64,000 nt of DNA from Hypanus sabinus (Eukaryota): positions 149,358,001-149,422,000 of the forward strand of contig NC_082710.1 of NCBI RefSeq assembly GCF_030144855.1, read 5' to 3'. The number at the start of each line of letters is the position of its first letter. Within the stretch, counting starts at the first letter, position 1. This document shows positions 1 through 64,000 of the stretch, in pieces. A model generated the notes under the pieces. The model was given only the letters and a program-made list of their open reading frames with translations, searched no databases and had not been told where the DNA came from. A program made the position numbers and the translations under genes.

Positions 1-790
1 GGAGAAGAAATTTTTCCTTCACTCTGTCCTAAATGACCTACCCCTTATTCTCAAACCATCCCCTCTGGTACTGGACTCTCCCAGCATCTGGACCATATGG
101 TCATGCACTTTGGTAGAAGGCATAAAAGCAAAAGAGTATTTTCTAAATAGCGAGGAAGTTCAAAAATCTGAGATGGAATGAAAGTTGGGAATCCTTGTGC
201 AGGATTCCCTAAAGATTAATTTGCAGTTTGAGTCAATGGTGAGGAAGGCAACTGTGAAGTCAGCATCCATTTCAAGTGGACTACAACATAAAAGCAAGGA
301 TGTAACGCTGAGCCTTTATGAAGCACAGTTGAGGCCTTCCTTAGAGTGCCATGAGCAGTTTTTGGCCCCTTAATTAAGAAAGCATGTAATGACGTTGGAG
401 AAGGTCCAGAGGAGGTTCGCAAGAGTGATGAAATGGCGGAGCAGACTTGGGCCCAATTCTGCTCCTGTGTCTGAAAGTGACATCTTGAGGGTTAGTACCC
501 ACAGTCTTTTTCCTAGAGTTGGGTAATCACGATCTGAGAACAAAAGTTTAAGGTGGGAGTTAAGAGAAGTTGCCAAAGGACAACGACTTCCCCCGATAGG
601 TGGTTCATCTTTGCCAGAGATGGTGCCAGATGAAGTGGTTGAGGCAGGTGCATTAACAATATTGAAAAGGCATTCTGATAGATACGTGGATTGGAAAAGT
701 TCAACATGAAAAAAGTAGTTTTGTGAACCATCTAGAGGATGTTGCCCTCGGTCGAGTTGTTCACTGGCATCATTTCCTTTAGGGGGAGAT
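1..790. mobile_element. Degenerate CR1-type LINE 3' fragments (both orientations)
   Basis: Fragments read as CR1 RT C-terminus (MHFGRR..., QFESMVRKA..., QFLAP) plus CR1 3' UTR pieces like those of better-preserved CR1s in the window; boundaries approximate. Confidence 0.7.
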
Positions 791-879
791 GGAAAACGCT
801 GATGAATGGGACACTTGGATAGGAATTTTAGTTGGGCTGAAGGGCCTGTTTCTGAGATTTGTGACTCTCTGACTCCTCG

Positions 880-1570
880 ACCACACATGTTCCGATTTCT
901 ACCCTCACTGGCACAGAGTAATTCACTACAACTGTAGATCCTGCTTTTTGCCTTCTGCCAGACCCCCATAAATACTCTCTGCAGGACCACACTTCTCCAC
1001 CTATTTCTTTGGTACCAACATGTACCATGACCTCTCACTTTTCAACCTCCCCCTCCAGAACCTCTGTACCACTCTGACTCTTCCCTGACCCTGGCACCAG
1101 CGAGGCATCTCACCTTCCTGGGCTCAGCTTGAGAAGCACTTGTCTTTACCCCTCCGTAACGATTCCTCAACTACCAACACTCAACATGACATTTTCCTCT
1201 CCTGCTGTGGGTCAGAGCCAGCAGTGGTACCATAATCTCGGCAGTTGTTACTGTTTCTCTATGAGAGATTATTCCCCCAGCAGAATCCGATATGGTATAC
1301 GTGTTTGCAAGGGCAGTGACCACTGAGTGTCCTAGACACTACCTCCCTGTCCTTACCGCCCTACCTGGTGGCCACCCACCTCCTCCTGCTGGACCTGTGA
1401 TGTGACCAGATCACTAAGTGGACCTTTTACCAGATTCTCTGCATCTAAAATGCCACAGAGTCCAGTAGCTTTGTGTGTTTTGCCTTGAACTGTGGCTGGA
1501 CACATGTCCCACAGTGTTAATGGTGAGTGGAAATGTCTCTGTACTCCCACGTCCTGCAGGAGGGACAGAC
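880..1570 (-). mobile_element. CR1 ORF1 (esterase-like) remnant
   Basis: Minus-strand VHVGTKEIG resembles the CR1 ORF1 VHxGTND motif; 1330-1570 is homologous to 43650-43930 upstream of cassette B. Confidence 0.55.
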
Positions 1571-2194
1571 CAATGTCCTCACCTCCCCAGTCTCCTCTCT
1601 GTGGAGAGAAAATAGTCACCTGAAAGAAAGGGTGATTGTTTGCTCCAGTTGTCACATCATAGTCCCTCGAAACATCTGTGAAGTTTGTCATTTGCCTCAT
1701 TGACCAACACAATCTGAGGATGTTTTGGGGGAAGCCCTCAAGTGTTACTTTGCTTTTGGTCAGTGTCCCCTCCGATCTGTAATGACCAGTCTGCTCAAAA
1801 ATCCGGTGCTGGGCAAGTTTTCGCTCTGTGACAATGAGACTGAATTTTTCAGTGGAAGTAAACTTGAAGTTGTTCTGAGGATAATAAATTGCCAAGTCCA
1901 GTTTGTTGTTTAAAAGAAATAAAATAATACACATCAATGAGTTTTATTTCTCATATACAATAGCAAGTTCTGAAATCTGAAGACAAATCATCACAAACAC
2001 CGGGTTGTCAACACTAACCACTGTAGAAACTGGAAAAGGAAATGTGATTGTGTACGATCGTGAAATATACTTAGTATGCCAGTGAGGTAGAGGGCGACAA
2101 CCTTTTATGCACAGTTTAAATTCCTTTGTGCACAAGTAACAAAATCAGACCTCAGAGGGAACATTTTGTGCCAGCATACCATGCCCAAACGTAT

Positions 2195-2315
2195 AACCCA
2201 TACGTCTGTGTCATGTGGAGGAAACTGGAGCTCCTGGATGAAACTCAAACATTCATGGGGAGAATGTACAAACTCCACAGAGTTTGGCTGGAGTTGAACC
2301 CAGATCACTCGCACT
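2195..2315 (-). mobile_element. HE1/V-SINE-like SINE fragment
   Basis: GGAGGAAACTGGAGCTCCTGGATGAAAC...GGGGAGAATGTACAAACTCCACAGAG is the reverse complement of the V-SINE body; paralogous copy at 43975-44110. Confidence 0.65.
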
Positions 2316-2703
2316 AACCAATACATTCTCTATCAAAGGGCAAATTGCTTTTCATCACAGAATGGCCGCACCCTCTTTTCCTACCCTTCCTGTTGCTTTC
2401 CTCCATCAGCGATGCCACAAATTCCTCCTGTCCCACTGTTGCCTCTGGTTCTGTTGACTGAGTGACGTCCTGTCCATCAGTGGAGGATACGTCCTGCACT
2501 TAGATCCTGTCTCTGCTTCAAATGTGTCCCTTGGTGTGAGGGGTCAGTCCTGATTCTCCGGTTTTGGGAGTCTGATCCTCTCGGGGGGGGGGAGGGGGGT
2601 TTGGGGTGAACCCCAGTGTCTTAGATTTCAGGGTGCTGGTTTCAGGTATAGGTTCTCCTTGCAATCTGGACTCGCAGCCTCTCTGACTCTCTCTCGGTTC
2701 CAG

Positions 2704-2964
2704 GCTCTCACTCTCTCCGTTATTTCTACACGAGGGTGACCCCAGGGTCGGGGGTCCCAGAGTTCATGAGATCTGGGTATGTGGACGAAGAGCAGACAAA
2801 TTACTATGACAGTGTCGTAGGCCGAGACAAGCCCCGTCAGCAGTGGATGGCGGACAGTCAGGGACCCGACTACTGGGAACGGTTGACAAAGATCTTACGA
2901 GGATGGGAGCAGTTATTCAAGGACAGCATCCAGATCCTCATGGAACGGACCAACCAGACAGTGG
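2704..2964 (+). CDS. MHC class I gene A, alpha1 exon
   Basis: cag|GC TCT CAC...GTG G|gtgagt; 261 nt, phase 1-1; GSHSLRYFYT...GYVDEEQ...GPDYWER...RTNQT with Y7, Y59, R84 and N86 sequon. Confidence 0.97.
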
Positions 2965-2989
2965 GTGAGTGGTGAGCAACGTGGAGTGA

Positions 2990-3464
2990 GGGGTTGATGG
3001 GAGGGACCGGGCATTGGGGGGTGTAACAGGGAACAGTGGTAGGGATTGGGGGGGGGGTAACTGTGTGGATTGTGTCAGGCAAAGGGGGTCATGGAATTAT
3101 GGGGGTTGGGGATTAACTGGGAATTGTAGGGAGACTGTGTGGTCAGGGTGGCTGTGGGTATTGTTGGGGGGACTGGGTGACTGTTGGGGGGGAAACAGGG
3201 TTACTGTGGGGTGTGGGGGGACTGGGTAACTGGAGGGACTGGCAGTTAACTGAGAATGTAGGGTGGGGTAGGGGGGTATGTGTGCCTGGGGATTGTGGGA
3301 GGGGATGGGGTAACTGGGGATTGTGGAGGGTAACTGATTCTGGGGGGTGGGGGGTGATTGTGGTGGGGATGGGGTAATGGGATTGTGGGGAGCACGGTAA
3401 CTGGGGTGTGGGGACAGGGTAAGTGGGGATTGAGGGGTGGCGGTAATAACTGGGGATTGTGGAG
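2990..3464 (+). repeat. G/T-rich degenerate tandem repeat of gene A intron 2 (5' part)
   Basis: Repeated GGGGTAACTGGGGATTGTGG-like units; resumes at 12539-12860 beyond the ERV. Confidence 0.8.
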
Positions 3465-3881
3465 TGTCGTGGAAATTGCACTTTGGGTGAAAAGAATACT
3501 TAACTCCTGAGTCTCGTTTTGGGACCTTCATTTTACTTGGGACCAAGGAGAGAGAGAGCTGGTCTCCACCAGCACCCAACTGTACTCACCTGTTACAATA
3601 GCATCCTTTTGTACAGTTCAGCGTAGTAACTGCAGACTTAAAATAATATATCCAAGCATTATATAGGAATATTACCACTCTAATAATATACTAATGTTTC
3701 TATAAAAAGAAAAAGCAGATACAAGTTCAATTATCTTGAAAGCTCAGTGCATTAGTTTCTGTTCCTCTGGTCACAGCAGGTTAGACTCTTGCAAGAGTTA
3801 GCATGTACTGTTCCCTATTTGCACACAAGGGTTTTTGCTTTGCCTCCACAAATCCCTCATTGTTGACCTTCTAGCTCAACA
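3465..3881 (-). mobile_element. ERV 3' LTR (left)
   Basis: TG...CA, 417 bp; homologous to 10431-10490 plus 12239-12538. Confidence 0.8.
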
Positions 3882-5364
3882 CTCATATTGTTTACCCTGT
3901 TCACATTTGTATTCTCTCATTGAGTCTCTCTCTAGGAAGGGGGCTTTGTAACCCTCAGGAAAGGGACGCAATTTCAGACGTAACTCCTCATCATAGCTAT
4001 CACTAATAATCTCTTCTTCCTCCCCTTCCCTGGAGGTTCCAGGCCTTTCCAGTTTGTCTTCGTACATACATGGGGGCCAGAGTCATTGGGCCCTGTCCTC
4101 TGGAGGCTAGTATGGCAGAGGAATCTTGTGGCCAGTAAACAAATGACCACAATTACAAGTATTATCCCATAATGTACCAGCGTCTCCCACCAGTTTCCAA
4201 GCAGCCACCATTCTCCCCCAGGTTGGGTTATAGTTGTGGAACTGCCCACCCACCTGTTTTATTTTAGTCACTGATTTCTTCATGTGATCTGCCAGATTAG
4301 TGCTGATTTCTGATTTGTCGGGTATATACATGCAACATTCCTGCCCTGTGATAGCGCAAGTCACCCCTTTCTCGGCCAGCAGGAAATCAAGGGCCATTTT
4401 GTTCTGAAGAGCCCCCTTTCTCCGGGCTCGGTCTCCGCAGTGACAGCTTCTCGAGCCTGTCGGGTTGTATTGAGCCCCTCTGCTGTGGCATTCGCCAGTT
4501 TCTCAAGGGCAGTGGCAATATTCATCAATACCGTGGCCGTCTTCGTGACCCCATCAGAGGGAACAGCTATCATCCAAAATCGCTCCATTTTGGAGATTGC
4601 CCTTGTCTTGTTCCTGCTTTCCCCCTTTTCCCAGTGTGGGTGGTCTGTTTCTAACCGGGGGTACTGCAAACCCAGGGTACCAGTCATTCTTTAGCCAGGG
4701 GTAAACTCGCTCCCCACAGATCTAAAAGGTGTTGTTTGGCAGAGGTGGGGACTGGGGAAGGTAGTACTATTGTGGCCGGTCCCATTACTCTTCTTTTCTC
4801 CGTTCACTTACTCCATCCTGTCTTCCACAGCCCATTCTCCTTGCAGCAACAGGTGCCTCCTCTGTCTATATACTACCATCCGGGGGGGGGGTGAGTCTGA
4901 AATGTCAGGGTAACGTGGGAAATAGGATCCATTTAGCAGACCCGTTGGCCCCCTCAGTCCCATTCCCTGTTCCCCTGTGCCATTGCTGCCTCGCCAGCAA
5001 GGTGTCCTTCCTCCAGGGCCATTGTAGGTGGTACCACTGGGGTAAAACTGTATCTCCACAACATGGGGCCTGCTCCTCCCATCCAATTCCAAGTCCCCCC
5101 TCCTCTTTTTTTGGTGAGGGGTATAGCCACAAAGGGCATCTTCCGTCCTCCTCCGGTGTGTGCTGGTATCACCATACAGACCCAACAGCTTGTGTGGGTG
5201 GTGCTATTCACATAATCATACGCCAACTGGAGGAAGGTATTCTTGGATTCAACTCCGAGTCCTCTGATTGCAGTGGTTAATAGTCCAGTTATTAACAGTG
5301 AGTGGGACCACAAGGTGGTGTGGCTCCTTTCACTCGACTCGGCAGCTGAACAGGTGCTGTTCAC
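3882..5364 (-). pseudogene. env: Retroviral envelope remnant (SU+TM), frameshifted
   Basis: SU NTFLQLAY...SCWVC (CXXC); furin-like RNKTR|AISKMERFW; ISD-like FQNKMALDFLLAEKG; CX6CC (CAITGQECC); hydrophobic IILVIVVICLL; split over several frames. Confidence 0.92.
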
Positions 5365-5399
5365 TCCAGTTCACTCAGGTCTGTTGTTCCTCTCCTTTC

Positions 5400-6450
5400 T
5401 CGTAGTGCCGTTTGCACCGAGTGGTGTGAATCCAGTCGGGTTTTCCTTCTCCCTTCACTGCAGTCCGAGTGACCAACCGGACTGATAGGGTCCTCTCCAC
5501 CTCGGAGAGAAAGATCCTTTTGTCACAGTTCGAACATATACCCAATCTGCTGGTTTGAAGAGGTGCACATTTCCTTCGGTCGGGAGTCTGGGCATCCCTC
5601 ACTTGGCCAGGAAGCTTTTCCACCTGGGGACACAGTGCTTGTGCATATGTTAGGGTTTTTCATCATTCCAGATTAAAGCCACTCTCTCCGGTGTCATCAG
5701 GAGCTTCAGCCCCGTTGTCATTGGTCTACCCATGAATATTTTGTGTGGGGTGAACCCCGTACTCCTATTCTTCCGGTTTTGCAAAGCATCCATTACCGGA
5801 GGCAAATCCTCTGACCATTTAATATCATTCTGCTGACACACCTAGCCTGGTACATTTCTTATTTCTCCGTTTACCCTTTCCATCATTCCTGAGGATTGGG
5901 GTTGATAGGGGAAGTTTAACTTCCACTGAAATCCCAGGGCGACTTTCAGCCCTTGCACTAATCTGTTAGTAAAATGAGTTCCCGGTCACTATTAATGCAG
6001 AATGGAATCCCAAATCTTGGTAGGATTTCCTTCATTAGGGCATTCACTACTGTGCTGGCATCATCCTTCCTGGTTCTTCCTGGTTCGTTCTGCCTTCCTG
6101 GTTTAGGAATGGGAAGGATGGGGGTGATGCAGCACCTCCTGTATCAGGTGTTACAGACACGATGCCTTCCTCTGCCTGAGCTGTCGGGCGATAATGCCGG
6201 CGAGAGCTTTTGGGTAGAGCAGGGGGTCTGGCTGCGACGGGCACTGTCACTGGAATAACGCCTTTAACATCATAGGTTTTAGAATAATCCTTCCTGTCTG
6301 CCTGTCAAAGATCTCGATGGTGAGCATAGTCGCTCCCGGGATTAGAACAGAGATTGTCTGGGCTGGGTGTGAAGTTTGTGACAGACGGTGCACCGTAGAT
6401 CCAATGTGCTTTGCCCTAGTGGGGGGGGAGGGGCTTATGGCCACTGTGAG
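5400..6450 (-). pseudogene. pol: Retroviral integrase remnant
   Basis: KEILPRFGIPFCINSD, YQPQSSGMMERVN, RSTGFTPHKIFMGRPM; stops and frameshifts; no RT or RNase H seen. Confidence 0.85.
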
Positions 6451-6779
6451 CTGGGGGTCGACAGGTCCCCTGTGAGAGAGCCTCTCTGTTTTCCATCAGT
6501 CTCGCTGTTGTTTGTTTAGTTCTACTGATACCCCCAGCCCTTTGGGGCCCAAGAACAGAAGGGGCCCGGTTATCGAGATCTCCCTGCCCCCAATGTAGGG
6601 GACTGCCTGCTCATCGTAGGTGGGATCTACATCCTGCCCGTAGAATACATCAATTCCTCTGTGTCCGTCTCCAGGGGAGCACTCGGGGCCAACGGGAGAT
6701 ACTGTCCCAGTGGCGGTTGGGAGGCCGGGGGATTATTCTTATGCGGTCATTTATCTTTCCGAGGGAAGTCTCCTGGCTA

Positions 6780-7050
6780 CCTCCACTCATTTATAAAAAC
6801 AGCTGATCAAATAATCCATATCCCAATTCGGATCCCCATCTCCCATTTCCAGTATCTTTCCCTTCCCTTATCAGTCCCTTATCTAACGCAAGTTAAATGT
6901 TCCGACATAGGGCCAATCTCCTTGCGACCACCCGTACAGGTCCCTACTAAACGTTACCCCGTATCGATCATCCCGTTTCATGTATTACTGTATCGGTCGG
7001 TGATCCAGGCGGTACCAGGGGGTCCCCAATTTTCGATGCTCTCTTACCTT
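6780..7050 (-). pseudogene. Probable gag matrix remnant
   Basis: Minus-strand WSQGDWPYVGTFNL resembles the WPxxGTF motif of gamma/epsilon-like matrix proteins. Confidence 0.5.
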
Positions 7051-7135
7051 CTCGATGTTCTCCTCCGTCTTTTTACTTACTCTCAAGGTTCCTTCATCAG
7101 CAGGACCAGCATTACCTGATCGACCGCTGCCGTTT

Positions 7136-9937
7136 CAATAGACAATAGGTGCAGAAGTAGACCATTCGGCCCCTCGAGTCTGCACCGCCATTCTGAGATC
7201 ATGGCTGATCATTCACTATCAATACCCAGTCCCTGCCTTGTCCCCATATCCCTTGATTCCCCTATCCATCAGATATCTATCTAGCTCCTTCTTGAAAGCA
7301 TCCAGAGAATTGGCCTCCACCGTCTTCCGAGGTAGTGCATTCCACACCTGCACAACTCTCTGGGAGAAGAAGCTCTTCCTCAACTGTTTTAAATAACTGA
7401 CATCTTATTCTCAATCCATGCCCTCTGGTACTGGACTCTCCTGACATCTGGAACATATTTCCTGCCTCAATCCTATCAAATCCTTTAATTATCTTAAACG
7501 TTTCAATCAGATCCCCTCTCAATCTCCTCAATTCCAGCGTATACAAGCCCAATCTCTCTAATCTCTCTGCGTAAGACAGCCCTGCCATCCCAGGAATCAA
7601 CCTAGTGAATCTACGCTGCACTTCCTCAATTGCCAGAATGTCCTTCCTTAAACCTGGAGACCAAAACTGTACACAATATTCCAGGTGTGGTCTCACCAGG
7701 GCCCTGTACAAATGCAAAAGGACATCCTTGCTCTTGTACTCAATTCCCCTTGTAACAAAGGCCAACATTCCATTTGCCCTCTTCACTGCCTGTTGCACTT
7801 GCTCATTCACCTTCATTGACTGATGAACTAGGACTCCTAAGTCTCTTTGCATTTCTCCCTTACCTAACTCTACACCGTTCAGACAATACTCTGCCCTCTT
7901 GTTCCTGCTTCCAAAGTGGATAACTTCACATTTATTCACATTGAATGACATCTGCCAAGTATCTGCCCACTCACCCAGCCTATCCAAGTCTCCCTGTATT
8001 CTCCTAACGTCCTCTTCGCATGTCACACTGCCACCCAGTTTAGTATCGTCAGCAAACTTGCTGATATAGTTTTCAATGCCCTCATCTAAATCGTTGACAT
8101 AAATCGTAAAGAGCTGTGGTCCCAATACAGAGCCCTGTGGTACCCCACTAGTCACCTCCAGCCAGTCCGAGAAACACCCATTCACTGCTACCCTTTGCTT
8201 TCTATCTGCCAACCAGTTTTCTATCCATGTTGAAACCCTGCCCCCAATGCCATGAGCTCTGATTTTACTCACCAATCTCCTATGTGGCACCTTATCGAAT
8301 GCCTTCTGAAAATCTAGGTACACAACATCCACTGGCTTACCCTCGTCTAACATCCTTGTTACACCCTCAAAAAACTCCAACAGATTAGTCAAGCATGATT
8401 TGCCCTTGGTAAATCCATGCTGGCTCGGCCTAATCCTATTTCTGCCATCTAGATGTGCCACTATTTCGTCCTTAATAATGGACTCAAGCATCTTCCCCAC
8501 GACTGACGTTAGGCTAACAGGGCGATAGTTCTCCGTTTTCTCCTTCCCTCCCTTCTTGAAAAGTGGGATAACATTAGCCACTCTCCAATCTTCAGGAACT
8601 GATCCTGAATCTAAGGAACATTGGAAAATGATTACCAATGCATCCGCAATTTCCTGAGCCACCTCTTTTAGAGCCCTTGGGTGCAGACCATCTGGACCTG
8701 GGGATTTATTAGCCTTCAGTCCTACCAGTCTACTCATCACAGTTTCTTTCCTAATGTCAATCTGTCTCAATTCCTCTGATATCTTATGACCCTGGCCCAT
8801 CCATACATCTGGGAGATTGCTTGTGTCCTCCCTGGTGAAGACAGATCTAAAGTACTCATTAAATTCTGTTGCCATTTCCCTGTTTCCCATAACAATTTCT
8901 CCCAATTCATTCTTCAAGGGGCCAACATTGTTCTTAACTATCTTCTTTCTCTTCACATAGCTAAAAAAGCTTTTGCTATCCCCTTTTATATTCCTGGCTA
9001 GACTGAGCTCATACCTGATTTTTCTGTCCGTATTGCTTTTTTAGTTAAGATCTGCTGCTCCTTAAAACTTTCCCAATCATATGTATTCCCACTCATCTTA
9101 GCCCTGTCATACTTCTTTTTCTTTAATGCTATACAATCTCTGACTTCCTTTGTCAACCACTGTGGCCCCTTCCCCCTCTTTGAATCCTTCCTTCTCATTG
9201 GAATGAACTGCTTTTGCATCTTTTGTATTATGCCCAAGAATATCTGCTGATCCACTGTCTTTCCTGCCAGGGCATCCGCCCATTTAACTTTGGCCAGCTC
9301 TTCCCTCATGGCTCCGTAGTCTCCTTTATTTAATTGCAACACTGACACCTCTGATCTGCCCTTATCCCTCTCAAATTGTAGATAAAAACTTATGTTATGA
9401 TCACTACTTCCTAATGGCTCCTTTACTTCAAGATCACTTATCAATTCCTGTTCATTACACATCACCAAGTCCAAAATTGCCTCATTCCTGGTTGGCTCAA
9501 GCACAAGCTGTTCCAAAAATACATCCCTTAGACACTCCACAAACTCCCTATCTTGGGGTCCAGCACCAACCTGATTCTCCCAGTTCACCTGCATGTTGAA
9601 ATCTCCCATAACGACTGCATTACCTTTAGCACATGCCAATGTTAACTCCCTAATCAACTTGTACCCAATATCCACGCTACTGTTTGGGGGCCTGTACACA
9701 ACACCCATTAGGGTCTTTTTACCCTTACTGTTCCTCAGCTCAATCCACACAGACTCTACTTCCCCTGTTCCCAAGTCACCTCTTGCTAAGGACTGAATCT
9801 CATTCCTCACCAACAGGGCCACCCCACCCCCTCTTCCCATATTTCTGTCTCTACGATAGCACATATACCCTGGTACACTCAATTCCCAGGCCTGATCCCC
9901 TTGCAGCCATGTCTCCGTTATCCCAACAATATCGTAG
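7136..9937 (-). mobile_element. 5'-truncated CR1 LINE, near-intact ORF2 (APE + RT)
   Basis: ORFs 8998-9882 (VYRPPN, MGDFN, GSSDH) and 7277-8956 (YLDFQKAFDKV, GVPQGSVLGP, FADD) separated by one frameshift; CAATAGA-repeat tail at 7136. Confidence 0.96.
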
Positions 9938-10538
9938 GATCACTGGAACAACACAGTGGGTCAGGCAGCATCTCTCTCAATCCTTCTTGCCTTTTTCTCT
10001 TCTTCCTGTCAGCAGAGTGGTTTAATTTTCACGTCCCCCAAACCCCAGTTTCTCTTTGAGCTCTCATCGGTTCATGTGGTCCCTTCCCGAGCGATGGGAG
10101 TCGAGTCGCTGCGTTCTTTATGATTTCTTCCAATTTCGTCCCCTATCTTTTCTTAGTCCCCCAGGAACTGTGTCTCCGGCTGGAGATAAGTACTCCTGGA
10201 GTTGTCTCTGCACTGGACGGCCTCGGGATGCCTTACTCCCAGAGTTAGGTCCCTTGAGCTGTAATTACTCTCGCCAATTCTCTCACTTCTTACAAATTCA
10301 CAGCTTTCTTTTGCACATTAGGATAGCAATTCTGATCGTTTCCTTTTCTACTGGGGTTTTCCCCAGCTCTCCCGCCCCCACCCCCGTTCGCATCTCATTA
10401 ACACTGAGACCCTGCTGACGTGCTCCTGATGGTCATGAAAGTTTGACCTTGGGTGATAAGAATACTCAACTCCTGAGCCTAATTTCGGGGGGAGAGAGAG
10501 AGAGGGGGGGGGGGAGAGAGAGAGAGGGGGGTGAGAGA

Positions 10539-10921
10539 NNNNNNNNNNNNNNNNNNNNNNNNNNNNNNNNNNNNNNNNNNNNNNNNNNNNNNNNNNNNNN
10601 NNNNNNNNNNNNNNNNNNNNNNNNNNNNNNNNNNNNNNNNNNNNNNNNNNNNNNNNNNNNNNNNNNNNNNNNNNNNNNNNNNNNNNNNNNNNNNNNNNNN
10701 NNNNNNNNNNNNNNNNNNNNNNNNNNNNNNNNNNNNNNNNNNNNNNNNNNNNNNNNNNNNNNNNNNNNNNNNNNNNNNNNNNNNNNNNNNNNNNNNNNNN
10801 NNNNNNNNNNNNNNNNNNNNNNNNNNNNNNNNNNNNNNNNNNNNNNNNNNNNNNNNNNNNNNNNNNNNNNNNNNNNNNNNNNNNNNNNNNNNNNNNNNNN
10901 NNNNNNNNNNNNNNNNNNNNN
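10539..10921. other. Assembly gap (383 N) next to a GA/G-rich microsatellite
   Basis: Run of N after (GA)n/G tract at 10487-10538. Confidence 0.99.
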
Positions 10922-10928
10922 TAGAATA

Positions 10929-12238
10929 CAGGCGGCCCCCATTTTTCGAACGTTCTTTTTACATCAACTTGCTGTTATGAAAGACCTACATTAGTACTTC
11001 TTTTTACTAACCAAAGAGGATTTTCGCTTTTACGAAAAAAAGACGCCCGCTTTGTGTTGACCCCGGGAAAGACTACAATGACCATGCGGGCAGTTGTGTG
11101 TCGCATGCGTGTTTTTTCTCCGAATCGGTTTTCGCTCGCTGTCTTCCGGAGTTTGATAAGTGAAGCTACACCATACATACAATACTTCTACTTTATATAG
11201 GCTGTATATTTATCATAACATAACACTAACATAGTAAAAGCAGGAATGATAAGTTTTGTGTCTTATTTGGTTTGATTTGGTAGGGTGTTTTGGGGTCTGG
11301 GAACGCTCAAAAATTAATGGTAATTGTTTCTTCGATTTACGCCAATTCGGCTTACTTTCAGGAACGCGGCCGGATGGACCCAAACGCAAGACGCAGACAC
11401 TGAAGTACTAGGGGGAGGACAGGACGGGGATGCCATGGCATTTAAGGGTAGAGCTGGGGTTCAGGCAGATAGAGTTCAGGCAGGCAGGTCCCTGGGGTGC
11501 AGGCAGGTAGACAGCTGGCTAGATAAGCTGGCGGAGAGCCCTCCTGGGGCTGGCCGCATATATCCCAGGTAGGGATGCCTCCCAGGCGGAAACACCAGAG
11601 ACCTGGGCACGACGCGAACCCCTAGGCGGGTGCGGGGCACAATCCCAGGGTTCGGGCGGAAGAGGAGGATGGGGCAGAACCACTGCCGGGCAGCGGCAGG
11701 TCGGCCGGACCTGCCCGACAGAGGAAAGGGGTAGGAACGGGCATAGGTCCAGAGTGACCAACACAACAGTCATGACAACGGGAAAATCGGAAACGACCGG
11801 CAGACAGGGCGACCGCGCGAAAACAAACGAGCGGAGAAGCGGGACAGCGCATGGGAAGAAAGGTGGGGGAAGAGGACCAACCTGGTAGTACCAGCACGGA
11901 GCAGTGAAGCATGATGAAGAGAAGATCTGAGCCCGGGCGGGATCACAGAATGCAAAGTAGAGTTCGGAGCCGGCAAGGAAACAGAACAAAACAACCACCT
12001 GCCTGGTCCCAGTCCCAAGGCCCCTTATAACACCTGCAGCTCCATGAGATATAGGTGTGTCTCCTTGAACCAGGAGGGTCCTAACTCGATCACGGGTGAT
12101 GGGAGGGACAACTGCAGGACCCGGAGTCCGGAGCCCTCGGACCGGATCAAAACCCGGAAAGCAGATTACAGACCGGACCCTGACACTTACAAATGGTTTC
12201 ATAGGAACGCTCTACCTTCGGATTGTGGGGGAAACCTG
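10929..12238. mobile_element. Tigger/TcMar-like MITE (~475 bp without its nested insert)
   Basis: TA on both sides; imperfect TIRs CAGGCGGCCCCCATTTTTCGAA and revcomp CAGGTTTCCCCCACAATCCGAA; removal restores LTR sequence AATAGCATCC. Confidence 0.75.
11356..12185 (-). mobile_element. Solo LTR (Gypsy-like), 830 bp, CpG-rich
   Basis: CTTAC duplicated at 11351-11355 and 12186-12190; ends TTTCAGG (mutated TGTCAGG) and CCTGACA; no coding remnant. Confidence 0.8.
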
Positions 12239-12913
12239 TAGCATCCTTTCATACTGTTCAGCATAGTAACAGCAGACTTACTATAATATGTCCAATCATT
12301 GTATAGGGATATTACCACTCTATCAATATGTTACAGTTTACTATAAAAAGCAGTTACAAGTTAAACTATCTTGCAGAACTCAAGCACATTGGTTTCTGTT
12401 TCTCTGGTCACAGCAGATTAGACTCGTACCTTATTTCACAAGAGTTAGCACCTAACGTTCTCTGTTTGCGCACAAGGGTCTTTGCTTTGCTGTCTCCTCG
12501 ACCCTCGTCACGTAGCTTATTGGCCCTTTTCCTCCACATGGAGGGTATCTGTGGTGATTGTGGGGTGATGGGGTAACTGGGGTTTGTGGAGGTGGGGTGA
12601 CTGGGGGTTGTGGAGGGTAACGGGATTGTTGAGAGGTGATGGGGTAACAAGATTGTTGGGTGATGGGGTAACTGTCAGGATTATGGGGTGACGGTAACTG
12701 GGGATTGTGGGGTTAATGGGGTGATGGGGTAACTGCAGGGATTGCAGGGGTGACGAGTTAACTGGGGATTGTGGGGGTGATGGGAGTAACTGGAGATTAT
12801 GGGGGTGTCGGGTAATTGGGGTGTTGGGGGTGACGGGGTGAATTATGGGGGTGTGATTTGAACCACGTTTGACAGATCTGGGTCCCCCCCACCCCCACCC
12901 CCGGTTGTTCCAG

Positions 12914-13186
12914 GGATCCACATTTGGCAGATTATGTACGGCTGTGAGCTCCATGACGACGGGACCACCACCGGGTTCGTTCAGTACGGCTGGGATGGGT
13001 CGGACTACATCAGGTTTGACAAGGACCAGAGTGTGTGGGTGACCCCTGTGACCTGGGGTATTATCACCAAGAACAAGTGGGACCGGAACACGGCCGGGAA
13101 CCAGGATTGGAAGGGATACCTGGAGCAGGAGTGCATCAAATGGGTGAAGACATACGTCAAGGCCGGGGAGAGTCACCTGAAACCCA
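12914..13186 (+). CDS. MHC class I gene A, alpha2 exon
   Basis: cag|GG ATC CAC...CCC A|gtgagt; 273 nt; IHIWQIMYGCEL...YGWDGSDY...TKNKW...YLEQECIKWVKTY (T143, K146, W147, Y159, Y171, both Cys). Confidence 0.97.
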
Positions 13187-13409
13187 GTGAGTGTGGGGGG
13201 GGGGGGGGAATGTGTGTTTGGGAGTGACCCCCCCCAACACTCGCCCTGTGCCCTGCTTCCACCCGTCTCCTCTGACCCCACTCCGCCGTCTTCTCTCCCC
13301 CCTGCTGTCTCCTCTCTCTCCTCTCCACCTCGCCTTTTTCTCTCCGCCTTTGCCCTCTCCTCTTCCTCCCCTTTCTGCCCCTACTCACTGCCTCCTCTCC
13401 CACCCCCAG

Positions 13410-13673
13410 ATCCCCCCGAAGTCTCGTTCACCGCCTCCAAGGATGGCGGCCTCCTCTCCTGTGTGGCCACTGGCTTCTACCCTCAGTCCATCAACGTGAC
13501 TATTCTGCGGAATGGCCGGATCATGGAGGAGACCCATTCCCACGGGATCCTGCCCAATCACGACAACACCTACCAGCTGACCAGGACGTTGTGGGTGGAG
13601 CCGACGGACACTGCAGAGTTCTCCTGTCGGGTGGAACACCGGCGTCTCCGAGAGCCCCTCGTCCTGTTCCTGG
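13410..13673 (+). CDS. MHC class I gene A, alpha3 (IgC1) exon
   Basis: cag|AT CCC...CTG G|gtaag; 264 nt; LSCVATGFYP...LPNHDNTYQL...FSCRVEH. Confidence 0.97.
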
Positions 13674-13961
13674 GTAAGAGACACTCACCAGTGGGGTGGT
13701 ACATGGACAGTGAGAGAGAGGGGGCTTGGCTGACCACTGGCCCAGGGCTGGGATTGTGAGGGGGCATTGTTGACCTCTGGTCCAAGAGCACAGTGAGGGG
13801 TCACTGTTGACCACAGACCCAGGAGAGGACGGGGAGGAATCAGTGGTTGGTCTCTCTTTGTGGGATGGGAGGATGAGGGTGTGGGTGGGGTTGGTGAAGG
13901 GAGAATCGGGGTTATCCCTGTCTCTGTCACTGATGTGACTGTTTCTCTGAATCATCAACAG

Positions 13962-14063
13962 GTTCAAAGTCCAACTCCATCCCAATCTGGATCATCGCTG
14001 TCGTTGTGGTCCTGGTGATCCTGGTGGTCGTCATCACTGTTGGTGTTGCCTACAAAAAGAGAG
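13962..14063 (+). CDS. MHC class I gene A, transmembrane exon
   Basis: cag|GT TCA...AGA G|gtagg; 102 nt; SKSNSIPIWIIAVVVVLVILVVVITVGVAYKKR. Confidence 0.95.
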
Positions 14064-15099
14064 GTAGGATTGGAGGGAGTTGGACTTCCCCTGGGGAAAG
14101 GGGCTTGGGCAGGGTGTGTCCTGCCATTCCTCAGCAAAGCCCATCCCACCACCCTTGTGGGTGCCCCACATCCAACGTTGTCTGTCTTCGCCCGCACTAT
14201 TCACCACCTCTGTTTGTTCTCCCATTATAACATATTCTGCCTCTTAACTGTCCATAATGTGTCAGCCCCGACACCACCCCCAGCAGTGTCCCACACACCC
14301 CTCTGACATCCTCCCACTGTACTTCCTTTCAATCAGCCTCACGAGGATGTTCTTTGGTATTAGACATTGCTTTTCTGGTTAAAGCCAAAGCTGGCTGTCC
14401 ACTTTATCTAAGCTTCTTGTCATCTTATAGACTAATGATCACTTTGTTTTCTACTTTCCCCCAGTGCAAGAGTCATCAAGTCAGACTGTATGAAATTAGT
14501 CCCTTTGGCCTGACCTGCCTTTGCTGACCACATACTTGCATACTCTGATCCCATTTCCTTGCCCCTCTCTACCTTGGTGATTCAAGTACCTGTCTAGATC
14601 TATCTTCAATGTTGTGAGAGTCTTTCTTCATCGCTACGTCAGTGTATTTGATTCCAGCCATCTTCTGGGGCAGGGTGTGAGAAACATTCTTTCCTCTGGT
14701 CACTCCCAGTGATCTTGTTCCTCGCTTACAGACTCTGATTATGGACTCCTCTGCTCCGGGAAATCAATTCCTCCTACCTGTCCCACCTGAGCCTCTCATT
14801 ACCGTGTGCGTCCATACCTGGTGGACCTGACCAGGGTCAGTATTAGAGTAAATGGTCACTCCAAACCTCCCACTGACCTCTCTGTCACACACCAGCTTTG
14901 TTCCGTCTCATGGCCTCACAATGAGTTGGGGCTCCTGCTGGTCCTGTTGGATGTGTCTCCTTTCACAAATTGTAGCTTGAGTTCTGTTTGATTGGGATTC
15001 AGAGCCCACTGGGCAGGTACTGAATCTATCTGGTTATATGCTGGGGATGTGGGACCGTTCTCACTGACTGTCTCTGTTTTACAGCCGCGTGTTTCTCAG

Positions 15100-15129
15100 C
15101 AGGGAACAAAGACTACAATCCCACCAAAA
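15100..15129 (+). CDS. MHC class I gene A, cytoplasmic exon 1
   Basis: cag|CA GGG AAC AAA GAC TAC AAT CCC ACC AAA A|gtaag = AGNKDYNPTK; conserved in B and C. Confidence 0.85.
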
Positions 15130-15200
15130 GTAAGTTCTCTGTAAATCACAGCTGGATGGTTGTGTTACATTGTTCATTTTCACTGTGTCTGATGGGTTCT

Positions 15201-15206
<6 letters not shown>

Positions 15207-15230
<24 letters not shown>
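15207..15230. repeat. (GT)12 microsatellite
   Basis: Direct reading. Confidence 0.95.
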
Positions 15231-15231
<1 letters not shown>

Positions 15232-15383
15232 ACGCTTTTCTGTATGTCTCTGTCAGTGTGTGAGATTACCCGTATATACCTGTGTTTGTGCGGTGGTGTA
15301 TTGTGTGATATGGCTGTCTTTGTTTCTCCGAGTCTGTACGGCATTGGTAATAAATGTTTTCCTGCCTGTCCTTCCATTCACAG

Positions 15384-15430
15384 CTTCTGACAAAGGAGAA
15401 TCCTCCTCCAACTCCTCCGCCACGGCCTGA
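15384..15430 (+). CDS. MHC class I gene A, cytoplasmic exon 2 with stop
   Basis: cag|CT TCT GAC...GCC TGA = TSDKGESSSNSSATA*. Confidence 0.88.
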
Positions 15431-15976
15431 GGCAGGAACCGTGTTGGATACCGGTCAATGCTGGGCTTCCCAGCTCTTGTCACTGGAGCTGGAGCTGGTC
15501 ATTACAGCACAGTCTGGGCACTGAGAAACCACGGTCCGGAACCGGAACTGTGGGAGGGGGTGTAACCAGTCCCCACAGCACCTCAACTTGGGAATGGCCT
15601 CCTGCTCCATTCCATTCCAGGGATCCAGTGCCCAGTTTTCATGGTTTGTCATTGGAATTGCTGCTTTTCCAGGGTTGCTCAGTGTTTTGTGGTGGGGGAG
15701 GGCGGTAGGGAGAGTTTGGGGTATGGGGGTGTTGTGGGTGATTTATGGTGGTGGGGGGAGATGTGTTTTGCGGGACGTGTTATGGTTGTGATGTGGGGAA
15801 TGGATTTAATGTTACAGATTGTGTTGTACTGCTTGTTGGGAATTGGAATCACTGGACATTATTCCCAATGTTAGTGGGGGGGGGGGTTTAGTAGGTTTGA
15901 TTGTCAGTGTTGGGGAGGTTTACTGCTGATGCCTCACTCCATAACCATCTCTCCTCGCCTCTCTCCCCCTCTGCAG

Positions 15977-18420
15977 GAAATTCAGTTCACGGTGGGATAT
16001 TGATGAAGAAATCCATGGGAACAGAGTGTAATCCTGGGACTCTGGGTGATTAACGTGATATTCTCTGGAGAAAAATATGATTTATGCATTGATCTTTGTG
16101 CTTAGGAATACGGATAATTTGCTGATTCACTTCAGGAGCCGGACTGTAAAGTTGCTTTTCATAGAAAGCTGAATCACTTTAGTGTGTTTGGGTTGAAGGG
16201 AAGGGGCTCAGTGGGGAACAGCTCTGACCCACAGCTCAGCCCTGGTCGGCATCTGGGGACTCACAGTTGGTGAATAGATTTGCTCATTCAGTCAATTTGA
16301 CTGTTGACTTGTTACTGATAACTTTATCTATTTAGGTATAAAAATCACCAAGAAATATAAAGATTTATTTGGACTGAATTTTTTACCTATGCTTCATCAA
16401 ATTCAGCAACTTACTACTAGATGGTCTCCCTTATTTTTATCATTAGTTGGTCGGATTAATGCTATTAAAATGATGATTTTACCGAAATTTTTATATTTAT
16501 TCCAAGCTTTACCAATTTTTATTCCTAAATCTTTTTTTGATAATATTGATTCAAAAATTTCCTCATTTGTGTGGCAAAATAAAAATCCTAGGTTAAGCAA
16601 AAGGCAATTACAAAAGTCTAAAAAAGATGGTGGTCTAGCTTTACCTAACTTTAGATTTTATTATTGGGCGAATAATATTCGTAACCTAATGTACTGGAAA
16701 CTAGATTTGGATTCACCTGTGTGCCCACAGTGGGTAAATTTGGAATGTAGTGAGGTTAAGGGATATTCTATATTTTCCATTCTTGGTTCTTTTCTTCCTA
16801 TTGATTTAGCCAAATTCAATAAACAGATATCTAACCCTGTTGTTAAACATACACTACGAATTTGGTTTCAATTTCGCAAATTCTTTAATCTGAAAAACTT
16901 TGCTCTGGACAGCCCTATTTTATGTAATTTTTTTTTTAAACCTTCATTGACAGATCAAGCTTTTAGTATATGGAAAAGGAAAGGTATAAAATGTTTTCGT
17001 GATCTTTTTTTTGAAGGTACTTTGATGTCTTTTGATCAACTATCCAACAAATTTGAATTACCTAAATCTAATTTTTTTAGATACTTACAAATTAGAAATT
17101 TCTTACATAAAATTCTTCCATCTTTTCCTAACTCAACTCCATCGGATTTTTCAGATTTGATTTTTACTTTTAATCCTTGTCAGAAGGGATTAGTAGCTTT
17201 TATTTATAACATGATTATGAAGATACAGCCAGAAATATCGGATAGAATTAGACAAGAATGGGAAAAAGAACTTCGATGTAATATATCAACAGATAAATGG
17301 GAAAAAATTTTACAAATGGTTAATTCCTCCTCTATTTGTGCTAAACATGCTTTAATACAATTTAAAATTGTACATAGAGCTTATATGTCTAAAGATAAGC
17401 TTGCCCGATTTTATTCGCATATTAATCCTCAATGTGACAGATGTCACTTAGAAGTGGCTTCATTGACTCACATGTTTTGGACATGTCCCACTTTACATAA
17501 CTATTGGAAGGACATTTTTGATGTCATTTCCTCAGTATGGAATATTCATTTTATTACTGCAATTTTCGGTATACCAAATGAAGATGGCAATCAGCTTTCC
17601 CCTTCAATCAGACGAATGATTGCCTTTGTAACATTAATTGCCAGAAGGTCTATATTACAAAACTGGAAAGAAGTAAATCCTCCTACTACATTTCAGTGGT
17701 TCTCCCAAACTATTTCTTATCTGAGTTTGGAAAAAATCAGAAGCACTATCTTTGATTCTTCAATTAAATTTGAAGAAACCTGGGGACCATTTATTCGACA
17801 CTTTCATATGAATTAATTTGGCCTATTTCAGATCCTTTTCTCTACTTATACTTGTTCAGGTATGGAGTTCCGGAGTTCTTTTCTTGACACCTTTATATAT
17901 TTATAAAGTGCTATTATTGCCCATGTTAGTTTTAGTTTAGTATTTTTTTTCAATATATATTTTTTCTCATATATAATTTCAATTTTTTTTTTTTCTTCTT
18001 TTTTCGACGATTATTTTTGTTTTTTTTTCATATATATTTATATAGACTTGATTGATTTATGTACCTTTTGTTGATGGATGTTTTAATAGGATATTATTAT
18101 CCTATTACTAATGTAATCTCAAGTTTATTGAATCTGTAATCTATTCATTATTATGTGTTGTTTTTTTTTATATATGAAATTTAATAAAAAGATTGAAAAA
18201 GAAAGAAAGACTGTTGACTGAGAGTGGCTTCTGGCCCGTGTGGGATGGGAGGGGAGTGGGCGGTAGGTGCTGAAGTTAAAGTGAGACTTTAACCCATGGG
18301 CTGTGGGAGAGATTACAGGGAGATATGGAAATGTGATTTTATGCTGGTGGTAGGGAGGGAAGGATTCTTTTCAAGGCTTTTTAATACAGAATGCAAATAA
18401 AATCGATGTTTACTCCATCT
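15977..18420 (+). other. Probable non-coding terminal exon (3' UTR) of gene A, interrupted by L1
   Basis: Pyrimidine-rich acceptor ...CCCCCTCTGCAG conserved with C (55379); AATAAA near 18397 conserved with C near 55898. Confidence 0.5.
16310..18208 (+). mobile_element. 5'-truncated L1-clade LINE, uninterrupted ORF2 C-terminus
   Basis: Open frame from YLGI to stop 17816 (GRINAIKMMILPKFLYLFQ...GGLALPNF...CDRC...HMFWTC); AATAAA and A-rich tail; 11-bp TSD GACTGTTGACT (16299-16309, 18209-18219); empty site in C near 55689. Confidence 0.95.
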
Positions 18421-19029
18421 CCCTGTCTGGCAGTGTTTGTGGTGGTGGGAACATTGGGATTTGAAGGATGCAGTCACTAGGACTCCGGACAATGTGGGAA
18501 TGATGTGTATTATGGATTTAAGGAGAACCTGCATTTCTGGGAGTGTGTGGGAGAAGAGATGAGAAGTGGTTCCTGATGAGGCAACAGTGACCAGGGAGAG
18601 ATCTGGCAAGGACCAATAAAACGGTGTCTGGTACAGTGGTGACTATGTTTCCGAGAAGCTCCTAGTTACCTTCTGCAAAGTTGGAAGCCAAGGATTTATG
18701 TAATTGCACCATCATTCAGAATCGGGTTTAATATCAGTGACAATGTCGTGAAATTTGTTGTTGTGTGGCTCCATCCAGACCGTGCTCTGTTCCTACTGCT
18801 GCCGTCAGGAAGAAGGTACAGGAGCCTCAGGACTCTCACCACAGGATTAGTAACAGTTGTTACCCCTCAATTATCTGGCTCTTGAACCAGGGGTGAAAAC
18901 TAACAGGTTTTCATAGACCATAGGAATTCAAAGGTTCAAGGGTCCAATTTAATGTCAGAGAAATGTATACACTCTCTCCCGTACAAGCCGGGGGTCAGTC
19001 CAAGGTTACACATTGTATCGGAGGGATAG

Positions 19030-20070
19030 AAAGGTAGGCAGACAGGGTGGCATGGCTCTGCTGGTAAAAAAAAATGGCATCAAATTAGTAGAAAGTGTGA
19101 CATAAGATCCAAAGATGTTGAATTCTTATGGGTTGAGTTGAGAAACTGCAGGGGTAAAAGGACCTTGATGACAGTTATATATACATTCCAACAGTAGCTG
19201 GAATGTGAACCACAGAATACAACAGCAAATAGAAAACAACAACACACACAAAATGCTGGTGGAACACAGCAGGCCAGGCAGCATCTAGAGGGAGAAGCGC
19301 TGTTGACGTTTCGGGCCAAGACCCTTCGTCAGGACTAACCAAAAGGAAAGATAGTAAGAGATTTGAAAGTAGTGGGGTGAGGGGGAAATGCGAAATGATA
19401 GGAGAAGACCAGAGGGGGTGGGATGAAGCTAAGAGCTGGAAAGATGATTGGCAAAAGTGATACAGAGCTGGAGAAGGGAAAGGATCATGGGACGAGAGGC
19501 CTCAGGAGAAAGAAAGGGGGGGGAGGGAAGCACCAGAGGGAGATGGAGAACAGGCAAACAACTAAATATATCAGGGATGGGGTAGGAAGGGGAGGAGGGG
19601 TATTAACGGAAGTTAGAGAAGTCAATGTTCATGCCATCAGGTTGGAGGCTACCCAGCCGGTATATAAGCTGTTGTTCCTCCAACCTGAATTTGGATTCAT
19701 TTTGACAATAGAGGAGGCCATGGATAGACATATCAGAATGGGAATGGGAATGTGGATTTAAAATGTATGGCCACTGGGAGATCCTGCTTTCTCTGGCGGA
19801 CCGAGCGTAGGTGTTCAGCGAAACCGTCTCCCAGTCTGCGTCGGGCCACACCGGGAGCACCGGATGCCGTATACCACACCAGCCGACTCACAGGTGAAGT
19901 GTCGCCTCACCTGGAAGGACTGTCTGGGGCCCTGAATGGTGGTGAGGGAGGAAGTGTAAGGGCAGGTGTAGTATTTCCTCGTGTTAGCAAATAGAAAAGA
20001 TGTGTCAAAAGGGCAATGTTATGACAGTCATGGGAGATTTCAACATGCAGGTGGATTGGGAAAATCAGGT
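19030..20070 (+). mobile_element. CR1 APE-domain fragment split by a Penelope insertion
   Basis: WVELRNCRGKRTL...QQQIEK | MCQKGNVMTVMGDFNMQVDWENQV. Confidence 0.8.
19237..19985 (-). mobile_element. Penelope-like element 3' fragment (GIY-YIG C-terminus + tail)
   Basis: LEEQQLIYRLGSLQPDGMNIDFSNFR; 13-bp TSD AGCAAATAGAAAA (19224-19236, 19986-19998). Confidence 0.88.
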
Positions 20071-20159
20071 TTTAACATTTAATTGTCATTTATTCTTTGG
20101 GGTACTCTGTTTTTGTGGATGTTTGCGAAGAAAAAGCATTTCTGGATGTATATTGTATT

Positions 20160-20800
20160 ACAACCATCCTTCAGCCACAATTCAGTGAAGGCCAGAACAT
20201 CATAACTGACAATCTGTAAAAGTGGAAAAAGATTATCCACTTTATTTCTTATGCTCCGTGCATTGAGATATAACACTTTGAGTCTGCATTTGCTACCTTT
20301 TTTGATTTTGCATCCGTAAAGCATTGATACTCACCCTGTTGGCTGCAATTTCGTTCTATTATCTGCCTGCCCTTCCTGACCGTCTGACTGCACGCTATCT
20401 TTGCTTATTTACCATCCGTCGTATCCTGAGTCCCTTCACTCCAGTTCCCAACCTGTTACTTTTGAACAGGTCACACCTCCTCCAGAAGAGATCCCAATGA
20501 TCCAAGAAACTGTCCCCTGCACCAGCATCTCAGCCACCCATTAATTTGTCAAATCATCCTCTTTCTACCCTCACTAGTGGCACAGGCAGCAATCCAGAAA
20601 TTAATACCCTGGAGATCCTGCTTCTCAGTTCTCTGCCAGCTCTCTAGATTCTCTCTTCAGGACCTCTTTGTTTTTCCTTCCTATGTCATTGGAATCAATA
20701 CGTACCAAGACATCTGGCTGCACTCCTTCCCTGTCCAATATGGTGTGAATCTGAGACACCCCTGACCCTGGCACCTGGGAGGCAACATACCATTCGGGTG
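20160..20800 (-). mobile_element. CR1 ORF1/ORF2 junction remnant
   Basis: RMVCCLPGARV (ORF1 esterase) and LKVLYLNARSIRNKVD (ORF2 start). Confidence 0.8.
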
Positions 20801-20844
20801 TCCTCTGTACTTCTGTAATTGAATCCTCGAATTCCTAACCGGAA

Positions 20845-21885
20845 GACCACAGTCTGTGTGGATTGGTGATACCACACCCTCTTTGCTGACGATCAACACT
20901 GGTGCACCTCAGGGTGCGTGCTTAGCTCACTGCTGTACTCTCTCTATACCCATGACTGTGTGGCGAGGCATAGTTCAAATACCATCTACAAATTTGCTGA
21001 CGATACAACCATTGTTGGTAGAAATTCAGGTGGCGACGAGAGGGCGTACAGGAGTGAGATATGCCAACTATTGGAATGGTGCTGCAGCAACAACCTAGCA
21101 GTAAGACCAAGGTGCTGATTGTGGTCTTCAGGAAGGGTAAGTCGAAGGAACACATACGAATCCTCATAGTGGGATCAGAAGTGGAGAGAGTAAGCAGCTT
21201 CAAGTTCCTGGGTGTCAAGATCTCTGAGGACCTAACCTGGACCCAACTTATTGATGTAGTCACAAAGAAGGCAAGACAGCGACAATACTTTATTAGCTAA
21301 TAGAGTTTGAAGAGATTTGGCATGTCAACAAATATGCTCAAAAACTTGTATAGATGTATCATGGAGGGCATTCTGACAGGTTGCCTCACTGTCTGGTATA
21401 GAGGGGCTACTGCACAGGACCGAAAAAAGCTGCAGAAGGTTGTAAATCCAGTCAGCTCCATCTTGGGTACTAGCCTACAAAGCACCCAGGACATCTTCAG
21501 GGAGTGGTGTCTCAGAAAGGCAGTGTCCATTATTAAAGACCTCCAGCACCCAGGGCATGCCTGTTCTCACTGTTACCATCAGGTAGGAGATACAGAAGCC
21601 TGAAGGCACACACTCAGTGATTCAGGAACAGCTTCTTCCCCACTGCCATCCGATACCTAAATGGACATTGAAGCTTTGGACACTACCTCAGTTTTTTAAA
21701 TATACAGTATTTCTGTTTTTGCATATTTTAAAATAATTTTTTCAATATAAATAATTGATTTACTTGTTTGTTTATTATTATGTTTTTTTTCTCTCTGCTA
21801 GATTATGTATTGCATTGAACTGCTGCTGTTAACAAATTTCACGTCACATGCTGGTGATAATAAACCTGATTCTGATTCCGATTCC
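20845..21885 (+). mobile_element. Rex1/Babar-like LINE 3' fragment
   Basis: INTGAPQG, LYSLYTHDC, KFADDTTIVG, FKFLGVKISEDLTW; AATAAA + CTGATT-repeat tail. Confidence 0.85.
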
Positions 21886-22289
21886 TGGTCATGTTCACAG
21901 AATCTCCTGTCTGTTCCCCAGATAATGAGTCCCCTATGACTACTGAGTCCCCTATCACTACTGCACCCCTCTTCTACCCCTTTTCCTTTTGCACCATGGA
22001 CATAAACTCAGTACTAATAACCCAGTCTCCAGGCATTCACCTGGGAGATCATCCCCCACAACAGTATCCAAAGCAGTATACTTATTATTGAGGTAAATGG
22101 CCACAGTGGTGCTGTGAGCTAATTGCCTGTTTACTTTTCCATTTCTCCTGCCAGTCAGTCACCCAGCTACTTGCCTTTTGCAACTTCGGGGTGACTACTT
22201 CCCTGTAACTCTGATTATCCCCTGATTCTCCTGTACAGTCCGAAAGTCATCCAGCTGCTGCTCCAGATCCCTAACATGGTCTGTCCTAA

Positions 22290-22760
22290 CCATTAATGAC
22301 CAATCCACATTATTCCCATTCACTGACACTTGGTCCATAACCTTCTCTGTCTTGGTTATTCAAGTGCTTCTCAAGGTATTTCTCATACATTGTGAGTCTG
22401 TCCCTCAACCATCCTCTCAAGCAGTGTGTTCCAGGTTCCAAACCCCAGACCCTAATGTGAATATTCTTCCTCGGATCCCCTCTGAACCTCACCATTGCCC
22501 GAACCATCTCTCTAGTTTCAGACATGTTTACCATGGGGAAGGTTTCAAATATGGACGATCCTGTCTTTGCCTGTAAGGATATTGTACCTCTATCAGGTCT
22601 CCCCTCAGCATCCTCCACTCCAAGGGAAGGGTCTATCCATTCTGTCCTTAATAACAGCACTGCTCCATCACAAACACCACCATGATGGATCTCTGCACCC
22701 TGTCCTGTGCCATCACATCCTTTTCCCCTCCTTGGGGACCACAGATGCTGATCGGATTTC
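22290..22760 (-). mobile_element. CR1 3' fragments, paralogous to 56380-56830
   Basis: Shared sequence downstream of gene A and cassette C. Confidence 0.7.
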
Positions 22761-23479
22761 TGACAATCGTGATGTTTCAGAATCAGAATCCTTTATTATC
22801 ACCAAGTACGAGGACACACACAGGGAATTTGATGCTGGTTTCCCTGAGCTCTCACTGTACAGAATTAAAAGCAAACTTAGTGTACTAAGTGAGACTAATC
22901 AAGAATGTATCAACCCCTGCCATAAATAAACCTAATGACAGCCTTCCACAGTGGCCTGTGGCAATGAATTCGGCAGATTGTCTGGTTTAAGAAACTCCTC
23001 TGTATCTCCATTCTAAATAGACGTTCCTCTGTCCTGGGGTTGTGGCCTCTGGTCTAACATCTCCATCCCCTACCCACCATAGGAAACATCTCCACTTCCA
23101 CTCTCAAGGGCTTTCAACATTAGGTTTATGATGCTTATGTTTCTGGATTCTGGTTGCTCTCTTTTGCTGTTTTTGGTGGTCTGATCTGGGCGATCGGTGC
23201 GGACTGGGACATTTTGGCATGGACTGGCTCTGTGGCCTAAACTAAACTAAGCTGAATTCTCCTGGTCTCTTGGATAGATGTTGATATTCTATGTGTTGTT
23301 CTCTAACTTCTTCCAGTTTGCAGAATTTGTTCTTTTTTTTCGCAGTTTGGGTGTTGGATGTTTTCTTTGAACAGATTCTATGGTGTTTCTTGTTTCGTGG
23401 CTGTCTGCGGGAGGACGAATGTCTGAGTTGTATTCTGTATACACACTTTGATAATAAATATACTTCTTCTTTGACCCTG

Positions 23480-24230
23480 GGGATGGCAGGGTATTCATTA
23501 TTCTCACAGCCTCAGGGAAGAAGCTGTGCCCTGTGCGATTGCTCTGTGCCAGTGAAAAGGAACACGGGGGATCGCTGTGTGCTAGTGAACATGGCAGGGT
23601 ATATTCTGTGCCAGTGGACGGGACAGAAGGAATGTCCTAGTTTACCCACGAGATTAAATATGTGCTTACACCCTGAGAAAGTAAGAAATGATATACGTAC
23701 TAGTAATGGGAACAATTCAGAGGAGATTCACCAGGCTACTGTCTGGGTGGGAGGGTCGTCCTGTCCAGAGAGGTTAGACAGCTTGTATCTGCATTCTCTG
23801 GAGTTTATGAGAATGAGGGGTGAGTTTATCCAAACATATAGGATTGCAAGGGGGTTGAGAGGGTAGATGTTGAAATGTTTCCGCCAGTGAGAGACACAAA
23901 CAAGGGAGCATAGATACAAGATAATGGGCCGGTCCTTTTAAACTGAGGCTCATAGAACATGCTTGCTTTTTTGAGAGTGGTGAGTCATGGAATTCTCTGC
24001 CCCAAGGATGAGGGAGGCCAGATGATTGGATTTAGATGAAGATCAGTGTTGGCTTTGTGGCCAGGTTTGCAGATGATACGAAGATAAACGGAGGGGAGTG
24101 TACTGTTGGGGAAGCAGGGAGTCTGCAGAAGGATTTAGACAGATAAGGGGAATGGGCAAAGAAATGACAGATGGAATATTGTGTAGGGAAATTTATGGTC
24201 ATGCACTTTGTTAGAAGAAATTAAGGCATA
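23480..24230 (+). mobile_element. Degenerate CR1 fragments
   Basis: ERLDSLYLHSLEFMRMRGEFIQTYRI and FADD-region remnants. Confidence 0.6.
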
Positions 24231-24349
24231 GTCTAGGAACTTATAGCTTTCGACCCTCTTGACCTCAGCACCACTGGTGTAGATTGGACTACATGCACTG
24301 ACCTGCTTTCCGAAGGAGATGTTGAAGATGGAGGTAAGTGTGAGTGTAA

Positions 24350-25990
24350 ATGTCTCTAGCGAACTAATGCACAGGGATCACAGAGACATCGTCCATTCCA
24401 GACAAAATTACAGAAAACAATATAGGAAAACTAACAAGAGCTAAGATAACTTCTACAGAATCTTGACAAACTCAAATCTCTACTGATACAGAGAAGAACT
24501 CAGTCAGAGTTACAGTCGACAAAGAACCACAATGACCGAACCAAGTGGGGTTGGCATGGCCTCCTGAAATGCACCCTGGAGTGCAGAGGAATTCAGGCCC
24601 AAAGCGAAAACATAAATGACCAGACCAAGCAATAATTCTCAAAGCCAACAACTAGAATACAAAACATTGAAAATGTCACGCTAACTAAATTATCTCTCAT
24701 CGATAAATACAAAGAGCTAAAAAATCCCCATAATACCAAATGGGACACCAGCCAAACAGTGAAAAGGCAGAGCTAGTCCAAAGCCAAACAATTGGACACA
24801 AAAGTAAACAATCCAAGGATAATGCTGAGCAAATAGAGACCACATATCAACTAACAAAACAAGTCATTTTTAAATGGCCCCTGGTTGTGACAAAACACTC
24901 CACGCCGCCCCTCCCGCCGCCATCTTCTGACAATCGGGGTGAAGCCAATGAAAATTAGCAATAGATCAGGATTCAAAATACCCTGGACCGGAACCATACT
25001 CCTTTCTTCCAGACCATACCCGGCCCAATCGACTAAGTACTGGATCTGTCCTTTCTCTTGCCGGGAATCCAGCAATCTGTGGACGGTGTCAACAGGTGCT
25101 CCGTCTATGATTCTAGAGAGGGGAGGTTTAAGAGTAGGAGCTAAAGGACTACAGAGTAGGGATTTAAGATCAGAGAGGAGAATTGTGGGATGGATTTGGA
25201 GAGAAATGGGAAACTATAACTTACAGGATTGATCTTCTTGACAATCCTAATTGAAGTGAGGTGCTAGCTTCCACAATTCAGTTTCAAGGGGGAGTTCTTG
25301 GGTCGAAAGCCAAACCCACTGACCCATGTGAAAAGATTGACCCGCAGGCTGCTTCCTGTTGTCACAAAACTGTTGCCTCGCCGAAGCAAAGACCAAAGTT
25401 CAAAGTCTTCTTGGCTTGAATCTGTGTACAGTGCTCGATAAACTGTTCAGCAGATGGGACACCAACTTTCTGTTCAGGAAAGGGAAGAGGTGTAAACCCA
25501 AATTTAAGTTCAAAATTGAAAACTATAAGAATAAAAGCTCCAATAAGTTTATTTTTTCAATCCATAAATGAATGGTCAGACTGAGGGGACGTACCAAGAT
25601 ATTGAAAGCACTCTTCGTTGCCTCGTTTCTGGCAATGAATCCTCTTGAAGTGACCATTTAATTTGAGCAAAGATTGCCCATAATGGACAGAAAAGTCCCA
25701 GGCTTGGATAAATGAATTGACATCCCTGTCAATACCATCCCATCAGTTATGTGTTTGCATGAAGTTTGGGGTGCATGAAAACCCAGGGCTGGCTATTATC
25801 TCAGATGTATTCCCCCATTTGAAGACCTCCTACCTATGTTCGGGTGGCACAATACAAGCTTAATTCTTGTCATCTGACTGAACAACAAACAGATGCTCGG
25901 CCCATTCCAACCAGCGACACCTCTCTTCTAAGGACATTTTAACAGCCAACAACTCCCAATCGCCTGTATCATAATTGCATTCAGCTGGTG
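24350..25990 (-). mobile_element. Ty3/Gypsy chromovirus relic (RNase H, integrase, chromodomain, 3' LTR)
   Basis: NYDTGDWELLAVKMSLEE (RNase H); GQWVWLSTQELPL; LDSRQEKGQIQYLVDWAGYGLEERS (chromodomain); G-rich tract then LTR start TGTCACAACC at 24892; left LTR boundary approximate. Confidence 0.85.
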
Positions 25991-26019
25991 AATGGTTGGA
26001 ATCTCTGGAGGCAAATCAG

Positions 26020-27490
26020 GAGGCAACGGATATGTACATCCAAAGATGAAGCTGTATCCCAAAGGAAAGATGACAAAACTGTGTCTCTCAAGAGAAGTCA
26101 AGGCCAACATGAAAGACAAAGAGAGGGCATATAATAGAGCAAAAAATAGTGGGAAGTTAAAGGATTGGAAAGCTTTGAAAAACTAACAGAAGACAACTGA
26201 AAAGACCTTAAAAGGTAAAGCTGGAATACGAAAGTCAGATAGTCAATAATATTAAATAGGATACCAAAAGTTTCTTCAGATACTTAAAGTGGTAAAGAGA
26301 GGCAAGAGTGGATATCAAACCGCTCGAAAATGATGCTGGAGAGGTAGTAATGGGGACGAACTGAATAAGTATTTTGCATCAGTCTTCATGATGGAGAAAC
26401 TAGTTCCAGGTGCCAGGGGTCATGAGGTGTGTGCAGTTACCATAACTAGAGAGAAGGTTCTTGGGAAGCTGAAAGGTCTGAAGGTAGATAAGTCACCTGG
26501 ACTAGATGGTGTACACCCCAGGGTCATGAGAGGTGGCTGAAGAGATTGTGGAGGGATTAGTAATGCTCTTTCAAAAATTACTAGATTCTGGAATGACTCT
26601 GGAAGACGGGAAAATTGCAAATGCCACTACACTCTTCAAGTATGGAGAGAGGCATAAGAAATTATGTTTGTCTGATTTCAATAGTTGGGAAAGTGTTGGA
26701 ATCCATTATTAAGGATGAAGTCTCAGGGTTCTTGGAGGAACATGATAAAATAGGTAGAAGTCAGCATAATTTACTCAAGGGAAATTCTTGCCTGACAAAT
26801 CTGTTGGAACTCATTGACGAAATAACAAGCAGGATAGAGAAAGGAGAATCGGATGATGTTGTGTACTTGGATTTTCAGAAGGCATTTGACAAGGTGCCAC
26901 ACATGAGGCAACTTATCAAGCTATAAGCCCATGGTGTTCCAGGAAAGATTCTAGCATGAATAAAACAATGGATGATCGTCAGGAGGCAGAGTGGGAATGA
27001 AGGGAGCCTTTACTGGTTGGCTGTCGGTGTTGGTGTTCCACAGGGGTCCGTATTGGAGCCAATTATTTTTACATTCAATGTCAATGATTTGGATGATGGA
27101 ATTGTTGGCTTTGTTGCAAAGTTTGCAGATAATATGAAGATAGGTGGAGGAGCAGGTAGTTTTGATGAAGTTATAGGGGCTATGGAAGGACTTCGACAGA
27201 TTAGGGGAGTGGGCAAAGAAATGGCTGATGGAATACACTGCCGAGAAGTGTGTGGTCATTCACTTTGGTAAAAGAAATTACAGGGTTGACTATTTTCTAA
27301 ATGGAATAAATGGATGTACAGTTAACACTGAGGTGCAAAGGGACTTGTGCGGGATTCCCTAAAGGTTAGTTTGCAGGTTGTCTGTGGTGAGGAAGACGAG
27401 TGCGATGTTAGCATTCATTTCAAGAGAACAAGAATATAAAAGCGCGGATGTAATGGTTTGGCCCATTTATCTTAGAAAGGATATGCTGAA
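26020..27490 (+). mobile_element. Degenerate CR1 ORF2
   Basis: VVYLDFQKAFDKVPH, GVPQGSVLEP, KFADNMK; many frameshifts. Confidence 0.88.
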
Positions 27491-27519
27491 ACTTGTGTGG
27501 CATCAGTTCGAGAGGACTG

Positions 27520-28500
27520 TGTGACAAACCCGTGGTACAATCCGGGATCCCGTCAAATTGCTCCGGAGTAGGCAGATTTTGGGAGCTGGTGGCACTCTCT
27601 CCCTGGGATCATAGCATACATGATTCCTCAGTTTTTCATATTTTCCTCGAAAACGTGATCATCTCCTACAGCCGCTGCTCATGACTACTGACCATGGCAC
27701 TCTGCTTTACCAGGTCTGATCGCACGTCGTACATTGCTGAGGTTATGTTTCTAGGTTCAGTCGTCACAGCCAACTCAAGTGCAGGGATCAGAGTCGTCAG
27801 CAATTCAGAGAAAACAAAACTAAAGATATATTACTGGAACTTAACTGGAGAAAAACTAACAAGAGCTAAGGTAACCTGTACAGAATTTGGAGGAACTGAA
27901 ATCGGCCAGCTGTTTGCACACTTTCCATCCATGCTGGGTTGAGGATCAAGCTAGGAACTCGGCCTTGTAAAAAACAGACAAATGATGAAGAAACAACAAG
28001 GCTACCATTTGATGCACTATAAGGTGCGGACTGGACCAACAGCAGAAGAACTCGGTCTGAGTTTAACCTGACAAGGACCCACAATGAGAAAGCAAAGAGG
28101 GGTTGGCATGCACCCTTCTAAAATACACACTGGAATGCGTAGGAATTCAGGCCCAATCAGAAAACATAAATGTCCAGACGAACCAAAACTCCCAAAGCCA
28201 ACCACGACAGGACATCGAAAATAACAGGCCGATTAAATTATCTCTAATCGAATACAGGTGATAAGTGCAGAGAGATTAATAATCCCCATAATACCACATG
28301 AGACACCTGCCAGATACAGTCCAAAGACAAACGATTAAACTCAAAAGGTAAACAATAAAAGGACAACGTGTACCACCAAGTGACTCTGAGCAGATTGAAA
28401 GAGATTGTACAGTATATGAAAACAGGAATGAAGGAATGTATTGTGAGAAGAGAGAATGCCCTGGCAAAATCAAGAACATAATCTAAATGTTCAGATTTAG
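27520..28500. mobile_element. LTR-like repeat related to the LTR at 24350-24892
   Basis: Shared blocks GGGGTTGGCATG, GGAATTCAGGCCCAA, AAATTATCTCT, AATCCCCATAATACC; boundaries uncertain. Confidence 0.5.
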
Positions 28501-28899
28501 GAGACAGTATGCGGAAGGTTGCACCATTGGGATATTCTAGAAATTGAAATGGTCCGGGAGAACGTTGAAAGGCAATTACTCTGGAAATTGCAGATACATG
28601 CGAGTGCTACAGACTATAGGTATTTGGTAACTTCATTGTCTGGGACATGTCCTCTTCTTCATACTAACATCAGGAGGAAGCACAAACGTCTGAAGACCCA
28701 AGCTCATTGATTCAGGAGCAGCTCCAGGCCCTCTGCCATCAGATTTCAGAAAGCTCAATGATCCAGTCTCATTGTTACTTTCCTTCCCAGAGTTTATTTG
28801 TTTTTGTAAGTTACAATAATTTTGTCATTTTTTTTTACTCTATTGTTGCCATAAAATAACAAATTTCACATCAGGTAAGTTAGTGATAATAAATTTCAT

Positions 28900-29320
28900 T
28901 CTGGTCTGATCTCTGGGATGTGTCTGGCCGAGTAAGGAAATCTCTTTGCTGGATTTGGTTCTGGGGAAAGAGTTTGACCAAGTTTTGCATCTATCAGTCC
29001 GGAGCAACCAGTAACCAGCGACCATAATATCATAAAGGGTTTGAATACAAATGCAAAGGGACAACAGGCCACTCTGGAATTCAAATTGTCAATTCGACAT
29101 AAGAATGACCCAGCCGAAGCAAAGAACTCGTCTCTATCTCCCTCTATCAATGTTGCATCAGCGTCCAAATCCATCAGCTGCGGTGGAAAACCACTCGTCA
29201 CATCTTCTCCTCATACTTCACTTCTGGCTTCTTGTAGGGACCACTCCCTTCGTGACTCACTGGTCCACTTATCCCACCCCTCTACATGCACCAGTGGTGT
29301 CCCCATACCCTCTCTACCGC
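28900..29320 (+). mobile_element. Degenerate Penelope-like fragment
   Basis: GGGACCACTCCCTTCGTGACTCACTGGTCCAC matches intact copy near 36105-36135. Confidence 0.5.
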
Positions 29321-29329
29321 CACCATCTA

Positions 29330-30010
29330 AGTTAAGTCAAGTCACTTTTCATTGTCATTTTGACCATAACTGCTGGTACAGTACATAGTAAAAACAAGAC
29401 AACATTTTTCAAGACCATGGTGTTACAGTACAAAAACTAGACTGAACTACGTGAAAACAACACAGAAAAAAAGAAACTACACTAGACTACAGACCTACCC
29501 AGGACTTCATAAAGTGCACAAAGCAGTGCAGGCATTACAATAAATAGTAAACAGGACAATAGGGCAGTAAGGTGTCAGTCCAGACTCTGGGTATTGAGGA
29601 GTCTGATAGCTTGGGGGACAAAACTGTTACATAATCTCGTTGTGAGAGACCGAATGCTTCAGTGCCTTTTCCCAGAGGGCAGGAGGGAGAAGAGTTTGTA
29701 TGAGGGGGGCGTGGGGTCCTTCATAATGCTGTTTCCTTTGCAGACGCAGCGTGTAGTGTAAATGTCCATGATGGCAGGAAGAGAGACCCCGATGATCTCC
29801 TCAGCTGACCTCACTATCCGCTGCAGGGTCTTGAGATCTGAGATGGTGCAATTTCTGAACAAGGCAGTGATTCAGCTGCTCAGTATGCTCTCAATACAAC
29901 CCCTGTAGAATGTGATGAGGATGGGGGGTGGGAGATGGACTTTCCTCAGCCTTTGGAGAAAGTAGAGATGCTGCTGGGCTTTCTTTGCTATGGAGCGGGT
30001 GTTGAGGGAC
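29330..30010 (-). mobile_element. Rex1/Babar-like LINE 3' fragment
   Basis: LKTLQRIVRSAEEIIGVSLP...PSYKLFSLLPSGKR. Confidence 0.8.
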
Positions 30011-30079
30011 CAGGTAAGACCTGAACACCCACTCCAGGTGAAGTTATATTCATCTTCACCACTTCCAAACCCCTACACT

Positions 30080-30620
30080 GTTTTCAGTACTCCAGCCTGA
30101 TCTACAGTAGGGAGATCAAGTGGCAGCCATTTAGCAGGCTCGTGTCCACGCCATTTACCTGTCCTTTCACCCTTTAGGACCCAATGGTGTGTACATTCTA
30201 CTTTCAGATTTCATTTAGCAGTACCCTCTGCCTTTCCCTTCCCATTTCTGGTATTCTCTCTCCCCTTGTTCACTCCCCCAGCCCCTTTATTCCATTTGTT
30301 ACCCCGACCTCCCACACCACAACCCCACCGTGATCAGAGATGTCCATGCCTCTTCAGTAATAAAATAGGTTTAAATACACCTAGTTACTTGAGATTTTCC
30401 TCCCTTGGCCTACCTTCCCCATTTCCTCTGCCATCTGGATCCATCTGCTCATCACCCCGGCCCCTCTGGTTCTACCTATTACCGGCAGAGCCTGTCTCTG
30501 AACTCCATCGGTCCATTCCCACGGCCCTCACTTGGTTCCACCCATCACCTACCATCCCCTGTCTCGCCCCTCGGTTCACCTCTCGGGACTGGCTTTCCCC
30601 CCTCTACACTCTCAATCCCA
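30080..30620 (+). mobile_element. Degenerate Penelope-like tail
   Basis: Pyrimidine-rich tail resembling 36560-36800. Confidence 0.45.
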
Positions 30621-30843
30621 CGGCAACGACGGTCGCAGTTCTTCCATGGATGCTGCTCGCGCTGAATTTATTAGGCAGCTTATCTTTCTCCTTCACTCAC
30701 CTGTGGAGACCCATCCACAAAGCAGGGCAAACCGTAGTAGAAGTAGCTTCATCCCTCCTCCCGATGTCACCCGGGTTTGGCCCCCAGCGTCTGCTCCGGG
30801 AGCTGTAACAGCAGAACCTTGTCTCTCTCCCCCCCGGTCCTAC

Positions 30844-31011
30844 ACTTTCGATTTTTTCCCAAACTCCATACATAAAGCTGCTTTTCTGATTGGATGGATG
30901 CAGCAATTGGTAACTTTATTTCCAAGCGACTCAAACTTCAGTGACCGCTCTTGTCCAGAGTCCAATGACGCTGAGCAGAGGCAGATTATGATTGGCATCT
31001 CGCGGACCAAT
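30844..31011 (+). promoter_or_regulatory. Class I promoter of locus B/C: IRF-E-like site, X2/CRE, Y box, CCAAT
   Basis: ACTTTCGATTTT 30844-30855; TGACGC 30966-30971; ATTGG 30991-30995 (19-bp spacer); CCAAT 31007-31011; motifs shared with promoter D. Confidence 0.7.
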
Positions 31012-31143
31012 CAGCGTGCAGCTCGGACACCGCGCGTCGTCCGCAGAAGCAAGGGAGCGATGAACTGAGTGCCATTGGGATCATTCCGTGCACTGGCGGA
31101 GGACTTGGGAACTCGAAACAGTTCTGATAGCGAGGGAGGAACG

Positions 31144-31192
31144 ATGGTGGGTCTGCTACTGCTGGCCCTCCTATGTGGAGGGGTCTCCGCAG
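31144..31192 (+). CDS. MHC class I leader exon of locus B/C
   Basis: ATG...GCA G|gtgagt; MVGLLLLALLCGGVSA; 49 nt, phase 1; homologous to 63214-63262. Confidence 0.9.
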
Positions 31193-33151
31193 GTGAGTGA
31201 AGAGTCAATGGTCAGCGGGACATTCAGCCCCCGGTCAGTGAGTGAGCGGATGGACACAGCCTAATAGTCCCTCGACAAGATGTGAGGGTCCCACGCCACC
31301 CAGCCTGAGCACAATGGGTATCGGTGTGGTGGGGGGCAGGGGTTGCTGTGGTGGAAGCCCCTGCAGAGACTGTACACGAGAGGGAAAGTAAGGAGAGAAG
31401 CGCGGGGGGTGGGGTGGGTTAACTTCGGCACCTTCACTGACCTGGGATGGAAGTGGACAGAGGTCTGTTTAGCACTGGGGTTTATAGCACGGTACGGAAA
31501 AGCCAATTCAGTCCTCTGTAGCCATGCTGGAGAACGGCTTCCTCCCGACAAGTAAAGGTAGTGTGCAGCGGGCATTTCCGCAGCTTGGCCCAAGAGGACA
31601 AAGAGACGTTCAGGCTGGTCTGTGCCAAGCAGGTTAAATGTGTTACGGAAGGATCAATAGGTGAAGCACCTTGTCATTGTGAAGGCATCGATTCACCAGA
31701 CGGGTCTATGTACTGGCCAGCGCTGATCACCGTATCAGAGATAGTGTACTTGTCCACTCCCTCCCTCCCACCCACCCACCCATCCACTAACTAGTTTTCT
31801 CACTTTCCCAGTTCTGGACCTGAAACATTAACTATGGTTCTGGCTGAGCTGTTCAGAATTTCCAGCGTTTTCCGTTTCTGATGTTGGAGAGACAATGGTG
31901 GAACTGACCAGAGGGAACTGTGCATTGAACCACAACATCCCTTCTATACCTTTCCCATTCAAGCACAGCTGAATCTCATCACCCCTACTGGGTCAGGGGA
32001 CGCCGACAGCAGATGGCCAGAATCCTCTGTCCTGAGTTAGTCCTTCAAGTTGTCCCCAGGAGCAGCCCAGCAAGTGTCTTCTAATCGAAGATCCTTCTTC
32101 TCCCAGGGATGAAACCTTCAGTGTTTCTGTAGCTCTGTGTTTTTACCGAATGATGTTACAAGCCCATCCCTCCTTTCTTTCTCAGCCGGTCTTGAAGCCA
32201 AAATCAAATCTGGGCTTCGATTGCCTCGATATGCTCGTGGGTCTGGACCCCACCGCTTCGATTCGACCCTGCGCTAAAATCTCCGTCCAGACATCGGGTT
32301 CAATCGCCCCGATCCGCTCTGTGCTGGAACCTCGCCGCCAAGATTCGGCCTGTAACCAATCTTTCCGATTCGGCCCTGTGCTTGTCTCCTTTCAAACAAT
32401 CGAGTCCAGTCGCCCCAATCCGCTCTCGTGCCCCGACCTCGCCGCCTCAATTCGGCCGGTAACTGACCTTTTTAATTCGAAAGATTGAACTTGGGGTCTT
32501 CGCCGCTCTCGGTGACCGGCCCGATGTCTCGCCTTGCCTCGGTTCTGCCACATTGAATTGCCTCCGAGTCCAAAGGGAAGTTACAGGCTATTATTTGCCA
32601 GAAACATTGTGATTAACAAAGTATTTAGTTGCTTTCCTTGTTTCCTTATCCACCAGCGAGAAGTTGCCAAACTCACCACTAGCAAAGAATTCCGAACGCC
32701 AACACTCTCTGTGTAAATACAACAGATTTCCTGTAAAACTGCTGCCTCTCCCCTGAATTCCGACCTCACGTTTTCATACCCCTATGAAAAGGGTTTTGAT
32801 TTTCCATCCTATCTATGGCTCTTACCTTACATATCAGGCCACCACTTGGCCTCCAATGGTATACTGAGCAGACATGTTTGCAGGAGGCTGACCACTGTCT
32901 TATGCATTTCCATTATAGGGAGATTGAGATCTTCTTTACCTTCTCTGTCAAAGATAATCCAAAAATTATCAAGAACAAAGGGGGAAGAGCAGAGGTCCCT
33001 GAAGGATCAGTGTGGCTGTATACATGTGGAGCCAGAGGTTTCAAATAAATACTTCCCATCTCCACTTACTGGGGAGAAGATCATGCCCAAGCTGGGAATT
33101 CAGGAAAGAGTACAGAGACATCCTGAAACATTTCCATATTACAAATGAGAT

Positions 33152-36100
33152 AACAACACACACAAAATGCTGGTGGAACACAGCAGGCCAAGCAGCATCT
33201 ACAGGGAGAAGCGCTGTCGACATTTCGGGCTGAGACCCTTCGTCAGGACTAACCGAAAGGAAAGATAGTAAGAGATTTGAAAGTAGTGGGGGGAGGGGGA
33301 AATGCAAAATGATAAGAGAAGACCGGAGGGGGTGGGATGAAGCTAAGAGCTGGAAAGGTGATTGGTGAAAGTGATACAGACCTGGAGAAGGGAAAGGATC
33401 ATGGGACGGGAGGGCTCAGGAGAAAGAAAGGAGGGGGGGGAGCACCAGAGGGAGATGGAGAACAGGCAAACAACTAAAAGTGTCAGGGATGGGGTAAGAA
33501 GGGGAGGAGGGGCATTAATGGAAGTTAGAGAAGTCAATGTTCATGCCATCAGGCTGGAGGCTACCCAGCTGGTATATAAGGTGTTGTTCCTCCAACCTCA
33601 GTTTGGATTCATTCTGACAATAGAGGAAGCCATGGATAGACATATCAGAATGGGAATAAGAACTGGCAGGAGCGGACTGCCAAGGTGAAACAGAAGCTGG
33701 GGCTGTGGGGAGGGCGCTCCCTATCCGATAGCGGGCAAGAACCTGGTCATCAGGTGTGAGGTGCTCTCAGGGCTGCTGTACCTGGCGCAGGTGTGGCCAG
33801 ACCCCCGCTCCTTCAGCTCGGAAATCACCCGAGCCGTCTTCAGATTCATCTGGGGATCCAAGATGGAGCGGGAGAGACGGACCACCATGCACAAGTCCCT
33901 GGACAACGGGGGGAAAACCTCTCCAATGTCGCCCTCACCCTGATGGCCAGCTTCGTGTGTGGCTGCATCAGGTTGTGTGTAGATCCCAGGTACGTGGGCA
34001 CCAAGTACCACTACGTGCCCAGGTTCTACCTGTCACCCTGGCTATGAAGGATGGGTCTGACCCCTTTCCCGCGCAACACCCCTGTCAGCTGGTCATTGCC
34101 GCCATACCTGTCCTTCATAGAGAAGTTCTTTCAGGTCAACGCCTTCTTTGACCACAGGGCCATCAGGCAGTGGTCAGCACGTAAGGTCCTGCAGGCACTG
34201 CAGGAGAAGGACGAGATGGAGATTGTGGGGTGGTTCCCTGAGCAGACTGTCCAGTTCATCTAGCAAAATGCCTCATCGCCAGACCTCACCAACAGGCATC
34301 AAGACCTCGCCTGGCTGGGGGTGAGAGGGGCCCTCCCAGTCCGATCCTTCCTGTACGCCCAGAACGTCGTCTCCACACCCGTCTGCCCACGGGAGGACTG
34401 CAGTGAGGAGGAGTCGGTGACCCACCTCTTTGCACACTGTGGGTTCGTGGAGAAGGTGTGGAGGAGTATGGAAGGGGCAATGTCGAGGTTCATCCCCAGC
34501 AGCTGCGTAACAGAGGACTCTCTGATCTACGGGCTGTTCCCGGGGACGCACACCGAGACCAACATCCGGTGCTGCTGGCAGATCATCAACTCGGTCAAAG
34601 ACGCTCTTTGGTCGGCCTGAAACTTGGTCTACCAGCACACGGAGATGTCCGTGGGGAATGCTGCCGACTGGCACATTCTCGGCTGCAGGAGTACGTGCTG
34701 AGGGACGCACTCAAACTCGGTGCAGCCACCTCAAGGGCCCGGTGGGGAAGGACCACAGTCTAGGGTTCTTCTCCCGTGGGAGTTGAGGGGTTGGGGGTTG
34801 GGGGTATACCCCCCCGAATGTAAATATGAAAGAATAAAGTGCCACGTGGGTGGCAAAACATTAGAATTTTGAAAATGTAAAGACAGTAATGGTAACAATT
34901 GCAAAGAATTGAAAGTCTTTGAATGGTTATTGTATATAATTTTATTTTGGAATAAAGTATATTTTGTTTAATAAAAAAAATCAGAATGGGAATGGGATGT
35001 GGATGTGGCCACTGGGAGATCCAACCCAAGATCCACAAATCTGCCTGCCCAGGTAGATCTATTGTCTCAGCTTGCTCCTGCCTCACTGAACTCATTTCTG
35101 CATACCTTGACACTGTCTTATCACCCCTTGTTCAATCTCTTCCTATCTATGTTCGTGACACTTCTCATGCTTTGAATTTTTTCTATGATTTTAAGTTCCC
35201 TGGCACCCTTGTCTTATTTTCACCTTGGACGTCCAGTCCCTATATGCCTCCATCCCCCACCAAGATGATCTCAAAGCTCTTCGCTGTTTTTTGGATTCCA
35301 GACCTAACCAAATCCCCTCTACCACCACTCTCTTCTGTCTAGCAGAATTGGTTCTTACTCTCAATGATTTCTCCTTTGGCTCCTCCCACTTCCTTCAAAC
35401 CAAGGGTGTAGCCATGGGCATCCATATGGGGCCCAGTTATGCCTGTCTTTTTGTTGGCTTTGTGGAACAGTCCATGTTCTAAGGCTATACCGATATCCAT
35501 CCCACTCTTTTCCTTCGCTACATCGATGACTGCATTGGCACTGCCTCTTGCATGCATGCTGAGCTCGTCGACTTCATTAACTTTGCCTCCAACTTTCACC
35601 CTGCCCTCAAATTTACCTGGTCCATTTCCGACAACTCCCTCCCCTTTCTTTATCTTTCTGTCTCCATCTCTGGAGATGGCCTATCTACTGATATCTACTA
35701 TAAGCCTACAGAGTCTCACAGTTTCCTGGACTATTCCTCTTCCCACCCTGTCTCTTGCAAAAATGCTATCCCCTTCTCACAATTCCTCCGTCTCTGCATC
35801 TGCTCTCAGGATGAGGCTTTTCATTCCAGGACGAAGGCGATGTCTTCCTTTTTTTAAACAAAAGGGCTTCCCATTGTCCACCATCAACTCTGCTCTCAAA
35901 CGCATCTCTCCCATTTCCCACACATCTGCCCTCACACCATCCACCCGCCACCCCACTCAGGATAGGGTTCCCCTTGTCCTTACCTACCACCCCACCAGCC
36001 TCCAGGTCCAACATATAATTTTCCGTATCTTCCGCCACCTCCAACGGGATCCCACTACCAAACACATTTTTCCCTCCCCCCCCCCCTTCTGCTTTTTGCA

Positions 36101-36972
36101 GGGATCGCTCCCTACGCGACTCCCTTGTTCACTCATCCCCCCCATCCCTTCCCATCAATCTCCCTCCTGGCACTTATTCTTGTAAACGGAACAAGTACTA
36201 CACCTGCCCTTACACTTCCTCCCTCACCACCATTCAGGGCCCCAGACAGTCCTTCCAGGTGAGGCGACACTTCACCTGTGAGTCGGCTGGTGTGGTATAC
36301 TGCATTCGGTGCTCCCGGTGTGGCCTTTTATATATTGGTGAGACCCGACGCAGACTAGGAGATCGTTTCACTGAACACCTACACTCGGTCCGCCAGTGGC
36401 CACACATTTTAATTCCATGTCCCATTCCCATTCTGAGATGTCTATCCATGACCTCCTCTATTGTCAAAATGAATCCAAACTCAGGTTGGAGGAACAACAC
36501 CTTATATACCGGCTGGGTAGCCTCCAACCTGATGGCATGAACATTGACTTCTCTAACTTCCATTAATGCCCCTCCTCCCCATCTTACCCCCATCCCTGAC
36601 ATACTTAGTTGTTTGCCTGTTCTCCATCTCCCTCTGGTGCTCCACCCCCCCCCCACTTCTTTCTTTCTCCCGAGGCCTCCCGTCCCATGATCCTTTCCCT
36701 TCTCCAACTCTGTATCACTTTCGCCAATCACCTTTCCAGCTCTTAGCTTCAGCCCACCCCCTCCGGTCTTCTCCTATCATTTTGCATTTCCCCCTCACCC
36801 CACTACTTTCAAATCTCTTACTATCTTTCCTTTCAGTTAGTCCTGACGAAGGGTCTCGGCCCGAAACGTTGACAGTGCTTCTCCTTATAGATGCTGCCTG
36901 GCCTGCCGTGTTCCACCAGCATTTTGTGTGTGTTGTTGTTTGAATTTCCAGCATCTGCATATTTCCTCGTGT
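33152..36972 (+). mobile_element. Penelope-like element: inverted 5' arm + RT/GIY-YIG + tail
   Basis: MDVQSLYASIPH, QTKGVAMG, RYIDD, DIYYKPT, VYCIRCSRCGLLYIGETRRRLGDRFTEH; left arm is an inverted copy of the 3' end; 13-bp TSD TTACAAATGAGAT (33139-33151, 36973-36985). Confidence 0.92.
33658..34980 (+). mobile_element. Tx1-like (L1 clade) 5'-truncated LINE nested in Penelope
   Basis: WQERTAKVKQKLGLW, LSGLLYLAQVWP, CPREDCSEEESVTHLFAHC; poly(A); TSD ATCAGAATGGGAAT (33644-33657, 34980-34993). Confidence 0.9.
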
Positions 36973-37764
36973 TTACAAATGAGATGTTGGTGTTCTTGAG
37001 GTGCATAAAATGGATAAATCCAGGAGTCTGAATGAGAGTATCCAAGGATATTCTGGGAATGAAGGCAGAAATTGGTAAGGCCCTGGGAGATCAGTTGCTT
37101 CAATAGACAAGGGTATGGTACCAGAAGATTGGAAGATATCTGATGTTGTCCTTTTATGTAAGAAAGATTGCACAGGCAAGCTAGGGAACTACAAGCTGTT
37201 GAGCCTAACGTTAGTGCTGGAAAATTTACCAGATGGGATTCCGAGAAACTGGATCTACTTGTGTTTAGAAAGGCAGGGGCTGAGAAACTGTTTCTCACAA
37301 ATGTGATTGAAGTCTTTGAAGAGGGGACCAAGAGGATTGACAAGGGATGGGCAGTATATGTTGCCAAACGTGGACTCCAGAAAGGCTTTTGACAAGGTCC
37401 TACACAGTAGGCAGGTCCAGAAAATGAGAACACCTGGGATCCAGGTAAGCTAGCTCAGTGGTAGGAATTAGAGTGCTGTCCTTTCGTTTAGTTTTTGTCG
37501 GTAGCTTCCCTACTACTGGCGCTGGGCTCACTGCCCTGTAGTTACCAGGACCTTCCCTTTTACCTGAAAAGAATGATTATTCAAGATCACAAGTTCACAA
37601 AGATCATTATCTAGGCCCAATCAATCTTGTCTCTTGCCTCTCTCAATAACCTGGGTGTATCCCAACACTCCCGACGGACTCATCCACGTTCATGTGCTTC
37701 AGAGACCTTACACAACCTCTTTCTTTAGAAGCCCAGCTTCTTAGCATGTTGCACACTGGTCTAC

Positions 37765-38040
37765 TGGTGTTGGGTGCTGTGGTTGTGTAGCGGTTAGTGT
37801 GATATTATCACAGCTCAGGGCATCAGATTTTGGGTTTCAGTTCTAACGTCCTCCTCAAGGAGTTTGTACTCCCTCCCCAGAGCATGCATGGGTTTTCTCC
37901 AGGTGTTCCAGTTTCATGCTACAGTCCAAAGGTGTACCAGTTAGTTGATTAATTGGTCATTTTCAATTGATCCGTGATTAGGACTAGGCTAAAATTTAAA
38001 TGGGGGTTGCTGGCGGTTCAGCTTGAAGGGCTGGAAGGGA
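37765..38040 (+). mobile_element. HE1/V-SINE-like tRNA-derived SINE
   Basis: GTGTAGCGGTTAG head, GGAGTTTGTACTCCCTCCCC...GGGTTTTCTCCAGGTGTTCCAGTTTC body. Confidence 0.7.
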
Positions 38041-38599
38041 TTGTCCTCTAAATACATAAATAAATAGACAGATAGACATTGAAGAAGATAACCAAACAGA
38101 CAGCCTGTGCAGAAGATTGTCAAAAATTACAGAGGGATCTTGACCAGTTGTGAAAATGGTTCATGCAATGACAAATTAATTTAGATAATATGAGGTTCTG
38201 CAATTTAGGAAGTCAAATCCTGGCACGACTTTCAAAGTGAACGGTTGGGAGTGTTGTAGAAGAGGTACCAAGGTCTTCAGCTATATAGTTCTCTGAAAGT
38301 GGCATCACAGGTAGATAGGTGGCAAAGAAGGGTTTTGGCAAGTTCACCATCAGTCAAGGCACTGAGTATGCAAGCTGATTTATTATTTGCAGGACATTAG
38401 TGCAGTTTCATTTGGAGTATTGTGATCTGTTCTGATCAATCTGCTTCAGGAAAGAAGCCATTAAGTTATAATGCTGCAGAAGTGAGTTATGAGCATGTTC
38501 CTTGGGCTGGAAGGACTGCTATGGAGAGTGGTCGAGTGGCTTGGGAGTTTTGTCATTGGAGATTAGGAGAATGAGGGGTGATCTTGTCAAAGTGTGTAA

Positions 38600-39660
38600 C
38601 AAACAGGATCGAGAATTGGATGCTGTGTACATGGATTTTCAGAAGACCATTGACAAGGTGCCACATGTGAGGCTGTTTAACAAGAGACCATGGTATTACA
38701 GGAAAGATATCACATGGATTGTGCATTGGCTGATTGGCAGGAAGCTAGAAGTGGGAATAATAGAAGCATTTTCTGTTTGGCTGCTGGTGACTAGTGCTGT
38801 CTGCAGGAGCCAGTGTTGGGACCACTTCTCTTTACCTTGTATGTCAATGATTTGTATGATGAAATTGATGGCTTTATGGCGAAGTTTGAGGATGACACAA
38901 AGATGGGTGGAGGGACAGGTAGTGGTGAGGAAGCAAGGAGTCTGCAGAAGCACTTAGACCAATTAGGAGAAGGGGCAAAGAAGTAGCAGATGGAATGCAG
39001 TGTCGGGAAGTGTATGGTCATGGATTTTTGTACAAGGAATAACCGCATAGAATATTTTCTAAATGGAGAGAAAGTTCACAAGTGTGAGGTGCAAAGGGAT
39101 TTGGGAGTTCTCGAGTAGGATTTCATGGAAGGGAAATGCCATGTTAATATTAATTTCGAGAGTAGTGGAAAATAAAAGCAAGGAAGTAAAGTTGAGGCTT
39201 TCTAAAGCACTGGTGAGGTCTCATTTGGAGTTTAGTGAGCAGTTCAGGGCCCCTAATTTAAGACCAGATGTGCTGACATTGAAAAGGATTCAGAGGAGGT
39301 TCACGAGAATGATTCATGGAACAAAAAGGTTTTTGTATAAGGAGCGACCAATGGTTCTGGGTCTGAACTCACCAGAATTTAGAAGAATGAGGAAGGATCT
39401 CATTGAAACCTTGCATGTTAAAATGGCAGAGCCTGCTCAATGGGCTGAATGGCTCATTTTGCTACTATGCCTTCTGTTCTTATGGTAACATCTTGAGAGT
39501 GAATGCTCACAATCTTTTTCCTCGTGTTGGGTAATCAAGACTTGTGAGAAAAGGTTTAAGGTGAAGGGAAGGTAAGTTAACAAAGGGCAGCCTCTGCGCC
39601 CAGTAGGTGGCTCATCTTTGCCAGAGATGGTTCCAGGTAAAGTGGTTGAGGCAGGTACAT
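38600..39660 (+). mobile_element. Degenerate CR1 RT/3' end
   Basis: AVYMDFQKTIDKVPH, ALVRSHLEF, IQRRFTRMI. Confidence 0.82.
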
Positions 39661-39662
39661 TA

Positions 39663-42600
39663 AAGTACACACACAAAATACTGGAAGAATTCAGCAGGCC
39701 AGGCAGCATCTATGGAAAAGTGTACAGCTGACACGTCAAGCCGAAATCCTTCTGCAGGACCGGAGGAGAAAAAGCTCAGGAGCAGATTTAAAAGGTGGGG
39801 GGGGTGCGGAGAGAGAAGCACCAGCTGATAGGTGAAACCTGGAGGGTGGGGGGGGGGTGAATGAAGTAAAGAGCTGAGAAGTTGATCAATGAAAGAGACA
39901 AAAGGACATGGAAGAAAGGAAAAGGGTGAAGGACACCAGAGGGAGGCGATCGGTGGGCATGGAGATGAGGTGAGAGAGGGAAATGGAGATGGGAAATGGA
40001 GAGGAGGTTTGGGGGCATTACCGGAAGTTTGAAAAATCAATGTTCATGCCAACAGGTTGGCGGCTACCCAAACAGAATATAAGGTGTAGTTCCTCCAAAC
40101 TAAGTGTGGCCTCATCACAACAATGGAGGAGGGCATGGATGGATGTATCGGAATGCGAATGGGAAGTGGAATTAAAACGGATGGCCACTAGGAGATCCCG
40201 CTTGCTCTAGCAGATGGAGCACAGAAGCTCGGCAAAGCAGTCTCCCGATCTATGTTGTGTCTCACCGAAACACAGGAGGCCACACCAGTAGCACCGGACA
40301 CAGTGTATGACCCCAACAGACTCACAGGTGAAGTGTCGCCTCACCTGGAAGTACTGAACAGGGCTCTGGATAGTAGTGAGGGAGGAGGTGTAGTACTTGT
40401 TCAGCTTGTAAGGAGAAGTGGTAGGAGGGAGATCAGTGGGAAGGGATGAATGGACAAGGAAATCGAGTAGGAAGAGATCGCTGCGGAAAGCAGAAAGTGA
40501 GTTGGGGGGGAGGGAAAGATGTGTTTGGTGGTGCAATCCCGTTGGAGGTGATGGAAGTTTCGGAGAATTATGTGCTGGACGCGGAGACTGGTGGGATGGT
40601 ATGTGAGGATGACAGGATAACTGGCAGGGTGGCGGGAGGAGGGAGGTTGGAGTAAGAGTAGACGTGCATGAAATGGAAGAGATACGGTTGAGGGCAGCAT
40701 TGATGGTGGACGAATGGAAACCCCTTTCTTTGAAAAAGGAATACATCTTCGTTCCAGAATGAAAAGCATCATCCTGAGAGCAGATGCAGCAGAGATGGGT
40801 AAGTTGAGAATAGGGGATGGCATTTTTATAAGTACAGTAGTAGCATGGGATGAGGTGAAGGCTAGGTGGCTGTGAGAGTCCATGGATTTGTAATAGATAT
40901 CAGTTGATAAGCTGTCTCCAGATATACAGAGAGCGAGATCGAGAAAAGGAAGAGGGGTGCTGGAAATGGACCAGGTGAATTTAAGGGCAAGGTGGAAGTT
41001 GGAAGCAAAGCGGATGAAGTTGGCGAAGCCCGCATGGCGGCAGGAAGTGGCACCAAAGCAGTCATTGATGTAGCATAGGAAAGATGGGGGATGGCCACCA
41101 GTGTAGGCTGGGAACACGGACTGTTCCCTGTGGCCGACACCCAGTGTAGGCTGGGAACACAGACTGTTCCCTGTGGCCGACACCCAGTGTAGGCTGGGAA
41201 CACGGACCGTTCCCTGTGGCCGACACCCAGTGTAGGCTGGGAACACGGACTGTTCCCTGTGGCCGACACCCAGTGTAGGCTGGGAACATGGACAAAAAGG
41301 CGGGCATAGCTGGGACCCATGCAAGTGCCCATGGCTATCCCTTTTGTTTGAAGGAAGTGGGAGGAGCCAAAGGAGAAGTTACTTAGAGTGAGGTCAAGTT
41401 CCGCTAAGTAGAGGAGAGTGGTGGTGGACAGATCTCGAGTCCAGAAAAAATGGAGAGATTTCCTGGTGGGGGATGGAGGTGTATAGGGACTGGACATCCA
41501 TAGTAAAAATAAGATGATGGCGGCAGAGAACTTGAAATCCTTGAAAAGATCAAGAGAGTGTGAGGTGTTACGGATGTAGGTGGGAAGAGTCTGAACTGGG
41601 GGTATAAAACAGAGTCGATATGAGTATGCCGATATGAGTTCAGTGGGACAGGAACAAGCTGAAAAAATGGGTCTACCTGGACAAGCGGGATTGTGGCTCT
41701 TGGGTAAGGGACAGAAACGGGAGGTGTAGGGTGCAGGAACTATGAAGTTGGTGGTGGTGGATGGGAGATCCCCAATAAGGTTGGTGATGGTCTGGGAGAC
41801 AATGGCCTGGTGTTCCTTAGTGGGGTTCTGCTCCAGGGTAAGTCAGAGGAGGTGCCTAAGAGTTGGCGCTGAACTCAGCAAGGTAGAGGTCAGTACGCCA
41901 GGCTACTACAGCGCCTCCCTTATCTGTGGGTTTGATGGTGAGGTTAGGATTAGTGCGAAGGGAGTGCAGAGCCGAGCATTCAGAGTGAATTAGGTTGGAA
42001 TAGGAGAGAGGAGCGTTAAAGTTGAGAGAGTTAATATCGTGTCGACAGTTGGCAATGAAAAGGTCCGGAGCAGGCTGAAGACCATGGTGGGGTGTCCAGG
42101 AAAAGGGGAATGGTTGAAGATGGGAGAAGGGGTCATCGATGCGGAGTGGAGATTCCTTGCCAAAGAAGAAGGCTCAGAGATGGGGTCAGCAGAAGAAGAG
42201 CTCAGCATCGAGGCGGGTGCGGAACTCACTGAGTTGTGGGCACAGGGGGACAAAGCTGAGGCTCTTACTGAGGACTGAACGTTCTGCCTCAGAAAAGGGA
42301 AGGTTGCAGGGAATGGTAAAGACCCAGCACAGATGGGAGCTGGGATCGGAGGTGACTGGGGGTTTGATAGTGTCTGAGGGGATAGTGTTTGAGGTATTCA
42401 GGATGGTGGAGTGAGAAAAAGGAGTCTTCGAGAGCCCAAGAGCTGGAGGTGGGATCTGAAAGAAACGTGATTGTGGAGTGGCGGTGGGGGAAGGGGAGAT
42501 AGGTTTCCAGGAGCAGCTCGTGAAGACCCAGGAGGTCAAGGTCAGAGTTGGAGTTGCAGGTTGCACAATAGACACTTTGGTGATGTCCAAGGTCATTGGA

Positions 42601-43512
42601 ACCCGCATTGATGGCAATGGAGTCCGGGTTTTGGATAGTTAGAGCCGTTGAGGTCAGCAGCAGAGATCGCAGTCTGGAGACGTCTGGGCCTGCTGGCATA
42701 GGAGTCAATAGGTTTGGTGGTCCATAGACGGGCGATCTTCCGATCCTTGCAGGACGTGAGAAGGCGAATAATCGGTGATTGAAAATCCCATTGAGCATCC
42801 TTGCAAGCAGAACAAGTGCTACCCCTGCCCCTACACCTCCTCCCTCACTACCATCCAGGGCCCTAAACAGTCCTTGCAGATGAGGCAACACTCCACCTGT
42901 GAGTCTGTTGGGATCATATACAGTGTCATGTGCTTTCTGTGTGGCGTCCTGTATATCAATGAGACCCGACGTAGATTAGGAGACCGCTTCGCCGAGCATC
43001 TACGCTCTGTCCACCAGAACAAGCAGGATCTCCCAGTGGCCATCCATTTTAATTCCACTGTCGTGACGAGACCATATTCAGGTTGGAGGAACAGGATGGT
43101 GAGCCTCCAACCTGATGGCATGAACATCGATTTCTCAAACGTCTGGTAATGCCTCCCCAATCCCCCCCTCCCCCATCCTGACCATCTCTCATCCCCTTCT
43201 CTTACCTCATCTCCATGCTCACCCATTGCCTCTGTCTGGTGATCCTTCACTCTTTTTATTTCTTCCATGTCCTTCTGTCTCTTTCACCAACCATCTTCCC
43301 AGGTCTTTACTTCCTCCCTCCCACCCAGGTGTCACCTTGTGTTTCGCTCTCCCCCCTCCCCTTGAAATCTACTCCTCAGCTTTTTTTCTCCAGTCCTGCC
43401 GAAGGGTTTCAGCCCGAAAGGTCCACAGTACTTTATCAATAGATGCTACCTGGCCCGTTGAATTCCTCCAGCATTTTGTGTGTGTTGCTCGGATTTCCAG
43501 CATCTGCAGGCC
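39663..43512 (-). mobile_element. Second Penelope-like element (different subfamily) with inverted + strand 3' arm (42780-43512)
   Basis: Minus-strand MDVQSLYTSIPH, QTKGIAMG, TCESVGVIHCVRC; plus-strand GIY-YIG arm LYINETRRRLGDRFAEH...LQPDGMNIDFSN. Confidence 0.85.
41098..41293. repeat. 43-bp tandem repeat, ~4.6 copies, each with a 7-bp hairpin
   Basis: Unit CCAGTGTAGGCTGGGAACACGGACTGTTCCCTGTGGCCGACAC at 41098, 41141, 41184, 41227, partial 41270. Confidence 0.97.
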
Positions 43513-43649
43513 TTCTCTTGTTTGTAATTTAACACCATTTAAAAGGTACTTGGATAGGAAAAGTACAAAGATTTATCTCGGCAGTTGTTTGTGCTTCTCT
43601 TTGGGAAATCAGTATCCAACATGGTGTGCTTGTTGAGAGGGCATTGATC

Positions 43650-44110
43650 TCTGAGTGTTACAGGTACCACATGCCTGTCCTTACTGCCCTGCCTGGGGGT
43701 TACACACCTCCTCTTTCTGGACCTGCAGTGTTAACAGATCACTAAGTGGACCTTCGACCAGATTCCCTGCATCCAATGTGACCCATAGCGAGTCCAGCAA
43801 CTCTGTGTGGTCAGCAATGAGCTTTGGCTGGACGCACATCTCGCAACATTAGTTAATGAGGCATGGAAATGTCTCTATACTCCCATGTTCTGCAGACGGG
43901 ACAGACCAATGATGGTCTGACTCATCTCCAATATTTTTATCCCCTGTCTTTACTCTGTGCAGGGAAAATAGTCACCTGAATGTGGGAGGAAACTGGAGCT
44001 CTGAGATGAAATCGACAGATTCATGGTGAGAACACTCAAACTCCTCGCAGAGTTTAGCTGGAATTGAACCCAGATTAAAGACGCTATAAAGTACTTTGCT
44101 AACCGCTACA
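43650..44110 (-). mobile_element. CR1 ORF1 remnant + V-SINE fragment, paralogous to 1330-2315
   Basis: Shared blocks CAGATCACTAAGTGGACC, GGGACAGACCAATG, GAAAATAGTCACCTGAA. Confidence 0.7.
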
Positions 44111-44963
44111 TTACCATGTAATCTCTTCACTAAAGGCCAAATATTATCTCACAGAATGGCCGCACCCTCTTTTCCTACCCTTCCTATTGCTTTCAGTGAT
44201 CCCACAAATTCTGCCTGTCCCACTGTTGCCTCTGGTACTGTTGATTAAGTGACGTCCTGTCCATCAGTGGAGAGTGTATCCTGCATTTAGATCCTCTCTC
44301 TGCTTTGAATGTGGTTTTCCAGAGACAGCGGCACATGGGACAGATGTCACCCTCTTGCGGGAGATGTAATGCCCCACCCTCTGGACATTGTGTCTATAAT
44401 CCCAGGGGCACTGTACCCAGGAGTCACTGTGGGTCAGAGGTGAAGTGAGAAGCACTCTGCAGGAGCTGTGAGAGTGCTGCTACTGTTGGGAAACTTGGTG
44501 CAAGTTCTCAGCTGGTCTGTCCACTGAGAGCAGGGAAAAACTAAACCCGGGAGGGAGCGCATACGAGTCCTCACCCCGATTGGGAGTATTCCCACCTGCA
44601 CTGAGCACATCCCTATCCTCCCAGAGCCACTTACCCCGACCTCAGAGAGACACACAGATGATTTAACCAGTCTGGTCCTGGTGAACATGTCCTGTTTCAT
44701 AACCCCACTCCATCACCCAGTCAGGACACCACAACTCATGGATATAGGCAGCTCAACCAGGGAACTGCAGATGTGATCAGGGATATGGACCCACACTGTC
44801 TTCAGCTGCATTTATATGCCCCTTGGGGTGAAGGGTCAGGCCTGATTCTCCGGTTTTAGGACTCCGATTCTCTCAGGGGGTTGGGGGTCGAGCTCAGCAT
44901 CCTAGGTCTCTGGGTGTTGGTTTTAGGTATAGGTTCTTCTCTGACTCTCTCTTCTGGCTCCAG

Positions 44964-45224
44964 GCTCTCACTCTCTCCGTCATTTCTACACGGCGGTGAC
45001 CCCGGGGTCGGGGGTCCCTGAGTTCATGGCAGTCGGGTATGTGGACGAGGAGCAGATCATTTACTACGACAGTGTGTTGGGACAGACGGTTCCCCGTCAG
45101 CAGTGGATGGCGGAGAGTCAGGGACCTGACTACTGGGAACGGGAGACACAGATCTCTCGGAGCCACGAGCAGTGGGCCCAGGCCAAAACCCAGACCTTAA
45201 TGATGCGGACCAACCAGACGGGTG
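44964..45224 (+). CDS. MHC class I cassette B, alpha1 exon
   Basis: cag|GC...GGT G|gtgagt; 261 nt open; GSHSLRHFYTAV...GYVDEEQ...GPDYWERETQ...RTNQTG. Confidence 0.97.
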
Positions 45225-45239
45225 GTGAGTGGCGAACCA

Positions 45240-46400
45240 TGCTGGGGGGGTGGTGTGGCAGAGGGGAGCCCATGGGTGTTGGGGATTAGAGGGGTGATGG
45301 TAGAGATTGTGGGATGGGAGGGGTGTGGAAGGTGATGGTGGGGTTTGTGAGGTGGTGGAGGTGATGGTAGGGATTGGTGTGGGTGTCATGCAATGGATTG
45401 AGGTGGGAGGCCGGCTGTGACATTAGCGATTGTGGGCTGTGAATTAGGGATTGTGGGGGTTAGCAGTGGTGACAGGGATTGTGGGCTGGCAGTGGTGACG
45501 TTAGGACATGTGGGCGAGGTGGCAGGGATGACATTAGGGATTTGGGTGGCGGGGGTATTGTTGGGCATTGTGGGAGTTGGCAGGGGTGATGTTAGGGATA
45601 GTGTGGGGTGGCAGTGGTGACTTTAGTGATCATGGGGATGTACAGGGGTGATGTTAGGGATCATGGGGTGTGGCAGAGATGACATCAGGGTCATGGGGCT
45701 AGTAGGGATGACGTTAGTGATCATGAGGGTGTGCAGGGGGATGTTAGAGAATGTGGGAGGGATGGTGGGGTGTCGTCAGTGATTTGGCAAGGGGTGGTAG
45801 TGGTGATGTTAGGGATTGAGGGGTGGCGGGTGTGTCAATAGTGATTGTGTTGGGGTGGCAGTTGATGGTAAGTTTTGAGCGGGGTGGGGGTGAGTGTAGG
45901 GGCAGTGTTGGGGTAAGGGTTTGACAATAAAGAGTGTTTTGGGGGAGGGGTGATGATAGGGAATGTGCAGGGGTGAGGGAGGTGATGTTGGGGAGGGGGC
46001 GAGGGGGGAGGGAGTGGCATTAGGGACCATATGTGGTGGGGGCTGTTGTGGGAGTGATGGTGGGCATTGTGTGGCTGGTTGGAGGTGACGTAAGGAATTG
46101 TGGTGGTGGGATGGCAGTGATTGTGGGGGATGACAGTGGGGATTTTGGAGAGCAGGAGTGATTGTAGGTTTTGTGTTGTGACTGACGGTAGAGATCATAC
46201 AGGGTGGGGAGGAGTGGGTGATGGTAGGGACAGGGCAGGAGTCAAGTGCAGTGGTGGGGAGACAGAGTGACAGTAGGGTGTGGGTGGGGACTGTGCAGGA
46301 GGTGAGAGGTGACATGGGAAGTAATGTAGGGGTGGGTCAATGGTGGGGTGTGGTGCAGAAGTGACGGTGGGCTCTGTGCAACGGTGACAGTAGGGACTGT
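45240..46400 (+). repeat. G/T-rich low-complexity intron 2 of cassette B
   Basis: Degenerate GTGACRTTAGGGAT / GGGATTGTGGG units; near-identical to 51260-52380. Confidence 0.75.
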
Positions 46401-46525
46401 GAAGGGTGGGGGAACGTGTGGGGGTGAATATTGATTCCACCTGGGGGAGTGGAAGAATGAGCCACAACTGCAGCATGGAAAGTTGTCCGCAGTCCCACAA
46501 CTCACCAATGGATGACGTGTTCCAG

Positions 46526-46798
46526 GGATCCACTTTCTCCAGAGGATCTACGGCTGTGAGCTCCGTGACGATGGGACCACCACCGGGTTCAATTGGTACG
46601 GCTGGGACGGGTCAGACTTCATCTCCTTCGACAAGGACCGGATGGTGTGGGTGACCCCTGTGCCCTGGGGTGTCATCACTAAGGACAAGTGGGACCGGAA
46701 CACGGCCATGAACCAGGATTTGAAGGGATACCTGGAGCAGGAGTGCATCGAATGGGTGAAGAGATACGTCAGGGCCGGGGAGAGTCACCTGCAACCCA
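46526..46798 (+). CDS. MHC class I cassette B, alpha2 exon
   Basis: cag|GG ATC CAC TTT...CCC A|gtgagt; 273 nt open; YGCEL...NWYGWDGSDF...TKDKW...YLEQECIEWVKRY. Confidence 0.97.
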
Positions 46799-46999
46799 GT
46801 GAGTGCATGGGGGAGTGGTCAATGTGAGCGCCTGGGAGTGGCATTCAATGTCTGCAACCCCCATCTCCACCCTCCCCTGCCCACCCCTTGCCACCTCCAC
46901 TGCCACCACCACCTCCTCTGCAACCTCTCCCACACAGTCTCCTCTTCCCATCCCCTTTCTACCTCCACTTAATGCTTCCTCTTTCTCCCCCAACCCCAG

Positions 47000-47263
47000 A
47001 TCCCCCCGAAGTCTCGTTCACCGCCTCCAAGGACAACCGCCTCCTCTCCTGTGTGGCCACTGGCTTCTACCCTCAGACCATCGACGTGACTATTCTGTGG
47101 AATGGCCGGACTCTGGAGGAGACCCATTCCCACGGGATCCTGCCCAATCACGACCACACCTACCAGCTGACCAGGACGGTGCAGGTGGAGCCCACGGACA
47201 CTGCAGAGTTCTCCTGTCAGGTGGAACACCGGGGTCTCCCCGAGCCCCTCGTCCTGTTGTTCG
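47000..47263 (+). CDS. MHC class I cassette B, alpha3 exon
   Basis: cag|AT...TTC G|gtaag; 264 nt open; both Ig cysteines. Confidence 0.97.
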
Positions 47264-47894
47264 GTAAGAAACACCACTGGCTGTGAGGTACATGGGCATC
47301 TAACGTTGCCCAACTTCACCCCACCATTCCCCACCACTTTTCCTTCTCCCATTATAAAGTATCCGTGTTGTTTCTGCCTCTCTCTGTAGTGTCCTGGAGC
47401 AGAACTGTATAACACAGTATTGGCCCTTTTGCCCACAAAGTGGTGCCGACCTCTTAACCCACTCCACGGTCAATCGAACACATCCCTCTCACAAATCGTC
47501 CATTTTTCTTTCATCCATGTGCCTAAATTAGAGTCTCTGAACTGTCCTTTCTGTGCCAGACTCCAGCACCACCACAGCAGTCTTCCACGCACCCCTCTGA
47601 CATCCTCCCACTGTACTTCCTTTCAATCAGCCTCACAAGGATGTTCTTTGGTATTAGACATTGCTTTCCTGCTTAAAGCCAAAGCTGGCTGTCCACGTTA
47701 TCTAAGGTTTTCTGTGTTTCCATGGCCTCACAATGAGTTGGGGCCCCTGCTGGTCCTGTTGGATGTGTCTCCTTTCAAATTGTAGCTTGAGTTCGGTTTG
47801 ATTGGGATTCAGTGCCCACTGGGCAGGTACTGAATCTATCTGGTTATATGTTGGGGATGTAGGACCATTCTCACTATCTGTCTGTGTTTTTCAG

Positions 47895-47924
47895 CAGGGA
47901 ACAAAGGCTACAATCCCACCAAAA
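47895..47924 (+). CDS. MHC class I cassette B, cytoplasmic exon 1 (no TM exon before it)
   Basis: ttttcag|CA GGG AAC AAA GGC TAC AAT CCC ACC AAA A|gtaag = AGNKGYNPTK. Confidence 0.85.
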
Positions 47925-47974
47925 GTAAGTTCACTGTAAATCACAGCTGGAATGGTTGTATTACATTGTTCATG

Positions 47975-59712: not shown

Positions 59713-60343
59713 AAACACAAGGAAATCTGCAGATGCTGGAAATTCAAACAACAGCACACACAAAATGCTGGTGGAACACAGCAGGCCAGGCAGCATCTAC
59801 AGTGAGAAGCACTGTCAACGTTTCGGGCCGAGACCCTTCATCAGGACTAACCGAAAGGAAAGATAGTAAGAGATTTGAAAGTAGTGGGGGGAGGGGGAAA
59901 TGCAAAATGATAGGAGAAGACTGGAGGGGGTGGGATGAAGCTAAGAGCTGGAAAGGTGATTGGCGAAAGTGATACAGAGCTGGAGAAGGGAAAGGATCAT
60001 GGGACGGGAGGCCTCAGGAGAAGGAAAGGGGGAGGGGAGCACCAGAGGGAGATGGAGAACAGGCAAACAACTAAATATGTCAGGGATGGGGTAAGAAGGG
60101 GAGGAGGGGCATTAACAGAAGTTAGAGAAGTCAATGTTCATGCCATCAGGTTGGAGGCTACCCAGCCGGTATATAAGGTGTTGTTCCTCCAACCTCAGTT
60201 TGGATTCATTTTGACAATAGAGGAGGCCATGGATAGACATATCAGAATGGGAATGGGATGTGGAATTAAAATGTGTGGCCACTGGGAGATCTTGCTTTTT
60301 CTGGCGGACCGAGCGTAGGTGTTCAGCAAAATGGTCTCCCAGT
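59713..60343 (-). mobile_element. Penelope-like 3' fragment inside a CR1 remnant (host ~59500-60700)
   Basis: Near-identical to 19237-19985; imperfect TSD TATT(G/T)TATTTTTGA (59697-59710, 60345-60358). Confidence 0.85.
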
Positions 60344-60899
60344 TTATTTTATTTTTGATGCATTTTATGACAAAATTGATGAATGCAAACTGGTTAACGT
60401 TATTTACATAGATCAGTAAACTTTTTGAGAAGGTCCTGCATGGTAAGCTGCTGCAGAGGTTCAGGATCTGAGTTGTATTGGTGAACTGGGTGTAGAGTTG
60501 GTCTGGTGGTAGGAGGCAGTGTGGTTGTGGATGGGTATTTATCTGATTGAGTCTGTAACAATGTCGCACAGGGTTCATTGCTGGGACCTTTGTTGTTTGT
60601 AAAATACATCAATAGCACAGAACTTGGTGCAGTTGCAGACAATAAAGAAGGTCATCTAAGGATCAAGAAACATCAAGGATTAGGGCAAGAGTCAAGGATC
60701 ATAGACAAGCTATGTTCCCACAAAATCATTCAGAATCTTCACCAACCAGGAGCCCTGGATGAACCATGAACCACAATCTGCTGAGGACCAGATCAGTCAT
60801 GTTCAGGTCTGGTGACTATGATCCCCAGAAAGTGGGGTTGGGGTAAGCCGGGCATGGTACTACGTGCAAAGTGACAGTTCTGGACCAGACTCGAGTCAC

Positions 60900-62710
60900 T
60901 GCAGGATGCTCGGCTGTTGTAACAGGTTTATCACATGTACAAAGTGAAACCAAGTGACTTGGGTGACAACAGGGTTTCGCTCCCAGATGAGCTCAATGTC
61001 TTCTAAGCTCGCACTGAGCAGCAAAACATGGAGACATCCTCATGAAATCCCACAGCCCCCGGTGATCCTGTGACTTCAGTCTCTGTGCTGACTTGAAAGC
61101 ATCTTTCAGGTGGGTGAACACGCAGAAGCATCCAGCCCTGCCTGAGCAGTGAAGTCCTGTACTGATCTACCGGCTGGAGTATTCACTTATAATGTTAACC
61201 TCTTGTTTCCTGAGGTTACCAGCTGCTTCAAGGAGGCTACAATTATACCGGTGCCTAAGAAAAATGTGGTAACCTGCCTCAATGACTATCACCCAGTAGC
61301 ACATACATCCACCCTGATGAAGTGCTTTGAGATGTTGGTGATGGATCACTTCACCTCCTGTCTGAGAAGTGGCTTGTATCTGCTTCAATTTGCCTACCCT
61401 CACAAGAGGTCAACAGCAGATGCCATTTCATTGGCTCTTCACTCAATCCTGGAACATATGGACAATGGAGATGTACACATAGGATGTCTTTTATTGACTT
61501 TAGCTTGGCATTCAATACTATCATCCACTCTAATCAATAAGCTTCAAGACCTAAGCCTTAATGCCTCCTGTGCCACTGGATCCACTACTTCCTCAGTTGC
61601 AGACCCCAGTCAATTCAGATTAGCAACATCTCCTCCACAATCACCGTCAGCACAGGTGCACCACCAGGCTGTGTGCTCTGCTCACTTTACACATATGGAC
61701 TGTGGCACTAAGCACAGCTCCAATGCCACATTTAACTTTGGTGATAAAACCACTGTTGCTAGCCGAATCAAAGGTGGTGACAAATCAGCATATAGGAGGG
61801 AGACTGAAAATCTAGCTGCGTAGTGGCACGACAACAACCTCTCGATGTCAGCAAGATCAAGGATCTGATTATTGACTGCCGCAGGAGGAAACCTGCGGTC
61901 CGTGAGCTGGTCCTCATTAGGGAATCAAAGGTGGAAAGGCTCAGCAATTTTAAATTCCTCGGTGTTATAGCTTCAGAGGATCTGTACTGAGTCCAGCACA
62001 TAAGTACCATTACAAATGAAGTATAGCACCACCTCTACTTTCTTAGAAGTTTGCAAAGATTCGTCATGTCGTCTTAAACTTGGACAGATTTCTGTAGATG
62101 TGCGGCAGAGAGTATGTTGACTGGTGTTATCGCAGCCTAGTATGGAAATACCAATACTTTGAACAGAAGAGACTACAGAAATGGTGGATATGGCGCAGTC
62201 TAAAAGGGGTAAAGCCCTCCCATTGATCACATCAACATGGAGTGCTGTTACAGGAAAGCAGCATCCATCGGGAAGGACCCTCACCATCCAGTCCATGCTC
62301 TCTTCTTGCTGCTGCCATCAGAAAGGAGGGACAGAAGCCTCAGGGCCCACATCACCAGATTCAGGAACAGTTATTTCCCCTCAACTATCAGGCTCCCAAA
62401 CCAGTGGGCATAACTTCACTCAACCTCATTCACCCCCTTAACTGAACATCTCCCACAACCGATGGACTATGCTCAGGGACTCTTCGTCTCATGCTCTTGA
62501 TATTTATTGTTTATTATTATTATTATTATTATTATTTTATTTTTCTCTTTTTGTATTTGCACAGTCTGTTGTCTTATGCATATTGATTGTTTGTCCTTGT
62601 CGTTGGGTCTGGTTTTTCATTGATTCTACTGAGTTTCCTTGTATTTGCTGAAAATGCCCACAAGAAAATGAATCTCAGGGTTGTACATGGAGATATAAAT
62701 TTACTTTGAA
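60900..62710 (+). mobile_element. Rex1/Babar-like LINE, degenerate RT to 3' UTR
   Basis: CFKEATIIPVPKK...LNDYHPVA...LMKCFEMLV...STADAISLALH; (ATT)n in the 3' UTR. Confidence 0.88.
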
Positions 62711-62946
62711 TTTCGAACTTTTGGAGGAATGAATAAATCAGATGGAAGATTGAGTGGCGCTGAGGCAGATAGAATTTGATCGAATTAATTATGCACTGTG
62801 GGATGCCAGATTCTGTTAGCAGGTAGGGAGTTAATGGTCCAGGTGGATCTCCGCCGTGGACTAAGAGCATGAAAGTTTCTGTCAATGCGATCTTCTCTCA
62901 TTCTACCATTCCCGGCAACAAATGGAGCGAATTAGAGCTCTAGCCC

Positions 62947-63069
62947 GAAATGAAAGATTTCCAAGCGATTCGAATTTCGCAGACTTGCTCCGCCTAGAGA
63001 CTAATGACGCAAACAGGTATGAAGAGCAGGTACGAATCATGATTGGGGTACGTTAACGCGCCGACCAAT
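62947..63069 (+). promoter_or_regulatory. Class I promoter of gene D: ISRE-like, X1/X2, Y box, CCAAT
   Basis: GAAATGAAAG 62947-62956; CCTAGAGACTAATGACGC to 63010; ATTGG 63042-63046; CCAAT 63065-63069. Confidence 0.7.
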
Positions 63070-63213
63070 GGCGTTAATGCAGAGCGGGGATGAGCCCGCC
63101 CGACGCCGGGCGGAATAGGAAGATTTTTGGCAGCCGTGAGCCGAGTTGGATTGCACCGTGCGCTGGTGGAGGACTGGGAAACTTGAGACAGCGCTGACAA
63201 TGATAGAGTAACG

Positions 63214-63262
63214 ATGCCGCGTGTACTACTGCTGGCACTCCTTTGTGGAGGGGTCTCCGCAG
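63214..63262 (+). CDS. MHC class I gene D leader exon (rest of gene off-window)
   Basis: MPRVLLLALLCGGVSA G|gtgggt; following intron homologous to 31193-31520. Confidence 0.9.
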
Positions 63263-64000
63263 GTGGGTGAGAAGTCAATGGGACACCCAGATCCTGGTCA
63301 GTGACAGGCTGGACACAGGGTAACATACCCCCAGATAGGGGTTGAGCAGCTGGGAAGACGGTAACAGGCCCTGATCTGACCGCTCATACTGAGCTCAGTG
63401 GGTATCAGCTAGGGGGTGGGGGGGGGGGGGAGTTGGTGGTAGGCTGTTGGAATCCAGAAACTGCGCACGGGGTGAAGAGGGCGGGGAGAGATGACATAAC
63501 CTCGGCACTTTCACTGACCTGGGCCTGAAGTGTGTCACTGAACAAGTGGACAGTGGGACACCAGGGATCCGGTTAGCACTGGGGTTTGCGGAGTGGCACA
63601 GGAAGAGACCATTCGGTCCTCTCTACAGTGCTATGCAAATTTCTTAGGGACATATCTACAGCTGGGATGCCCAAGATTTTTGCACAGTTCTCTACTTGTT
63701 TAAGTGGAGTGGAGAGCGAGTTTGTCAATCTGGCGAGAGCAGAGGATGTTGGGAATGACGAGGGTGGAGCGCCGCGGGAGGGGTATGGGACAGGTGGCAG
63801 AGAAGGAGAGCCAGGGGCGGTGGGTGGTGCAAGTACAGACACACCCCCATTTGATTCCAAACAACTGGTTTTTTGATCACTACAGAATGTTTTTCTTTCT
63901 TCCTGCTCCCGCCGCTCTTCCTGCACCTTTCACACTCTTAGTCCCATATCAGAATCAGGTTTATAATCACTCACATATGTCGTGAAATTTGTTTTTTCCT

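Follow-up and report, generated by a model that had tools for sequence, protein, structure and literature searches.

Soluble forms of MHC class I are well known in mammals: the ectodomains of mouse Q10, HLA-G5/G6 and TM-skipped HLA are released without a membrane anchor, and HLA-G serves, as a disulfide dimer, as a multivalent ligand for inhibitory receptors. To our knowledge, no mammalian soluble class I molecule carries two ectodomains on one polypeptide. The original prediction for the locus described here rested its precedent on these mammalian cases, which are real but too narrow a frame. In salmon, Sasa-ULA and Sasa-ZBA are class I genes that lack the transmembrane (TM), connecting peptide and cytoplasmic regions in the genome itself (PMC2846915). 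Sasa-ULA keeps all nine peptide-terminus residues and adjoins a classical locus (PMC2846915). In the literature searched, no description of a tandem, multi-unit, anchorless class I chain was found.

The 64-kb window analysed here (the whole stretch of 64,000 nucleotides, from the stingray Hypanus sabinus) holds a class I cluster of the ray MHC, with the whole set on the + strand. Searches by tblastn with exon translations and reference proteins recovered three alpha1, three alpha2 and three alpha3 exons, three cyt1-type exons, two terminal tail exons, two good leader exons and a single TM exon. The last belongs to gene A, the TM-bearing paralogue (RefSeq P0292, 347 aa), whose leader lies beyond the upstream edge of the window and whose intron 2 (2706-12914, ~10 kb) contains transposon-like insertions and an assembly N gap (10539-10921). 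A G-rich minisatellite, with units such as GGGGTGATGGGGTAACTG, fills intron 2 in all three class I copies. Near the other edge begins a further class I gene (343 aa), most of which lies past the window end, with orthologues in Hemitrygon (P0288) and Mobula (P0289).

The remaining domain exons form two cassettes, B and C, which are two tandem alpha1-alpha2-alpha3 units of one gene, LOC132394446, with a coding sequence at 31144-54810 (a recorded span of 23,667 bp; Table 1). The cassettes are direct repeats of 3.2-3.8 kb (self-BLAST), 94% identical over the first 2.8 kb and with an intron identity of 93%. A nine-exon model with canonical AG/GT sites throughout translates exactly to XP_059826596.1 (isoform X1, 573 aa; P0279), which runs from the leader through alpha1-alpha3 of B, the peptide AGNKGYNPTK and alpha1-alpha3 of C to a 15-aa hydrophilic tail, ASDKGESSSNSSALA. 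Isoform X3 (563 aa) skips cyt1 of B and joins alpha3 of B straight to alpha1 of C; isoform X5 (476 aa) omits alpha1 of C. A chain that included cyt1 of C would end at AGNK, because of the TGA at 54501. The last coding exon is homologous to the cytoplasmic-tail end of TM-bearing class I. Our confidence in this genomic architecture—one gene, two tandem units and no TM exon—is high. The RefSeq models are computational, and transcription is suggested by the isoform models only. The same gene was also reached from alpha1 of B, which was searched profile-free against 1.8 billion representatives and returned multi-unit ray proteins, with follow-up searches leading to LOC132394446; its RefSeq names ('hereditary hemochromatosis protein homolog', 'uncharacterized protein') obscure its identity.

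Table 1. Features of the class I cluster in the Hypanus sabinus window; the last line refers to Pristis pectinata DNA (L001).
Feature	Position	Strand	Remarks
Gene A alpha1	2706	+	tblastn
Gene A alpha2	12914	+	tblastn
Gene A alpha3	13410-13673	+	tblastn
Gene A segment missing from B and C	13707-14168	+	holds the whole TM exon
Gene A TM exon	13962-14063	+	102 nt, AG/GT-flanked, SKSNSIPIWIIAVVVVLVILVVVITVGVAYKKR
Gene A cyt1	near 15.1 kb	+	
Gene A tail exon	ends 15427	+	
G-rich minisatellite, intron 2	45300-46500, 51300-52480, 12520-12880, 3286-3413		
Leader (signal peptide) exon, B+C gene	31144-31192	+	MVGLLLLALLCGGVSA/G, GTGAGT donor; tblastn and exon model
Repeat copy B	44794-47977	+	intron 1 3' end, alpha1-alpha3, TM-less intron, cyt1; self-BLAST, pairwise alignment
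alpha1, unit B	44964-45224	+	261 nt; Pfam MHC_I
alpha2, unit B	46526-46798	+	273 nt
alpha3, unit B	47000-47263	+	264 nt, C1-set
Deletion junction, B	47287-47308	+	GGTACATGG-G-CATCTAACGTTG; A 13706 joined to A 14169
SINE-like insertion	B 47380-47560, C 53355-53540		
cyt1-derived exon, B	47895-47924	+	30 nt, AGNKGYNPTK; inter-unit linker in X1, skipped in X3
Inter-unit insert	47978-50811	+	mixed repeats and a degenerate, frameshifted LINE reverse transcriptase
Repeat copy C	50812-54569	+	starts inside intron 1; no own leader
alpha1, unit C	50983-51243	+	
alpha2, unit C	52506-52778	+	2 synonymous differences vs B
alpha3, unit C	52980-53243	+	
Deletion junction, C	53267-53288	+	same as B
cyt1 exon, C	54490-54519	+	in-frame TGA 54501-54503 (AGNK, stop); skipped in RefSeq models
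Last coding exon	54764-54810	+	(A)SDKGESSSNSSALA and stop codon; hydrophilic
Next class I gene, leader exon	63214-63264	+	MPRVLLLALLCGGVSAG
Pristis 30-nt duplication	L001 22257-22289, 28973-29005		3' end of alpha3

The units are recognisably class I. In P0279, Pfam identifies MHC_I (PF00129, E = 9.5e-95) and C1-set (PF07654), each in two stretches, and the closest solved structure is the classical class I molecule of the nurse shark (6LUP, E = 2e-101). The leader is of a kind typical of ray and shark class I. Both Hypanus units keep the four cysteines, the NQT N-glycosylation site (N86-equivalent) and eight of the nine peptide-terminus residues, the exception being Y7, which is H in both. The TM segment of the class I heavy chain is absent, and of the cytoplasmic part the terminal tail exon alone is retained. 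An AlphaFold2 model of the 573-aa chain from a 23-row alignment gave a mean pLDDT of 48.5 and a pTM of 0.29, too low for judging the arrangement of the units or whether alpha3 of one unit might take the place of beta2m.

Absence of the TM exon is marked by a precise junction. The motif GGTACATGG stands at 13698-13706 in gene A, at 47287 in B and at 53267 in C, and CATCYAACGTTG at 14169, 47297 and 53277, respectively. In gene A, GGTACATGG and CATCCAACGTTG (14169-14180) lie ~462 bp apart; in B and C the two junction motifs are separated by 1 nt, a single G, and the junction—which can also be written GGTACATGG-G-CATCTAACG—is identical in both, with homology to A of 88-91% on either side. This bears out the original prediction that some 460 bp, including the whole 102-bp TM exon, is missing from both cassettes. 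The loss is neutral for the reading frame, since all internal exons, the 102-nt one included, have lengths divisible by three and phase 1-1, and for the same reason every exon combination stays in frame, as had been proposed for exon skipping. The cassettes record one event, not two independent ones: B and C are direct repeats that share not only the junction but also a SINE-like insertion of ~165-180 bp (…cagaactgtataacacagtattggcccttttgcccacaaagtggtgccgacc…), found in B and C but not in A just 3' of the TM deletion, which places a single deletion before the B/C duplication. The ACAT reported at the two breakpoints in A does lie near each (13701-04 and 14168-71). It was not reduced to one copy, however: the junction reads ACATGG-G-CATCT and retains parts of both, so that a microhomology-mediated deletion of the simple kind is not supported. 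Elsewhere in the repeats, C carries a local duplication of ~100-150 bp at 53565-53662, and B lacks 475 bp that are found in A (14427-14908) and in C.

Comparison with related species, which had been put forward as a check, recovers predicted genes of a similar kind in other rays. A single leader is followed by three units and the same tail, and no TM segment is encoded, in the X1 models of Mobula birostris (836 aa) and M. hypostoma (838 aa). Both Hypanus and M. hypostoma have a class I gene of one unit (336-343 aa) ~8.3-8.4 kb farther downstream (in Hypanus, the leader at 63214 is 8,404 bp beyond the end of LOC132394446); for M. birostris no downstream gene is listed in the flank examined. An EEQI motif is shared by unit 1 of M. 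birostris and B, while units 2 and 3 have ELLI, comparable to DLLI in C. In the best maximum likelihood tree, the eight TM-less units of the myliobatiform rays (Hypanus and Mobula) form one clade, with weak support (34/91).

A gene of similar build occurs in the sawfish Pristis pectinata, where LOC127585898 (L001) has one leader, three alpha1-alpha2-alpha3 units and one tail exon. Its repeat boundary differs, the break lying in intron 4, upstream of the TM exon; its lone TM exon is intact, with splice sites kept, but lies on the opposite strand (L001 39802-39695). The inverted segment (L001 39640-40120) includes flanking intron and is itself flanked by G-rich and C-rich inverted repeats. In the two internal units, alpha3 carries an in-frame 30-nt tandem duplication (GLPEPLILLR, then DLPEPIPQLH) that the terminal unit lacks, and DLPEPIPQLH serves as a 10-residue linker between units of the Pristis chain. 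The units of LOC127585898 group with the TM-bearing Pristis P0294, and forcing them into the Hypanus and Mobula clade is rejected (p-AU 6e-5). From these sequence comparisons, class I genes with several units and no anchor seem to have originated separately in two orders of batoids. Two further candidates, Mustelus P0170 and Pristis P0171, were rejected as true multi-unit genes; the TM segments in both, together with an internal leader in P0171, identify them as mis-fused neighbouring genes. Outside the window, the RefSeq models P0176 and P0004 of another Hypanus class I gene carry an extra TM+cyt1 block between alpha2 and alpha3, in the order alpha1-alpha2-TM-cyt1-alpha3-TM-cyt1-tail, a sign that blocks of exons have often been duplicated in this class I cluster.

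Because the duplication is later than the deletion, divergence between B and C reports on evolution after the TM exon was lost. Between their introns, 152 of 2294 aligned sites differ (6.6%) and there are 18 indels, most of them attributable to the intron 2 minisatellite; the domain exons have no indels in 799 bp, against ~6.3 expected (P about 0.002). Synonymous divergence (dS 0.065) matches the intron rate, and dN, at 0.032, is half of that (Fisher p = 0.0007 for nonsynonymous against intron sites). Neutral evolution had been named as an outcome that would undermine a functional reading. Overall, dN falls below dS, but by domain dN/dS is 0.4 for alpha1, 0 for alpha2 and 1.1 for alpha3, and gene conversion weakens such tests because it can mimic purifying selection and remove indels. 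The exons look constrained rather than decaying, which we take as moderate evidence for function, with gene conversion as a confounder.

The most serious rival explanation is that B and C belong to a class I pseudogene array that is decaying, though perhaps still transcribed, after inactivation by the TM deletion, and whose open reading frame persists solely through its phase 1-1 exons and overwriting by gene conversion from functional neighbours. Signs of relaxation are present: beyond the deleted TM exon itself, there are Y7H in both units, the stop in cyt1 of C, the LINE in the inter-unit intron, the SINE-like insertion and other intronic indels, and an alpha3 ratio near 1, with several of the alpha3 variants of B recurring in paralogues. 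Short RNA-derived protein fragments reaching from alpha3 to the tail were sought, with 0 candidates, an outcome that says little either way, and the best matches listed include no multi-unit orthologue for Hemitrygon akajei or skates. Decay is harder to reconcile with the six domain exons, which show no stop, frameshift or splice-site loss and retain canonical splice sites, or with the halved nonsynonymous divergence and the count of 0 versus 18 indels. Nor would it readily account for the wider pattern: all 11 TM-less units from four species keep the cysteines and the glycosylation site along with eight or nine of the nine anchor residues (nine of nine in every Mobula and Pristis unit), TM-less multi-unit genes sit at the syntenic position in two Mobula species, and the Pristis units have pairwise dN/dS of 0.24-0.53. 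We consider a pseudogene array unlikely, while granting it appreciable weight.

It is far less probable that B and C are separate genes, each encoding a single-unit secreted chain with its own signal peptide, as the original prediction had it. Each cassette does contain a full alpha1-alpha3 set and no TM exon, and a single leader combined with alternative splicing could yield single-unit isoforms; X5 already skips alpha1 of C. But copy C starts 171 bp before alpha1, inside intron 1 and abutting the 3' end of the LINE, and so has no leader or promoter of its own, and copy B stops 53 bp past cyt1, where homology to A ends (47977), without a terminal exon or 3' UTR. The sole leader serving both cassettes lies 13.8 kb upstream of B; tblastn across the window found only this leader exon, that of the next gene at 63214 and a degenerate antisense relic. 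The promoter and leader at 31144 align with the leader region at 63214, and both have TGACGC, ATTGG and CCAAT boxes, a point in favor of a working gene. RefSeq likewise counts B and C as one gene, and the nine exons give one chain. Of the earlier claim that every route yields a TM-less chain with a signal peptide, the first part stands, whereas the signal peptide is one that both cassettes share.

Two features of the surrounding DNA deserve mention. The antisense leader exon (30699-30752, - strand; MKLLLLRFALLCGWVSTG then GTGAG), ~390 bp upstream of the leader of the B+C gene, forms a head-to-head pair with it; as no minus-strand class I domain exons were found in the window, it looks like the relic of an inverted promoter/leader duplication. 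The inter-unit insert contains LINE reverse transcriptase fragments at 48.9-50.1 kb (Pfam RVT_1 in three ORFs) and matches other repeats in the window (BLAST). A multi-kb LINE target-site duplication was considered as the origin of the B/C repeat and rejected as not a simple target-site duplication, with 0.8 kb of other repeats lying between B and the LINE.

Slighter still is the chance that an overlooked exon, a GPI anchor or a partner protein keeps the product at the membrane, for which nothing in the sequence speaks. All + frames from alpha3 to the next used exon, and downstream of C, were scanned by the Kyte-Doolittle method, and no substitute hydrophobic exon was found, in agreement with what had been claimed for the interval between alpha3 and cyt1; the scan returned just Cys/TG-rich intron stretches, most of which recur at matching positions in A, and, from alpha3 as far as the downstream exons, no hydrophobic ORF segment that looked like an exon. 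Across the whole window, the sole tblastn match to the TM peptide is gene A. Read-through from alpha3 into the intron gives GKKHHWL and a stop in both copies, as anticipated, and the chain is TM-less on every splice route, whether alpha3 is joined to cyt1, to alpha1 or to the last exon, or is read through. The proposed check for TM and GPI signals gave a concordant answer: isoforms X1, X3 and X5 contain no hydrophobic segment, and the C-terminus, SDKGESSSNSSALA, being hydrophilic, carries no GPI signal. Least probable of all is an assembly artefact in which two haplotypes were set in tandem, for although MHC regions are prone to false duplications and the window has a gap elsewhere (10539-10921), the copies differ by 6.6% and 18 indels, have different ends and lie on either side of 2.8 kb of repeat DNA unrelated to them; multi-unit genes were also seen in independently assembled genomes, those of two Mobula species and Pristis.

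Set against these alternatives, the reading of LOC132394446 as an expressed, functional gene for a secreted tandem class I chain is the one we favor, and we regard it as somewhat probable on the evidence of its sequence. Its history, as read from the sequence, began with a classical-type (UAA-like) class I gene that lost its TM exon in one ~462-bp deletion spanning parts of both flanking introns. A tandem duplication later copied a 3.2-kb block whose limits lie 171 bp ahead of alpha1 and 53 bp past cyt1; the two copies are now separated by an insert that contains a LINE. In the predicted product, a signal peptide precedes two complete class I ectodomains, which are joined directly or by the 10 residues of cyt1, and the C-terminus is a hydrophilic stretch of 15 residues. 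Having neither a TM helix nor a GPI-type tail, it would enter the ER, where each unit would pair with beta2-microglobulin; it would probably load peptides, since the peptide-terminus residues are conserved; and, secreted by default, it would leave the cell as a bivalent, soluble form of class I. The role we would guess at, taking soluble HLA-G as the model, is that of a decoy or multivalent ligand for CD8 or for receptors of the NK type. Such genes were seen in four species, all of them live-bearing, which makes action at the interface of mother and embryo conceivable, again by comparison with soluble HLA-G, but purely speculative.

More tentatively, and with a chance that we put below even, batoids may in general make secreted 'poly-class-I' chains, two to three complete units on one anchorless polypeptide, an architecture with no fewer than two origins. 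Among stingrays and mobulids, deletion of the TM exon would have come first and duplication of the unit afterwards; in the sawfish, the duplication would have excluded the TM exon, the remaining TM exon would have been inverted and the 30-nt duplication would have made a linker. Such chains would serve as multivalent soluble ligands. If expressed, they would constitute a novel MHC architecture, multivalent for receptor binding by construction, in the oldest of the lineages that have adaptive immunity, and its apparent convergence between two orders of rays would speak for selection. They would also offer a clean natural test of class I function once the molecule is no longer a restriction element at the cell surface.

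How the stingray gene stands among known systems can be seen from comparison with the closest of them. Classical elasmobranch UAA (nurse shark 6LUP, Triakis UAA) is ~55-60% identical to the stingray units over alpha1-alpha3 and resembles the gene in exon structure and phases, leader type, the SDK.ESSSNSSA.A tail and the peptide-anchor residues; unlike it, UAA has a TM segment and a cytoplasmic tail, with a single unit per gene. The mis-fused models Mustelus asterias LOC144497682 and Pristis LOC127585955 are superficially alike, with at least 700 aa and several MHC_I and C1-set domains, but have a TM helix after each unit, whereas in the stingray and Mobula genes and in Pristis LOC127585898 there is a single leader and a single tail, with no TM segment. 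Mammalian soluble class I mostly arises from alternative splicing, intron retention or a mutated TM exon, in contrast to the exon deletion of the stingray. A secreted class I molecule in a cartilaginous fish would therefore join the soluble class I molecules already known, and the novelty would lie in the tandem chain of two to three units. Sasa-ULA and Sasa-ZBA are similar in that they, too, are TM-less in the germline, of classical-type ancestry and presumed secreted (PMC2846915). But they are single-unit genes of bony fish, whereas the stingray gene has two tandem units, uses the last 'cytoplasmic' exon as its C-terminus and is of independent origin.
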